The position numbers and the translations under genes were made by a program. This document shows positions 1 to 64,000 of a DNA stretch of 64,000 bases, piece by piece. Within the stretch, counting starts at the first letter, position 1, and the number at the start of each line of letters is the position of its first letter. Under the pieces are notes generated by a model, which saw nothing but the letters and a program-made list of their open reading frames with translations, was not told the DNA's origin and ran no database searches. The DNA lies in the NCBI GenBank assembly GCA_965263295.1, contig OZ253665.1, forward strand, positions 192,001-256,000. Direction: 5' to 3'. Source of the stretch: Spirochaetia bacterium. Its GTDB lineage: Bacteria; Spirochaetota; Spirochaetia; SP-2023.

Positions 1-2
1 TG

Positions 3-389
3 ATGAAACTGGATCACTATCGCGGCGGCCAGTGGGTCGGTGCTAGCCATAAAACTGAATTTGAACTGCGGGAGCCGGTTTACAAAGGGCTGATTTTTAT
101 TCCAGATGCGCAACCGTTTAGCCCAGAACAGTTGCGAAAGCTTGCCGCGATTGCCCCCCACATTACGATTAATTATATTCAAAATAGTCAGGTTCAGAGC
201 AAGTACCGCCTACTCCAACCTCCGCGAATTTATGGTTTTGCGGAGATGAGCTGTCGCAACCGGAACTGCATTTCGCATAAGTCCCATTGCGAGGGGGTGG
301 ACCCGGAGTTTGAGCGCAATAATAGCGGTGATTTTGTTTGTATTTATTGCCACAGTAGTCACAGTTTTCAGGAGGTTTGGAATGTCTAG
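3..389 (+). CDS. pyrB: C-terminal regulatory (PyrI-like, Zn-binding) part of aspartate carbamoyltransferase, probably a PyrB-PyrI fusion; likely truncated by the window edge
   Basis: PPRIYG..SCRNRNCISH..FVCIYC four-Cys Zn site; lies directly upstream of pyrE-pyrF. Confidence 0.8.
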   Translation: MKLDHYRGGQWVGASHKTEFELREPVYKGLIFIPDAQPFSPEQLRKLAAIAPHITINYIQNSQVQSKYRLLQPPRIYGFAEMSCRNRNCISHKSHCEGVDPEFERNNSGDFVCIYCHSSHSFQEVWNV

Positions 390-1083
390 GCTGGCCGCGA
401 TCCGCGACGAATTGTTTGCCATCAGCCTGGAGTTGGGCGCAATCAAGCTGGATATGAATTTCCCGTTTCGATGGTCTTCAGGTTATATGATGCCAATTTA
501 TAACGATAGCCGTTTATTGCTTTCGCTCCCCGGTGCGCGCCGTTTGATTGCCGAAGGTTTGGAGCTTTTGTTGCGCGGGCAAACTTGTGCCGATGTGGCC
601 AATATTGCCGGCGTCGCGACGGGTGGAATAGCCCATGCCGTTTTGCTGGCAGAACGCTTACAGTTGCCCGTGCAATATGTGCGCTCCAGTGCCAAGGCTC
701 ACGGATCTTTGCGGCAGGTTGAATGCTTGCCCCATGGACAATATGGGGGACAATATGGGGGACAACATGGCGGACAGAATGACGGCCAGTCTGTCGCGCT
801 TATTGAGGATGTGATTTCTACAGGCGAGAGTTTATTGCGCGCAGTGGAGGCTGTGCGCCAGATTGGGGCCAATGTGACGGCATGCTTTGCGATTTACAGT
901 TATGACTTTCTCAAAGTGCAACAAGCCTTTGCTGCCGCAGCTCTGCCGTATGGGTCGCTACTCAGTTTTGCGCAGTTGCTCAACTATGTCGGGCAGCGCC
1001 AGCTGTTTCGTGCGGAGCAACTGGCGCAGTTGCGCGAGTGGCACGCTGATCCTTTCGTGCTTCGGGCACCGCAGGCTCGGTGA
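382..1083 (+). CDS. pyrE: Orotate phosphoribosyltransferase
   Basis: FRWSSG..PIYND, GVATGGI, PRPP motif LIEDVISTGES; ATG at 382 preceded by GGAGG at 371-375. Confidence 0.95.
   Translation: MSRLAAIRDELFAISLELGAIKLDMNFPFRWSSGYMMPIYNDSRLLLSLPGARRLIAEGLELLLRGQTCADVANIAGVATGGIAHAVLLAERLQLPVQYVRSSAKAHGSLRQVECLPHGQYGGQYGGQHGGQNDGQSVALIEDVISTGESLLRAVEAVRQIGANVTACFAIYSYDFLKVQQAFAAAALPYGSLLSFAQLLNYVGQRQLFRAEQLAQLREWHADPFVLRAPQAR
736..789 (+). repeat. 12-bp in-frame tandem repeat (GQYG/GQHG/GQND) inside pyrE
   Basis: ggacaatatggg x2, ggacaacatggc, ggacagaatgac, ggccag. Confidence 0.9.
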
Positions 1084-2147
1084 CGGGTATCGTTTTGCCG
1101 GGGCGAAGTTATATAGATATCCTGCGACAGAGTTACTCCCAGGCAGGTAACAACGTCTGTTTGGGCATTGATCCACAGTGGCAAACCCTGCCTCCAGAAC
1201 ATCGCAGGACTTTGCGGGGGCGGGCTCCCGACTGTCATGCCGTGCAGGAATTTTTGCAGATTTCTTTGCAGAGCTTGTGTGAGCAGGGGCTAAGCCCAGG
1301 GGCCTTTAAACCGAATTTAGGCTATTTCCAGGTCTTGGACCGCCCGCTTTGGGCGCTGCAAGATGATTGTAGGTTGCGTAGCCTGGCGTTTGAGGGGAGT
1401 CGGCTGTTAGCTTGGTTGTTGCACTACCTGAGCGAGAATTTTCCAGGGATTCCCGTTATTCTAGACTTTAAAAAAGGTGATATCGCTCGCTCCTCCGCTA
1501 ATTATGCAGAGGAAGGTTTCCTCATATGGCGCTGTGATGCCCTGACTGTCAACCCGTATATGGGTGCGGATTCGATGATGCCTTTTGGTCGCGAGCTGGA
1601 AAGCCATTTGAGAAATAATAACCCAGAGGCTTTGGAGGATTCTGAGAGTTTGTCCTGTGGACTAGCGCTAGCCCGAGGCAATGGCGGGGTCTATAGTTTG
1701 TTGCGTACTTCCAACCCTGGCCGTCGCGATTTGCAAGATTTGCGATTAGATGTTGGTGGGCCCGCTGACTGTGCGGCAGGGGACACGGGACAACGCTTAT
1801 ATCATAATCTGGCGGCAACTTTGCTGCGTTGGCGCAGTAAGCTGGATATCCCAGGTCTGGGAGCTGTGGTGGGGGCGACTTCACTTAAAGAGCTACGCGA
1901 TTTGGCCATATTTTTTAGTTTGGAAGATTTCCCTTTGTTGATACCTGGCGTGGGTAAGCAGGGGGGAGACTTTCACGAGGTAAAACAATGCCTGCGCGAT
2001 GCGGGCTACCCACTGGAATTGGCTCGCATCAATGTATCCAGTGGCCTGTTACAGAGTTGGCTGACCAAGGATGCCCCCAAGGATGGCTCTAAGGCTCCAG
2101 CCGATTGGCACAAGTTAATTGGCGAGAATTTGTCTAAACTGCTGTAG
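1080..2147 (+). CDS. pyrF: Orotidine-5'-phosphate decarboxylase
   Basis: CLGIDP, FKPNLGYF, ILDFKKGDI, TVNPYMG, RTSNPG, VVGAT, LIPGVGKQGG; GTGA overlap with the pyrE stop. Confidence 0.93.
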   Translation: MTGIVLPGRSYIDILRQSYSQAGNNVCLGIDPQWQTLPPEHRRTLRGRAPDCHAVQEFLQISLQSLCEQGLSPGAFKPNLGYFQVLDRPLWALQDDCRLRSLAFEGSRLLAWLLHYLSENFPGIPVILDFKKGDIARSSANYAEEGFLIWRCDALTVNPYMGADSMMPFGRELESHLRNNNPEALEDSESLSCGLALARGNGGVYSLLRTSNPGRRDLQDLRLDVGGPADCAAGDTGQRLYHNLAATLLRWRSKLDIPGLGAVVGATSLKELRDLAIFFSLEDFPLLIPGVGKQGGDFHEVKQCLRDAGYPLELARINVSSGLLQSWLTKDAPKDGSKAPADWHKLIGENLSKLL

Positions 2148-2227
2148 CTCCATCAAGGTTTGACATCGGTGATCCTTCAGGTGGGTTTGCCCGGTATATT
2201 AGCATTTATGATAGAACGTTAGCGTTC

Positions 2228-2767
2228 CTAAAATCCTTGTATCGTAACCTGGCGCAGATGGAATTTTTGTTCTAGGCTCAGGCGTTGGGCTAACAGATCC
2301 TCTAGTTGCAAGTAGTCTGCCCACAGGAGGAAGGATACACAGAGCAAAATACCAATTGGTTCACTGTGGATTCGGTATTTGCGCAGTATGCTTTGGAAAG
2401 GGATTTCTGGTTTAAAATCACGGTCATTCAAGCTGGGGGGGGCTTTGACGTCCCAGCCCCGCCCCCAGGCATCCACCAGGTCCAGTCCTTTGGGTCCTCG
2501 CCGTACCTGTATGCCCATTACGCCAAACTTGGCCAGCTCCAGGCCGACCATGGCTTCAATCACGCTGGAAAAGGTCATGTGTAGCCCATGGTCCGGATCT
2601 TTGGCCAATTCGCGAAGATCTGTCAGAGTTACCTTATATTTGCGACTGATTCTAGGCAACAATTGGCCAGACCGGAATTCTTGTTTATATCGGTTATAGT
2701 CTAGGGTGCTAAAGTTTTTCAAGTCTTTTTTGCGGTCTGCTAGATCAAAAAGTCGCGTCTTTGCCAT
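2228..2767 (-). CDS. Hypothetical protein with a possible PD-(D/E)xK nuclease/toxin-like domain (ORF open to 2911)
   Basis: LAKDPDH..EAMVGLE..RRGPKGLDLVDAWGRGWDVKAPPS gives an E..D..DxK arrangement; start ATG 2767 is a guess. Confidence 0.5.
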   Translation of the reverse strand: MAKTRLFDLADRKKDLKNFSTLDYNRYKQEFRSGQLLPRISRKYKVTLTDLRELAKDPDHGLHMTFSSVIEAMVGLELAKFGVMGIQVRRGPKGLDLVDAWGRGWDVKAPPSLNDRDFKPEIPFQSILRKYRIHSEPIGILLCVSFLLWADYLQLEDLLAQRLSLEQKFHLRQVTIQGF

Positions 2768-3001
2768 AATGCCACGGTCCCCTGTTTGTCTGCTTAGTTG
2801 CGACCTAAAACCAAAAAAAAACTGATGTTTGCCACGTTGTTTTCGGACGAGTAAGATTATTCTCCAGTCAAACTCAATAAGGAAATTCAAGTCGTGGTGC
2901 TCCATATTCAATGGGATATATCTGATTAATCAGGCTTGCGGTGTGCCATGCGATTCAATGCAAAGAAAGCTTTGGCTCAAGCCTCTGCCATATTGTCTGG
3001 T

Positions 3002-4372
3002 TCATATTGTCTGCGGTGTCGAGTCCTCTGGTTTTTTCTCTCGTTCATCGACACCGTTTGGTTGAAAACGCAGCCGCACGATCCGTTTGCCGTCACTTTC
3101 TACAACATGATAGTTGCCTTCAGGTCGTCTGATAGTTTCGTTCTGTTCGGGAATATATCCCAATTCGTTGCAGATATAGCCGGACATCGTGGCGAGGCGC
3201 GGTGAATTTTCCTCTTCCTGCAGCTCAATATGAAAAAACTCCTCAAATTGTTGGATACCGAGCGTGCCAGGGAAAACAAAAGTATCCGCTTCTTGCTGGA
3301 TTACCAGAATCGCGGCCTCGTCTTGTTCATCTTCGTCGTAGAGTTTGCCAAATACGGTTTCTAATACGTCTTCCTGGCTGACTACTCCTGTCAGGCCGCC
3401 GTATTCGTCAAAAACGATCACCATATTGTTGTCGTTGTTTTTAAAGTAAAAAAACAGGTCTGAGACTCGCATACTATCCGGTAGAAAAGCCACGGGTTTC
3501 ATAAGTTGCAAGACTGTTGTCGTTTCAAAGTCTTGCGGCCAATCATTTTGCTTTTTATTTGAGTCGAGGTGTTTGTCATGCCTTGTAAAAGGACTGGTGT
3601 GATACATGCAGAATTTTTGCACGTCGCTCATGTATAACAGGCCAATAATATTTTCCGGGTTGTCGCGATAAACCGGGATGCGGCTGTATGAATATTCAGC
3701 CATGGCGGCATAGCTGTCTGTTATTCTGGCTCCGCTGTCCAGTGAAAATACATCTTTGCGGTGAGTCATGATTTGTCGGGCGGTTTTGTCATTTAAGTCC
3801 AGCACATTGCCGATGAAGTCGCGTTCATACTGGTTGATATAGCCGCTTGTGTGGGCCAGATCGACCATATGTTCCAGCGACTCCTCTAGGTTCTCGCCGT
3901 TTGGGACGCGCCTGAGTATAGGGAAGAATAGCCGGGTGAGCTGCAGTGTCAGACTCAGTAATGGCGTAAACATGATATAGAAAAAACTCACCGGCCAGAC
4001 GACAGCAATTGCAATTTGACGTTTAAAAATCAGGGCGATCTGTTTGGGGGCTATTTCACAAAAGATGATGATAAACAGTGTCAGGAAAAAGGTACTCAGG
4101 GCGATAAAAAAACCGCCGAGATACAAGCTGGTCATGTAGGCGACAATGGCAGACAAACTGATGTTGGCGACGTTGTTGCCGATTAACAGGGAAGCGATCA
4201 GGCGTTCGGGTTGCTGCAGCAGACGTTCTATTTTTTCGCCGTGAAGATGCTGTTCCTTGATAGCCCTGATGTCTACCTGGCTTAAGGCGGTCATAGCGGT
4301 TTCCGCGGCCGAAAAAAAGGCCCCCAAGCAGAAAAGTAGCAAAATGATAATGCAGGTGATAAGCAGAGTCAT
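3002..4372 (-). CDS. CNNM/CorC (hemolysin-family) Mg2+/Co2+ transporter: DUF21, CBS pair, CorC_HlyC domain
   Basis: FFSAAETA, LLIGNNVANI, EIAPK, YSRIPVY, VFDEYGGLTGVVSQED. Confidence 0.93.
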   Translation of the reverse strand: MTLLITCIIILLLFCLGAFFSAAETAMTALSQVDIRAIKEQHLHGEKIERLLQQPERLIASLLIGNNVANISLSAIVAYMTSLYLGGFFIALSTFFLTLFIIIFCEIAPKQIALIFKRQIAIAVVWPVSFFYIMFTPLLSLTLQLTRLFFPILRRVPNGENLEESLEHMVDLAHTSGYINQYERDFIGNVLDLNDKTARQIMTHRKDVFSLDSGARITDSYAAMAEYSYSRIPVYRDNPENIIGLLYMSDVQKFCMYHTSPFTRHDKHLDSNKKQNDWPQDFETTTVLQLMKPVAFLPDSMRVSDLFFYFKNNDNNMVIVFDEYGGLTGVVSQEDVLETVFGKLYDEDEQDEAAILVIQQEADTFVFPGTLGIQQFEEFFHIELQEEENSPRLATMSGYICNELGYIPEQNETIRRPEGNYHVVESDGKRIVRLRFQPNGVDEREKKPEDSTPQTI

Positions 4373-4458
4373 GGCAGCATTGCAGGGAGCTTTAAGCAGG
4401 CGGAGAAATGTGCCGCTCCCGGCGGGATGGCGCAGCGGGAGCCAGGTGGGCTGCAGGA

Positions 4459-5787
4459 TCAGTCTTCTTCATTTGACTCATCGGTTTGTTCTGCTTTGAG
4501 AAGTGGGCGGCCGTCGGCTCCCACTTTAATTTCTCCCGCTTTCAGTAGAGCCCATTTGGTCAGGACGGGAGCTATGACTTCAAAGAAAATGCTGGTGGCA
4601 GTCACGATGACCAGAAGCTGCTGACCCATGGCTACGGCATCTTTTCCCAAGGGGCGGAACTTTTCGATTAGAATCATGGCTAGACCGAGTCCGACACCGA
4701 CCTGAGACAAAAGCCCTGCCCAGGAGTAACGACGTATAGTGTGGGGCAGTCTGGCGAGACTGGCACCAGTGCTGGCACCCAAAAATTTCCCCAATGTGCG
4801 GCAAATAATGTAAACCAGGCCCGCCAAACCGATGGTCGGGACCAGGAGAACATCTAATTGAGCGCCGGCGAATACGAAGAACAGCACAAAGACAACGGGC
4901 ATCAGCGTTTCCATGGAGCGCAAAAGCTTAGCTGCCTGGAGTGAACTAATTTGATTGATTATTACTGCACCCATAACCATATTCGACAGGATAAGAGAAT
5001 ATTCGAGCAGAAAACTGATGCCTTCAACCAAAAACATCATGCCCAATATCCACAGCAGCAGCATATGGCCTTCGTCTACTCTGCGTGTCAGCAGGCGATA
5101 CAAAAAGCCGAGCGACATGCCAATTACTAAGGCCAGGCCAACTTCCATCAGGGGATCAAAGACCAAGTTGTGCAGCATGGAACTGTGCGCACTAGCATCG
5201 ACATTGTAGCCGTTGCTCTGGGCATAGAGTGTCGCGGCCAGAGTGCTGGCAAAACTAAAAATCACAATGCTGACGGCATCGTCGAAGCCGGTGATGGCAA
5301 AGATGGCACTGGTCAAAGGCCCGCGGGCCTTGAATTCGCTGGCGATGGCCAAGGCACTGGTTGGCGCACTGGCGGCACCCACAGCGCCGGCGGCCAGGCC
5401 GAACGGCAGACTGCCGCTTACTGCCCACATGCCGGCGGCGACCAATAGAAAAGTCAAAAAACATTCACATATAATCAAAAGGCCTATGCCGGCGCCTAAA
5501 CTGCGAATGGTCACCATCTTGAACTCCAGCCCCAGGCTCAGGGCGACAAACCCCAGGGCCAGGTTGGAAAGAAAAGACAGCGCAGCGATATCTTCGGTGT
5601 TGATGAAGTTGAAGCCCGACACGCCGAGTAGAACTCCCGCGACTAAGAGACCGACAATGGAGGGCAGCCGCATTTTTTCGAACAGAATGGCAAAGAGGCG
5701 TCCGAAGACGATAAGAACCCCCAGGGTGAGGAGTACCGGTAATTTGAGCTCTTCCATCCATTGCTGATAGGCTTCAAACGATTGCAT
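4459..5787 (-). CDS. Cation:proton antiporter
   Basis: About 12 hydrophobic segments; LPSIVGLLVAGVLLG, ASAP, GFDDA, FFVFAGA, RTLGK, SQVGVGLGLA. Confidence 0.9.
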   Translation of the reverse strand: MQSFEAYQQWMEELKLPVLLTLGVLIVFGRLFAILFEKMRLPSIVGLLVAGVLLGVSGFNFINTEDIAALSFLSNLALGFVALSLGLEFKMVTIRSLGAGIGLLIICECFLTFLLVAAGMWAVSGSLPFGLAAGAVGAASAPTSALAIASEFKARGPLTSAIFAITGFDDAVSIVIFSFASTLAATLYAQSNGYNVDASAHSSMLHNLVFDPLMEVGLALVIGMSLGFLYRLLTRRVDEGHMLLLWILGMMFLVEGISFLLEYSLILSNMVMGAVIINQISSLQAAKLLRSMETLMPVVFVLFFVFAGAQLDVLLVPTIGLAGLVYIICRTLGKFLGASTGASLARLPHTIRRYSWAGLLSQVGVGLGLAMILIEKFRPLGKDAVAMGQQLLVIVTATSIFFEVIAPVLTKWALLKAGEIKVGADGRPLLKAEQTDESNEED

Positions 5788-5836
5788 GATTCCTCATTCA
5801 CCTTTCGCCATAAGTGTTGTTTTGGAGCAATTTATG

Positions 5837-6709
5837 TCAATAATCCAGGCCGCCGAGCACGCCTTGAACGGGCTGATGGAAAACGAGTATCCCCGGTTGT
5901 TTTTCTATCTTTCGGTCAATCCGGCGGATTGTTTCGTAGACGGAATTGAGCTCGGTGCTGGGGATGAGGGCCTCAATACAACGGAAAAATTTGTTCATCT
6001 TTTTATTATTTAAAATATAAGCATACAAAGGCATGCGTTGCAAAAACTCGGCGATGTTGTGCCCTTCAATGACAGTCACGGCGCCGCCAGAGGCCCGCAC
6101 GGCCTCTTCGAGCAGGGGGACAAAGAATTTCTCTTTCTGTACTAGGACGCTCAAGAGGCTGTATTCTGAATCAGGTCCCGGCCGTTCTGCCGCCGGCGCG
6201 GGAGCTGGGCTGCTCGCCCGCTCTTCTGTATCCAGGAAACGGACAGAAAATATGCGGCCTAGAATTTGCATGCCTTCCCGCTTATCCGCGCAATTGAGCA
6301 AGGCTTGCACTTCTTCTGTCTTTTGCAGGCCAGAGGCAAGTGAGGCCAGAATCTGTACATGCTGGTGGCGTTCGGCTGCCGGGCCGACGATGGCAATGAT
6401 AAAGTTACAGGGGACAGAGTCAAAGGCGCCAAAGTCGATGCCGCGTGCGAGGGTCAGTATGATGATGGCAAAGCCTTCGGCTCTCTTTAAGCCACAGTGT
6501 GGCGCGGCAATACCCCCGCCTAAACCCGTAGAGCCTTGGGTCTCGCGTTCTCGTAGAGACTGCAAGATGTCGGCGCACTTGCACTTGGAAAGTCGGGGGC
6601 TGTGGCTGAGCTGTTCTGCCAGGAACCTGAGCACCTCGTCCTTGTCGTTAAATGTTTTTTGCAAGTTCACACAGTCTGCCTGGATCAAGTCCAACCAATC
6701 CACAGCCAT
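5837..6709 (-). CDS. PTS EIIA(Ntr/Fru)-like domain fused to a C-terminal PII-like domain
   Basis: RERETQGSTGLGGGIAAPH with the phospho-His intact; C-terminal ~105 aa fits a PII-like pattern ending PGILVFHQPVQGVLG. Confidence 0.8.
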   Translation of the reverse strand: MAVDWLDLIQADCVNLQKTFNDKDEVLRFLAEQLSHSPRLSKCKCADILQSLRERETQGSTGLGGGIAAPHCGLKRAEGFAIIILTLARGIDFGAFDSVPCNFIIAIVGPAAERHQHVQILASLASGLQKTEEVQALLNCADKREGMQILGRIFSVRFLDTEERASSPAPAPAAERPGPDSEYSLLSVLVQKEKFFVPLLEEAVRASGGAVTVIEGHNIAEFLQRMPLYAYILNNKKMNKFFRCIEALIPSTELNSVYETIRRIDRKIEKQPGILVFHQPVQGVLGGLDY

Positions 6710-6803
6710 AGTAGGGACCTCCGCAATGTTTTAACTTTTTGCAGCTTAGCTGATATGCATGGAATATACAATAGCGGCTTTCATCTTTATGGCAATAAAG
6801 GGT

Positions 6804-8585
6804 TTATTTCTGTCTCAGGATTGGAATGGACAGTAGGCGGCAGAGCGCGAAAAAAGAGCCCAGCAGTAGCAGGCCGTGGGCAGCTAGGATGCCAAAGTTG
6901 CGCAGCGAACCGCCACTGTGCCACCACCAGACTGGGCGGTCTGGGCCGTTGGACGGGACTTGATTGGACAGCCTGAGACTGGACCACATCTCGGTGAAAT
7001 AAGCTGGCGCTGCCGGGGCAGGACTGAACGCCCCCAAGAAAAATTGTTCGCTGAAGCGTAACGCAGTGTCGAGAAAAAATAGCATTGTACAAATGAACAG
7101 TAGTTTAGGCAGGAGGTGACGGATAAAGCATGCCCAGCGTGTCCAGCTGAGCAGGGCGCGGCTGTGCCGCGCGGTGACAATGTAAGCATAGATCGTGACT
7201 GGCAGGTAGCTGAGAGTATTCGCGACCGGCAGGGCAATGACTCCCAGGTTCCAGCTTTTTATTAGATAAAAGGACAACGGAATATCAATTAAAGCTACGA
7301 GTAGTGTCTGCAGTAGCGGCTGATTTTTATGGGATTGAGCATAAAGATATTGTTGCAGGAGGCGGAAGATGGCAATGGGCAGGGAGCCGAGAGCGTAATA
7401 ACGTAGCACCTCAGCGGTCAGCCGGCTGTTTTCCAGAGTGAAAGCTCCGCGCTGGAAGGCCACGGCAACCAGTGCTTCGCTCATACAGATCAATACCAGG
7501 GTCGCGGGCAGTAGCAGGATGCAGAGCTGTTTCAAACCGTAGCGCAGGACCTGGCCGGCTTTGTCGTCTTTGCTCGCAGACTCTTGGCTCATCTGCGGCA
7601 GGCAGACTTTAGCGATGGAAGCATAGATAAGTCCCTGGGGCAGCTGAAAAAAAATCAGGGCATTGGTCAAGGCAGAAACGCTCCCGCTTTGCGCTTGCGA
7701 AGCCAGATAATTGGCAATGAATTGCATCAAGGCCAGGATGCTGGTACTAAACCATAGCGGCAACCAGATTCTTCGGATGCGGCGAATGGCCGGGTCGCGC
7801 AGGCGAAAGTCTGGCAATAGAGAATAACCGCCGTTTAGTACCGGAGGGAGGAGGAAGGCCAGTTGCAGGATGATGCCTCCGAGCATGCCCAGAACCACTG
7901 CAAAACTGGCGTAGTGACTTTGCAGGGTTACGGTGACGGCAATTACGGCCACGGATGAAAGCTGGGGCGTAAATGAACTCAAAGTGAAGCGTTGCTGACT
8001 GGAAAGCAGCGCGCCGAGCAATACACTTTGGCTCAAGAGGAACACGTAAGGGCTGACGTAGTACAACATTTGGGCCGCGAGCTGGCTCTGTGCCGCGCGG
8101 GGAAAATCGCTTAGTATCGCGATAATCTGCCGCGGAAAGATCACGAGCGTGAGGCAGAGTGGAAATATGATGCACCATTGAATCGCCAAGAGCTTGCGCC
8201 AAATCGCTTTGGGCCGCTTTAGGCTGGGGTCATTTGCGCGACTGCGCACCAGCTCTGGAACCAGGGCCGTTTCTAGCGAACCTTCTGCGGCCAAGCGGCG
8301 CAGCAGCATGGGGACGGCCTGGATGAAGTTTAGGACGTCGGCTTTTTCGCCGGCGCCGAAGTAAAAGGCTATGACAGCGTTGCGCAAAAAGCCGAAAACG
8401 CGCGAACTGAAAGTGCCCAGCATGACTTGCAAAATCGAACGGCTGCGGCTGAACCCTTTTGTAGTCGGGGTCTCGCGCGCTTTGCATGTGCGGGGGGGGA
8501 GAGGGTCTTTTAAAGGATATTTGGGAGGGGCTTGAGAAGGGGCCGCGGAATTTCTGGAGGCGGAACGAGGGATTTGAAAACTCAT
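6804..8585 (-). CDS. murJ: Lipid II flippase MurJ
   Basis: SRVFGFLR, RRLAAEGSL, QLPQGL, FQRGAFT; multi-TM. Confidence 0.92.
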   Translation of the reverse strand: MSFQIPRSASRNSAAPSQAPPKYPLKDPLPPRTCKARETPTTKGFSRSRSILQVMLGTFSSRVFGFLRNAVIAFYFGAGEKADVLNFIQAVPMLLRRLAAEGSLETALVPELVRSRANDPSLKRPKAIWRKLLAIQWCIIFPLCLTLVIFPRQIIAILSDFPRAAQSQLAAQMLYYVSPYVFLLSQSVLLGALLSSQQRFTLSSFTPQLSSVAVIAVTVTLQSHYASFAVVLGMLGGIILQLAFLLPPVLNGGYSLLPDFRLRDPAIRRIRRIWLPLWFSTSILALMQFIANYLASQAQSGSVSALTNALIFFQLPQGLIYASIAKVCLPQMSQESASKDDKAGQVLRYGLKQLCILLLPATLVLICMSEALVAVAFQRGAFTLENSRLTAEVLRYYALGSLPIAIFRLLQQYLYAQSHKNQPLLQTLLVALIDIPLSFYLIKSWNLGVIALPVANTLSYLPVTIYAYIVTARHSRALLSWTRWACFIRHLLPKLLFICTMLFFLDTALRFSEQFFLGAFSPAPAAPAYFTEMWSSLRLSNQVPSNGPDRPVWWWHSGGSLRNFGILAAHGLLLLGSFFALCRLLSIPILRQK

Positions 8586-8592
8586 GTGTCTG

Positions 8593-8622
8593 AAAACGTC
8601 TTAAAATACCTTAAAATGTCTT
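8593..8622. repeat. Three 10-bp direct repeats in the murJ / OMP divergent intergenic region
   Basis: aaaacgtctt aaaatacctt aaaatgtctt. Confidence 0.7.
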
Positions 8623-8663
8623 GGTTGTAGGGAAAATTTCGTCTTTAGGCAAGTAGCGATGGC

Positions 8664-8691
8664 TTGAAAAAAGAGTGAAAACGGGTAAAGT
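8664..8691 (+). promoter_or_regulatory. Possible sigma70 promoter for the OMP gene
   Basis: TTGAAA-N16-TAAAGT. Confidence 0.35.
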
Positions 8692-8744
8692 GATCAGTTA
8701 TTTGCGCATGCAGAGCGAATGTAAAAATATTCAGATTTAAGGAA

Positions 8745-10670
8745 GTGAGAATTGTGCGGAAGTTCAGATATGGAAGTGGCCTAATATTTATTTTGTTTTT
8801 GTTGACTCTGGCAAGGCTGCCGGCTCAGAACACCCAAAGTGCTCCAAGTGCTCCAAGTGCCCAAAGTAATTTGGGTAATTTGGGTAATTTGGGTAATTTG
8901 GGTAATTTGGGCGTGGACGTCGACGATCCGGTTTACCAACTCTTGGATTCAGCTTCGATGAAAGGTTATATTACGGACTTGTCGCACTACCGCCCCTACA
9001 GCGGCCATCAGGTCTATGCTTATCTGGAGCAGATTAGTCGCTCTCCCCGGCTGGATGCCGCCGAGCGCAAAGTTATCGAACGAGAGTTGAAGCGCTTCCG
9101 CCGCATTCTGACACTGGCAGAGCCGGACAAAAAGTTTATTGATTTTTTGCAAGACGCCGCGGTGCCGCTTTCCCTTGATGAAAACCTGCCCCTGGCCCTG
9201 CGTCTGGAGTTTGACCTGAAGAATCGTATTGATTTTATCACGCAGGATCCATATTTGTTCAATGTCATGCGCATGTACCTTGAAGGTAATATTACGCCGC
9301 ATTTCTCGTATCAGGCCATGGCGGGGACCGGCATCACCCAGATAAAAACCTCGTCTTTTGCGCCCTATGAATACATCATGGAAACCGATGGGCATGCCAT
9401 TTCGTCGGGCAACATTCAGGCGGGAGAAGTATCTTTTGAAGGTGAGGAGCCGTCATTGGCCCTGCAGGTGGGCGGCAAGCTGGCCGCGTCGTTTTTTGAC
9501 GATCGGGTGCGCAGCGGTTTTGGCTATATGAAGCGCAATATGGGCATTGCGAACACCAGTCTGATTTATTCGGGGCATGCCAGTCCGCTGCTGGGCTGGG
9601 ACTTGTCCATACGGCCTTTCAAATGGGCGGGGCTGAACTTTATGGTCGGCGGCCTGACGGGCGTCGATGAGGATATTTCGACCGCAAAGTCCATGTTTAC
9701 GGCACAGCAGTTCGAATTTTTTATCACGCAGTATTTGTATGTCGGCGTGACCATGGGCTCGGTGTGGATTAAGCGCCTAGAGCCCTATTACATGATGCCG
9801 TTTATGCCGGTCGCCTTCGGTCAGTCCTTGCTGGGAGACTATGATAATTTGGCCATTCAGGGCACGGTAGCCCTCAAACTGCCGTATTTGACGCTCTATG
9901 GCGTCGGTTTCATGGATGAGGTGCAGCCTGCGGATGTCGCGAATCTGTTTTCCAGTCTGACCCAGCAGTTTGCCTTTCAGTTCGGTGCCCAGGTTTTGAT
10001 TCCCCGGCTGCCGTTCACCACATTTCAGTTCCAGTACACCAAGATTGAGCCCTATGCGTACACGCATTATGCGCAGAAAGCTTTTCAGGGATCGAGAAGG
10101 GGCTACGGCACGATCAATATTTCGTGGATGAACAATGGGGAAAACCTGGGCTACTACCTGCCGCCCAACTCGGATGAGTTTCTGTTCCAGATTGAAGGGC
10201 AGCCTTTGCCCGGCTGGCACTTTGCCCTGGGCTACAAGCACATCCGCCACGGCGACGGGGACCGCAGGCTTGGGCAGGTTGAGGGCCGCACGAATGCTGT
10301 GTTCGAGAATACCGTCGACAAGGTACAAATTGCCGATGAAGCAGCAAAGGATTCATTGAAGGATACCAAGACTGATGAAGGTAAACTGTACACGGGCATC
10401 TACGATCCTAAGTCTTATTTTGCCCGAAATAAAACACAGAGTGATGGTAAACGCCCGCCCAAGGATTTTCTCCACGATGGCGTGTATGAGTTTATCCATG
10501 TGGTGACGCTGGATTTGGCGTATCGCTTCCGCCGAATTCCGCTGCAGGCCGTTGCCCATTTTATGTTCTCGCACAACGATGGCCCTGTGCATAACGGATT
10601 TAAGGACGACGCGGAAATTCGCGTGGGTTTGGGCCTGGACCTACGTTTCTACGGCAAGTCTAGACGTTGA
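8745..10670 (+). CDS. Outer-membrane beta-barrel protein, Wzi (capsule assembly)-like
   Basis: Signal peptide; DDPVYQLLD..G.I....RPYS N-terminus; FQYTKIEPYAYTH..N.GENLGYYLPPNSDE; amphipathic terminal strand. Confidence 0.65.
   Translation: MRIVRKFRYGSGLIFILFLLTLARLPAQNTQSAPSAPSAQSNLGNLGNLGNLGNLGVDVDDPVYQLLDSASMKGYITDLSHYRPYSGHQVYAYLEQISRSPRLDAAERKVIERELKRFRRILTLAEPDKKFIDFLQDAAVPLSLDENLPLALRLEFDLKNRIDFITQDPYLFNVMRMYLEGNITPHFSYQAMAGTGITQIKTSSFAPYEYIMETDGHAISSGNIQAGEVSFEGEEPSLALQVGGKLAASFFDDRVRSGFGYMKRNMGIANTSLIYSGHASPLLGWDLSIRPFKWAGLNFMVGGLTGVDEDISTAKSMFTAQQFEFFITQYLYVGVTMGSVWIKRLEPYYMMPFMPVAFGQSLLGDYDNLAIQGTVALKLPYLTLYGVGFMDEVQPADVANLFSSLTQQFAFQFGAQVLIPRLPFTTFQFQYTKIEPYAYTHYAQKAFQGSRRGYGTINISWMNNGENLGYYLPPNSDEFLFQIEGQPLPGWHFALGYKHIRHGDGDRRLGQVEGRTNAVFENTVDKVQIADEAAKDSLKDTKTDEGKLYTGIYDPKSYFARNKTQSDGKRPPKDFLHDGVYEFIHVVTLDLAYRFRRIPLQAVAHFMFSHNDGPVHNGFKDDAEIRVGLGLDLRFYGKSRR
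8838..8912 (+). repeat. 9-bp in-frame tandem repeats (SAP x2-3, NLG x5) just after the signal peptide
   Basis: agtgctcca x2, agtgcccaa; aatttgggt x4 plus aatttgggc. Confidence 0.95.
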
Positions 10671-10747
10671 CTGGGTGTTTTCGCTAGTCTCTGAGCTTGT
10701 GCAGGACTCTGCTGAACTTAGCATTCTGAAACGAATAGGGGTTGATT

Positions 10748-11467
10748 ATGATACGATGGCTCAATGTTAGGCAGCCAGAACCCGAACGTTACTTTAAGTC
10801 GGACTTCTTGGAACGTTTTACCTTTTTCCGCCTGAGCACGGTTTGGATGATTTGGTTGCCGATCATTTTGCTCTCGTTGTTTGGCAGCTTTTATAGCGCC
10901 GGCAAAATTTCTACTGAGGCTGCAGGCGGGCACTTTTTTTTGCTGGTTTTGGGCGTCCTGTTCTGGCTTGCACTGGGGGTACTGCGTTGGACATTGATGG
11001 AATACTTTTTGCACCGTTTCCCCTTCCATTACGACGGGGGCAGCGAATTTTGGCGCAAGATATCATGGTACATACATGGCATTCATCACAAGCAAGCTAT
11101 GTTGAGTACGCGCCTGGTCATGCCGCCGCCTTTCAGTCTGAGTGTGGGCGTGCTCGTCGCTCTGCTCGACTGGTCGCTGATGGGTTTGATCTTTAAACTC
11201 AGCTGGGCTGGCCTCGCTCTGTATGCGGGGACAGCGCTCGGCTATCTCGTTTACGATACGCTGCACTGGAGCATGCACTTTATCGATACGGATTGGCCTT
11301 GGTATCGTAAGTTACGCAGTCATCATATGCGTCATCATCGTTTTCCGCAAAAGCGTTTTGGCGTTTCCAACACACTTTGGGACCATGTATTTCGGACTTA
11401 TCCCCAAACTCAGCAAGAAGAATCTAGACAAGAGGAATCTAAGCAAGAGGAACCGCCGGGAGCTTAA
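10748..11467 (+). CDS. Fatty acid hydroxylase / sterol desaturase family protein (FA2H/Scs7-like, no cytochrome b5 domain)
   Basis: His boxes EYFLHRFPFH, HGIHH, YDTLHWSMH, HHMRHH; RLVMPP; FGVSNTLWDHVFRT. Confidence 0.9.
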   Translation: MIRWLNVRQPEPERYFKSDFLERFTFFRLSTVWMIWLPIILLSLFGSFYSAGKISTEAAGGHFFLLVLGVLFWLALGVLRWTLMEYFLHRFPFHYDGGSEFWRKISWYIHGIHHKQAMLSTRLVMPPPFSLSVGVLVALLDWSLMGLIFKLSWAGLALYAGTALGYLVYDTLHWSMHFIDTDWPWYRKLRSHHMRHHRFPQKRFGVSNTLWDHVFRTYPQTQQEESRQEESKQEEPPGA

Positions 11468-11766
11468 AAAACTTTTAACGCAGTATCGGCGAGTACGAGC
11501 TTCCCGTATGTGGATTGAGAAGTAGGGTTTTCCGCGATCCGGCAATTAGAAATTCAGGTGGGGGGCTTGGCCAATCTGTAACAGAGGGTAAATTTCTGTT
11601 ATATAAAATTATTTCAATTGCCAGTAGCTAGATTGTGGGTTGAGCGGCTGGCAATGACTCTGCCACAAATGCCAATTTGATTTTGAGTGTGGCGTGCGGA
11701 TTTACGGTTTCAGGAGCTGTAATGCTAGCGGGGATTGTTTGCTAATTATTGGGGAATTATTTGGAT

Positions 11767-13419
11767 ATGGGGAACAATAGAAAAGTCTATTTTATTTTTA
11801 CCTCGCTCTTGGCTGCTTTGTCTATTGTTCAATCTCCCAAAGGCCGTTTGTCTATTTTGAGGGCTCAGGAAAAAAAAACTCAAAGCGTAGATATGGCTCA
11901 ATCGTTGGAGTTGCAGCTAAACTCCCGGTTCTGGCAGTTGCTAAGTCGGGAAGAATTGGAACCTCTGTCTGAGCTGAGGCGCGAGGGGAATAGTGTCCGG
12001 CGGGTTGTGTCGCTAGAGTTTTTGTACCCTGGACTACAGACCGTCGACAGTGTCGATTCACGTAATCGTCAAGGTGAACTGTTGGAAGTGGAACTGCAGT
12101 CTCTGGAAGACAGTTACCTGGAACTGGCACGTGATGGCGCTTTAGTGTTAGTCCTGGCGGGGGAATTGCAGCGGGACCCTGAGCAGTTGAATGTGTATGG
12201 CGATCCCTGGCCTGAGGCCACATTGCGGCTATGGCTGGAAGATGATTTTGAGCCGCCCTTTTTACTTGCTGAATTGGAAAATTATCAGCGTTTTAGCGCT
12301 GTGCAGATTGAAGTACAGGTTTTCAAAGATCTGCGGCAAACTGTTAGTCAAGTGCTTCACAGGAGTAAAGACCCTAGAAAAGTTTTGCCGGATATGATTC
12401 TCGCAGATGGGCAGACAATTGTAGACTTGCGCCATCTATTTGCGGACTTGACGACAAAGGAAAGAAGAGAAGAGGCTTCTTTGGCTTGTCTGGACTTGTT
12501 TTTCAGTAATAATCAGTTTTATGCTTCCCCTCTGGCCCTCGCGCGTTATAGCTTGATGTATAATCCTGAACTACTGGGTGCAGATTCCCTAGATGGGAAT
12601 GGAAGCCAGGTCAAACTTTCCGAATTGTTTAGGCGCTTGGACTTTTTGAGTCAAGGGCGGGAGCCTGGCGCGTATAATCCATATTTTCTGGCTTTTGGTG
12701 ATGATAGCATGCCTTTTGTCTTGCTTTTGTATTCGTTCCTGAAGTCCGGTGATATTTCTGATTCGGCGCCTGACGCTGCCGGACTGCGCGCCGGGCTGCG
12801 ATATCTGCGAAAACAGGGGCGCGAGGGCTTGCTGCGGCAGCTCGATTTTGCCGAAGAGCGCTTTGCCAAGGGTGATATTGCGGTTGTGATTGGACTTTCA
12901 AGCCACCTGCAGCATATTGTGAAGCTGACTAATTCGCGACTAAAGGGCAAATCCCGTATCCAGGCTGCTGAGCTACCTTACAATGATCTGCAAGATAATG
13001 ATACCCCCAGTTATGCGCGGGTTTGGAGTCTGGCTGTTTTGCGCAGTTCGTCGCAGCAGCCCCATGCCATGGGGCTGCGTCGCTATTTGTTGCGTGGTGC
13101 TGTCCAGAGCCAGTTTGACCTGGCATCTGGCATATTGCCGACCAATACTTTGTATTATCCGTTTTACCAGCGCAGCGATTATTACGAACTACTACCTGAG
13201 GCGGAACTGCGCGACATTATGAATCCCGGGGAACTTGGTGAGTTTGGGGCCAAACGTCGTCGCATGTATCGGGATATTGAAGGTTTGCAGCGCTGGTTCA
13301 ACGACAGAATTGAGGTGCTACTGGATAGTGAAATTAGCTTGTCGCAGCTTCTTGCAGATCTACGGCGGCAGTGGCAAAATGAAGTGTTACCTCGTCAAGA
13401 ATTTGTATTTCTGCGCTGA
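11767..13419 (+). CDS. Extracellular solute-binding-like protein with an extra N-terminal domain
   Basis: N-terminal hydrophobic signal; LPDMIL, YASPLALARYSLMYNPELL, FAKGDIAVVI resemble SBP family 1. Confidence 0.55.
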   Translation: MGNNRKVYFIFTSLLAALSIVQSPKGRLSILRAQEKKTQSVDMAQSLELQLNSRFWQLLSREELEPLSELRREGNSVRRVVSLEFLYPGLQTVDSVDSRNRQGELLEVELQSLEDSYLELARDGALVLVLAGELQRDPEQLNVYGDPWPEATLRLWLEDDFEPPFLLAELENYQRFSAVQIEVQVFKDLRQTVSQVLHRSKDPRKVLPDMILADGQTIVDLRHLFADLTTKERREEASLACLDLFFSNNQFYASPLALARYSLMYNPELLGADSLDGNGSQVKLSELFRRLDFLSQGREPGAYNPYFLAFGDDSMPFVLLLYSFLKSGDISDSAPDAAGLRAGLRYLRKQGREGLLRQLDFAEERFAKGDIAVVIGLSSHLQHIVKLTNSRLKGKSRIQAAELPYNDLQDNDTPSYARVWSLAVLRSSSQQPHAMGLRRYLLRGAVQSQFDLASGILPTNTLYYPFYQRSDYYELLPEAELRDIMNPGELGEFGAKRRRMYRDIEGLQRWFNDRIEVLLDSEISLSQLLADLRRQWQNEVLPRQEFVFLR

Positions 13420-13433
13420 AGTGGTGGCCAATT

Positions 13434-15368
13434 GTGAAGAAATCAAAACAGAAAGATGATGTAGGGCTAAAACAAGCCCGAAGAGCAGGTAAAGCCGGGG
13501 CCCAGCAAATAAAAGAAGTACAAGAATTTGTTCCCTTTCGTTTCAAGGAGTTTGCGGGGATTAAGCCGCAACGGTATATCGCCACACTCTACGTTTTGAT
13601 CGTGCTGCTCATGATTTACTTTCTGTTTCTGGATAAGGGTTTGCGTGCGCCGCAAGTGCAGTTACAATTTTATAATCTCAGCGGTCCGGCCAGTCTATAT
13701 GTCGATGGCCAGTTTTATCACAACTTGACGTTTTCGCCAGGTTATTTTGACTCGGTTAATAGCCATATATTATTGCCAGTGACCAATCAGGCCGCTGTTC
13801 GGGAACTGCGGGTTGTGCAGTCCGGTATGGAAGATTGGGTAGAACAGCCGACCTTGAGAGCGAATATTTGGAATAATCGTTGGCGACCTCGCCGCTACAA
13901 TTTTGAATTGCAGTTGAAGCAAGCGCCTAGTTTTGCACCTGCACACCTCTGGCAAGAGGCTTGGCGGGCGTATTTGTATCGCGGTCTGGAAGGGCAGAAG
14001 AAAATGTCTTTTGATGCTTCGCACCCCTATCCCTGGGTTCTTTCCGAAGGCCTAAGGGCCGCTCTTTACAGCCGGACGGCCAACGATCAGTCCAGTTTTC
14101 CTCCCCACTGGTCGGCAGATTTACAGCGCGGCCTCGCGTCGACCACCAATGTTTATCAGTGGGGGGATTTGTTGAGTGCTAGTTGTTTGATCTATCAAAT
14201 GGATATTAGTGCAGATCGACAAGTGACAGATTCCGCGACCAGGGTCGAGATATTGGGACCGCGTTCTTTGGCTTTGTTGGCTCGGAGCGCAGTAAAACGT
14301 TTGTGGCGTTTAGAACCGGGCCTGCAGAGCTTGCGTGAATCCTGGAAGCAAAGGACGGAAGAAATAAAGGAACAGGGTTTGCGCCTGAGCGAAAGGGATA
14401 TAAAATTGCAGAGATTCTGGCAGCAAAACGAAGGAAATATATCAATAGAGTCTATAGAATATAGATTTAAAGATAGTTATGCCACAGACTTATTGGATCT
14501 AAGTGGTCTGCGTTTTGTTCGTTTGAATGGACAAGGTTTGGCGGTACAACAGACGGAACTTAGCAATGCTGAATTTGCCCAATTTTGGTTTAGTGCGGCA
14601 GGCCAAAATTGGCGCGATATTGCCAGTGGCAGGCCGGAGAGCGAGGACGAGTTATCCCGTGGAGGTATCAGCGCTTTGGTGCTATACGCGCAAGACCGGG
14701 ATAGTGGAACAGTTTGCCGGCCTTCGGGCTGGCAGGAATCTGATGGATTGGAAGATATCTTGCAAAATCCCTTGCTGCAGGGGCGACCTGTTCGTGGTAT
14801 TAATTGGTCAGAAGCAGAGGCTTATGTACGATGGAAGAATAAGCAGAATGACAATAATGCGGGATGGGAGTTTGCGTTGCCTAGCTTAGCTCAATTTCGC
14901 GCCATTGCTAAAGCACGATACCAGGCTGAAAGGGCAGGGCAAGAAACTTTTAGGAGAGCGGATACCGGTGTGAATTTTGTCGTTTCGCAAATGCCGCCGG
15001 CTTTTACAGAACAGACAGAGGATGCCTTGGGCCTGAAAGGGCTGGGCAATAGCTTGTGGGAATGGTTAAGAGTTGATTATTTGCCGCATCGCGTCGGTAC
15101 CTCGGCAAATGGCAATAGTGAACTGGGCTACAAGGCTCTGGGCGGAGGCAGCTGGCTCAATGCCATATCCATTGATGATAGCACGCGTGACCTGTGGGCG
15201 GATGAGTTTTTGATCCAGGATAATGAATTGCCTGTAGCCAGTAGTTATGGCACCGTAGCCGGGCAGTTCTCGGCGATTTGTAGTCCATATACCGGCGTAC
15301 GTTTGGTGGCTGTAAAACTTCCCGTGGATTTCCATGGATTGGGAAGGGAATTGGACGATGGCCGCTAA
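13434..15368 (+). CDS. Membrane-anchored protein with a C-terminal FGE-sulfatase/SUMF1 domain
   Basis: TM segment near N-terminus; TELSNAEF, PVRGINWSEAEAYVRW, LPSLAQF, GNSLWEW, GGGSW, YTGVRLV. Confidence 0.75.
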   Translation: MKKSKQKDDVGLKQARRAGKAGAQQIKEVQEFVPFRFKEFAGIKPQRYIATLYVLIVLLMIYFLFLDKGLRAPQVQLQFYNLSGPASLYVDGQFYHNLTFSPGYFDSVNSHILLPVTNQAAVRELRVVQSGMEDWVEQPTLRANIWNNRWRPRRYNFELQLKQAPSFAPAHLWQEAWRAYLYRGLEGQKKMSFDASHPYPWVLSEGLRAALYSRTANDQSSFPPHWSADLQRGLASTTNVYQWGDLLSASCLIYQMDISADRQVTDSATRVEILGPRSLALLARSAVKRLWRLEPGLQSLRESWKQRTEEIKEQGLRLSERDIKLQRFWQQNEGNISIESIEYRFKDSYATDLLDLSGLRFVRLNGQGLAVQQTELSNAEFAQFWFSAAGQNWRDIASGRPESEDELSRGGISALVLYAQDRDSGTVCRPSGWQESDGLEDILQNPLLQGRPVRGINWSEAEAYVRWKNKQNDNNAGWEFALPSLAQFRAIAKARYQAERAGQETFRRADTGVNFVVSQMPPAFTEQTEDALGLKGLGNSLWEWLRVDYLPHRVGTSANGNSELGYKALGGGSWLNAISIDDSTRDLWADEFLIQDNELPVASSYGTVAGQFSAICSPYTGVRLVAVKLPVDFHGLGRELDDGR

Positions 15369-15819
15369 AAAAAATCCCGGTATTATTGCTGATAACCGCA
15401 AGGCGCGCTTTGAATACAGTTTCGAAAGTGTCTTGGAGTGTGGTATAAAGCTTAAAGGTTCGGAAGTTAAGTCTTTACGAATAGGGCAAGTCGCTTTTAG
15501 GGATAGTTTTTGCAGCGTTGAAAACGGTGAGTTATGGTTACATAACCTGCACATTTCACCTTATAATTTCGCTTCGCATTTTAATCATCAGGCAGAACGC
15601 AAACGCAAACTGCTGGCCAATAAAAAGCAGATTATTCAGTTACATCGTCGCGTTAAGGAAAAAGGGTTCTCGATAATCCCCACCAAAATCTATTTTAAAG
15701 ATGCTTTGGTTAAGATTGAAGTCGCGCTGGCTAAGGGGAAAAAGCTTTATGATAAGCGCGAAATTATACGTAATCGAGATATACGGCGAGATGAAGGCCG
15801 CAAGCTGCGTATGAAATAA
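15358..15819 (+). CDS. smpB: SsrA-binding protein
   Basis: NRKARFEY, GIKLKGSEVKSLR, RKRKLL, LAKGKKLYDKR. Confidence 0.98.
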   Translation: MAAKKNPGIIADNRKARFEYSFESVLECGIKLKGSEVKSLRIGQVAFRDSFCSVENGELWLHNLHISPYNFASHFNHQAERKRKLLANKKQIIQLHRRVKEKGFSIIPTKIYFKDALVKIEVALAKGKKLYDKREIIRNRDIRRDEGRKLRMK

Positions 15820-15977
15820 TACTTGGATTCGCGGTATGCGAAGTAAATAATGCGGTTTAAGCCTTGAAGAGCAAAAATCACTCCCGCATAATGGGGCCAA
15901 ATGCCAGAGTAGCGATGGCTGGTAAATCGCGGGCCTAATCATTAGGCGAAATTAAGTCGGCTTTGCAGGTGTGGGTT

Positions 15978-18116
15978 ATGCGAAATCTATTTATTACACA
16001 AAAACAATATATTTTAGTTATTCTAATGTATATTGTTTCGTTTGTGTTTACTCTGTTGCTCTTTGAATCGCCCATTGGCTATATCTGGGGTATGAAGGCG
16101 GTGCAAAAGTCAATCGGCATCATCTTGCCGACGCTTGCATTTGTTTATTTAATATCTTTTGTTGTATCCATCTTAATTTTATCTTTTATTATTTATGTAT
16201 TATTAGACAAACATATACGCAATTATAAGTTTATTCTTAAAGGTAATGAGACAACTTTGACTATTGAGCAGAAGCGTCAAGGGCTCCACCGTATGAGATC
16301 AAATTCATTTATTGCCCTAATGTTAAGTCTAACCCCTCTCTTAGCTTATCTTTGCCTGATTGACATTCGCGATACCGTTTCTATGCAAGCCTTAGGTCTT
16401 CTAAAGTTAAATTTGCTAATTATTAACTTGTTTATAGGCGCTATTGTGGGTATGCTATATGCTGATCTGGCCCAGATATTATACCGACCTTTACGCATCG
16501 CTATTCAGCTACCGCTACAGGGTAATGTGCGTTCAACCATGAGCGCTCTAGTTAGGATGGCTATCACCACATTATTTTCTTGTTCACTGATATTACTAAT
16601 TTCACATTTGTATTTCGACATGGACCGCGAGATAAATTCGCGTATTATTTCGTCTATTTCTATAAATGTATCTGATAGTTATGCTACTTCAAATTTTAAT
16701 CAAGAAGTAAAGAGTATTTTTGAGGGATTAGCTCTTGAGTACCCCCTGTCTTTAAATTTAGTTTGGGATGACATAGATTTCTCTGAGCATTTTTCGCATA
16801 TTCAGAAAAGTATTGGAAACCAAGAGATAGATGAGTATTATAGTTTTAATAGATTATTCAAGATACTATATATTATAATTTTCTTGTTGAGCTTGAATTC
16901 TTTGAGTTGGTTAAATATTTATTTAATTTGCCGGCAGTTTAAGATTCGTATTGATAATATTTTTCATCGTTTGCAGAGCTTGCTTAGGGGAGAAGAAAGT
17001 TTTGCGGGGACAGTATCTTTGACAGCTTTTGATGAAATAGGTTACTTTGCCGGCTATTTGAATTTATTGACAATGACAAGTCAAAAGATTTCATATGATG
17101 TTAAGCTAGAAGGGAAAAACCTACTTGATTCTCTTGATGCCCAGGAACTTAATGTATCTAAATTAAGTAATATCGTTCAGGGGCTAGAGCAAGACATTGT
17201 CAAAATCAATGATAGTGTGGATAAAGAGGAAGAAGAGCATCAAATTATGGATGGAGGGCTGCATAATGTGCGTTCTATTATCCTAAAAGTAAATGGATTG
17301 CTGAATAACCAACGTAAGTATGTCGATATAATTGCTAATCAAGTAAATAGTTTTGCCTCTCTGGTAGGCAATGTGAATCAAATTACCGAGAAAGCAGACC
17401 GAGAAGCTGGAGTCTTGGCAATGTCTGTGGGCCGGGGCGAAGAGGCGGTGCAAAGTTCAATTCTCGGAATGAAAGAGATTGCTAAAGCTTCAAAGGCCAT
17501 TGAAAACATTGTTGGTGCAATTACCAAGATTGCGGCCCAGACCAGCCTTTTATCCATGAATGCGGCCATTGAGGCAGCACACGCGGGTGAACACGGTAGC
17601 GGTTTTGCGGTGCTGGCTCAGGAAGTGCGTAGTCTTTCTGAAAGTACTACGGCTCAAAGTCGGGCCATTCGCGAACAGATTGAACTTCTGATTACTGGCG
17701 TTCAATCAGGTCTGAGTATTTCGGAAAATACAACAAGGATCCTCAGTGAGATTACGGAATCAATTGAGCGGAATAATGTATTTGTTAAAAGCATTACTAA
17801 TGCAATGACTGAACAGCATCAAGGATCGCGAGATATCGTACAGTTAATTGAATCTTCGGTCAGCAGGGGAGCTAGAATCCGCATCCTTACAGACTTACAA
17901 ATTCGTAAGAGCCAGGATGTTATCAACTCTATGGCCGACTTCTTGCAAATTAGTAGGTCAATTGTTGTTCTCAGTCAAGAATCATCTGATTCTATTCAGA
18001 GTATTTCCCAGTATGTGGATGCAATCGGAAGTTCAATTGAGAGTAACAAGGGAATATCCGAAAAAATCTTGGCTGATGTTGCAGATATTGATAATGCGAA
18101 GACTGATATTTATTGA
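15978..18116 (+). CDS. Methyl-accepting chemotaxis protein with a multi-TM N-terminus
   Basis: IAAQTSLLSMNAAIEAAHAGEHGSGFAVLAQEVRSLSE; HAMP-like DEIGY. Confidence 0.92.
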   Translation: MRNLFITQKQYILVILMYIVSFVFTLLLFESPIGYIWGMKAVQKSIGIILPTLAFVYLISFVVSILILSFIIYVLLDKHIRNYKFILKGNETTLTIEQKRQGLHRMRSNSFIALMLSLTPLLAYLCLIDIRDTVSMQALGLLKLNLLIINLFIGAIVGMLYADLAQILYRPLRIAIQLPLQGNVRSTMSALVRMAITTLFSCSLILLISHLYFDMDREINSRIISSISINVSDSYATSNFNQEVKSIFEGLALEYPLSLNLVWDDIDFSEHFSHIQKSIGNQEIDEYYSFNRLFKILYIIIFLLSLNSLSWLNIYLICRQFKIRIDNIFHRLQSLLRGEESFAGTVSLTAFDEIGYFAGYLNLLTMTSQKISYDVKLEGKNLLDSLDAQELNVSKLSNIVQGLEQDIVKINDSVDKEEEEHQIMDGGLHNVRSIILKVNGLLNNQRKYVDIIANQVNSFASLVGNVNQITEKADREAGVLAMSVGRGEEAVQSSILGMKEIAKASKAIENIVGAITKIAAQTSLLSMNAAIEAAHAGEHGSGFAVLAQEVRSLSESTTAQSRAIREQIELLITGVQSGLSISENTTRILSEITESIERNNVFVKSITNAMTEQHQGSRDIVQLIESSVSRGARIRILTDLQIRKSQDVINSMADFLQISRSIVVLSQESSDSIQSISQYVDAIGSSIESNKGISEKILADVADIDNAKTDIY

Positions 18117-18152
18117 AATCTAATATGAGAAATGATATAGAGAGATTTATTT

Positions 18153-20282
18153 ATGCAGAATCAAAATAAAAATATTATAAATCATAGCTTTTTGAGTTTA
18201 AATAGACGTAGATTTACCCTTAGCCTGTTGACATATTTCTGGATAATAATTCTCGGGTATCTCATGACACAAGGGATTATTCAGTATTATATCATTTTAG
18301 GGGTTTGGGGACACAATGACATTATAACTTTCATGTCCAGTTTTCTGTTTCATAATATAATTTTTGCTCTTATATTTGGTATAATTCAAAGCATTTATAT
18401 TTTTTTCATTTGGGACAGACCAGAAAGGTTTATTGCTGAGCTTGAGAAAAATAATCATGAGAATTTGGACGTAACCAGACCTTTGTTTGATTGCCTGTAT
18501 AACAGGCAAAAAATTCTGCCATATGTGTTTCTGAGCTTTGGTTTTTGTCATTCCGTAGCGATTATGACGGACTGGATGCACAGTTCGTTTATTGGAGATA
18601 TAGATTTATGGGTAGTCCGTATTAATTCGTTATTAATGAACTTAAGTTTGTCCTTTATTGCTTGTCGTCTGTTTAATCTTGCAGCAATTCGCTTGTGTGG
18701 TAATTGGGTCCGGAAATTTGAGATCACCTTGATGGGTGATCACAAGCCGTACAACACAAATTATGATTTTCTGATTACTAGTATCAGTATGGGAGTCTTC
18801 TGTATTTTTCTTTCTCTCTATGTATATAATCTTACTTCATTCCAGGGAGATTTTTTAATTGAAAGATTTTTTAACATATTGAATCTTTTACAAATTAAAG
18901 ACATTTACCCAGATAATTATTTAATTGTTAGTATTATGAAGCATGAAATGGCGCAACAGGCAATTTCGATGGTCGGTGTTAATCCGTATATGACACTCAA
19001 TGAGGTGGAAAGTCTTTCTGTTTTTCGCGGTCTGTCTTTAGATCTGGTAAGTTTATTTATCGTTATATTCTACATAATTTCTATTTTTATAATGCATTTC
19101 TGGATAAATGTTGACTCAGTCCAGCGTGTCATCCGCTACCTTTCTGGTTACCTCCGTGGAGTTCTGCAAGGGATCACCAGTCTTAAAGATTCTATGCCTT
19201 TAATACGTTTTGACTCAGTGGGTTATATGATGGGGTACCTGAATCTATTATTCCAGCATATTTATAGGATGATTATGAATCTGATGGATTCCATCGTTCA
19301 GCTGGCTGAAATTTCAGAAAAGTCGACTACTGATGCGGATAATGGTATGAATGAAGTATATAATGTAACTCACAGTTTTGCTTCAGTAAACCTTAAGGCA
19401 GACTTACAGCTGCAGTCTATTCGCGGTATTCGCGAAGCTTTTAACGATTTGCGCCAGATTATTAAGTCCATTGATAATGAAGTCAGTATCCAGAAAGAAC
19501 AATTGGAAACAGCCAAAGCAACTGTTTCTGGAGTGAAGACAGCTATCGTGGAGATGGAGCAATCTAGTAAGAATGTGGCAAAGCTGTTTGAAAAGCTGAA
19601 TAATTTGGCAGGTAGTGGATTGGAAGTCGTACAAAATGCTTATTCAGTCGTGTCTGATATTTCTCAGACTTCATATAATGTTCGCGATATTGTGAATTCT
19701 ATCGAAAAGCTTTCAGGACAGACAGGACTTTTGGCGATGAGTGCATCCATTGAATCAGCTCACGCAGGGAGTCACGGCCTTGGCTTTTCTGTGGTAGCTC
19801 AGTCTGTGCGTAAACTTTCAGATGATTCGGGAACACAGAGTAAGGCGATTCGGGCTCAAATTGAAGAAATGGTACAGAAGGTTGAAGTAGAAGTATTACT
19901 TTCACGGCATGTTAGCCGGTCTTTTCAGTCAATCGCCAATAGTACTCAGAATTCGGCGAATTTGTTTCACCATATCTATAACTCAATTGATGAGCAAAAC
20001 AAGCAATCTGCAACCATCAATGCGGAGATTGAAGATCTACTGGCAACTACCCAAGAAATTTTGAACTTTACTCACGAGCAAGTGCAAATACTTGATGAGT
20101 TGACTCAAACGACTGTCCAAATGGAACAGGATATCCTCAATATTAGCAAGTCGAGTCAATGGCAATCCAACATGAGCGAAGAAATTATCTCTTTGTTTGA
20201 GAGTCTTAATAACCATGTCGTGTTGAATATTGAGCGTGTGCATTCCATTAATGAAAAAATTAAACGCTTCAAACTGGATTAG
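18153..20282 (+). CDS. Methyl-accepting chemotaxis protein with a multi-TM N-terminus and divergent signalling tip
   Basis: QTGLLAMSASIESAHAGSHGLGFSVVAQSVRKLS; C-terminus KRFKLD. Confidence 0.88.
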   Translation: MQNQNKNIINHSFLSLNRRRFTLSLLTYFWIIILGYLMTQGIIQYYIILGVWGHNDIITFMSSFLFHNIIFALIFGIIQSIYIFFIWDRPERFIAELEKNNHENLDVTRPLFDCLYNRQKILPYVFLSFGFCHSVAIMTDWMHSSFIGDIDLWVVRINSLLMNLSLSFIACRLFNLAAIRLCGNWVRKFEITLMGDHKPYNTNYDFLITSISMGVFCIFLSLYVYNLTSFQGDFLIERFFNILNLLQIKDIYPDNYLIVSIMKHEMAQQAISMVGVNPYMTLNEVESLSVFRGLSLDLVSLFIVIFYIISIFIMHFWINVDSVQRVIRYLSGYLRGVLQGITSLKDSMPLIRFDSVGYMMGYLNLLFQHIYRMIMNLMDSIVQLAEISEKSTTDADNGMNEVYNVTHSFASVNLKADLQLQSIRGIREAFNDLRQIIKSIDNEVSIQKEQLETAKATVSGVKTAIVEMEQSSKNVAKLFEKLNNLAGSGLEVVQNAYSVVSDISQTSYNVRDIVNSIEKLSGQTGLLAMSASIESAHAGSHGLGFSVVAQSVRKLSDDSGTQSKAIRAQIEEMVQKVEVEVLLSRHVSRSFQSIANSTQNSANLFHHIYNSIDEQNKQSATINAEIEDLLATTQEILNFTHEQVQILDELTQTTVQMEQDILNISKSSQWQSNMSEEIISLFESLNNHVVLNIERVHSINEKIKRFKLD

Positions 20283-20310
20283 TTAAAAGGTCTACAAAGG
20301 GATATTGCAG

Positions 20311-20790
20311 ATGGCGACGGAGCATCAGCGGCCTAGCTGGGATGACTACTTTTTTGAAGTTTGTCAGGCCATAGCCAAACGCGCCACTTGTGACCGCGGA
20401 CGAAGTGGTTGTGTCATTGTCAAGGACAAGCAGATTCTGGCGACAGGTTATGTGGGGGCACCTGCCGGGCTGCCTCACTGTGATGAAGTGGGGCATCTAC
20501 TTAAGCAGGTGACACATGAAGATGGCAGTGTCAGTTCACATTGTATGCGCACTGTGCATGCCGAACAAAATGCAATTTGCCAGGCAGCCAAGTTCGGTGT
20601 GGCGCTGAATGGCGCAACTTTGTACTGCAGTATGACGCCTTGTCGCAGTTGTGCCATGATGATTATTAATATAGGTATTTGCCGCGTCGTGGCGGACAAG
20701 CGCTACCAGCGCGGGCGGGAAACCGAGCAGATGTTTGCCGAAGCTGGGGTTGAGTTATATTATCGCAGCGATGAAGAAATGCTTTATTGA
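20311..20790 (+). CDS. Deoxycytidylate deaminase family protein
   Basis: RPSWDDYF, RATCDRGRSG, HAEQNA, PCRSC. Confidence 0.93.
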   Translation: MATEHQRPSWDDYFFEVCQAIAKRATCDRGRSGCVIVKDKQILATGYVGAPAGLPHCDEVGHLLKQVTHEDGSVSSHCMRTVHAEQNAICQAAKFGVALNGATLYCSMTPCRSCAMMIINIGICRVVADKRYQRGRETEQMFAEAGVELYYRSDEEMLY

Positions 20791-21039
20791 ATCGTTAAAT
20801 TATCAATTTGTCACGAGGTGAAATTTTTGTCCGCAAGTTTTAATTTTTGGCTGTTCTAAATAAAAATAAAAATCCAAAGGAATGACATTTGACATCAGCG
20901 TTGTTGACGGTGGCTTTGCTCTCAATTGATAAGCTGCGGGCTCCTTTTAGCGATTTCAGTGGTCTTTTCGTATTGATTTTGCAGCCATAATGCTTTGTGC
21001 ATTTTTAGCCGAGCTTAGTATTTTGGGATTATAAAATAT

Positions 21040-21900
21040 ATGGCAGCTAAACGAGGCAAAGGCCAAAGTAAGATACATGGGCCACGGCGGCAGAGAAATC
21101 GTGATTTATCGACGCCTTCTACACAAGTGTATGAACGTGAAACCACAAAATGTGAAATTGGGCATGAATCACCTGAGATATTGCAACAGAGTATACCTGT
21201 CGTTGAAAAGGTAGAGCGCGCGCGAGGAACTACGTTGTACATGGTAGCCACTCCGCTAGGTAATTTGCGTGATATTACTCTGCGAGCTCTAGATATTCTG
21301 GCTTCGGTGGATGTCATTGTCTGTGAGAGCCTGAATCGAGCTAAGAAATTGTTGCGTGCGTACCGCATTCAGCCTGCACAGCTACTGGTTTGTCAGGCCG
21401 GGAATGAAGAAGCCAGTGCGACAGGTCTAATAAAGCTAATGCAGCGGGGGACTAGTATTGCCTATATCTGTGATGCCGGTACACCAGGGCTTAATGATCC
21501 CGGTATGAGACTGGTCGCCGCTGCTCGCTCTGAAGGTTTTGCCGTGGAGGCTTTACCTGGGCCCTCGGCTCTGACTATGATTGCGAGTTTGGCTTCGGCC
21601 TCTTGTAAGCCTTTGAGCTTTATTGGCTTTCTCAGTCCAAAAAGTGGACGGCGCCGACGCGAGCTAAAATTTTGGCTAGAGCAGGGCCACAGTTTTGTTT
21701 TCTATGAGTCTCCGTTTCGCATTATATCCACATTGGAGGAATTAGCTCAACTAGCGCCCGAAAGGGAAATTGGCATGGGGCGCGAAATGACAAAAAAAAA
21801 CGCACAGTTTTTATGGGGAACATCCGATTATATATTATGCCAGTTGAATTCTATGTCAACTGTTTGTGGTGAGTTTACCTTGCTGGTTGCCGCGGGGTGA
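21040..21900 (+). CDS. rsmI: 16S rRNA C1402 2'-O-methyltransferase (start uncertain)
   Basis: LYMVATPLGNLRDITLRAL, DAGTPGLNDPG, LPGPSA, FYESPFR, REMTK. Confidence 0.95.
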   Translation: MAAKRGKGQSKIHGPRRQRNRDLSTPSTQVYERETTKCEIGHESPEILQQSIPVVEKVERARGTTLYMVATPLGNLRDITLRALDILASVDVIVCESLNRAKKLLRAYRIQPAQLLVCQAGNEEASATGLIKLMQRGTSIAYICDAGTPGLNDPGMRLVAAARSEGFAVEALPGPSALTMIASLASASCKPLSFIGFLSPKSGRRRRELKFWLEQGHSFVFYESPFRIISTLEELAQLAPEREIGMGREMTKKNAQFLWGTSDYILCQLNSMSTVCGEFTLLVAAG

Positions 21901-21972
21901 AATCTTTACTTGGCATCCTTGAGTTAGAGAGGTTCAAGTCTCAGGTAATTTTCATTCGCAGGAGTTAATAAT

Positions 21973-22260
21973 ATGCCTATTGATAAAATTGGCTCCACAG
22001 AGAACTACGCTATTGTCAGACGGAATTACGTCAAGCCAAGATTGCAGCAGCATCCTGTGGGGCAAGATACTATCAGCCTGACTAAGGCTGCACAACACAA
22101 TGCGGATATGCTGCGAGTCCGTGACTTGGCTCTGTCTGCCCCCGATACACGTTCCGAAAAAATTGTCGAAATGCAGGGTAAATTGCAGGACCCTGCTTAT
22201 CCCGATCAGGCAATTATTGTCAAATTGGCCGATCGTTTAATTGATCAATGGCATGCGTAA
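21973..22260 (+). CDS. flgM: Anti-sigma28 factor FlgM
   Basis: DTISLT..APDTRSEKIVEM..L...AY pattern; 95 aa; AGGAG RBS. Confidence 0.8.
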   Translation: MPIDKIGSTENYAIVRRNYVKPRLQQHPVGQDTISLTKAAQHNADMLRVRDLALSAPDTRSEKIVEMQGKLQDPAYPDQAIIVKLADRLIDQWHA

Positions 22261-22367
22261 CAATTTATGGTGCCATAAGCAGCAGAATTTCCGTGCCGAT
22301 TATGAGCTCTAGGCTTGCTATACAGCGACAAGGGTTTACCTGCCTCTTTTAGAAAAAGTCGAGATAG

Positions 22368-23234
22368 TTGATTCCGGCTTTTAAATTTGCCCGTCTTAGT
22401 TGCCAGCGCCAGGTATATTGGCTGCTGCAGAGTCTTGATGAAATACAAGAAATGCCGAATGCCGATCGGATGGCAATATATGATTCACATTTGCGAGGGC
22501 TCATACCTGAACAGCGGCGTTTAAGTCTGGCGTTAGAGGCCCAGTGGATGCACTGGTCAAAAGGGATTGAAGTTTCTCAGGCTCAAAAGGTTCAGAAGGC
22601 TCGTCGTGAACTGGAAGAGCTTTTAAAGCAACTCTGCGGTGCCGAACCCAGTGACTGGGATATTGCCGTGAAGGATTTTGGAGGCTTTCCGGCGAAAGTA
22701 AGCGCGGATTACACGATGGGCTTGGAATCTTACCTAGGGCTCTACCTTGATCGAGTGCGCTCGCCTTTTAATATCGGTTCAATATTTCGAAGTGCGGCCG
22801 CATTTGGGGTCAGTGAAGTCTGTTTGCACAATCACTGCCCGGATCTTTGGCACCCGCGTGCGCAGCGCACGGCGATGGGAGCTGTCGAACTCGTCCCGGC
22901 GAGGCGTTGCGATTGGCCTGCAGACGAGGTCCACTTGAGCGAATTGCCCTGGGTCGCTTTGGAAACCCCGGATTTGGTTTGCGAATATCTTGGTATTGGA
23001 GCCACCACAACCCAATTGGATCAATTTTGCTTCCCAACAAATGGTGGCCTTTTGTTGGTGGGGGAGGAGGAACGTGGTCTGCGGCCTGAGCTCTTGTCAT
23101 ATTGTGCCCGCAAAGAAAACCGCCGGCGCGGTGGCGGTCTCCTTTTTATCCCCATGCCTGGCCGCAAGAAGAGTTTGAACCTCGGCGTGGCGGCTGCCAT
23201 AGCCCTCCAGCGTTGGGCTGAAGTCTTGACTTGA
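22368..23234 (+). CDS. TrmH/SpoU-family RNA methyltransferase
   Basis: LDRVRSPFNIGSIFRSA, VGEEERGL, IPMPGRKKSLNLGVAA. Confidence 0.9.
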   Translation: MIPAFKFARLSCQRQVYWLLQSLDEIQEMPNADRMAIYDSHLRGLIPEQRRLSLALEAQWMHWSKGIEVSQAQKVQKARRELEELLKQLCGAEPSDWDIAVKDFGGFPAKVSADYTMGLESYLGLYLDRVRSPFNIGSIFRSAAAFGVSEVCLHNHCPDLWHPRAQRTAMGAVELVPARRCDWPADEVHLSELPWVALETPDLVCEYLGIGATTTQLDQFCFPTNGGLLLVGEEERGLRPELLSYCARKENRRRGGGLLFIPMPGRKKSLNLGVAAAIALQRWAEVLT

Positions 23235-23273
23235 GCCATTGCTTGACTTGGGCTTGACTTGAGCTTGATTTGA
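23225..23273. repeat. Imperfect tandem repeat (cttgacttgRg) at the convergent trmH/proA junction
   Basis: cttgacttgag..cttgacttggg cttgacttgag cttgatttga. Confidence 0.75.
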
Positions 23274-23307
23274 TAATCGTGCCTGCCAGAGAAGGCGGCG
23301 TAGCCGT

Positions 23308-24600
23308 TCAATCGCGTATTTGTCCTCGGCCCAACCCAAACCACTTGGCACAGGTGAGGGCTGTCAATCCCATGGGGCCACGAGCGTGCAGCTTCTGTGT
23401 GCTGATGCCCACTTCGGCGCCCAGACCAAATTGGCCACCGTCGGAAAAACCGCTGGCCATGTTAACGAATACCGAGGCGGCATCGACCTCGTGACAGAAT
23501 ATTTCGGCGTTTTGCTGGTTTTCGGTGACGATAACTTCGGTATGGCGCGAACCATAGTGTTCAATGTGCTCAATGGCTTCATGTAGATCGCGCACAATTC
23601 TGATACACAACTGCGCGGACAGGAACTCTTGGCCGTAACTGTCCGGCGTGGCACTTTGGAGTAGCTCGGCAGGGTAGACGAGCTGCAGGGCGGCCAGGCT
23701 CTCTTCGTCGCAATGGAGGCGAACCTTCGCCGGCGCGAGTTCTGCCACGAGAGAACTGAGCTGAGGCAGTAGGGATTGGTGCACGAGCAGGCAGTCTAAA
23801 GCGTTGCAAACGCTGGGCCTGCGCATTTTGGAGTTGTAGATCAAGGCCGTGGCAATTGGGATGCGGGCACTGTCATCACAAAACAAATGCACTACCCCGG
23901 CTCCGGTTTCTATGAGCGGGATTTGACTGTTTTCGCGTACAAAGCGGATGAGCCCGGCACTGCCGCGCGGTATGCACAAGTCTATGTACTGACGTTGCTC
24001 TAAGAGTTGGACCAGCTCTTCGCGCGAGGTCCCTAGCAGATTGGCCCAGTTGGGGCTGAGACCCTGGGCCTGGAGCTCTTTACGGATAATTCCCACGAGG
24101 CAGGAGTTACTGGCCCAGGCTTCTTTGCCCCCTTTGAGCAGCAGTATGTTGCCAGTGCGCAAAGCCAAAGCGAATAAGTCGATAGTGACGTTGGGACGCG
24201 ACTCGTAGATGACCAGTATCAGCCCAATGGGTACGCGGCGCTGAACGATTTCGGCGCCGTTGGGCATTGAGTAGCGGTAGAGTTCCTGGCCGACAGGGCC
24301 GGGCAGCGTCGCCACTCTGTCGAGGTCATTGGCAACGCCTTGCAGGCGGTCTTCATTGAGCAGGAGGCGGTCGTATATCGGGTTTTGTAATGGATCTTTT
24401 AATGGGTCTTGTAGTGGTTCTTGAGCTTGCAGTTTAGCTAGGTCCTGTCGATTGGCAAGCAATATTTGTTCTTGTGTCTTGGCCTCGCGCAAGCGCGCGG
24501 CCAGTTGCCGCAGCAGCTCGCTGCTGCGTTCTAGGGCCAGGGAATTTTCGCGGCGCCAAATTTGTTTGAGTTGCCGCTGTAATTGATCTGCAGATATCAT
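23308..24600 (-). CDS. proA: Gamma-glutamyl phosphate reductase
   Basis: VIYESRPNVT, IPRGSAGLI, RPSVCNA, DGGQFGLGAEVGISTQKLHARGPMGL; start ATG 24600 chosen for typical length. Confidence 0.97.
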   Translation of the reverse strand: MISADQLQRQLKQIWRRENSLALERSSELLRQLAARLREAKTQEQILLANRQDLAKLQAQEPLQDPLKDPLQNPIYDRLLLNEDRLQGVANDLDRVATLPGPVGQELYRYSMPNGAEIVQRRVPIGLILVIYESRPNVTIDLFALALRTGNILLLKGGKEAWASNSCLVGIIRKELQAQGLSPNWANLLGTSREELVQLLEQRQYIDLCIPRGSAGLIRFVRENSQIPLIETGAGVVHLFCDDSARIPIATALIYNSKMRRPSVCNALDCLLVHQSLLPQLSSLVAELAPAKVRLHCDEESLAALQLVYPAELLQSATPDSYGQEFLSAQLCIRIVRDLHEAIEHIEHYGSRHTEVIVTENQQNAEIFCHEVDAASVFVNMASGFSDGGQFGLGAEVGISTQKLHARGPMGLTALTCAKWFGLGRGQIRD

Positions 24601-24878
24601 CGTTTTCCCCTGGGATTTTTCGAAACCTGTTCGGCATCCGTTTGCAAGTCGCTCTCCGTTTGTAAGGTACTCACCCTGATTTTCCCCTAACTTGTAGACT
24701 GAATCAACTGAGGCAAACATTTGGTGCGTGTATACCAGACGGGGCTCTAAGCAAATTCGAGTATGACGAAATGTCAATTGAATGGAAACTAGGTCTTTGA
24801 AAAACTTCATTCCATTGGTTAAGAGCCGTTCGTTGAAGGCATCACGGCTAGCGGCTGTAAAAAGCCAAGTGGTGGCCC

Positions 24879-26648
24879 TTAGTTTTCGGTCTTCAAACTT
24901 TCGTAGAGTTGGAAATACTTGCCACCCTGCGCCAGTAATTCTTTGTGGTTGCCTTCTTCAATGATGCGGCCGTGGGCCATGACAAATATGCGGTCGGCAT
25001 TGCGCACGGTAGAAAGGCGGTGGGCAATGACAATGCTGGTGCGCCCTGTCAGCACGGCTTCTACGGCCTGCTGGAGCAATGCCTCGGTCTTGGTGTCAAT
25101 GCTTGATGTGGCCTCATCTAAAATTAAGACGAGGGGATTGTAGAGCAGAATGCGCGCAAAGGCGATTAGCTGGCGTTGGCCTAGCGACAGATTCACTCCG
25201 CGTTCGCCGATTACTGTATCATAAGCTTGGGGCTGCCTTTGAATAAACTCGTGGGCGTGAACCATTTTGGCTGCCGCCAGTACTTCGTCATCGCTGGCAT
25301 CCAGACGGCCGTAGCGGATATTCTCACGGATGCTGCTGTTGAACAAAAAACTATCCTGCATCATCACGCCGACTTTGTGCCGCAGGTCACTTAGATCCAA
25401 GCCTGTGATATCTTCGCCATCGAGCCGGATGTGGCCTCTTTGAATGTCGTAAAAACGTGTCAGTAAATTAATGATGGTTGTCTTGCCGGCTCCGGTCTCG
25501 CCGACAATGGCAACTCGCTCGCCGGGGCGCAGGCTAAAGCTTAGGTCTTTTAGCACTTTAATACCCGGTTTGTAGCTGAATTCGACATCTTGAAACTGAA
25601 TCTTGCCTTTGGGTTCTTTTAGGTAGCGCGGTTTTGCCGGGTTTTGCACGTCGATGGGGCGATCCAGGATATCAAAAACCCGTTCAGCCGCAGAGATTGC
25701 CTGCATGACTTGGCTGTAATATTGGCTCATCGCGATGATCGGTTCGTTGAACATCCAGGCGTACTGTACAAAAGTTACCAGGCCGCCGATGCTTATTAGC
25801 CCGAGCTTCAGCTGCTCAAAGCCGTAAATATAGGTGATCAGGATAGCTGTACCATTGAGCAGCAAGACCAGCGGTAAAACTATGTTGTTGGCCAAAGTGG
25901 CCCGCATCCACAGTCGGACACTGCTGTGCAAGTTGTGTTGCATGAGCTCAATATTGTCATCCTCGCGCAAATAGGACTGGTTGACTTTAATACCAGAAAT
26001 GTTTTCCTGTAAAAAAGCGTTGACCACGGAATTTTTTTGTTGTACCGCTTGCCAGCGTTCGTGGATGGTGGAGCGCAGCAGGGCGATAATTATGCTGATA
26101 AATGGAGAAGCAGCCAGAACGATCAGGCTTAACTTAAGGTTTATTGAAATCAGAATGGCAAAGATCAGCACGATGCGCAGCAGGTCGATGATTAGGTTGA
26201 CAAAGCCGTGCTTGAGGACCTGCTGCAGTTGGTCGGTGTTGTAAACAATGCGTACCATCACTTTGCTACTGGGCATCTGATCGTAGAATGAAAAGGACAG
26301 TCGTTGGGCGTGTTCAAAAGCTTGCTGGCGGAGTTTTTCGATGATCTGATTGCCGGCGCCAACCATGAGCTTAAGGCGGTAACGCACGCAAAGGCCATTA
26401 AAGATTACCAGCAAAGCATAAATGGCCCCTGTGCCGAAGACCCGAGGTATATTTTTGTTGGGCACAAAGTCGTCGATTAGCAATTTGGTCAGGTAAGGGC
26501 CCGCAAGTATGGCCAAGGCGCCCAACACCATCAGTAACAGGGCTAGAGAGATCGTGCCCTTATGTTCCTTGAGCAATCCGATCAGGCGCCACAGAGTCTG
26601 GACGCTCAACTCTATATCGTCTTCGTTCTCAATTTGGTTCCCAGTCAT
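24879..26648 (-). CDS. ABC exporter TMD+NBD subunit (consensus Walker B, degenerate signature)
   Basis: GETGAGKT, LSLGQRQ, LILDEATSSID, IAHRLST. Confidence 0.95.
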   Translation of the reverse strand: MTGNQIENEDDIELSVQTLWRLIGLLKEHKGTISLALLLMVLGALAILAGPYLTKLLIDDFVPNKNIPRVFGTGAIYALLVIFNGLCVRYRLKLMVGAGNQIIEKLRQQAFEHAQRLSFSFYDQMPSSKVMVRIVYNTDQLQQVLKHGFVNLIIDLLRIVLIFAILISINLKLSLIVLAASPFISIIIALLRSTIHERWQAVQQKNSVVNAFLQENISGIKVNQSYLREDDNIELMQHNLHSSVRLWMRATLANNIVLPLVLLLNGTAILITYIYGFEQLKLGLISIGGLVTFVQYAWMFNEPIIAMSQYYSQVMQAISAAERVFDILDRPIDVQNPAKPRYLKEPKGKIQFQDVEFSYKPGIKVLKDLSFSLRPGERVAIVGETGAGKTTIINLLTRFYDIQRGHIRLDGEDITGLDLSDLRHKVGVMMQDSFLFNSSIRENIRYGRLDASDDEVLAAAKMVHAHEFIQRQPQAYDTVIGERGVNLSLGQRQLIAFARILLYNPLVLILDEATSSIDTKTEALLQQAVEAVLTGRTSIVIAHRLSTVRNADRIFVMAHGRIIEEGNHKELLAQGGKYFQLYESLKTEN

Positions 26649-26649
26649 T

Positions 26650-28515
26650 TTATTCTACCTTGTGCACTTGCTGCTCGTTGAAAACTTGGGCATATTCTCC
26701 GCCCAATTTGAGTAGTTCGGCGTGCTTGCCGCGTTCAATGATGCGGCCTGCTTTCAATACGATGATCTGGTCACAATTCATCACTGAGCTGATACGGTGG
26801 GCAATGATAATGCGCGTGTGGTGTGAGTCGATCATCTCCAGTTGTCGCTGGATTTCCTGTTCCGTTTCCATGTCGACGGCTGAGGTCGTGTCGTCCAGGA
26901 TCAGAATGGGCGCCTCTTTTACTAGGGCCCGCGCCAGCGCCGTTCGCTGACGCTGACCACCTGAGAGCCCAATGCCGCGTTCGCCGACGACTGTCTGGTA
27001 ACCTTGCTGCAGGGCGCCGATAAAACCGTGGGCCGCGCTGCGTTGTGCTGAACGGATGACTTTTTCCTGCGATATTGAGGCTTCATTGAAACTGATATTA
27101 AAAGCTAGGGTCTCCGAGAAAAGGAAGGGTTCCTGCATCACGTAGGATATTTGGGCCCGCAAGGTGCGCAGATCCCATTGCCGCAGATCCACGCCGTCCA
27201 GCCTGATCTCGCCGCTGTCTGGGTCGGCAAAGCGACAAAGCAGGTCGGCTAGCGTAGTTTTGCCGGCACCAGTCTCTCCAACTATGCCCAGACTTTGTCC
27301 GGCGGGAACTTTGAAGCTGATGCTTTGCAATACGATCTGATTATTGGCTGCGCCTTTGTTTGCCGCTGGACTGCCGGCCTGTTGGCCCCAGGTCACATCG
27401 CGAAACTCTAGTTCGCCTCGGCCCAGTGGGAACTTGGAAAAACTTTGTCGCTTTTGTTCATCGGGTCTTTGTTCATCGGGTCTTTGTTCATCGGGCCTTT
27501 GTTCATCAGGTCTTTGGGTTTTCGGTATATAGGGATGCTCCGGACTACAGATATGCAGCGGTGCATCGAGGATAGCAAATAAGCGTTCCGACGAGACGCG
27601 AGCAAAATTTACGGTATTGACGAGGTCTCCGAGCTGACGCATGGGCATGACGAGCATCCAGGTATAACTGGTAAACTGTACCCAAGTCCCCAGACTGAAA
27701 TCTCCGCGGATAGCCATATAGCCGCCGACTGTCAGAGCTAGAATATTACTGAAAGAGCCGAGTACTTCAAGTATTGGCATGTATTTGGTCCAGAGGGCAA
27801 CAGAGCGCTGACGGCCTTCGGTCAACTTGTGGTTTCTATGTTGGAAACGTTGAATTTCGCAGTCCTGACTCATGAAGTTTTGAATGACTCGTATCCCGTT
27901 CAGACTCTCTTGGGCAACGGCACTCAGCTTGGCGTAGGCTCTGCGGTTGTAGCGCTGCCGGACTTTGCCAATTTTTGCAAACCTGTGCGCAACCAGACCG
28001 ATTACGGGTGAGATCGCGAGGCAGAGCAGAGTCAGGCGCCAATCCAGGTATAGCATGTATAAGCTCGCCAGAGGGAAGAAGATGATATTAAATATTATGG
28101 CCTTCATACCGTTAGATAGAAAATTTCGTACCTGTTCTATGTCACTGGTAGCACGAGACATTAGCTCGCCCACGGTATTGCGATGGTAAAAACTCATATC
28201 CAGCTTCTGCATGTGGGTAAATAGCTCAATCCGCAAGCGCTGGACTGTTTTTTGGCTGAACCATTCTGTGGACAAGTCGCGCAAATAAATGACTATAGCC
28301 AATGTAAAAAAGCTAGAGATCAGCACTAATAGTAGCCGGTAGAGTTGTTCCTGCCGCGCTTCGAGATCGGCCTGGCTTTTAAATACGGTGTCGATAATCT
28401 GGCCGGTAACCCAAGGGATGCTGATATTAGCTAATAGATCAAGGAATAGCATCACAACTACAAAAATCAAAAATCCCAGATAAGGTTTCATGAAAGGATA
28501 GAGACGTTTGAGCAT
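26650..28515 (-). CDS. ABC exporter TMD+NBD subunit (degenerate Walker B), heterodimer partner
   Basis: GETGAGKT, LSGGQRQR, LILDDTTSAVD. Confidence 0.95.
   Translation of the reverse strand: MLKRLYPFMKPYLGFLIFVVVMLFLDLLANISIPWVTGQIIDTVFKSQADLEARQEQLYRLLLVLISSFFTLAIVIYLRDLSTEWFSQKTVQRLRIELFTHMQKLDMSFYHRNTVGELMSRATSDIEQVRNFLSNGMKAIIFNIIFFPLASLYMLYLDWRLTLLCLAISPVIGLVAHRFAKIGKVRQRYNRRAYAKLSAVAQESLNGIRVIQNFMSQDCEIQRFQHRNHKLTEGRQRSVALWTKYMPILEVLGSFSNILALTVGGYMAIRGDFSLGTWVQFTSYTWMLVMPMRQLGDLVNTVNFARVSSERLFAILDAPLHICSPEHPYIPKTQRPDEQRPDEQRPDEQRPDEQKRQSFSKFPLGRGELEFRDVTWGQQAGSPAANKGAANNQIVLQSISFKVPAGQSLGIVGETGAGKTTLADLLCRFADPDSGEIRLDGVDLRQWDLRTLRAQISYVMQEPFLFSETLAFNISFNEASISQEKVIRSAQRSAAHGFIGALQQGYQTVVGERGIGLSGGQRQRTALARALVKEAPILILDDTTSAVDMETEQEIQRQLEMIDSHHTRIIIAHRISSVMNCDQIIVLKAGRIIERGKHAELLKLGGEYAQVFNEQQVHKVE
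27453..27516 (-). repeat. 15-bp in-frame tandem repeat x4 (RPDEQ) in the TMD-NBD linker
   Basis: tttgttcatcgggtc units. Confidence 0.95.
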
Positions 28516-28754
28516 GAGCGACTCCCGCAGTTTTGGGTTAAAACTTTGAGATATAAAATTAGCCGTATCATAATTAATCGGCCAGAACTGGCTTGGAATG
28601 TATTGCGAATTAGGATTTTATGATAATTTAGGATTTAACTAGTTACTGTGAATTAGAATGAGGTTACAAATACTTTTGCTGTGAAATTTGCTTAGAAAGT
28701 TTGAATCTGCAAATATAAACAATCCAGAAAAAATTGAAATTATGGGTCATTCCC

Positions 28755-28800
28755 TTTTTTATCCCTGTAATTTATCCATAGATAAAACAGGGATAAAAAA
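28755..28800 (-). terminator. Intrinsic terminator downstream of rpsD
   Basis: ttttttatccctgt..tttatc cata gataaa acagggataaaaaa inverted repeat with T/A tails. Confidence 0.85.
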
Positions 28801-28810
28801 GTTGTAAACT

Positions 28811-29431
28811 TTAACGCGAGTAATATTCAACGATCATTTGTTCGTTGGCAATGCTTGGAATTTCTTCGCGAGTTGCTTCGCGTTTCATCTCGCATACTAA
28901 TTCGTCGGCCTTTAGCTCCAGCCAGGCGGGAACACTAGCGGAATTGTGGGCCATCGCTTCGCGCACGAGTTTGCGCGAGACATCGCTGTCCTTTACCGCA
29001 ACCTTATCCCCTGCGCGCAGAGTCACCGAAGGAATGTTGACGCGGCGGCCGTTTACGTAAATGTGACCATGGCTAACGATCTGACGGGCTTGAGCGCGAG
29101 AGCTGCCCCAGGCGAGGCGATAGATAACGCTGTCAAGGCGGCTCTCCAACAAGATCAGAAAATTGTTACCCGTCAAACCTTGCTTGCGCTTTTTAGCGCG
29201 CTGAAATGTGTTGTAGAATTGCTTTTCGCTCAGACCGTAGCCGTAGCGCAGTTTCTGTTTTTCAATCAACTGGCGGCCATACTCCGAAACTTTCTTGCGC
29301 GAGCGTTCACCGCGACCCATGCCGGGTCCTTGGGGTTTCTTGCGCAAGAGGCGGTCATACTTGCGGTGACCGTAAACATTGGTGCCCAGACGGCGCACAA
29401 TTTTACCACGAGCTTTGGTGTTTTGTGCCAT
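28811..29431 (-). CDS. rpsD: 30S ribosomal protein S4 (stand-alone gene)
   Basis: SEYGRQLIEKQKLR, LESRLD, RAQARQIVSHGH, VNIPS, IVEYYSR; AGGAG RBS. Confidence 0.98.
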   Translation of the reverse strand: MAQNTKARGKIVRRLGTNVYGHRKYDRLLRKKPQGPGMGRGERSRKKVSEYGRQLIEKQKLRYGYGLSEKQFYNTFQRAKKRKQGLTGNNFLILLESRLDSVIYRLAWGSSRAQARQIVSHGHIYVNGRRVNIPSVTLRAGDKVAVKDSDVSRKLVREAMAHNSASVPAWLELKADELVCEMKREATREEIPSIANEQMIVEYYSR

Positions 29432-29556
29432 AGGATTGCATTCTCCTAGCAAATGTATTCCCGGCCCTTCTGAACTCCCACGAATTGCAAGGCAATTCGT
29501 GCATTCATACTGTTCAGGTCTATGGACCGACTGTGGGCAGCCGAAGGGACGAGTGG
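29430..29556 (-). ncRNA. Structured 5'UTR of rpsD, candidate S4 autoregulatory leader
   Basis: Four contiguous helices form a perfect 4-way junction, plus a 10-bp hairpin and an SD-occluding hairpin, between promoter and start codon. Confidence 0.65.
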
Positions 29557-29562
29557 GGCCAA

Positions 29563-29591
29563 AATATAATTAAGTTCTTGTTTTTCGTCAA
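29563..29591 (-). promoter_or_regulatory. sigma70 promoter of rpsD
   Basis: TTGACG-N17-TATATT on the minus strand. Confidence 0.75.
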
Positions 29592-29631
29592 GATACTGAA
29601 CCTTCACCCCCACTGCCGTCAATACGCCTGC

Positions 29632-30063
29632 TCAATGGACTTTCAGATTATTGGGGCCAAAGCTTTCGGGCAGTAGCTGGCCCAGGTTGAAGCGGGCCCT
29701 GACTTTTTCTGGATTCGCTACCAGGACGTCCAGGCCCTCCGGGCCGGAAATTGTGGCAAATTCGCGCAGCTTTTGACGGCAACCGCCGCACGGAGTGCAT
29801 AGGACTTCTCCCGCACCAACCAGCATTACGGCCTGAGCTTGGAGCTCTCCGCCCATTACCATGGCGGCCAGGGCCGCCGCTTCGGCACAGATCCCTTCGG
29901 GGTAGGCGGCATTTTCTATGTTGCAGCCAGAGTAGATTCGCCCGTTGCTTCCAAGTATTGCCGCGCCGACAGAAAATTGGGAATACGGAGCATAGGCCTT
30001 TTCAAATGCAGCTTTCGCCGCGCGGTGGAGTTTTGCAATTTCTTGTTCGCTTAGTTCTGCCAC
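29632..30063 (-). CDS. cdd: Cytidine deaminase
   Basis: AYAPYSQFSVGAA, GCNIENAAY, CAE, PCGGCRQ, LLPESF. Confidence 0.96.
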   Translation of the reverse strand: MAELSEQEIAKLHRAAKAAFEKAYAPYSQFSVGAAILGSNGRIYSGCNIENAAYPEGICAEAAALAAMVMGGELQAQAVMLVGAGEVLCTPCGGCRQKLREFATISGPEGLDVLVANPEKVRARFNLGQLLPESFGPNNLKVH

Positions 30064-30079
30064 GGTTTTACTCCTCGGT

Positions 30080-32035
30080 TCAAATTACCACATTTACAGC
30101 CGCTTCAACGTGGCCAAAGGGTGCGCTAACTTGCACGCCTTGAATTGGCGCGCCTTGCCGTTTTAGTTTCTGCCAGGTCTCGCGGGCGATGGCCACGCCT
30201 TCGAGCAGCCCTTCTTCTTTGCCTTTGTGTCGCGCCATGCGTGCCATGATGTGCCGCGGAATTTCCACACCTGGGACCTCGTTGGCAAGGAATTCAGCGT
30301 TCTTGTAGCTGGCCAGTGGCCAGATGCCGACAATGACGGGTATGGGGGACAGCCCGGCTTTGGCCAGTTCGCGCTCGCAGTTGTCGAGGCAACGCAACAG
30401 GACGTCGGTCGCAAAGACTGTTTGGGTGATGGCGAAGTCGGCGCCGCCAGCTACTTTGCGCACATAGCGTTCGACTTCAATTTTCAGGTTCAGTGCGCAT
30501 GGGTTTAGGGCCACGCCAACGACATAAGAAATGGACTTTTTCAGGGAGCTGGAGCCTATATCCCGACCGTGCTTTAGTTTTTGTAGGGCCTGAGTCAAGC
30601 CGATGGAATCGATATCGAAGACGCCGCTGCTATTGGGATAGTCCCCAAGTTTTGGCGGGTCGCCGGTAACGGCGAGCAGGTTGCGCAAGCCGGAAGTATA
30701 GCTGCCCAGTAAGTCGGCCTGAATGCTGATTAAATTGCGGTCGCGGCAGGTATAGTGCAAAATAGTTTCAATGCCGACTTTCTGTTCAATTTCAATGGCA
30801 CTCAGCAGTGGCGATATCCGCGCACTGGCACGCGGCCCGTCGGGAATGTTTATCGCGTCAATGCCGGCATCGTTGCACTGCCGCGCGTTGCGCAGCAGGC
30901 GGCCATAGGAGGGAGTCCGTGGTGGCAGCAGTTCGATAGAGCTGACGAGTTCGCCGGCAGCTAGTTTCGCACCCCAACGCGAACGCTCTGCCAAGGGAAT
31001 CGGTTCTAGCATTTCTTCTCGGTTCAGCTGGCAGCTGGGCTGAATCTCAATATGTCGGCGGTCTAGCGAGCGCAGCAGCCGGGCGCAATCGGCGACGTGT
31101 TTCGGGCCAGTGCCACAGCAGCCGCCATAGGCGGCAACTCCGATCTGGCGGAAGCGCTTGCCATACAAAGTAAAATATTCTGGTGTAGTTAGATATATTG
31201 CACGTCCTCCGCTTTCCTGTGGGTAGCCGGCGTTGGGGCGCAGAATTAGAGGTTTGGGACAGTGCCCAATCTGCCGTTCGACAAAGTGAAAAAGCTGGGC
31301 GGGACCGAGCCCGCAATTAAGCATCAAGGCACTGACGTCTTCGCATCTGCTGTATTGTCGCACAAAATCGGCAAAGGCATAACCGCAAGCGCTGATGCCC
31401 TGCTCGCCGATGGTCAAACCGAGAACCAGGGCCGGTTTGACGCCCGTAAGTTGGCTGTAAGCCCGGTATAGTGCCTTGAGTTCCTGGCCGTGGCTAAAGG
31501 TTTCGGCCAGGATCAGGTCGGCTGTTTGCTCGCCGCAGCACAAAGCTTGCAGTTGCTCGGTGAAGGCGGCCTCGACCTGGGCGGCCTGTTCGTCCTGCCA
31601 GATTTGGCTGGGCGTCAGGCAGGGGCCGACAGAAGCCGCCACTAGGTGGCGGCGCTCAGCATCCGTGGCAAACTCATCAGGGTATGCCGCACGCAGTTCG
31701 CTGAAAAGCAGGGCCAAACCCTCTCGGTTAATTTTCAGGACATCGTTTTCCAGGCCGAAACTGGCTAGGCGAAAGCGGTTGGCACTGAAGGTATTGGCGG
31801 TCAGCACGTCGGCTCCGGCGGCTATGTAGCCACGATGGACGCGGCGCACTAATTCGGGATTGCTGAGGTTCTGTCCTTCAAAGCTGTGGTTCAGCATGAC
31901 ACCTTCGGCATATAATTGGGTGCCGATGGCGCCGTCGAACAACAGGAATCCTTGCTGCAGCAAGGATTCCAAAAGGTGGCGCTTTCTGCCGATTTCTTTT
32001 CCTGAGTTTACTTTTTCGTCCAAAACTTTTTCCAA
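30080..32035 (-). CDS. Bifunctional homocysteine S-methyltransferase / methylenetetrahydrofolate reductase (YitJ-like)
   Basis: DGAIGT, LNCGLGP, PNAGYP, GGCCGTGP, then ELLPP, IPDGPRA, HYTCRDRN, TGDPPKLGDYP. Confidence 0.93.
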   Translation of the reverse strand: MEKVLDEKVNSGKEIGRKRHLLESLLQQGFLLFDGAIGTQLYAEGVMLNHSFEGQNLSNPELVRRVHRGYIAAGADVLTANTFSANRFRLASFGLENDVLKINREGLALLFSELRAAYPDEFATDAERRHLVAASVGPCLTPSQIWQDEQAAQVEAAFTEQLQALCCGEQTADLILAETFSHGQELKALYRAYSQLTGVKPALVLGLTIGEQGISACGYAFADFVRQYSRCEDVSALMLNCGLGPAQLFHFVERQIGHCPKPLILRPNAGYPQESGGRAIYLTTPEYFTLYGKRFRQIGVAAYGGCCGTGPKHVADCARLLRSLDRRHIEIQPSCQLNREEMLEPIPLAERSRWGAKLAAGELVSSIELLPPRTPSYGRLLRNARQCNDAGIDAINIPDGPRASARISPLLSAIEIEQKVGIETILHYTCRDRNLISIQADLLGSYTSGLRNLLAVTGDPPKLGDYPNSSGVFDIDSIGLTQALQKLKHGRDIGSSSLKKSISYVVGVALNPCALNLKIEVERYVRKVAGGADFAITQTVFATDVLLRCLDNCERELAKAGLSPIPVIVGIWPLASYKNAEFLANEVPGVEIPRHIMARMARHKGKEEGLLEGVAIARETWQKLKRQGAPIQGVQVSAPFGHVEAAVNVVI

Positions 32036-32132
32036 CGGGCCGCAGTTTATTTGAGAGAAAATTGTACTTTAATTTCCGCGTTTGGTGAATATGGACGCAA
32101 AAACCCGAATCCGAAGCCTGGGTTGGCCGGCT

Positions 32133-32753
32133 TCAAAATCGGTAGCGGCTTTCCAGGGCGCGGGCCACACTCAGGCGGTCGGCATACTCAATATCTCCGC
32201 CGACGGGCAAGCCGGAAGCGATTCGACTGACCGCAATGGCTTCGCCGTCAACCTGGACATTGGCCAATAGTTGCCGGATGTAAATTGCGGTGGCATCGCC
32301 TTCGAGAGTGGGGTTGGTAGCCAGAATAATTTCGCGGAAGCCCTGTTGCTGGATTCGCCGCAGCAGGCGTGGGAGACCTAGCTGCTCTGGTCCGACGCCG
32401 TCAATCGGAGAAAGCGTGCCGTGTAGCACCTGGTAATAGCCGGTAAAAGTTTGCGCAGCTTCGATAATGTAGAGATCTTGAATATTTTCGACGATGCAAA
32501 GCTTTTCCGGGTCGCGTTGGCTGTCGGTGCAAATATTACAAAGCTTTTCCGTATCTGGGCTAGTCACTTGCACATAGTTGCCGCAGTTTGGGCAGTGCTG
32601 GATTTGGCGGTGTAAGTCCTGCAAGCTTTTGCCCAACTGTCTGGCCAGAGCCGGCTCGGAGTTGAGGATATGAAAGACGATGCGGGCCGCACTCTTGCGG
32701 CCGATGCCGGGCAAGCTGGAAAATTGGCGGATCAACGGGTCAAGCGGATTCAC
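32133..32753 (-). CDS. recR: Recombination mediator RecR
   Basis: LPGIGRKSAAR, C4 Zn finger, ATNPTLEGDATA, GLPVGGDIEYAD. Confidence 0.98.
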   Translation of the reverse strand: MNPLDPLIRQFSSLPGIGRKSAARIVFHILNSEPALARQLGKSLQDLHRQIQHCPNCGNYVQVTSPDTEKLCNICTDSQRDPEKLCIVENIQDLYIIEAAQTFTGYYQVLHGTLSPIDGVGPEQLGLPRLLRRIQQQGFREIILATNPTLEGDATAIYIRQLLANVQVDGEAIAVSRIASGLPVGGDIEYADRLSVARALESRYRF

Positions 32754-32825
32754 AGTCTTCGTCGTGCATTGGGGGGTGGCGATTGCCTGCCCAAGTTAAA
32801 AGGGGCCACATTGGGGAAAAGGAGC

Positions 32826-33122
32826 CTACTGATTGCCAAACATGCCCATCAGCGGATTGAACTGGGACTGGATCTTTTGCTTGATCTTGTTCTGGGCATC
32901 CGTGATTGCCGCGGCCACGAGTTGTTCCAACATCTCAACGTCGCGTGGGTCCACGGCGACGGGGTCTATCTTCACGCCCTTGATCTCCATGGCGCCGTTA
33001 AACGTCACCTTGACGAGTTCGCCGCCAGCGGCGCCGGTGGCACTAAGGGTTTGCAATTGGTTCTGTAATTCGTTGATATTACTTTTTAAGTTGGCCTGCT
33101 GCATTAGCTCCAAAGGATTCAT
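32826..33122 (-). CDS. ybaB: YbaB/EbfC nucleoid-associated protein
   Basis: GAAGGELVKVT, IDP..D.EMLEQLVAAA; dnaX-ybaB-recR synteny. Confidence 0.95.
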   Translation of the reverse strand: MNPLELMQQANLKSNINELQNQLQTLSATGAAGGELVKVTFNGAMEIKGVKIDPVAVDPRDVEMLEQLVAAAITDAQNKIKQKIQSQFNPLMGMFGNQ

Positions 33123-33196
33123 AAGTTACTCCTGCTTGTCCTAGGTTTTAAAAGGATTTAAAATAAGGTTTAAAGATTTTGCGCGAATAATCGTTT

Positions 33197-34000
33197 TTAT
33201 TCTGTCTTTCTATCATCGGCGCTGTAATGGACTTCTTTGACTTGGGCCAACAAGACTTTTTGCAGTTTTTGGATGTCGGCTGGCAGCTGAGAATAATCCT
33301 CAAGTTGCTGTTCGCGAATTATGCGCTGTGCCATGGCCGGATGATTTTGCTTGCCTCGTGCTTGCATTTGACCGGTTTGATTGAGCGCAAGCATTTGAGT
33401 CTCTCGCTCGCCGGGGGTCGCCCGTGTCTGTCCCGCGGGGGCGGGGGGACTTGCCTCCGTCTCTGGGCGCCGATTGGGGGCAAAGGTGTTGGCGTTTGAT
33501 TGGCCTTGTGGCTGCGGGCCTGGGGCTTTGTTTTGTCGCTCTGGCCCAAGAATGGACGCCTGGTTTGAGAAACTGAGTTTGATAATCGTGGCCAGTTCGG
33601 TTCCGATCAAGACTCTTTGGAAAAATCGTAGCAGCAGGCTATTGCTATTTTTGAGTTGTTCTTGCACCTGCGGGCTCCGCACTGTAATGCTGAGGTTTTG
33701 ATTTTCGCTTTGCCAAGTCCAGCAGGCTTCCGTCAGAAACTTGGCCAACTGGGGTTGCTTGTTTTGCAAGGGCGTTATTACGGCCAGACGTAGTGCCTCG
33801 TCAACGTTAGAATTGGACGCCAAAGAAGAGGCGTGCCGAGCGGACTGCGGTTTTGGGGAATCTGTAGTAGAGACGGAGACAGCTTTTTCGGGCTCTGATC
33901 TGGAATTAAGGCGGGCTGTCAGAACCGGGGGGGATTGAAGAGTAAGCTGTGATTGTGCTGTTAATGAATTAGTTTCAGAGGCAGTCAGGCACTCAGAGTT
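33197..34000 (-). CDS. dnaX: C-terminal (tau-specific) segment of DnaX, in the -1 frame relative to the dnaX body
   Basis: Frame is open from upstream of the A10 run to the stop at 33197; S/T/P-rich linker then a compact domain; lies between dnaX and ybaB. Confidence 0.7.
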   Translation of the reverse strand, partial: NSECLTASETNSLTAQSQLTLQSPPVLTARLNSRSEPEKAVSVSTTDSPKPQSARHASSLASNSNVDEALRLAVITPLQNKQPQLAKFLTEACWTWQSENQNLSITVRSPQVQEQLKNSNSLLLRFFQRVLIGTELATIIKLSFSNQASILGPERQNKAPGPQPQGQSNANTFAPNRRPETEASPPAPAGQTRATPGERETQMLALNQTGQMQARGKQNHPAMAQRIIREQQLEDYSQLPADIQKLQKVLLAQVKEVHYSADDRKTE

Positions 34001-35211
34001 TTTTTTTTGATGGCGGCCACCTGGCTGCCATAAGAGGTATTGTAGTCCGGCAGCCCCTGCTGTAGTTGTGATGTCAATTCCTCTAAGCGTTGCAATTGGC
34101 GCGAACTTGAACTGTGGTAACTGAGCTGAGACAACTCAAAGAGCAACAGCTCAAACTCAAAACTTTCGTTGATGGAATAACGAAGGTTGCGGTAGAGAAT
34201 AAAGCAGCGTTCAAGTATATGGCATAGCTGTTCACGGTTCCAGCTCTGCAACGCTTTGTCGCTGTAATGACTGGCTGGGTAGGGCAGGAGCAGTAGCAAT
34301 TGCTGTTCGCTCAAATCACTTTGCAGGAGTAAGAGGGCGCGCAGGTAATCGCAGAGGTCGACTAAGAGCTGCTCTAACGAAGTGCCGCTGTGTATGATAT
34401 CCCCGTAAACTTGTAGGGCGGCCTGCAGGTTTAAGTCAATCAAATAGTCGCAGAGCTGGCCTAAGTTGTCGATGGCCGTCAGGCCCATTTTTTGCTGGAT
34501 CAATTCCAGACTCAGGGGCTCGCCGGAGCAAAAAGAAATAACTTGGTCGAAAAGGGTGTAGGCGTCGCGCATGGAGCCTTTAGCCTCACGGGCCACCCAC
34601 CTCAATGCTTCGTCGCGATATTCCAAGCCGATTTCGAGACATGTAGCGACCAGGTTCTGCTGAATCAGCTCCAGCGGTATTAGGTGAAAATTGTAGTGCT
34701 GGCAGCGGCTACGCACTGTCAGTGGCACTTTGTGGATTTCCGTGGTAGCAAAAATAAAAACGATATATTCGGGAGGCTCTTCAATGGTCTTCAGTAAAGC
34801 GTTGAAGGCACTGTTGGAGAGCATGTGTACTTCATCAATGATGAAGATTTTGTAACGGCTACTGCTGGGTGCATACAAGACCTCATCTTTAATCTCGCGG
34901 ATGTCGTCGACTCCAGTGTGGGAGGCTCCGTCAATTTCAATGACGTCCATGGCTTTGCCGCTGAGTATCTCCTTGCAGTTCGTGCACTGCCCGCACGGCG
35001 TGCTGGTCACGCCCGTCTCACAGTTTAGAGCACGGGCCAAGATACGCGCGGTGGAAGTTTTCCCTACCCCGCGTGGCCCCGAAAATAAATATGCATGGGC
35101 GATTCGGCCCCCGTTGATGGCGTTGTGCAAAGTTTGTTGAACAAAAGTCTGCCCACAAAGCTGCTCTAGATTCTGTGGCCGGCGACGGGTCGCGGTTACT
35201 TGGTATTCCAT
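33985..35211 (-). CDS. dnaX: DNA polymerase III gamma/tau subunit (zero-frame product 408 aa, gamma-like)
   Basis: GPRGVGKT, EIDGAS, IIDEVHML, FNALLKTIEEPP, SRCQ, GSMRDA. Confidence 0.97.
   Translation of the reverse strand: MEYQVTATRRRPQNLEQLCGQTFVQQTLHNAINGGRIAHAYLFSGPRGVGKTSTARILARALNCETGVTSTPCGQCTNCKEILSGKAMDVIEIDGASHTGVDDIREIKDEVLYAPSSSRYKIFIIDEVHMLSNSAFNALLKTIEEPPEYIVFIFATTEIHKVPLTVRSRCQHYNFHLIPLELIQQNLVATCLEIGLEYRDEALRWVAREAKGSMRDAYTLFDQVISFCSGEPLSLELIQQKMGLTAIDNLGQLCDYLIDLNLQAALQVYGDIIHSGTSLEQLLVDLCDYLRALLLLQSDLSEQQLLLLLPYPASHYSDKALQSWNREQLCHILERCFILYRNLRYSINESFEFELLLFELSQLSYHSSSSRQLQRLEELTSQLQQGLPDYNTSYGSQVAAIKKKTLSA
33999..34008 (-). other. A10 slippery run at the dnaX frame junction
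   Basis: ATC AAA AAA AAA ACT CTG AGT GCC TGA. Confidence 0.75.
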
Positions 35212-35379
35212 GGATTGTAGAAGATTCTAGCAGAAAGCTGCCCCCGAGGGAATAGACAAGAGAGGCTAGTGCTTGCCCAATGCTGTCCAGATCGTTTGAT
35301 GATTTTTTTACTTTTTTGCCATTCAGAATCTGGGCAAATTACAAGGCTCCAGACGGTTTGGCAATTTGGCAGTATATAC

Positions 35380-35409
35380 TTGACTAGATTCTCACAATTT
35401 ATATAGTAT
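35380..35409 (+). promoter_or_regulatory. sigma70 promoter of the rimP-nusA-infB operon
   Basis: TTGACT followed by TATAGT (16 bp spacer) or TAGTAT (18 bp spacer). Confidence 0.6.
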
Positions 35410-35438
35410 ATACAGAAATTTTCTGGTATATGTCTTTC

Positions 35439-35466
35439 AGAAGAGTCCCAAGCGGCTCTTTTTTTT
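35439..35466 (+). terminator. rimP leader terminator/attenuator hairpin
   Basis: agaagagtc-ccaagc-ggctcttttttttt between promoter and rimP. Confidence 0.65.
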
Positions 35467-35574
35467 GTATCATCAGGAACTGCCTGCTGTGGTGGCTAAG
35501 CAGAGTTTTTATTTTACTGTTTTACAGCTTTGTAAATGATTATTTGGCGTTTTCTATAGGAGAAACGGTACCCG

Positions 35575-36063
35575 ATGAGGCTAAAAGAGACGACGACTAC
35601 GGAAGTACAAGAACGGCTTCTCACGCGTTTAGAGCTGTTGTTCGGCAAGGATGCCTATCAAATCGTAGAGTTGAATTATGCCATGCTGAAACATCGAGCG
35701 CAGTTTAGGGTTGTATTGTTTCATCCCGCTGGAGTCAGTTTGGATACTTGTGCGGAATTACATCGGGTTATCAGTGTAGAAATTGATCGTTTGCAGGCTT
35801 CAGGATTAAAAATATCGGATAATAATGATTATAGTTTAGAGTTGTCGTCGCCGGGTCTAGGGCGCCAGTTGCGCAGCCGCCGCGAATTTCAGGTGTTTCG
35901 TGGCCAAGTCGTGCGCTGTATGTCAGCGGATTGCTGGTATAGCGGTGTGCTGCTGGGCCTGAGTGGAACGGCCGCGGCCGACTTGGAGTTGAGCATGGAG
36001 GTAGATGCCGAAGTTCTGCGTTTGCCGTTGGAGCAGGTACAGAAAGTAGAATTGGACTCGTGA
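35575..36063 (+). CDS. rimP: Ribosome maturation factor RimP
   Basis: GVSLDTCAELHR, YSLELSSPGLGRQLR; upstream of nusA. Confidence 0.92.
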   Translation: MRLKETTTTEVQERLLTRLELLFGKDAYQIVELNYAMLKHRAQFRVVLFHPAGVSLDTCAELHRVISVEIDRLQASGLKISDNNDYSLELSSPGLGRQLRSRREFQVFRGQVVRCMSADCWYSGVLLGLSGTAAADLELSMEVDAEVLRLPLEQVQKVELDS

Positions 36064-36248
36064 GTGTTTAATGTTACAGAAATTGAGCTTTGTTAAGTTA
36101 TTGGCTTGAGGTCCCTGCATATGTTGACAAGTGCAAAATGATTGCGTGCAAAAATATGTTCAAAATGTTATTTTAATGGATTTTAGAGTTTGTCGCCGTT
36201 TGTATTTTGCGCTCGGCGCATTGGGAAATGAATAAATGAGGAGCTAGT

Positions 36249-37673
36249 ATGAATGACTTTTTAGAAAATGTTCGCTTGATTCAGCAAGAAAAAAATATTT
36301 CAGAAGAACTCGTGCTGAGAAATATTGAGAATTCTTTGAAAGCCGCATACAAAAAGCGCTTTGGCACTGAAGAAAATGCCGTGGTGCAGTTCCATGACGA
36401 TTACGCGGGCGTGTCGCTCTATGCCCAAAAACGCATTGTCGCCGATGAAGAACTTGAGGACCCTGTGCTGGAGGTGGCTCTTTCTGAAGCTCAGGAACAC
36501 AATGGTGAGGCGGAGATCGGCGATGAGTTGTTGTTTGAGATGGATTTAAAAAATGACTTTGGCCGCGGTGCCGTTTATAACGCCAAACAGCGCAGTCGTC
36601 AAGGTTTGCGCGAAATACAGAAAGATACATTGTATTCTGAGTTTAAGGACAAGTTGGGCGAGTTGATCATTGGTTATAACCAGCGAGAACGCAATGGCAA
36701 TGTCCATATCAGTTTGGGGAAGACCGAAGGTGTATTGCCTAAACGTTTACAGTCTCCGCGCGAGATATATCGTCCGGGTGACCGCATTAAGGTTCTGATT
36801 GAGGATGTGCGCCGCCACAGCCAAGGGCTGCAAATCATCTTGTCGCGTAGCAGCCCTGAATTAGTACGCAAATTGTTTGAAATTGAAGTCTCCGAAATTT
36901 ATGATGGTACGGTAGATATTTACAAAGTCGTGCGCGAAGCGGGGTTCCGCGCCAAAATGGCCGTGTACTCTTATCGCGACGATGTTGACCCCGTGGGGGC
37001 TTGTGTCGGCGTTAAAGGGGCCCGCATTCAGAATGTGATTCGCGAACTGGAGGGCGAGAAAATAGATATTTTGCGCTACGACAGTAATCCGGTGATGTTT
37101 ATTAAAAACGCTCTGGCGCCAGCTCAAGTTGAACAAGTTCACATTGTAAGTAATCGCCGGAAGGCGGTACTGGCTGTCGTGCCTGATGAGCAGCTGTCTC
37201 TGGCCATCGGCAAGCAAGGTGTCAACATTCGCTTGGCTAGTCGCTTGGTGGGATGGAGTATCGACGTAAAAACTCAAGAACAGTTTGCTGAAATGGATAT
37301 AGAGCCAGAGAATGACGATTACCCAGTTGAATTGTTCAATGATTTTGAGCCGGTCCAGAGTCTGGCCGAGCTTGAAGATATGAACGAAGAAATTCTGAGT
37401 GTGCTGGAGGCTAAAGGTGTCACTGGCATTGAGCATTTGCAGGGCCTGTCTTTGAGTGATGTCGAAGTCATGTTGCATGAAGAGACGCCCGAAATTGTGG
37501 AGGCTGTCCAGGGAATCATCGATATTAATGCGGACGCTATTGATGCCTATGTGGCCGCGCCAGAAACTGAGCAGATTGTACTCTATCAGTGCCCAGAATG
37601 TGGCCACGAAATTGACGTGAGCATGACGGAGTGTCCCAATTGTCACGTCGGACTAAGTTTTGAGGAAGAGTGA
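36249..37673 (+). CDS. nusA: Transcription factor NusA with a C-terminal Zn ribbon
   Basis: ILSRS, REAGFRAK, DPVGACVG, LAIGKQG.N.RLA; C-terminal CPEC..CPNC. Confidence 0.98.
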   Translation: MNDFLENVRLIQQEKNISEELVLRNIENSLKAAYKKRFGTEENAVVQFHDDYAGVSLYAQKRIVADEELEDPVLEVALSEAQEHNGEAEIGDELLFEMDLKNDFGRGAVYNAKQRSRQGLREIQKDTLYSEFKDKLGELIIGYNQRERNGNVHISLGKTEGVLPKRLQSPREIYRPGDRIKVLIEDVRRHSQGLQIILSRSSPELVRKLFEIEVSEIYDGTVDIYKVVREAGFRAKMAVYSYRDDVDPVGACVGVKGARIQNVIRELEGEKIDILRYDSNPVMFIKNALAPAQVEQVHIVSNRRKAVLAVVPDEQLSLAIGKQGVNIRLASRLVGWSIDVKTQEQFAEMDIEPENDDYPVELFNDFEPVQSLAELEDMNEEILSVLEAKGVTGIEHLQGLSLSDVEVMLHEETPEIVEAVQGIIDINADAIDAYVAAPETEQIVLYQCPECGHEIDVSMTECPNCHVGLSFEEE

Positions 37674-37780
37674 AAAAGTAAACAGGTAGCCTGTCAAAAT
37701 TGCTATGCCTAAACAGTTGGCAATTGGAGCCGGATAAGAACAGAGAAAACGAAAAGCGAAGGACAAATCGGAAGGTAAAC

Positions 37781-40390
37781 ATGGCAGAAGAAAACAAGAA
37801 AGTCGCAAAAAAAACTGGCCCTACTCTTGTCAAGAAAAAGCATGCGCCGACAGCTAGAAATCCTCATGAAATTGCTGGTGACGCCGCGAAGAAAAAAGTG
37901 GTGCGCAAAGTAGTTCGCAAGGTCGCGCTCAAGAAGAACGCTGTACAAGCATCTACGGAAATACTTGATTCACAGAGTGATGAATTTGCAAATAACGGGC
38001 GACCCGGTCCTTCGCTAAAGTCTGCCAGCCCTGAAAGTGCAAAGAATTCAGGGTCGGCGGCGGGTAGGCCCCTTGCGACTCAGCCACACCGCTTTAAAGA
38101 CCGAGGCCAATCTCAAGGCCAATCCCGAAGTCAATCTCAAGGTCAATCTCAAGGCCAAGGGGTGCGCGCAAAGTCGGCATCGGGAGAGCGTAAGGTCGCC
38201 GACAGGGAACGCCGCTTAAGTCCTGAGCAGCTCGGACGCCTGCGCGAGGCACGCCGCAAGGCGCAGCCCTCCGTCCAGTTTGAGATTGTTCGTCTGCCGC
38301 GCAAGCGTACAGCGGGCGAGCGAAGTCCGGGTCGCGGTCGGGGGACGAATCAGGGCGGCGCCCAAGGTGGCCGCGGGATGGGGCCAGGGCGTGGCCCGCG
38401 GCCGGGCCAGAGCGGCAATCCGAGAGCCAATGGCCTTAATAGTCCAGTCGCTGCCGCAACTATCGCCAATGCCCCAGCTCCGGCTTCAAACTCCAGAGGA
38501 GGTGTCCGAGGCGATAGCCGGCGTAGCGGCAAAGAGCGAGAGAAACAGGATCGCCGGCGTGAGGATTTGGAACATTTTGCCAACCAGGTTAGAAAGAAAA
38601 AGTCCTACACTGATGCGGACGTAGTGCCAAAAGAGATTTCGATTATGGAATCGATTACGGTTTCTGAACTGGCGCGGAAAATGAACCTTAAAGCTTCGGA
38701 CATTATCGGTAAATTGATGTTGCGTGGTACAATGGCCAGTATTAATCAGGCTATTGATTCGGAGACAGCGAGCAGTGTGGCTTCCAGTTTTCACTGTAAG
38801 GTCAACGTTGTTTCGCTTTACGAGGAGACCCTGATTGAATCGGAGGACGTGGACGAGGCGGACTACGTAAAGCGCCCGCCAGTCATCACCATTATGGGGC
38901 ACGTCGACCATGGCAAGACGACTCTGCTCGACGCGCTGCGCGAGTCCGATGTGGCCCACGGCGAACATGGTGGAATTACTCAGCATATTGGTGCCTACCA
39001 GGTTCGTTTGCCAGGCAGTGATGCGACCATTACTTTTCTCGACACGCCGGGTCACTCGGCTTTTTCGATGATGCGCGCCCGCGGCGCCCAAGTTACAGAC
39101 TTGATTGTTTTGATCGTCGCTGCCGATGACGGCGTGATGCCACAAACAGTCGAGGCCATCCACCACGCTAAAGAGGCCAAGGTTCCCGTCGTGGTGGCGA
39201 TTACCAAGTCTGACTTGGCGACAGCTAATCCGGACCGCATTAAACAGCAGCTTTCCGAGCACGATTTGATGCCCGCAGACTGGGGGGGCCAGACTTCCTA
39301 CATTGAAGTTTCAGCCTTTACCAAGCAGGGTTTGCCCGATTTATTGGAAACAATTGTGCTTGAAACTGAGATTTTGGAATTGAAATCTCCGCTCAAGGGG
39401 CGTGCTGAGGGGAAAGTCATTGAGGCCCGCATCGATCAAGGGCGCGGTATCGTTGCGACAGTACTGATTGAGCGCGGTACCTTGCGGGTCGGCGACACCT
39501 ATGTGGCCGGTGTTTATTCGGGCAAAGTACGCGCCATGTTCAATGAGCACGGGGATCGTTTGCAAGAGGCGACCCCCTCCACTCCTGTGGAGATTATTGG
39601 CCTTTCGGGTGCCCCTCTTTCGGGCGACCCCTTCCAGGCCACGGACAACGAAAAGCTCGCCCGCCAATATGGCCAGAAGCGGCAGGAACTCAAGAAGCAG
39701 GAGGCCAGTCAGGGGGCCAAGTTGACTTTGGATAACCTCTATGCCCAGATTCGCGACAATAGTGTTCAAGAGCTTAAAGTCATCATTAAGGGTGACGTGT
39801 ACGGTTCTGTCGAAGCGGTGCAGCAGGCCTTGGAGAAACTGAGCACGGATGAAATCCGTTTGAGTTGCATTCACGCCGCTGCCGGCGCTATTATCGAGAG
39901 CGATGTGACGCTCGCTTCGGCTTCTAATGCGATTATTATTGGCTTTCATGTGCGTCCGACGGTTAAGGCCCAGGCGCTGGCGGAACAGGAGAAGGTCGAT
40001 ATTCGCAAATATGGTATTATTTATGACGTTGTGGACAATATTCGAACGGCGATGGAAGGTATGCTGTCGCCCGAAAAGCAGGAGCATGTCATCGGCGAGG
40101 TGGAAGTGCGTACAACTTTCCGCAACTCACAGATCGGAACTATTGCCGGTTGTATGGTCGTCAAGGGCTCCGTAATTCGCAAGAGTCAGATTCGCGTTTT
40201 CAGGGACGATGTCGAAATCCATTTTGGGCAGCTCGGCAGTTTGAAGCGCTTTAAAGACGATGCGCGGGAAGTTCGCGAAGGCTTTGAGTGTGGCATTACT
40301 TTGGCAAATTTCAGCGATATTCAAGAAGGCGATCGCTTTGAAATTATTGAAGAGCGAGAAGTGGCCAAAAGGCTGAAGGTATCGGAATAA
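37781..40390 (+). CDS. infB: Translation initiation factor IF-2
   Basis: [36 protein letters not shown]. Confidence 0.99.
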
Positions 40391-40393
40391 GGG

Positions 40394-40789
40394 ATGAATA
40401 AACTGCGTCGCTCCAAGCTGGAAAGTCTGATTTTACAGTTGTTGGGTAAATTGATCAGCACACAGGAAATCAAGGACCACCGGGTGGGTAGCGATGTCGG
40501 CATAAGTTCGGTAAAGGTTAGTAATGACGGGGCTTACGCTGATGTCTATGTCTCCTCGTTTAAAAGTGCTGAACAGAGTGTAAAAGGTGCTGAGGGTCTG
40601 AATTCTGCGGCAGGTTTTGTCCGCCGCAAGCTAGCCCCAGTGCTTCACTTGCGCAAGATCCCTAATTTTCGTTTCCATGCCGACCATAGTCTTCGCCTGC
40701 AGATGGCTGTGCAGGAGCGCCTGCAGGGCTTGGAGGGGACAGCTGGAGACGCGGGCTCCAAGCTTGGGACTAGTATTGAGGATAGCTAG
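40394..40789 (+). CDS. rbfA: Ribosome-binding factor A
   Basis: IKDHRV, ADVYVS, LNSAAGFVR, LRKIPNFRF; follows infB. Confidence 0.95.
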   Translation: MNKLRRSKLESLILQLLGKLISTQEIKDHRVGSDVGISSVKVSNDGAYADVYVSSFKSAEQSVKGAEGLNSAAGFVRRKLAPVLHLRKIPNFRFHADHSLRLQMAVQERLQGLEGTAGDAGSKLGTSIEDS

Positions 40790-40837
40790 GCCAAGCGATA
40801 AGCATAGTGCCTACTAGCAACGGGTTATTGTTGCGAG

Positions 40838-41842
40838 ATGTCGGAGTCAAACAAAAGATCCATGTCAGGTAACGTATATTACCTGTATAAAGAGAGCGGA
40901 GATACTTCATTTGAGGCCATCCGCAAATTGCAAAGAGACCTCGGTTTGCGCAAGGTAGGTCATTGCGGCACTTTGGACAAGTTTGCCCAAGGCTTGCTAA
41001 TAGTTCTGAGTGATGGCGCGACTAAGCTTGCCGGAGCGATTACCGGCCTGGATAAAACTTATATTGCCGAAATTGAGTTTGGCCGCGAGACCGATACACT
41101 TGATCCAGGTGGGCGAACATTGCGCGAAGCGGATGTGCCCAGTGAGGCCCGTATTCTCGCGGAGCTGGACGCCTGGTGTAGCGAATTGCGTCTGAGCCAT
41201 GGCCTGATTTGGCAGCGGCCCCCCGCTTTTTCCGCCATACACAGCAATGGTGTGCGTCTATATCAAAAAGCCTTGGCGGGAGAAGACCTGAGTCAAATCC
41301 CAGCCCGCCAGGTCCAGCTATATTCTTGTCGATTTATAGCGTGGCAAACCCCCGTATTGAAGGTTGCATTGCATTGTTCTAAAGGTTTTTACGTGCGTTC
41401 TTTCGCACGCGATCTGGCGTTGCGCTGTTCATCTGCAGGGCACCTGCAAAGCTTGTTGCGTACTTCCATTGGCAGCATTTCTGTCCGCGATGCCCAAACT
41501 CTAAGCACAGGAGTTGCAGCTCGGAGCATTGTAAGTCTGCTGGACGAATTGGATGGCCAGCTCCCGATCCGAATCTTGAGGACGGGACGGGATTTGTATG
41601 CCAATGGAGAGATTGCCGCAGAAGACTGGCAGCTGTTGCGGCACGGCGGGATTCCGTCGGAAGTCTTTTCTGCGGCGCGCAAATATTCGGCAACTCCAGC
41701 TTGTGATCTTGAGGGTGATGATTGCTACCAATTTGCGCTGATACATCGGGGGCAAATCCTGGGCTTGTTTCGTTATCAGATGCAGCGGCAGGAAAATGGA
41801 ACCCGCAATCCCATTTTGAAATTTTGGCATAATTTTTGCTGA
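40838..41842 (+). CDS. truB: tRNA pseudouridine(55) synthase
   Basis: KVGHCGTLD, KTYIAEIEFGRETDTLD, QRPPAFSAI, CSKGFYVRS. Confidence 0.95.
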   Translation: MSESNKRSMSGNVYYLYKESGDTSFEAIRKLQRDLGLRKVGHCGTLDKFAQGLLIVLSDGATKLAGAITGLDKTYIAEIEFGRETDTLDPGGRTLREADVPSEARILAELDAWCSELRLSHGLIWQRPPAFSAIHSNGVRLYQKALAGEDLSQIPARQVQLYSCRFIAWQTPVLKVALHCSKGFYVRSFARDLALRCSSAGHLQSLLRTSIGSISVRDAQTLSTGVAARSIVSLLDELDGQLPIRILRTGRDLYANGEIAAEDWQLLRHGGIPSEVFSAARKYSATPACDLEGDDCYQFALIHRGQILGLFRYQMQRQENGTRNPILKFWHNFC

Positions 41843-41959
41843 AAATAATCTTACAGTTCTCATCAATTTCTGATCTCATTGCGTAATCGGCTCGTCAACC
41901 CTAGCCCACTGCTGAACGACATGTCAATTTTTCGATGTGTCTAGAATATCTTGTCTTGC

Positions 41960-41990
41960 TTGACAATTATGATGTTAGAAATTATTATCA
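41960..41990 (+). promoter_or_regulatory. sigma70 promoter with an overlapping Fur/PerR-like box
   Basis: TTGACA(41960)-N17-TATTAT(41983); TAGAAAT-T-ATTATCA (41976-41990) versus the 7-1-7 consensus TGATAAT-N-ATTATCA. Confidence 0.65.
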
Positions 41991-42034
41991 TTTTTTATTC
42001 GCTAGAACAAATTTATATTTAATAAGGACTATTT

Positions 42035-42982
42035 ATGAAAATATTGCCTATTTTCTTACTGTTTTTCCTCAGCTGCCTCGACCTTGCGGCCGCCCCCTCC
42101 CGTACGCTTGTACTCTGTGGCCCCGTTTTTGCCTGTATTTCTCATCCTTTTGCCCGCATGATTGAAATGCAGGCCCTGCAAGATGTGGCCGAAAATGTCG
42201 AACTCAGAGCCTGGAAAAGCGCCGACCAGATGCGAGCCATGGTCAGAGAGGGTGACTGTGACTTTGTCGCGGTTCCTTCCAATGTCGCAGCCACCTTGTA
42301 CAATAAAGGCGTCAACATACATTTGTTAAATATCTCTGTATGGGGTATTTTGGACCTAGTTACAAGAGATAAAAACCTTCGGCGCCTAGAAGACTTTCGC
42401 GGCAAGGAGATTCTGGTGCCGATGCGCGGGGAGATGCCAGACATTGTCCTGCGCACCCTGCTCAGGCAAAAGGGTCTGAGACCGCAGAAAGATATAAAGC
42501 TGGCTTACACCAATACTGCTATTCTGCAGATATTCCTCACAGGGCGTTACGACAATGTTTTACTCCCTGAGCCCTTGACTACAATGGTTATGCAAAAGTC
42601 TAAGTCCGCTCTGTTTCGAAGCGTCGACCTGGAGGAGGTCTATGGCAAGGTATTTTCCAAAGAGGCGCAGATGCCGCAAGCGGGGATAGCATTCGTGGGT
42701 AACCAGGACCCCCACGTTGTCGAGCGCGTCGCAGAAGAATACGACAAAGCGGTGATTTGGTACAAGAACTACCCCCAGGAGGCCGGTGCCCTGGCGGCGA
42801 AATATTTTCCGATGGTTGAGGCGGCAGCTGTCACGGAATCGCTTGCGCACATCCGTTTCCAGAGTGTGGCGGCGGCCGACGCCAGAGAAGAGTTGGAATT
42901 CTTCTTTGGAATTCTGCAACAGGCTGACCCTAAAATGATTGGTGGTAGACTCCCGGAGACAGATTTTTACCGTAAACCATGA
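42035..42982 (+). CDS. ABC importer substrate-binding protein (NitT/TauT-type)
   Basis: Signal peptide; PSNVAATLYNKG, PMRGEMPDIV, LLPEP, GGRLP..DFY. Confidence 0.88.
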   Translation: MKILPIFLLFFLSCLDLAAAPSRTLVLCGPVFACISHPFARMIEMQALQDVAENVELRAWKSADQMRAMVREGDCDFVAVPSNVAATLYNKGVNIHLLNISVWGILDLVTRDKNLRRLEDFRGKEILVPMRGEMPDIVLRTLLRQKGLRPQKDIKLAYTNTAILQIFLTGRYDNVLLPEPLTTMVMQKSKSALFRSVDLEEVYGKVFSKEAQMPQAGIAFVGNQDPHVVERVAEEYDKAVIWYKNYPQEAGALAAKYFPMVEAAAVTESLAHIRFQSVAAADAREELEFFFGILQQADPKMIGGRLPETDFYRKP

Positions 42983-43764
42983 AACTTCTTTGGAGCATTT
43001 TTAAAGGGATCCCAGCTTATCTGTGGAGCGGATGGAGCTCTGTGGCGTCAATTCTACTTTTCTTTGCCCTTTGGGATGCCACGGCCTCTTACTATGCCAG
43101 TGACCTGATCTTGCCATCGCCACAAACGACTTTGCTGACTCTGCGAGATCTGCTTGAGCAAGAGGCGACAATACAAGATTTGTTCATCACGATCAAACGA
43201 GTTTTGCTGGGTTTTGCCGTCTCTTTTGCCTTGGGTTCTTGCCTGGGGCTGCTCGCCGGGCTTTCTGTAACGGCCTCTTTGATCAGCCGTCCTCTGGTGA
43301 CTTTTTTTATCGGAATACCTCCGATCACTTGGCTTGTGTTAGGCATGATCTGGTTTGGTGTGGGAGACGGGACCGTAACCTTTACCGTGATTGTCGTCAG
43401 TATTCCGTTAATTTTTGTGGCGGCATTTCAGGCGACCTCGACTCTTGAAGGCAAGCTCAAGGAAATGGCCGACAGTTTTCACCTGCCCTTCGGAATGAAA
43501 TTGAGAGAAATTTATGTTCCACATATTTTTTCTTATGTATTTCCATCGTGGATTTATGCACTAAATACAAGTTGGAAGCTGGTTGTGATGGTGGAGTTGC
43601 TCTCTACCAGTGAAGGTTTGGGGGCCACCCTAGCTATCGCCAGAGCTCAATTAGACACTGCGGTGACAATGGCTCTGATCCTCTTGCTGATATGTATTAT
43701 GCTAGTCGTGGAATACGGTATCTTACAGCCTATCAAGCAGGAGGTGGAGGCATGGCGAGACTAG
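42979..43764 (+). CDS. ABC importer permease (NitT/TauT-type)
   Basis: ILPSP, GIPPITW, WKLVVMVELL...GLG. Confidence 0.92.
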   Translation: MKLLWSIFKGIPAYLWSGWSSVASILLFFALWDATASYYASDLILPSPQTTLLTLRDLLEQEATIQDLFITIKRVLLGFAVSFALGSCLGLLAGLSVTASLISRPLVTFFIGIPPITWLVLGMIWFGVGDGTVTFTVIVVSIPLIFVAAFQATSTLEGKLKEMADSFHLPFGMKLREIYVPHIFSYVFPSWIYALNTSWKLVVMVELLSTSEGLGATLAIARAQLDTAVTMALILLLICIMLVVEYGILQPIKQEVEAWRD

Positions 43765-44480
43765 CTGCAAAAAACTTGAGTTTTTCGTTTGGCTTGCAAA
43801 GCATTTTGAAGGAAATCAGTTTTGAGCTGGGCCAAGGTGAAGTGCTATCTGTTTTGGGGCCCAGCGGAGTGGGAAAGACTACCTTGCTGCATCTTTGCGC
43901 CGGCCTTTTGCAAACCGATGACGGGGAGTTGGAAAATTCCTTTGCTCATTCCGCTTTTGCCTTTCAGGATCCCAGATTGCTGCCGTGGAAGAATGCGATG
44001 GACAATATCGCTCTGGTCTTAAGGGCTCGTGGATTCAATCGTAGGAACGCCGCCATAAAAACGGCGCAAATTGCCCTGGATTTTGGCCTGGATGCCGGCG
44101 CTTTGCGGAAATTTCCCAAAGAACTGAGTGGGGGCATGCGGCAGCGAGTCTCTTTTGCCAGATCTCTGGTCGTACAGCCAGAGCTTTTGTTCCTGGATGA
44201 GCCTTTTTCCGCTCTGGATGTAGGCCTTAAAAAAGAGTTACAGATTCAGTTGATTCGCCATGTGGATGAAAACCGCCTCACTGTGTTTTTTATCACTCAC
44301 GACCTGATGGAAGCCGTCGCACTCAGTGACCGCATTTTGCTGCTGGCTGCGGCTCCGGGCCGGATTGTCAGCACCTTATCCATTGCCACTCCGCGGTCGC
44401 AGCGAAATGATGCATTTGTCCATCGAGAGACTGCGGATATGCTTACCAATCCCGCCATTCGCCAGACCTTTGGAATCTGA
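43752..44480 (+). CDS. ABC importer ATPase (NitT/TauT-type)
   Basis: GPSGVGKT, FQDPRLLPW, LSGGMRQR, LFLDEPFSALD. Confidence 0.95.
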   Translation: MARLAAKNLSFSFGLQSILKEISFELGQGEVLSVLGPSGVGKTTLLHLCAGLLQTDDGELENSFAHSAFAFQDPRLLPWKNAMDNIALVLRARGFNRRNAAIKTAQIALDFGLDAGALRKFPKELSGGMRQRVSFARSLVVQPELLFLDEPFSALDVGLKKELQIQLIRHVDENRLTVFFITHDLMEAVALSDRILLLAAAPGRIVSTLSIATPRSQRNDAFVHRETADMLTNPAIRQTFGI

Positions 44481-44482
44481 CT

Positions 44483-45706
44483 TTGAAATTTAACACTTTG
44501 GAATTTAATTTTTATGGATTTTCACCCCAAACCCAGATGAGAACAGATACCAATCCCCGTCATCTCCAGTCCGCTGATTTTGCCGATTTCGCCCGTAGAT
44601 TCTTTCCCGTTCTGGGACTCTTTTATATGGCGCTCGTGATGCTTCTGTTCGTTTTCTATGGGCGCAAAATCTGCTTGTCTGTCATTACCTGTGAGGAGCG
44701 GATGCAGTGGTATCAATACGAGTTGCTCTTTGGCATGGGAAGCTGCGCCATGATTGTATTTTTTTCACAGGCTTCTGGACACCGCACCGGCGCGCCATGT
44801 ATGTTCGGCACAAGGCGTCTCATTTTACTGAGCGGCCTCTGGCTACTTGGGCGCTTCAATCATTTGACCCTAAACCTTTGGGGTATCTGGAGCACCGCCC
44901 TCCTTGATCTGACTTTTTCAGCAGTGGCCCTGAGCGGCAGCTTGCATTTTCTGCTTTCGGACAAACGCAAGGCTTCCATAGGCTATACTTTGTTGTTCAT
45001 TTTCGCCATACAGATTTACTATTTTGGCTGTTCTGTACGGCTATTTGCGGGGAGCAGCCATGCCGCGCTTGATCTGGCTTTGGGCGCAGTTATTTTGCTG
45101 GCAATTCTCGTTTTGAAACGCATTTATATACTGAATGTCACGCGAGGTCAGAATGTGGCATCCTGTGTGCCGCTCCCGCGCTATCATCTTGCAAGCTTTT
45201 GTATCGCCCTGTTTACCGCTGTGGAGTTTTGCGGGTATTCGCCTTCGTTGTCTGGCTGGCTTGGACTGGCGACAATGGCTGCCGTGCTGGGGGTTTTGAG
45301 TGATCTCAGGATCAGGGATTTATACCCTAGGATCACAATGCTTTATTTCTTGGCCGTTTTTGTTCTTGCGGCCTCTGGCTATGGAATGCTGGGCTATGGT
45401 TATTTACATAAAGATTTTGCCGCCAATTATTATTCCAGATATCTTCTGTTGACCGGTGTCCTGAGTCTGTCTTTTTATATGTTACTCACGTCAGCTGCAG
45501 ATATTGGGCGGAACCAAGACGGGCACTATTTGCTTGTTGTGGGCGCGGTTCTGCTCGTCGCTGCCGCCCTCATGCAGGCCAGCATTGCGTTTTTGCCCCG
45601 CTACAAGGCTCAGCTGGAATTGGGTGCCGGCTTATCTGCAATTATCGCTTGGATATTGCCCGTTATACGTTTTGGGTGTTTTTATCCTTCTGACTCACAG
45701 AGTTGA
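44483..45706 (+). CDS. NnrS-like membrane protein, divergent
   Basis: Multi-TM; W.QYELLFG, LWLLGR, SGWLGLA..A, LLLTG pattern. Confidence 0.6.
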   Translation: MKFNTLEFNFYGFSPQTQMRTDTNPRHLQSADFADFARRFFPVLGLFYMALVMLLFVFYGRKICLSVITCEERMQWYQYELLFGMGSCAMIVFFSQASGHRTGAPCMFGTRRLILLSGLWLLGRFNHLTLNLWGIWSTALLDLTFSAVALSGSLHFLLSDKRKASIGYTLLFIFAIQIYYFGCSVRLFAGSSHAALDLALGAVILLAILVLKRIYILNVTRGQNVASCVPLPRYHLASFCIALFTAVEFCGYSPSLSGWLGLATMAAVLGVLSDLRIRDLYPRITMLYFLAVFVLAASGYGMLGYGYLHKDFAANYYSRYLLLTGVLSLSFYMLLTSAADIGRNQDGHYLLVVGAVLLVAAALMQASIAFLPRYKAQLELGAGLSAIIAWILPVIRFGCFYPSDSQS

Positions 45707-45809
45707 TTTTCGCAACAATTTGAATCCGTGGCGATTTGTGCGGCAGCCCTTAATTATTTTATATAATTATTTTTATTGGGGTCATTGGTTGAATCTCAGG
45801 AAGAATGCT

Positions 45810-47456
45810 TTAGTGATAAAAGTGGCGTACGCCCGTACAAACGATGATAATGCCATATTCATCGGCGGCCTCGATAACTTCTCGATCGCGTATGGACCCT
45901 CCCGGATGGATGATGGCGCGCGCACCATATGCAGCGGCCTGGTCCACGGTGTCACGGAACGGCAAAAAGGCGTCGGAAGCCATGTAGCTCCCTTCCGTCG
46001 GGAAGCCCATATTTATCATCTTCTGGGCGGCAATTTTTACCGCGTCGATGCGGCTCATCTGTCCTGCGCCAATACCGGGCGCGGCAAAGTCTCGGCTAAA
46101 AACGATGGCATTCGACTTTACCCGACTGGCAATCTTCCAGGCAAATAGCAATTCCTGTAGGTCGTGATCAGTGGCCTGGACCTTTGAGACGCAGCGGAAG
46201 CCGGCTATTTCATCCATTTCATTTTCCGCTTTGAGGCTCTCGTCGAGTTTCTGGATCGCAAAGCCGCCGCTGAGGGCGCGGAAATCTAAACTGGGTATTA
46301 GGATTCCGTCTGTCGGGCCAGGGATTTGCAGGATGCGCAGGTTCTTTTTGGACTGCAGCTTTGCCAGGGCAGCTTCTGTGAAACTGGGCGCGAGCACAAT
46401 TTCGTAAAAAATTTCGCTGAGCTTTTCGGCCAAGGCTAGGTCGACTGCACGATTGACGGCGACAACGCCACCGAAGGCAGAATCTGTGTCGCACGCCAGG
46501 GCCCGGTCGTAAATGCTCTCCATATTTTCTGCGGGGGCCTGGTTTTCTGCGGAGGCCTGGTTTTCTGCGGAGGCCTGGCGATCGCGACCAATGGCTGCGC
46601 CACAGGCGTTCTGGTGCTTGACAATGATGACGGCTCTCTGGCGAAAGAGGCGCAAAAAGCCCAGTGCGGCTTCGGCGTCGAGGAAGTTGTTGTACGACAT
46701 TTCCTTGCCGTGCATTTGCTGACATTGCGTCACCAAGCCGCTGCCAGCCGCGGGGGTCTGGTAAATGGCCCCCGCTTGATGGGGATTTTCGCCATAACGC
46801 GCAATCTGGCGGCGTTCTCCGGCGATCAAAAGCTTTTCGGGAAAGAGCTCGCCGTTGAGCTGGTTAAACCAGGCGCTAATCATCGCGTCGTAATGAGCCG
46901 TATGGCTGTAAACCTTGGCAGCCAGACAGCGGCGCGTGGCCAGGGCGATGTGGCCATTCTCGCGCCATTCGCGCATAAATGCCGGGTAATCACCGGGCTG
47001 ACAAAGGACGCTAATGCTTTGGTAGTTTTTTGCTGCGGAGCGGAGCATCGACGGGCCGCCAATGTCAATATTTTCAATGATATTGGCTTCGTCGTTGGCG
47101 GCGGAGGAGCTGGCTGCCCGAGCGAATGGATAAAGGTTGACGACGACTACCCGGATGTCGCGCAGCTCGCTGCGCCTGCTTTCTTCGACATGTGCCATTT
47201 CTTGGCGCAAATAGAGTAGGGAACCGTGAACCTTCGGATCTAGGGTCTTCACCCGACCGTCGAGAATTTCCCGCGCCCCGGTGAAGTCAGAAATATTTTC
47301 AACTTCCAAGCCATTGTCGCGCAGGAATCTAGCCGTGGAACTGGTGGCCATCAGCCTTAGACTTTGATCTTGGAGAAAGCGGGCCAACTCGGCCGCTCCT
47401 CTTGTGTCGGAAAGGCTGAAGAGGGCGTATTGAATATGTTCTTTGTCTGGTTCCAT
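45810..47456 (-). CDS. purH: Bifunctional AICAR formyltransferase / IMP cyclohydrolase
   Basis: [52 protein letters not shown]. Confidence 0.98.
46525..46578 (-). repeat. 18-bp in-frame tandem repeat x3 (QASAEN) in purH
   Basis: ttttctgcgg(a/g)ggcctgg x3. Confidence 0.95.
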
Positions 47457-47490
47457 AAGTAAGTCCTTTGCTAAATTCGAGTTCTGGCTC

Positions 47491-49632
47491 TCAGCTCAAT
47501 GTTTGGGATTCTGCAAGACAGCTTAGGGCTCGACGGAGTTGCTGCATTTGCGCACTGTTGCCCACGGATATGCGAAGCCCTCCGCTCAGCAGGCAATTAA
47601 AGTCGCGCAAGATCAAGCCGTTTTGGCGGCAATGTTCTAAAATTCTTGGGCATTGCTGCGGCTCAAACTGGAGCATGATGAAATTGGCGGCACTGTGAAA
47701 AATCTTTTTCACATACGGCAAGTCTTCCAAAAAAGCAAAAAGTTGTTTTTGTTCGCGGCAGATTGCGCGGATGTGGGCCTGCATCTGGTTGCGGGCTTCT
47801 GCGTCCTTGAACAGCCGGCTGACATAATGACTGCTTGGGCCTGGCATGGGGTAGGGGGACTGAACGGCACGCAGCAACTGTCGCAGGTCGGGGGCGGAGA
47901 TCAGGCTGCCTATGCGTCCACCCGCAAGGCTGTATGCCTTCGACAGGGTGCGCAGGATTATCAAGTGCGGGTGTCGGTCTAGCTGGGGAAGCAAGCTTTG
48001 ATACTGCGGTTCAAGAATTTCAGCGAACTCGGCATAGGCTTCATCGAGAACAAGTATAACATCATTTGCGGTACAAAGTTTGAGTAGATCGTGCAGTTCT
48101 GACGGCGGAATAGGGCTCCCCAAAGGAGCCAGTGGGCTGGGTATAAATAGTAATTTGGGTGGCGCAGGACCCTCTAGTACTGACTGCAATTCCGCTAGGG
48201 GCAGGCGCGCTGTAAACAGCGCGGCTTTATTTGCGGTCTGTGGTCGCAGCTCGCTGAACTTCAGCGGTATATCGACAATTTGGCAGCCCCGGATCTCGGC
48301 ATAATTGCGATACATCCCAAAGCTTGGGCTACAGATGGCTATGGAATCCTGCTCTGTGCAAAAAGTGCGAATCAAGAGGTCAATGCCCTCGTCGCTGCCG
48401 CGTCCGACAAGCAGCTGTTCTGCATTGATATTATAGAGCGCTGCCAGCGCCTGCAACAGATCTTGTGGTTGAGGCTGGGGGTAATAATTATAGTTTGTCG
48501 TGTCCCAAGTCTGCTCTGGGCAGGACGCCAGGCGGCCGGGTGGGGCCCAGGGGTTTTCGTTCGCATCTAACAGCATGCTATTTTGCAGCTCGTCGGCGCT
48601 GGCTTGCAGGCGCGCCGAGGAATAGGGAATCAGCTTCTGGATATTGGGCCGAGCCTTGGCCCGCAGTCGTGCCACCGCGTCTTTAAATAGAATGTGCTTT
48701 GATGTTGGGTTGCTTTGACTCTCGTTTAAAGTCACTTGGATTTTTTTGGGGGGGGCTTGAGATTTTTTTTGAGATTTTTCTTGAGGGGACTCTGTCACAT
48801 GTGTCTCAAGTGCCTGGCGGTGACGCTGTTCTAAAACTTCCATTGCGCTTTGTAAACTCATGTCGCAGGCTTGTAGCAATACCGTAAGATGAAAGAGCAG
48901 GTCGCCGGCTTCGCCGGCTAGTTCACGGCGCAGTTTTTCCGTTTCTTCATGTTCTTGGCCAATCGCCTGCCGGCCGATTTCGCGCTTGTGGTGTAAGGCC
49001 ATGGCCGAGAGCGCGACTTCAACACCTTCCTCGCCGACTTTCTGGGCCATGCGCTGCAGTCCCTGTTCAAACAGATGTTTCACGTAACTCTGCTCGCCGT
49101 CGCCGGCCTTGCGGCGTTGCCGGATAATGCGTTCCAACGCGCCTAGCCAGCCGATTCCCAGGCTTTCTGTGTTGGCGGCTCGGATCAGGCCAAAGTCGGC
49201 ACCAAGTTGTTGTAGTTGGCTGTTGTCGATTTCTGCTGCAATCGGCGTGCTGAAACATGAATTGCTGCCCTCGTGACAGGTCGGGCCGAAGGGCTCGGCC
49301 AGGATCAATAGGGAATCCCGATCACAGTCGAGAGATAATTCACGGATTTGGAGAAAGTGGCCAGAGCTTTCGCCCTTGCGCCACAGCCGTTGTTTGCTGC
49401 GACTGTAAAACGTCACTCTACCGTCGCGCAGGCTTTGTTGTAGCGATTCGGGGTTCATAAAACCTTGCATCAGTACCTGGCGACTTTGCACGTCCTGCAC
49501 AATGGCAACTAGCATGCCGCCGCCCTTGTCCCAGTCCACGGGATGGGCTGTCAGCCAGGCCTGGTAGCGTTTTTGCCAGCTTGAAGCATCAGCAGTCCAG
49601 CGGATGTGCCGCGAAATATTTGCATCGTTCAC
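47491..49632 (-). CDS. hisIE-hisC: HisI-HisE-HisC fusion (PR-AMP cyclohydrolase / PR-ATP pyrophosphatase / histidinol-phosphate aminotransferase)
   Basis: HisI: LWRKGESSG, DCDRD, GPTCH..SCF. HisE: AQKVGEEGVE, DLLFH. HisC: YSSAR, LDANENP, GRGSDEGID, LDEAY, RTLSKAYSLAGGRIG. Confidence 0.9.
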   Translation of the reverse strand: MNDANISRHIRWTADASSWQKRYQAWLTAHPVDWDKGGGMLVAIVQDVQSRQVLMQGFMNPESLQQSLRDGRVTFYSRSKQRLWRKGESSGHFLQIRELSLDCDRDSLLILAEPFGPTCHEGSNSCFSTPIAAEIDNSQLQQLGADFGLIRAANTESLGIGWLGALERIIRQRRKAGDGEQSYVKHLFEQGLQRMAQKVGEEGVEVALSAMALHHKREIGRQAIGQEHEETEKLRRELAGEAGDLLFHLTVLLQACDMSLQSAMEVLEQRHRQALETHVTESPQEKSQKKSQAPPKKIQVTLNESQSNPTSKHILFKDAVARLRAKARPNIQKLIPYSSARLQASADELQNSMLLDANENPWAPPGRLASCPEQTWDTTNYNYYPQPQPQDLLQALAALYNINAEQLLVGRGSDEGIDLLIRTFCTEQDSIAICSPSFGMYRNYAEIRGCQIVDIPLKFSELRPQTANKAALFTARLPLAELQSVLEGPAPPKLLFIPSPLAPLGSPIPPSELHDLLKLCTANDVILVLDEAYAEFAEILEPQYQSLLPQLDRHPHLIILRTLSKAYSLAGGRIGSLISAPDLRQLLRAVQSPYPMPGPSSHYVSRLFKDAEARNQMQAHIRAICREQKQLFAFLEDLPYVKKIFHSAANFIMLQFEPQQCPRILEHCRQNGLILRDFNCLLSGGLRISVGNSAQMQQLRRALSCLAESQTLS

Positions 49633-49716
49633 TTTGCTTTGCCTTTATATAATGGCCTGCTCAGAGGCTCCTCTCGCATGTTCAGCGCGTTGCCGTTTGG
49701 CTTCGCCTGGTGTATT

Positions 49717-50484
49717 CTAAAGCCGGACATTGATACCGTTTGCCTGTAAATAGTACTTGAGTTGGGGGATCGCGATCAAGCCTGTGTGGAATACGCTGGC
49801 CGCCAGAGCTGCTTCGTTGCCTACTTTTTCAAATAGTTCCAGAAAATGCTCCTTAGTTCCGGCACCGCCGGAGGCCACGATGGGGATGGAGACTTTCTGC
49901 CGCAGTAGAGCCAGTTGTTGCAGGTCGTAGCCAGTGCGCCGGCCATCTCGGTTCATGCAGTTGAGTACGATTTCACCGGCCCCGCGTTCCTGGGCTTCAT
50001 AAGCCCAGTCAAGCAAAGTGCGTGCCGTGTCGCGCATTTTGTCCGGGCGGCCTGTGTATTGTTTGATGCGGTAAGAATCTCCGTTCCAGGAGCTATCAAT
50101 GCCGACGACGACGCACTGGCTGCCAAAAGTACGGGCCATTTCGTCAATCAACTGTGGTCGTTCCAGGGCGGGTGAGTTGATGGAAATTTTGTCGGCGCCG
50201 TGGGCCAGTACGCTGCGTGCCTGCTCCAGGGAACAGATGCCGCCCGCCACGGCAAATGGAATATCGAGTACCTGGGCCACTCGGGTCACCCAGCTTTTGT
50301 CGACACTGCGCTGATCGCCGCTGGCTGTGATGTCATAAAACACCAGTTCGTCCGCGCCTTCGGCGCAATAGCGTTGGGCCAGGTCCAGTATCTCTCCTCG
50401 AACTTCATGATTGCGAAATTCGATGCCCTTGACGACTCGGCCATCTTTGACATCGAGGCAGGGGATGATGCGTTTACAGAGCAT
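49717..50484 (-). CDS. hisF: Imidazole glycerol phosphate synthase subunit HisF
   Basis: [49 protein letters not shown]. Confidence 0.98.
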
Positions 50485-50495
50485 AGTGGTTTGCC

Positions 50496-51251
50496 TTATT
50501 TTAACAGCGATAGAGCGGCTTCCAGAGTGAAGCGGCCTTCGAGTAGGGATTTGCCCAGCACGGCTCCCGCAGTGCCCATTTGTCGCAGGCGCTCGATGTC
50601 GCCAAGGGTCGCAATGCCGCCCGAAGCTTGCACTTGGAACTGTGGAAAGCGCTGCTGAATGTCTTGATATAACGCAAAGTTCGGGCCGCGCAGAGTGCCG
50701 TCCCGGGAGATATCCGTACACAGCAGGTGGCGCGCCGCAGAAAACTGTGCGAGCAATTGCCAGAGAGTCTTATCGCTGAGTTCTTGCCAGGCGTCGATGG
50801 CCATGTACGGGGTCCCGTTGCGGTAGTCAATGTCCAGAGCGAGGACGATGCGCTCTGGGCCAAATTCTTCAATCCACTGTTGCACTAGTGCCGGTTCTTT
50901 GACACAGAGACTGCCGACAATGGCGCGCTCAATGCCGGCTTCAAAGATTTGCTGCAGGCGTTGCCGGCCCTGGATCCCGCCGCCGCACTGTATCCGCAGC
51001 CCACTGGCTGCAGCTATTTTTTGAATTGTGTCTGGCTTTTGTCCGGCTCCTATGTTGTTCGCGGCCGTTTTAGCGGCCGTTCTGGCGGCATCAAGGTCGA
51101 TGACGTGTAGCCATTCGCTGCCGGCTTCGCGATAGCGCACAGCGAGTTCTGTGGGGCTGTCGTGGTATTGGCTCTGGCGGGCAAAATTGCCCTGGGTCAA
51201 GCGCACGCAGCGACCGTCAATCAGGTCAATGGCAGGGTAGAGGGTAAGCAT
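50496..51251 (-). CDS. hisA: ProFAR isomerase HisA
   Basis: [42 protein letters not shown]. Confidence 0.97.
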
Positions 51252-51276
51252 CGCCAGTCGTCCTTGCCGGTCTTTC

Positions 51277-52059
51277 TCAATTGCTGCCGGCGTTTTGCAG
51301 CCAGCGGCGCAAAATTTCGGCGCCAAAGCGACCGGATTTTTCGGGATGAAATTGACAGCCCCAGATGTGGCTGCGCGTGCCCTGGCCGCGCACGATGGCA
51401 CTGATTTCGAGGGGCCCGTAGCGGCATGAGGCCACGGTTGTGCGCCCAGGGGGCAGGTAGTAGCTGTGGACAAAATAGCTGGCAGAATTCGGCCGCCCGG
51501 CGGCTTGGCTTGCTGCCGAACTGAATAGCAATGCGCAACTGTCATTCTGCGCCGGGTAAGGCAAAATGGGATTCCAGCCGATGTGGGGGACCGAATAGCT
51601 AGTGTCCAATGCAGGTCGCAGCGGCAAGATTTCTCCAGGCAGCAGACCGAGGCCAGGACATGGCCCGCCCTCGCTGAGTTGCTCAAATAGCAGCTGCATC
51701 CCCAGACAAATACCCAGTAATGGACTTTGCACTTGCCGCAATACGTCATCCAGACCGCTGTTTTGCAGTTCGTTCAAAATATACTGGGCATGCCCTACGC
51801 CGGGGAAAATCACGCGCTCGGCGGCAAGGATCGTGGCCGGATCGCGGCTAAGTTTGAGTGAGAATCCGCCTTCGGCCTGGAGGCGCTGTATGGCAATGTA
51901 AATGGATTTCAAGTTGGCCGAAGGACTTTCGACAATGACCACAGACCGTGGCCAGGGGCGCGGTCGGGACAATTTATGATTCATTGGGCCGGATCCTTCG
52001 TTTGCCGGGATATTAATATATAAGCTGCTGTGATTCTGGTACGATTCTAATGGAGCCAT
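51277..52059 (-). CDS. hisH: Glutamine amidotransferase HisH (alternative start 51984)
   Basis: PGVG, LGICLGMQLL, VPHIGWN, YFVHSY, QFHPEKS. Confidence 0.97.
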   Translation of the reverse strand: MAPLESYQNHSSLYINIPANEGSGPMNHKLSRPRPWPRSVVIVESPSANLKSIYIAIQRLQAEGGFSLKLSRDPATILAAERVIFPGVGHAQYILNELQNSGLDDVLRQVQSPLLGICLGMQLLFEQLSEGGPCPGLGLLPGEILPLRPALDTSYSVPHIGWNPILPYPAQNDSCALLFSSAASQAAGRPNSASYFVHSYYLPPGRTTVASCRYGPLEISAIVRGQGTRSHIWGCQFHPEKSGRFGAEILRRWLQNAGSN

Positions 52060-52061
52060 GC

Positions 52062-54734
52062 TTATTCTTTAAGTGAACTGACAAAACTTAGGATGCCTTT
52101 GGTCAGCATTTCAATATCCTCCTGGCGCAAGTCGGCGTTGCGAATTGCCCAAGTATTGCTCGGATAGGCAATGTTGCGCAGCTCGACGAGAACGGCGAAG
52201 CGGGCCGGATTCTTACGCAGTACAGCTAGATTCTGGCCGCGCACATGGGCATTTTTGCCTAGGTATGGGATCATATGCTCGGCAAACTGTCGGCCGAGTT
52301 TGTCGACTGTCAGTGAGTCATTGTAATATAGAACCAGTCGGCCGTCTGTGTCCCAGGGCGAGTTGTCGTTGTGCAAAGAAATGAAGATACGTTTATTCTT
52401 TGGTGTCCCGTTAAAAAAACTTTCGGCCACTTCGACGCGCTTGTGCAGACCTGACGCTGTGCCAGATGGCCAGCTGCTGTATTCCCCGCGCTGGTTGATA
52501 AACGGGGAGTTATAGACTTCGTTTTTCTGACTGACGAGAGTGCGTGAAGCGTCGGTGGAGTCGATAATCAACTGGTTCGGGCTGATTACGGTCAAAGCGA
52601 CTTGTGCGCCGTTGCGTCTAAGCTTGCGGTAGAGGCGCAGGGCATAGTCATAATTGTACTCGTCTTCAATAATATAGAGCGGGTTGCCGTTGCCGTCCTC
52701 TGCTTGAGCGTTGAAACCCGGATCCAGGCCGCCATGGCCGGGATCAATCAAAAAGGAATAGCCTTTCAGGTCATCACCGAGTGCTGGCATGGCCTCAAGC
52801 TCTTTGTCGAATTGGGCCATTAGCTCGCGTGCTGTTTGGTAATTCTCCAGGGGGTCGTCGGTAAACTCTTCGTAATAAGAGACATTAGGCTGGCGCGGCA
52901 CGCGCGGGGCATTGCGCGTAAAATATGCCGATAACTCTACTGGCCGGTTCTTGCCTTCTGGAATTCGGGGCTGACTGAAAGGCGGGTTGACTTTCACTTT
53001 TTGGCGTTTGCGGACTGCAAGCTGCCGGTAGGCCTCTTCCTCTTCACTGGCCCGCTGTTCGGCTTCTGCCTCTTGTTTAGAAATATAGGCGTTGGGCGGA
53101 ATATTACTGGTTAGCTTGTCATCGGACGGTTTAGAATCGGAAGGTTTAGTATCGGAAGGTTTAGAATATGGGGTATCTTCACCGGGATTTTTGTCTTGAA
53201 TTTCCGCAGCTTGTCCTCGCGGGCCGACGCTTAAAGTTTGGCCCAGGCGCAGTACTTTGCCAATGTTGGGGTTATACCGCCGCAGTTCAGAGACGCTCAG
53301 ATTGGAGCGTCGGGCAATGGACCACAGGGTGTCTCCGTCCACGACCTCGTATTCTTCGTATTCAATGGGTTTGTCTACTGAACTGGCGTCGGAGTGGACG
53401 GCTGTGCTTGGAGATATTTGGATTGGCTGGCCAACATTTATTGTGTCGGCGTTTTTTAACTGGTTCCATTGTAATAATTGGCTCAACGAAACATCAAATT
53501 TGCGGCTAATTGAACTCAGGGTGTCGCCGCGCTCCACGTTGTAATACTGGGACCCTGGGCTGCCCTGGAGGTTCTGGGCTATAGTGCGCACCGCTTGGTC
53601 GTAACTGCTGATGCGTAGCACTTGCCCAGGGCGAATATAGTCGTCTTCGAGCTGGTTGAGGCTGCGGATCACACCGATACTGACTTTAGTCTTGCGGCTG
53701 ATGCCCAATAGAGTGTCGCCTTTTTTGACTGTATATGTTTTTTCTGCAGTTGTTGCGCTGGGATTGATCTCGCTATTGAGGCGGGTCGTTGCGCTCAGCA
53801 AAATTGGGTCACTTGGATCCGGTTGGGCCGTTTCGTCGTTTTCTTGATTGGCATTGGGAATCTTCAATATCTGTCCGATGCGAATTTTGTCGCCGTCGAG
53901 GTCATTGACCTGGCGCAGGCGGGCGCTACTGATTTTAAAACGCAAGGCCAAAGAAGATAGAGTATCTCCAGACTGGACTTTGTATGGCTCTTTTCGCCGT
54001 TTCAGATCTTGGCGGGAGACGGACTTCTCTTTGTCGCTTGGCACGGCAGTTGGAGTTACGGCAGTTGGAGTTACGGCAGTTGGAGTTACGGCAGTTGGAG
54101 TTACGGCAGTTGGAGTTTCGGCAGTCGGAGTTTCGGCAGTCGGAGTTTCGGCAGTCGGAGTTTCGGCAGTCGGAGTTTCGGATAGGGGCGCGACCTGAGC
54201 ACTCTGAATGGGCGGCTGACTGCGGCTGGGCGTATCGGGGTCGCCGGGAGCTTGCTGTCCTGGCACGGGAACCGTGTCTTTTTGAATGCCCTGCTTACCA
54301 ACAGAAGCAAACACAATATCGGGCTCTGGGATGAGTATACTCTCGCCGCGTACAATACTTCGCTTTGCCTGGTCCATGTCGCGGAAGCGGTTGATTTTGA
54401 TCAGTGCCGCTAGTGACACTTTAAAACGTTGAGCAATGCTATCGAGAGTATCACCTTCTTCAATTGTGTAAATCAGTGTGCTGGCCCAGAGAACAGAGTT
54501 GTTTTCAGTTAATAGGGGCAGCGCGGTGGCAAGCAGCGACAGAATTGCAAATAACACATTGTGCCTTAAAATCTTAAGGGCTTTTGACGCGGCGGCGACG
54601 CGCCTAAGTGTCGCAAAAAAAATGGCTTGCCTTGATTGATAACGCTTGCTTGTATGTCGGCTGTGGGAAAACAATATTCTATCCGTGCTTGGAATGTGGC
54701 CACAAAATGACCATATACTCTGCTTGCTCTTCAT
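52062..54734 (-). CDS. N-acetylmuramoyl-L-alanine amidase with five LysM domains (start uncertain)
   Basis: Five Y.V..GDTL..I.. motifs; amidase_3 IDPGHGG, E..YN, FISLH, AVLVEL. Confidence 0.92.
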   Translation of the reverse strand: MKSKQSIWSFCGHIPSTDRILFSHSRHTSKRYQSRQAIFFATLRRVAAASKALKILRHNVLFAILSLLATALPLLTENNSVLWASTLIYTIEEGDTLDSIAQRFKVSLAALIKINRFRDMDQAKRSIVRGESILIPEPDIVFASVGKQGIQKDTVPVPGQQAPGDPDTPSRSQPPIQSAQVAPLSETPTAETPTAETPTAETPTAETPTAVTPTAVTPTAVTPTAVTPTAVPSDKEKSVSRQDLKRRKEPYKVQSGDTLSSLALRFKISSARLRQVNDLDGDKIRIGQILKIPNANQENDETAQPDPSDPILLSATTRLNSEINPSATTAEKTYTVKKGDTLLGISRKTKVSIGVIRSLNQLEDDYIRPGQVLRISSYDQAVRTIAQNLQGSPGSQYYNVERGDTLSSISRKFDVSLSQLLQWNQLKNADTINVGQPIQISPSTAVHSDASSVDKPIEYEEYEVVDGDTLWSIARRSNLSVSELRRYNPNIGKVLRLGQTLSVGPRGQAAEIQDKNPGEDTPYSKPSDTKPSDSKPSDDKLTSNIPPNAYISKQEAEAEQRASEEEEAYRQLAVRKRQKVKVNPPFSQPRIPEGKNRPVELSAYFTRNAPRVPRQPNVSYYEEFTDDPLENYQTARELMAQFDKELEAMPALGDDLKGYSFLIDPGHGGLDPGFNAQAEDGNGNPLYIIEDEYNYDYALRLYRKLRRNGAQVALTVISPNQLIIDSTDASRTLVSQKNEVYNSPFINQRGEYSSWPSGTASGLHKRVEVAESFFNGTPKNKRIFISLHNDNSPWDTDGRLVLYYNDSLTVDKLGRQFAEHMIPYLGKNAHVRGQNLAVLRKNPARFAVLVELRNIAYPSNTWAIRNADLRQEDIEMLTKGILSFVSSLKE
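54043..54180 (-). repeat. 15-bp in-frame tandem repeat, about 9 copies (ETPTA/VTPTA), between LysM1 and LysM2
   Basis: acggcagttggagtt / tcggcagtcggagtt units. Confidence 0.97.
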
Positions 54735-54936
54735 TTATTCTCACCCGAAGAGTGCCTTCTGTATATCGGCCCAATGGAACCACAGCTTACCAGCTCCAGC
54801 ATTTTCCTGATGAAATATATTGGTTAATACGCTCCAGCATAACCGGGTTATTTTTCTTTGGGAACTGCGAAGCGCCGATTTTTATTTTTCATTTTTGAGT
54901 TCTTTTTCTGAATTGGGCCTGAGTTTTGCGAGATAG

Positions 54937-57900
54937 TTAAGCATCTGAGTTCAGATTCAATCCCAGGGCTTTGAGTATCTGCTGCAATAATATTTCGGCC
55001 GGTTTGTGGTAGTAAATACCTGAATCCCCTCCCGACATACCGCGTAAAAACAGGTAGTAACAGCCGCCAAAATCTTTTTTGTAATTAAATTGCTCACCAT
55101 ATTGACGTTTAAGGTAGTAGTAAACAACAGCTAGGTAGATTAAATATTGCATTTGGTAGTTGTGGCTGCTCATTAGTTGTTCTAGTGCTTCCTTGCGGTA
55201 CAGCTGGCGCTGTAATGCTTGTAGTCCCTCGTTGTGTTTGTCTCCTTCTAAAGGCATGATGTCGTCAAACGGGTAGATGTTACTTTTCCAGTCCAGCAGG
55301 TACAGCTGGCCCCGGTTTACAAACAGTAGGTCGATAAAGCCTTTTAGAAAGCCTTGGCCGATTTGAATTTTGTCTCCAGGGGCTTGTAGCAATAGTTTTT
55401 TATCTATCTGGCAGTCCCTGGGAATGGCCAGCAGGAACTCCAGTTCGTGTCGACGTTGTTCGGGGCTGAGCTGGCAGAGCCGCAATTCTGATCGCGTGTT
55501 GTGCTCTCCCGCCGCCAGAGCTATGTTTAAATTGCTGTGTAGAGTGTGCCAGACCATGCGGCACAGGGCAGGGCGAGCTTGTTTAATCCAGTTGCGCGGA
55601 AAATAGCGACGGCTGAGGAGGTTGAGCTGCTCGTAAAAACTTTCGTCTTGCTGCAGCTCAGCGCAGCTGAGCTGGGAGATATGGGCGTAGTCGGCACGCT
55701 CAAGCAGGTCGTGCAGCAGATTGCCCAGTTCGGCACTGGGGCTGAGCAATAATTCGTGCCACTGCAGCTCATCTTTATACTTTTTGAATTCCCCGCCCTG
55801 AATATCTGAACTTCCCTGAATTTCCAGATATTCGGCGGCATGGGTGGGATGATCAGGTGGCTTGCCGCCGTCGCCGCGTTCACGGTCCTGGCTGTAGCCC
55901 AGGTTATCGCCGGCACTTAGGTAAGCCGTCTCCATGTTATCAATGGTTTCTGGGGCTAGGGCGAGGTTTGATGGCAAGTTGTCCGGTTTGTTACTGGCAC
56001 GATTGCGATTGGCATTCTGCGATGGATCTTGTGACAAGCCGCGCTGCAGGGAACTGAAGCTACTGACCGCCGGAAAGCGTTGGGCCAGATTGTCCTGTTT
56101 TAATTTGCGGTAACCTATCAGCTCTGGTGCCACTCCCGCTACGAACTCGCGCTGTTCAGGAGGTGTGCCCTCTTGATGGCTAGGGAAGCCAAGAGGGTGG
56201 TTAATTTTTAGAGATTGAAGAGTGGGAGCGGGAACAATATTTAATTCAGGACTCACGGGATTTGAGCGGCTTTGTAAGCCGTGTTGGCTCAGTTGGCTCT
56301 GTAGTTGCAAACTTTCGTGGGGGCTAATGGGTGTTGTTTCTTCCAGGCTAAAAAGCCGCGGGAACTCGCGGGCGAGCTCGTTTGCGGCTTTGCGCAGCTC
56401 GCCGGAGGGCTGGGGGTCTTGCAAATCTCCCTGTAGGCTTTCCCGCAATAAGTTCAGAAACGGAGGCGACTCCGCGTGGCTGGGAAAGAGAGGCAGGTAA
56501 ATTTTACAGCTCGCCCGCGTCAGCCCGACATAGAAGAGGCGTTGCCGTTCCGCATGTTCTTCGTTTCGTCGCTGGGCTAAAATCTCTGCGCTGGGCTGCA
56601 GATAGGCGAATTGGCGATACTCTGGGCTGAGTTCGCTGTGTAATACAATGGAGGGTTTCTGGCGTTTTTCGCTCAGGCCAATACCCAACAATACAATAGG
56701 AAACTCCAGTCCTTTGGAGCTGTGGACAGTCATGATCTGGACGGCCTGGCCTTCGTTGCAGTTCTGTTGCCGGTGTTCAGTCGCTAGTGTCGGGGGGGCG
56801 TCTAGCTCTGCGCCGTCTGCACTTTTTTCAATTTGGCGCAGTTGCTGGCCGAGGTAGCGGCACAGTTCGCGGCAATCCAGGCCGCGTTGCAACTGTTGGT
56901 CGCCGAGAATCTCGGTCAGTTGACGCAAGTTGCTGTAAGACTGACAGTTATTCTGGCGTTGGAGCTCCCGCAGCTCGGGAGCCCGCAGCGTGTTGGGGCT
57001 TGCAGAAATTTTTGTGGCTGCCGACAACTCTTTATTTTGCATGGCGTTATCTGAGGCCAGATATTGGGCTGCGCCGAGCAGGCGACTGTAGACATCGCGG
57101 GGGAGTTCAGACGGCTGTTCGTGATGCGACAGAGTTTGTAACTTATTGTGGAACTGAATCCCGTAGTTAAAAAGTTCTGCCAAGACTTCCAAGAGCTGGC
57201 CTTGGTCCACTTGCTCTTTCCATAGACTTAGCTGCTGCATAAAGCCTAGCCCAAAGTCGCTGGGGGGAGTCTGACTTGTGGTTTCTACACCGGCAGACGC
57301 GGTTTGCTCGGAGAGTCCCAACAATAGGTGGGCTTCCGGCACTGTCAGCGCAAATAGGGGAGAGAGCAATAGGCGCAAACTGTGTTGCCATTCCCTAGGC
57401 TGACACAATGCCTGTAGGAAGTGGTAGAGGGCTCGCGCATGAGGGTCCTGAAATACGCTGCGTTTCTCGCTGTAATGCACAGGTATGCCGTGGCTTTGCA
57501 AGCGTTGATATAGTTTGAGGCAGTCGCTGTTGTTCTGCATCAATATGGCGATATCGCCAGGCCGTACTGGTCGGCCCAGGGCTGAGTAAGTTATGAGCTC
57601 TTTTTGTGTCCACTTTTGAGTTGTGGGATTGGCCGCTGCTGGCAGCTCAATTATGCGGTAGTCTTGGCTGAGCAGGCGCACGACTTGTCGTTCAATGGCC
57701 TGGTGACAGTTCTCTTGGAGTTCCTTTAATCCAGATTTAGCGCTTTGGCCAGATTTGCCTGCTTTGTCAAATTTTTTAGGGGCGTTCGCAACAGGGTCGC
57801 AGTTCAGAAAACTCAGCCCACTGTAGTTTGCCTTCTCAGGTGGTAGCAGCAAGGTCTGGTTTTGTTTGCCTTGCCGGCCACAGCGTGCAGCTTCAAAATG

Positions 57901-59538
57901 CCGCGGCCACATCGTTGTAAATATCTGGTTGCAAGCTCCAATGGTTAAGGAGTTTGAGCGGTAATTTTCGCCGAGGCGGTAGCGCCGGTCACAGCCTTGT
58001 CGCACCTGCCGGTAAAGCTGTGAACAGGCGCCGCGAAAGCTATAAATGCTTTGCTTCGGGTCTCCAACAATTATGTAATTGTGGCTGCGTTGTAGCTCTC
58101 CGCCGTATTGTTGCGCTTCGCCTTCGCCAAAGATGGACTGCAGGATTTGCCACTGAATGGGATCTGTGTCCTGGAATTCATCAATTAGGACGCAGCGATA
58201 TTGGCTTCGCAGCAAAGCCGTCAAACCCTGAGTGTCGCCATAATCTTTTAGCACTAACACGCGATACAAACCTTCAATCATATCGGTGAAGCTGCGGGTT
58301 CCGTAAAGCAACTGGCTGACTTGTAGCTTGGGCGCGATTTCGCGCCGTAGCCGCAGTAAAAAGCGCGCGGCGAAAAGGCTTTGCAAATAACCTGTCTCTG
58401 GTTTCGCGTGGGGACTTAGGCAAGGCGCAAAGTTGGCAAAGAACTGTTGCACTTTTTCTGTCCGTTCAAAGTATGGCCATTTGGCGAGGCTGCCATGTTT
58501 TTCGAGAAACTTCTGGTTATTTTGTTTGAGCAATTCTGGGTGCTGCAGTCCAAGCAGGTCAATATAGGGTGCCAGAAGTTTCTCTGAGTTTTGGGGGTGT
58601 TGAGGTGTCGTGCAGAGCAGTTCGAGAATGCGGTCTAACCGTTTGGGGCCAGGTATAGCCGGCAAGTCTTGCCACAACGAATGCAGCTGTTGAAAAAATG
58701 TCGCTGCTGTGGAGGGCTTGTAACTGACTGGCAGGTTTTTGAGTTTTTTTGAACTGCTTTGTGTACTAAATGCATCAATTGGCCAGGGGGCCTGAGCCAG
58801 TTGACAGAAGGCCTCGTATGCTGGCCCCCGACTTTGGGCCAATTGCTCGCGTAGTGCCTCAAGCTTCTTTAGTTCTGCTGCGCCCGGAACTAGCTGGAAA
58901 TTGGGATGTTGCAGCCAGAAATTGTCTAGGGAGCTGGATTCGCAAAATTCCAGCAACTTCTTAAGGCGAAAATGGCGTCTTGAGCCTTGCTCTGAAAAGC
59001 TTAGAATAGGACCTGCCAATCGCAGATCGCGCTGAGTTTCGGCGTCAAAGTTGTCGTTGAGCGTTTCTAGTAACCATTGGCGGATGGGGCGGGCATGGGG
59101 GTCAATTGGGCTAGCAGAGGAGCCAACGTTGTTAAGTATTTGACCGGTTTCCAAGGCAAACTGCTCCAGGCAGCGACGAAAGAAACTGTGTATAGTAGAG
59201 ACATTAGCTTCATTAAACTGGTTTAAAGCCTTTGTTATATTGTGCTGAATTGGAATTATCTGTGCCTGAAGCTTTTCCACGACTATTTCTTGTCGAAGCT
59301 CTTCAAGCCGCAGGCTGAGCCTGCTGCGAATGCGGATACGTAGCTCTTCAGCGGCTTTGTCGGTGTAGGTTACTAACAGGATTTGCTTGATATTTAGGTT
59401 ATAATGCTCAATTAAGCGACAGACAATATGTTCCAGGGTATGAGTTTTGCCCGTGCCGGCGGATGCATCAATGCTCAAGTTAGCGCGCAGGGGGGCGGTT
59501 TCCAAGGAAAAATTGTGAATCATAAACAGGTGTAGCAA
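54937..59538 (-). CDS. recB: RecB-like helicase-nuclease (exodeoxyribonuclease V beta)
   Basis: ASAGTGKT, LIDEFQDTD, VGDPKQSIYSFRGA, MTVHSSKGLEF, LFYVGLTRA, GFIDL..LLDWKSN, Q.LIY. Confidence 0.92.
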   Translation of the reverse strand: MLHLFMIHNFSLETAPLRANLSIDASAGTGKTHTLEHIVCRLIEHYNLNIKQILLVTYTDKAAEELRIRIRSRLSLRLEELRQEIVVEKLQAQIIPIQHNITKALNQFNEANVSTIHSFFRRCLEQFALETGQILNNVGSSASPIDPHARPIRQWLLETLNDNFDAETQRDLRLAGPILSFSEQGSRRHFRLKKLLEFCESSSLDNFWLQHPNFQLVPGAAELKKLEALREQLAQSRGPAYEAFCQLAQAPWPIDAFSTQSSSKKLKNLPVSYKPSTAATFFQQLHSLWQDLPAIPGPKRLDRILELLCTTPQHPQNSEKLLAPYIDLLGLQHPELLKQNNQKFLEKHGSLAKWPYFERTEKVQQFFANFAPCLSPHAKPETGYLQSLFAARFLLRLRREIAPKLQVSQLLYGTRSFTDMIEGLYRVLVLKDYGDTQGLTALLRSQYRCVLIDEFQDTDPIQWQILQSIFGEGEAQQYGGELQRSHNYIIVGDPKQSIYSFRGACSQLYRQVRQGCDRRYRLGENYRSNSLTIGACNQIFTTMWPRHFEAARCGRQGKQNQTLLLPPEKANYSGLSFLNCDPVANAPKKFDKAGKSGQSAKSGLKELQENCHQAIERQVVRLLSQDYRIIELPAAANPTTQKWTQKELITYSALGRPVRPGDIAILMQNNSDCLKLYQRLQSHGIPVHYSEKRSVFQDPHARALYHFLQALCQPREWQHSLRLLLSPLFALTVPEAHLLLGLSEQTASAGVETTSQTPPSDFGLGFMQQLSLWKEQVDQGQLLEVLAELFNYGIQFHNKLQTLSHHEQPSELPRDVYSRLLGAAQYLASDNAMQNKELSAATKISASPNTLRAPELRELQRQNNCQSYSNLRQLTEILGDQQLQRGLDCRELCRYLGQQLRQIEKSADGAELDAPPTLATEHRQQNCNEGQAVQIMTVHSSKGLEFPIVLLGIGLSEKRQKPSIVLHSELSPEYRQFAYLQPSAEILAQRRNEEHAERQRLFYVGLTRASCKIYLPLFPSHAESPPFLNLLRESLQGDLQDPQPSGELRKAANELAREFPRLFSLEETTPISPHESLQLQSQLSQHGLQSRSNPVSPELNIVPAPTLQSLKINHPLGFPSHQEGTPPEQREFVAGVAPELIGYRKLKQDNLAQRFPAVSSFSSLQRGLSQDPSQNANRNRASNKPDNLPSNLALAPETIDNMETAYLSAGDNLGYSQDRERGDGGKPPDHPTHAAEYLEIQGSSDIQGGEFKKYKDELQWHELLLSPSAELGNLLHDLLERADYAHISQLSCAELQQDESFYEQLNLLSRRYFPRNWIKQARPALCRMVWHTLHSNLNIALAAGEHNTRSELRLCQLSPEQRRHELEFLLAIPRDCQIDKKLLLQAPGDKIQIGQGFLKGFIDLLFVNRGQLYLLDWKSNIYPFDDIMPLEGDKHNEGLQALQRQLYRKEALEQLMSSHNYQMQYLIYLAVVYYYLKRQYGEQFNYKKDFGGCYYLFLRGMSGGDSGIYYHKPAEILLQQILKALGLNLNSDA

Positions 59539-59788
59539 TGGGTGATTTGAGCTATCTGCACAAGCTTAGCTTTTGTAATTGATTCAAGCAAGTCCGGAAT
59601 TTGATGATCAAGATCAAAGGCACTGGTGAATTAAAGCGAGGTAATGTGCCCTATAATTTTTTGCTTTGTACTACAGTTTATAAAATGGTCTGCCGAGAAT
59701 CCTGTAGATTCAGTCATACTGAACTGAAAAGTCAACATAACGTTTTTGAAACTTTTGGCTATAAAATTGAGAATTGGAGGTGTAGCTC

Positions 59789-60367
59789 ATGGAGTTACGA
59801 TTTTGTAAATGGATAATATTAGGATTACTATCGAGTATTTTTGCTCTCGCTGGTACGAGTTTATTCGCCCAGGAAGCCGGCCAGAACTCGGATGAACATG
59901 TTACCGTAATACACACATATAACATTCGAAAAATATATTCACATCGCTTGGGCTATCGCATTGACTTTCAAGACTATGAGGGCAGTGTGCGTACAATTTA
60001 TGCCAAAATTTCCTGGTTTGCCAATGCTGAAGTTCGAGATCCTAAGCTCGACACTTTTGAAGTATCAGCCACTATGAATTACCTGCGAAATTCAGCTGAC
60101 ATGCCATCCAATTATATGACTATGCAGTATAAGAATGGTAAATTAATTTCGTTAATGATTTATGTGGATGAACCTAACTACGGCAATAATAGCATTTGGA
60201 TGCAAATTCCGCCTGCAGAAGATATTGATAGTAAGTTTGATATTAAAACTGTCACTTTTTCCGATCCCCCAGCCCCTGCTGCGGCTCCGCAAGATAGCTC
60301 GTCTGGTCGTCCATCTGATGGCGAGGAGCAGGTTTCAGAGGAGCAGGTTTCAGAGGAGCAAAGCTAG
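59789..60367 (+). CDS. Secreted hypothetical protein
   Basis: GGAGG RBS, signal peptide ending SLFA-Q, acidic C-terminal EEQVS repeat. Confidence 0.8.
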   Translation: MELRFCKWIILGLLSSIFALAGTSLFAQEAGQNSDEHVTVIHTYNIRKIYSHRLGYRIDFQDYEGSVRTIYAKISWFANAEVRDPKLDTFEVSATMNYLRNSADMPSNYMTMQYKNGKLISLMIYVDEPNYGNNSIWMQIPPAEDIDSKFDIKTVTFSDPPAPAAAPQDSSSGRPSDGEEQVSEEQVSEEQS

Positions 60368-60390
60368 ATTTACGTGCGAAAGAGCGGATC

Positions 60391-60463
60391 AAGCCTGGGG
60401 TCTGTTGCTGTGATAGAGTAGATGTCAATATCTCTGCAATAGTGCGATTTCAGGCTTTTTTTT
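60391..60463 (+). terminator. Long interrupted hairpin with U tract
   Basis: aagcctgggg..tgttgc..gata / tatc..gcaata..tttcaggctttttttt. Confidence 0.6.
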
Positions 60464-60554
60464 ATTGAGGGGCAGTTTTTTCGTGAAAATATAACTTCTT
60501 AATGGTTTTTATCTTAAAGTACTGTAGGGATTGTAACAGAATCTGTTTCATTGA

Positions 60555-61832
60555 ATGGACAATGTAACTGTGATTTACAATCTCTCAAGTTTTGCAGATT
60601 TTATAAATAATTTTATGACTAAGACAATCAAATTTTGTGAACAACTGGCTGGCATTGGCTCAAGTGTCATACATAAATTTAATCGGCTGAATGAAATATC
60701 CTTTGAAGTATTGGAAGCATTTTACCGCTATGAGCACTTTGTCATACTTGGCCATCAGAAACCGGACGCGGACTGCGCTGCGTCCCAGTTGGCTTTAGCC
60801 TTGGCATTGGAGCGTCTAAACAAGAGTGTGCAGTTAGTTTCGTCCGGCCCTTTTTTGCGACCTGAAATCAAGATGCTGGCAGCGGCATTTTCCGACAAAA
60901 TAGAACGGCAAAAGGTTATAGAATTTGGTGTAGATAAGACGCTCGCGATTATTTTGGATTGTAGTACGGCAGAACGAACCGGTTTTAAAGAAGATTTGCA
61001 GGATCTTCGGTTATTAGTGATTGATCATCACTCTTCGGGTGAATCTGAGGGCAGTTTGTTTTATTGTGATCCAAATTCTCCTTCGACAAGTGTGCTGGTG
61101 CATAAGATTTTATTACAATTGCCTTTGTTTTTGTTTCAAATGGCGCCACAACAGTACGAATACTTAGTTCGGCCTCGGCCAAACGGTGGCAATCGATTTC
61201 ACTGCATTGACCAAAAAATCGCCTGTATCCTGTTTTTGGGTTTTGCTGCAGATACCGGATTTTTCCGTTTTCTCAAGCCTGGAAATGCGGGGGACATGCT
61301 GCGATTAGTTTCGAATCTGGCCGATACCGGCATAAACTTACAGGATATTTATCAGCATATGACTGGAGGTCGGTTACTGGGGACCCGTCGTATTTTAGGT
61401 CTTTTGCTGTTGCGCGCTGGTTTTTTACTTAATGCTCGACTTTGTGTTAGTTACGAATTGTTGGCAGATAAAGAATACTGGAACGCTGAAGGCAGCGATA
61501 ATGATAGTTTTTATTCATTATTGCTAGCTACGCAGAACTGTGAAGTTATCGTTTTCATTGGTGAATTGGAGACCGGTCGCTGGGGTGTCGGTCTGAGGTC
61601 CTTAAAGCAGCATGATGTCGGTTCTGTAGCTGCCAGATTTGGCGGTGGCGGCCACAAAAATGCTGCGGGCTGTCGCCTTGAAGTCGCGTCTTTGCGTGAG
61701 GCTTTGCAGGTTACTTTGCAGGAGCTGACTGAGTTTTGGGAGCTGGGAGTTTCAGAGCGCCGCGAGATACAGGAATATATAGATTTGGTACCCCAGTTTG
61801 AAGTAGGGCAATTTTACAGAGACATTACATAG
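60555..61832 (+). CDS. nrnA: DHH/DHHA1 phosphoesterase (NrnA-like; start uncertain)
   Basis: GHQKPDAD, ILDCS, IDHH, DTGFFRF, GGGGHKNAAG. Confidence 0.9.
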   Translation: MDNVTVIYNLSSFADFINNFMTKTIKFCEQLAGIGSSVIHKFNRLNEISFEVLEAFYRYEHFVILGHQKPDADCAASQLALALALERLNKSVQLVSSGPFLRPEIKMLAAAFSDKIERQKVIEFGVDKTLAIILDCSTAERTGFKEDLQDLRLLVIDHHSSGESEGSLFYCDPNSPSTSVLVHKILLQLPLFLFQMAPQQYEYLVRPRPNGGNRFHCIDQKIACILFLGFAADTGFFRFLKPGNAGDMLRLVSNLADTGINLQDIYQHMTGGRLLGTRRILGLLLLRAGFLLNARLCVSYELLADKEYWNAEGSDNDSFYSLLLATQNCEVIVFIGELETGRWGVGLRSLKQHDVGSVAARFGGGGHKNAAGCRLEVASLREALQVTLQELTEFWELGVSERREIQEYIDLVPQFEVGQFYRDIT

Positions 61833-61927
61833 GAAACTAATTCGACATAAACTCAAGAGCCTGAATTATCAACGTGTGCCACCAGGTTGCGTCTTGATAG
61901 GTAATTTTCGTTTCTGAAGTTGTTAGG

Positions 61928-62605
61928 GTGGTAAATTTGGCCAAAAGACAGAGCCCGCAGAAGCCTGAAAATACGCCTGAGAAGATATGGGGTAGTTTTA
62001 CTTGCAACTCTAAGCTTGAGTGGCAAGTCCTGGATCGTGAGACGGTTTTTCGGGCGCCGATTTTTACGCTGTTTCGTTCGCGGCGCGCATATGCTTGTAA
62101 AAACGTAGTTGGGGATTTTTATTATTTTGATTCCAATGACTGGTTGACGGTTGTGCCACTGATTGGTAACCGCCAGACAAAACAGTATGATGTGATTTTA
62201 GTTGAGCAGTTTCGCCATGGCAGCGAACAGCTCGTGTTGGAGTTTCCTGCGGGCATCATTGATGAGGGGGAAGATCCGAAACATTGCGCCCTCCGTGAGC
62301 TGGCTGAGGAAACAGGCTTTGGAGCAGAGAGTATTCAAATTTGCGATAAATTGGGGGTCAGTTACCCCAATCCTGCGATTATGTCTAATCGTACATTCAC
62401 ATACGGAGTTTTACTTAATGAAGAAGCGATACAGCATGAGCTGCGTCTGGACGATCTAGAAGCTCTTCAAGTGCATCGCCTACCTTTGGCAGAACTGAAG
62501 CAATTGATATTTCTAGAAGATTCTCCATTTAACAGTGCGATAATGCTGCAGTCCCTGTTTTGGTTGGAAAATTCGCCGCTGCTTGCCTCATTACCTCCTA
62601 TCTAA
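61928..62605 (+). CDS. Nudix hydrolase (ADP-ribose pyrophosphatase-like)
   Basis: EQFRHG, EFPAGIIDEGEDPKHCALRELAEETG Nudix box. Confidence 0.92.
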   Translation: MVNLAKRQSPQKPENTPEKIWGSFTCNSKLEWQVLDRETVFRAPIFTLFRSRRAYACKNVVGDFYYFDSNDWLTVVPLIGNRQTKQYDVILVEQFRHGSEQLVLEFPAGIIDEGEDPKHCALRELAEETGFGAESIQICDKLGVSYPNPAIMSNRTFTYGVLLNEEAIQHELRLDDLEALQVHRLPLAELKQLIFLEDSPFNSAIMLQSLFWLENSPLLASLPPI

Positions 62606-63437
62606 GTATGCGCCGGCTCCTGAGCAACCAGGTTAGGCGAGCGGAACCGACAATGTAGTAAGCTGAATAGGCAACCGAAAGTAATATAAACCACGTGGGT
62701 AGAGGGTGGCGATTGATAAAGGTCGCGAGCAAAGCGGCCAGCCAGATAGCCGTCGCAACAATATTAGTTTTTTTCCACATTTTTGTACGTGTTGGATAAA
62801 TACATTTAATTGGCATAAAGGACAAGATGGAACAAAGAGCCAATATCAATGCATTAAGGGTTTTATCGTTGTGGCTGAACACTAGAAAATAGACTAGCAA
62901 GATCCAGGCGGAGGGAAAGCCGCGAAAAAAATAGTCCTGATCAATATCTGTCGACTTTGTTTCTTTCATGGTAAAGGTATCCATGTCTCCGCCGCCATTC
63001 TGGTTGATATCGATATTGGACTTGGCATCTGTGCGGCAAAATTGGTAGGTTGAGGCAATGCAGATCATGCTGACAATCAGGACATTATATCCACCGGGCA
63101 AGAGCTCGGCCTCCCAGACAATAAAAGCAGGAATGATAGACCATACCAGGAAGTCGATAATATTATCGAGCAGGTTGCCATCAATTTCCGGCAGGACTCG
63201 CTTAACTTGGATACAGCGGGCGAGAAGCCCGTCGCAAGAGTCGATAATGACGGCAATGACTAATAGTAAATAGGCATTGTACCAGTCGTGCCGAGCGATA
63301 TAGTGCAGGGAAAAAAGGGCAAAGATCGAACCACAAGCAGTGAATAAATGAACAATATAGGCAAGAGTTTTTTGTCTTACATTGCTTTGATTGTAAAGGG
63401 TAGGTAGATTTTTATTGTCCACAGAAGGAACCTTCAT
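62598..63437 (-). CDS. pcs: Phosphatidylcholine synthase (CDP-alcohol phosphotransferase)
   Basis: VHLFTACG, D.CDGLLAR..VK..LP.IDG.LLDNIIDF, FRGFPSAW. Confidence 0.85.
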   Translation of the reverse strand: MKVPSVDNKNLPTLYNQSNVRQKTLAYIVHLFTACGSIFALFSLHYIARHDWYNAYLLLVIAVIIDSCDGLLARCIQVKRVLPEIDGNLLDNIIDFLVWSIIPAFIVWEAELLPGGYNVLIVSMICIASTYQFCRTDAKSNIDINQNGGGDMDTFTMKETKSTDIDQDYFFRGFPSAWILLVYFLVFSHNDKTLNALILALCSILSFMPIKCIYPTRTKMWKKTNIVATAIWLAALLATFINRHPLPTWFILLSVAYSAYYIVGSARLTWLLRSRRILR

Positions 63438-64000
63438 TGTATGTATTTCGTCGCGATGTTCGCTTGAGCCTTAGTCTTGATATATTGAAATAATACGCGA
63501 CCGCGAATTTGTTTAATGTCAATTGGCCCCCAATAGGATGAATCGTTGCCAATATTACGATTATCTGATAGCACAAAATATTCGCCCTGGCGCAGGGTTA
63601 CCGGCTCTGTGTTACCTAAAAGTTTTAGGTTCTTGGGCCAATCGCGGATATGTTGTTCATCTGAGAGGATTACATAGTTTTTGTTTATTAATTCAAATTC
63701 TGAAGTAAAATACTCCAGCTGTCCTGGTTCATGGTCATCAGTTCTCCCTGGTTGGATTTGTGCAATGTTATTGACCATGTGAATGGTATCACCGGGTATG
63801 CCGATGATGCGGCGCACCATGTAAGGGTTCTTGCCCAAATGCTTCATGTGGTTCAAGTCTCCGATATTTAACGTTATAAAGCGGTAGAGAGTATTGAGCC
63901 AACTTAGCCCAATCGGCAGGGACTCGTGATAGGGAGCCGCAAGGACGACAACCGCGCCGCGCGGTATTTTGCGACTGAGCGGTATGACATTGTTGGGCAT
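63434..64000 (-). CDS. lepB: Signal peptidase I family protein, 5' truncated by the window edge
   Basis: RGAVVV, VRRIIGIPGD, EYFVLSDNR..GNDSSYWG. Confidence 0.8.
   Translation of the reverse strand: MPNNVIPLSRKIPRGAVVVLAAPYHESLPIGLSWLNTLYRFITLNIGDLNHMKHLGKNPYMVRRIIGIPGDTIHMVNNIAQIQPGRTDDHEPGQLEYFTSEFELINKNYVILSDEQHIRDWPKNLKLLGNTEPVTLRQGEYFVLSDNRNIGNDSSYWGPIDIKQIRGRVLFQYIKTKAQANIATKYIQ

What the first reader, a model, noticed from the sequence alone, without database searches (positions are those of the whole stretch)
29430..29556. Perfect four-way-junction RNA in the rpsD 5'UTR: candidate new S4 autoregulatory leader
Seen: a TTGACG-N17-TATATT promoter (29591-29563) gives a ~125-nt leader for a stand-alone rpsD. 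On the mRNA, P1 is CUCG-U-CCCUUC (29553-29543) paired with GAAGGG-C-CGGG (29470-29460). It encloses P2 GGCUG-CCCA-CAGUC, P3 GGUC-CAUA-GACC and P4 UGAAC/GUUCA, with no unpaired bases at the junction. P4 continues through a GA-rich internal loop into the perfect hairpin CACGAAUUGC-CUU-GCAAUUCGUG (29501-29479). A further hairpin, UAGGA..UCCUA, pairs the SD just before AUG. Established: S4 binds a multi-helix junction in 16S rRNA and autoregulates through mRNA leaders in E. coli, Bacillus and several other phyla. Inference: this is an rRNA-mimic S4 operator. I know of no described spirochaete version.
Basis: partly seen in the sequence, partly recalled or inferred. Interest (0 to 1): 0.8.

Follow-up and report, generated by a model that had tools for sequence, protein, structure and literature searches.

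The report
New structured RNA leader of rpsD
A small group of spirochaete bacteria carries a conserved, branched RNA structure in front of the gene for ribosomal protein S4, most likely a new feedback switch by which S4 limits its own production, though neither binding nor resemblance to ribosomal RNA has been shown.

Summary
The structure is real. The motif and its sigma70-like promoter sit upstream of the stand-alone rpsD in 4 of 4 genomes of the genus, although the flanking genes differ. On the 4-sequence alignment, 91 of 92 cells pair and 9 of 23 pairs change on both sides. There is no Rfam hit, no match to a Firmicutes-type S4-leader profile, and no credible match outside the genus. Two corrections. 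(1) The 'perfect' junction is one of two registers: the P4 3' strand can pair with either of two conserved URAAY copies. Covariation is equal and the energies lie within 1 kcal/mol; ViennaRNA and RNAalifold favour the imperfect register. (2) Sequence likeness to the 16S S4 site is at chance level. Best reading: a new, genus-restricted S4 autoregulatory leader acting on translation initiation (0.65). This is inferred from position and precedent, with no binding or expression data. It is a new fold of a known kind of element.

The parts
29563..29591 (-). sigma70-like promoter (-35 at 29591-29586, 17-nt spacer, -10 at 29568-29563)
   Evidence: same type and spacing in 4 of 4 genus genomes; consensus match only
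29554..29556 (-). predicted transcription start; an invariant A (29554) lies 7-8 nt after the -10 box in all four genomes, after a GC-rich stretch in three
   Evidence: inference, no RNA data
29543..29553 (-). P1, 5' strand (closing helix)
   Evidence: 2 of 5 modelled pairs change on both sides
29529..29542 (-). P2 hairpin; invariant G-U and C-G pairs near the junction; 4 to 29 nt enclosed by its 5 modelled pairs in the four genomes
29517..29528 (-). P3 hairpin; two invariant G-C pairs at the junction; no two-sided change
   Evidence: probability 0.26-0.30
29502..29511 (-). conserved purine-rich loop strand, holding the second URAAY copy (29507-29503) = P4 5' strand in register B
   Evidence: 10 of 13 loop columns invariant against 12 of 66 four-fold sites of rpsD
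29479..29501 (-). P5 hairpin, sequence-variable, 4 of 5 modelled pairs change on both sides
29471..29478 (-). invariant GGA loop strand (29478-29476) and P4 3' strand (29475-29471)
29460..29470 (-). P1, 3' strand; the modelled P1 core ends 34, 34, 34 and 31 nt before AUG in the four genomes
29431..29448 (-). Shine-Dalgarno hairpin, after an unpaired linker (29459-29449)
   Evidence: mean unpaired probability of the SD 0.30, 0.27, 0.33, 0.56 in G000, G002, G001, G003
28811..29431 (-). rpsD, ribosomal protein S4, 206 aa, no zinc-binding cysteines, single copy, outside the alpha operon
28753..28800 (-). long hairpin after the rpsD stop, without a U run behind it
   Evidence: fold of the 95-nt downstream stretch, -26.4 kcal/mol
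29632..30063 (-). upstream cytidine deaminase gene (context only; not next to rpsD in G001-G003)

Best explanation
A genus-restricted S4 ribosomal leader (r-leader). The transcript starts at the foot of P1, so the RNA fills the 5'UTR of the monocistronic rpsD (predicted). It folds into a four-helix junction with a conserved purine-rich loop next to it (fold supported by covariation; P4 register unresolved). Free S4, in excess over nascent 16S rRNA, binds the junction and loop (inferred). The complex sits a fixed 31-34 nt upstream of AUG, beside the unpaired linker and a weakly paired SD. It lowers translation initiation by blocking or trapping the 30S subunit (inferred), closing a negative feedback loop. 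Recognition would be by shape rather than by a copied 16S sequence.
For: One copy per genome, always directly upstream of rpsD, in 4 of 4 genus genomes. Neighbouring genes differ on both sides, while promoter, leader and rpsD stay together. A model trained on two sequences recovers the other two at 64.1 and 38.4 bits. 91 of 92 cells pair and 9 of 23 pairs change on both sides, against 37-50% pairing in slid controls. Invariant bases cluster at the junction and loop, while helix tips vary in sequence and length. The distance to AUG is kept although the UTR varies from 123 to 153 nt. The longest U run in any leader is 4, so no attenuator. S4 is the only gene product available, the 'Only' ligand principle listed in Table 1 of PMC7247131. 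S4 binds a helix junction, mostly through backbone contacts (PMC2665224). The Bacillus stand-alone rpsD is autoregulated through a branched leader followed by an SD hairpin (PMC3849166; PMC10931766).
Against: No binding, expression or TSS data (one search lists no RNA holder). No sequence likeness to the 16S S4 site above chance: p 0.15-1.0 in all 12 comparisons. Only four related sequences, and the alignment was fitted to the structure, so the pair counts lean towards it. The fold alone is not significant in G002 and G003 (30 and 43 of 300 shuffles as stable). The SD hairpin is not conserved in G003. Neither register touches the SD, so there is no evident expression platform. Relatives with the most similar S4 mostly have a short UTR with a single 5' hairpin, which also fits a plain stability element.
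Confidence: 0.65

Rival explanations
1. A constitutive 5'-end stability or translation-tuning structure with no ligand: P1 starts at the first bases of the transcript and shields it from 5'-dependent decay.
For: P1 begins 1-3 nt after the predicted start. In relatives the same promoter type is followed by a simple hairpin of variable sequence and often an SD hairpin; 14 of 23 such UTRs fold better than 90% of mononucleotide shuffles.
Against: Protection needs only a stem. It does not explain invariant junction pairs, or 10 of 13 invariant loop columns against 12 of 66 neutral sites.
Confidence: 0.15
2. A cis-regulatory RNA with another ligand (metal, metabolite, or another ribosome-related protein) that tunes S4 output to growth conditions; the two P4 registers would be its two states.
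For: Four-way junctions with a conserved internal loop occur in riboswitches (recalled, e.g. yybP-ykoY and NiCo). Two near-equal registers exist in 4 of 4 sequences.
Against: No Rfam riboswitch matches even at E up to 10 in any of the four leaders. rpsD is single-copy, so there is no zinc-paralogue switch of the kind discussed in PMC3087516. One copy per genome, never upstream of other genes.
Confidence: 0.1
3. A highly diverged member of the Firmicutes S4 leader family: closing stem, variable hairpin, loop-bearing arm and SD hairpin, with one extra hairpin (P3).
For: Same order of elements as the published consensus. G003 has an exact GUAA 5' of P5, and all four have GGA 3' of it, near the family's YGA. 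Both precede a stand-alone rpsD.
Against: GUAA is exact in 1 of 4; the GCU terminal loop is absent in 4 of 4. Profile R3 finds untrained Firmicutes-type leaders (24.5 and 9.8 bits) but scores the four leaders at 1.9 bits at best. R2 finds none in 86 loci that include those leaders. No intermediates were found in other spirochaetes.
Confidence: 0.07
4. Inherited sequence similarity among close relatives with no selected structure, or a leader peptide.
For: Only four genomes of one genus; G000 has a 20-codon uORF that ends at the SD (read).
Against: Four-fold sites are only 32-65% identical between genomes, yet pairing is kept through two-sided changes in 4 of 5 helices. The uORF is not conserved: in frame with rpsD in G002, short or absent in G001 and G003 (read).
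Confidence: 0.03

Closest known systems
Firmicutes (Bacilli) S4 r-leader, validated in B. subtilis; not in Rfam as of 2020 (PMC3849166; PMC7247131 Table S1)
   Same: Stand-alone rpsD outside the alpha operon; closing stem enclosing a variable hairpin and an arm with a conserved purine-rich 5'-side loop; SD hairpin downstream.
   Different: Three helices at the junction there, four here. GUAA exact in 1 of 4, GCU loop absent, YGA replaced by GGA. No profile match either way.
S4-Fusobacteriales r-leader (PMC7247131)
   Same: Multi-stem junction with GUAA 5' and YGA 3' of a stem; predicted S4 ligand.
   Different: It lies upstream of rpsM in the alpha operon, and its GUAA precedes the stem that encloses the junction, whereas here the conserved loop lies within one arm. 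No Rfam hit. The figure and alignment were not seen.
S4-Bacteroidia, S4-Flavobacteria and S4-Clostridia r-leaders (PMC7247131)
   Same: Lineage-specific predicted S4 leaders without clear rRNA mimicry; two lie directly upstream of rpsD.
   Different: The first two are hairpins inside the alpha operon. No Rfam hit here.
E. coli alpha-operon pseudoknot, RF00140
   Same: S4 represses translation at an mRNA site with two conformers and no rRNA mimicry.
   Different: A pseudoknot that includes the rpsM ribosome binding site. Here a junction ends about 30 nt upstream of AUG, and there is no Rfam hit.
16S rRNA five-helix junction (h3, h4, h16-h18), the natural S4 site (PMC2665224)
   Same: A multi-helix junction with conserved purine-rich loops; short motifs in the leader resemble h16, h17 or the h18 bulge by eye.
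   Different: Four helices, not five; no sequence match above shuffled controls.

Membership tests
Ribosomal leaders (r-leaders) in general | Consistently in the 5'UTR of an r-protein gene | tested here: met
   4 of 4 genus genomes, one copy each, upstream of rpsD
Ribosomal leaders (r-leaders) in general | Conserved secondary structure supported by covariation | tested here: met
   9 of 23 pairs with two-sided change, 91 of 92 cells paired; only four related sequences, R-scape not available
Ribosomal leaders (r-leaders) in general | Lies downstream of the transcription start | tested here: inconclusive
   Promoter consensus conserved upstream in 4 of 4; no RNA run available
Ribosomal leaders (r-leaders) in general | Binds the encoded r-protein and represses expression | not testable with these tools
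   Needs binding and reporter assays
Firmicutes S4 r-leader | Conserved GUAA 5' of a hairpin | tested here: not met
   Exact in 1 of 4 (G003); consensus RURAA (definition)
Firmicutes S4 r-leader | [quoted passage not shown] | tested here: not met
   Absent from the P5 loop in 4 of 4
Firmicutes S4 r-leader | YGA 3' of the hairpin | tested here: not met
   GGA in 4 of 4
Firmicutes S4 r-leader | Profile match to family members | tested here: not met
   Home-made sequence-only profile R3 from 13 Firmicutes-type loci: best 1.9 bits on the four leaders; it finds L127, L086 and L087 but misses the candidate in L059, so sensitivity is limited. The published model could not be run.
Firmicutes S4 r-leader | Monocistronic rpsD, SD close behind the structure | tested here: met
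Rfam 15 families (Alpha_RBS, S4 leaders, riboswitches, ribozymes) | Covariance-model hit at gathering score | tested here: not met
   0 hits in the window; only sub-threshold snoRNA, gut-2 and CRISPR hits at E up to 10. That the 2020 S4 motifs are in Rfam 15 is recalled, not shown by a call.
rRNA-mimic leader | Conserved nucleotides match the S4 site of 16S rRNA | tested here: not met
   Local alignment to each genome's own 16S: p 0.15-1.0 against shuffles in 12 of 12 comparisons; three-dimensional mimicry not testable

The most novel reading that the evidence does not exclude
The leader is a slip-register switch. One strand (29475-29471) alternates between two tandem URAAY partners, so the RNA toggles between a perfectly stacked four-way junction with an exposed RURAA loop and an open junction in which that loop is buried. 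S4 captures one register. Both copies carry the same G-to-A change in G003, and the registers are within 1 kcal/mol in all four genomes. This would be a minimal conformational-selection mechanism not described for the S4 leaders in the papers I read. Against it: a shuffled loop offers a second 5-bp partner 10-24% of the time, and the shared change is a single event.
Probability: 0.2. Interest if true: 0.65.

Novelty: new variant of a known kind. Interest (0 to 1): 0.45.

Why it matters
If confirmed, it is the first S4 leader from spirochaetes that my searches could find, and a further independent RNA fold for one ligand. That bears on how often autoregulation is reinvented once rpsD leaves the alpha operon. 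Relatives show a short hairpin UTR and a second, different long leader, so the lineage offers a series for studying how r-leaders arise. The compact 95-nt domain with two registers is easy to test by SHAPE and locked mutants. Its scope is limited: four genomes of one genus, and a well-known class of regulation.

Tried and rejected
Rfam: no family at gathering score in the window or in 18 rpsD loci except one tRNA. Weak hits (sn2903, gut-2, CRISPR-DR20, sR39) are far below cut-off and rejected. rRNA mimicry by sequence: three different readings (h16, h17 3' strand, h18 bulge) looked plausible by eye; none beat shuffles. 23S rRNA was not included because the search for it gave no answer. G076 hit (22.7 bits): many broken pairs and on another contig than that genome's rpsD, rejected as chance. 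A weak R1 hit in L003 (E 0.048) was dropped before building alignment A5. Four weak R2 hits (E 0.11-0.73) lie outside the rpsD UTRs. Genome searches of over 40 genomes scored only 25 candidates per genome, so diverged copies could be missed. Metagenome and genome scans with S4 gave no new member of the genus (L036 duplicates G003). Sequencing runs: no RNA holder listed; laid contigs showed 4 variants in the rpsD coding region and none in the leader, which is uninformative. Attenuation: longest U run 2-4. uORF: not conserved. K-turn reading of the loop (consensus recalled): a 5-6 nt bulge and no G at the tandem position in G003, not pursued. P3 as a GNRA docking loop: GNRA in 3 of 4, but on stems of different length. 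RNAalifold on 17 short relative UTRs gave no consensus pairs. R3 got no base pairs, so it is sequence-only. Earlier findings of the scan: nothing returned. A literature search with a guessed genus name returned nothing relevant. The S4 alignments in supplement 3 of PMC7247131 were beyond the part held; they and the figures could bear on the Fusobacteriales comparison.

Full report
Observation. The window holds a minus-strand S4 gene at 29431-28811, confirmed as S4 by NCBIfam. It is the only copy in the 2.41-Mb genome. The alpha operon lies elsewhere, with about 500 nt between the rpsM match and rpoA, too little for rpsK plus rpsD. The promoter scan lists the TTGACG-17-TATATT site among 5 found, against a mean of 1.8 in shuffles. 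The region folds better than chance: z -2.55, 4 of 200 shuffles.

Conservation. A search of 31 genomes gave three congeneric genomes, with S4 81-90% identical. Their upstream regions align with the leader. A covariance model built from G000 and G002 alone recovered G001 at 64.1 bits and G003 at 38.4 bits, directly upstream of rpsD, among 26 loci; the 22 loci from outside the genus gave nothing, and one weak hit elsewhere in L003 (E 0.048) was dropped. On the four-sequence alignment, 91 of 92 cells pair and 9 of 23 pairs change on both sides (P1 2, P2 2, P3 0, P4 1, P5 4). None of 500 shuffles reached these values, and slid controls gave 37-50% pairing. The alignment was fitted to the structure and the sequences are kin, so these counts lean upward. 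Selection on sequence is also evident: 47 of 97 ungapped columns and 10 of 13 loop columns are invariant, against 12 of 66 four-fold sites in rpsD. The genes immediately flanking rpsD differ among the four genomes, yet the promoter is kept in 4 of 4. The P1 core ends 34, 34, 34 and 31 nt before AUG, while the stretch enclosed by P2 varies from 4 to 29 nt.

Two registers. The P4 3' strand (GUUYA) can pair with either of two tandem URAAY copies. Pair counts are identical for both; RNAalifold and the MFE choose the second. With the helices enforced, register B is lower by 0.7-0.9 kcal/mol in three genomes and equal within 0.1 in G003, with or without coaxial stacking terms. Both copies change G to A in G003. 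A shuffled loop would offer a second partner 10-24% of the time, so a functional switch is possible but not shown.

Distribution. The four-sequence model matched 4 of 6 genomes of the order, one copy each. It matched 5 of 151 genomes of the class; the fifth, G076, has broken pairs and is not beside rpsD. It matched 1 of 151 in a phylum sample, G000 itself, 0 of 86 further loci including 16S loci, and no rpsD UTR among 25 loci with the closest S4 proteins. These are samples searched with filters, so the motif is 'not found', not 'absent'. Most of those relatives keep the same promoter type with a UTR of about 45 nt that folds into one 5' hairpin and often an SD hairpin. Two (L209, L211) have a different leader of about 145 nt.

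Mechanism. Shown: position, linkage to rpsD, conserved helices, conserved junction and loop, fixed spacing to AUG, no U tract. Inferred: transcription start at the foot of P1, S4 as ligand, repression at translation initiation. The SD is mostly paired in three genomes (mean unpaired probability 0.27-0.33) and less so in G003 (0.56). Neither register reaches the SD, so steric blocking or entrapment of the 30S subunit is more likely than an anti-SD switch; entrapment is the E. coli mechanism (PMC10931766, section 13). [quoted passage not shown]

Known families. Rfam gives no hit. The Firmicutes S4 leader had no Rfam accession in 2020 (PMC7247131 supplement 1, Table S1), so I tested it separately. 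Its marks are GUAA 5' of a hairpin, GCU in the loop and YGA 3' of it (PMC3849166 section 7 and supplement). Here GUAA is exact in 1 of 4, GCU is absent and YGA is GGA. A sequence-only profile from 13 Firmicutes-type loci scored the four leaders at 1.9 bits at best, while finding untrained members at 24.5 and 9.8 bits and missing one candidate. The element is thus not a member, but it shares the layout and probably works like it. Spirochaete S4 genes have mixed ancestry (PMC3087516, passages); I did not build a tree.

Literature seen. PMC7247131: abstract, passages, section 10, searches in and part 3 of supplement 1, first part of supplement 3; 'spiroch' does not occur in supplement 1 and 'spirochaet' not in the main text. 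PMC3849166: abstract, section 7, first part of and searches in the supplement. PMC2665224 and PMC3087516: passages. PMC10931766: passages and section 13. Grundy and Henkin 1991 and 1992: not read. Searches for a spirochaete S4 leader listed none; the library is limited to open-licence papers, and figures were not visible.

Verdict. A real, covarying RNA motif that I could not find described, restricted so far to one spirochaete genus. It is most likely an S4 autoregulatory leader (0.65). The perfect junction and rRNA mimicry are not supported as stated. New variant of a known kind; interest 0.45.

Noticed in passing
L204-L224 (family f37), rpsD 5'UTRs: Most have a UTR of about 45 nt behind the same promoter type, with a 5-9 bp 5' hairpin of variable sequence and often an SD hairpin; 14 of 23 UTRs tested (set includes four loci outside L204-L224) fold better than 90% of shuffles. 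Possibly a minimal rpsD element; RNAalifold on 17 of them gave no consensus.
   Followed up: partly
L209:2116-2262 (-) and L211:2116-2260 (-): A second, different rpsD leader of about 145 nt in two genomes of genus g67, with a long closing stem and inner hairpins; z -0.06 and -1.86, 3 of 36 predicted pairs with two-sided change; not matched by R2.
   Followed up: partly
window 28811-29431 and L001-L011, L204-L228: S4 of this spirochaete clade lacks the His of the PGxHG motif in the 22 spirochaete proteins printed, while the two Firmicutes-type proteins keep it; PMC3087516 calls this motif highly conserved.
   Followed up: no
L196 (16S rRNA of G000), near E. coli position 508: G000 has A where G001-G003 have U in the h18 bulge, within the S4 site (one G000 copy examined).
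   Followed up: no
window 28753-28800: Long inverted repeat after the rpsD stop, with the U run before and the A run after the stem on both strands, so not a classic intrinsic terminator.
   Followed up: partly
window about 27440-27510: Short tandem repeat inside the ABC transporter gene at 26650-28515, encoding a repeated five-residue unit.
   Followed up: no
L007 and L009, upstream of rpsD: In both genomes of the sister family f2, rpsD directly follows a short lysine- and arginine-rich ORF instead of a long leader (read).
   Followed up: no
L203 (G076:C17:1-2712): Weak R2 match in a region of short, phage-like ORFs, unrelated to rpsD.
   Followed up: yes
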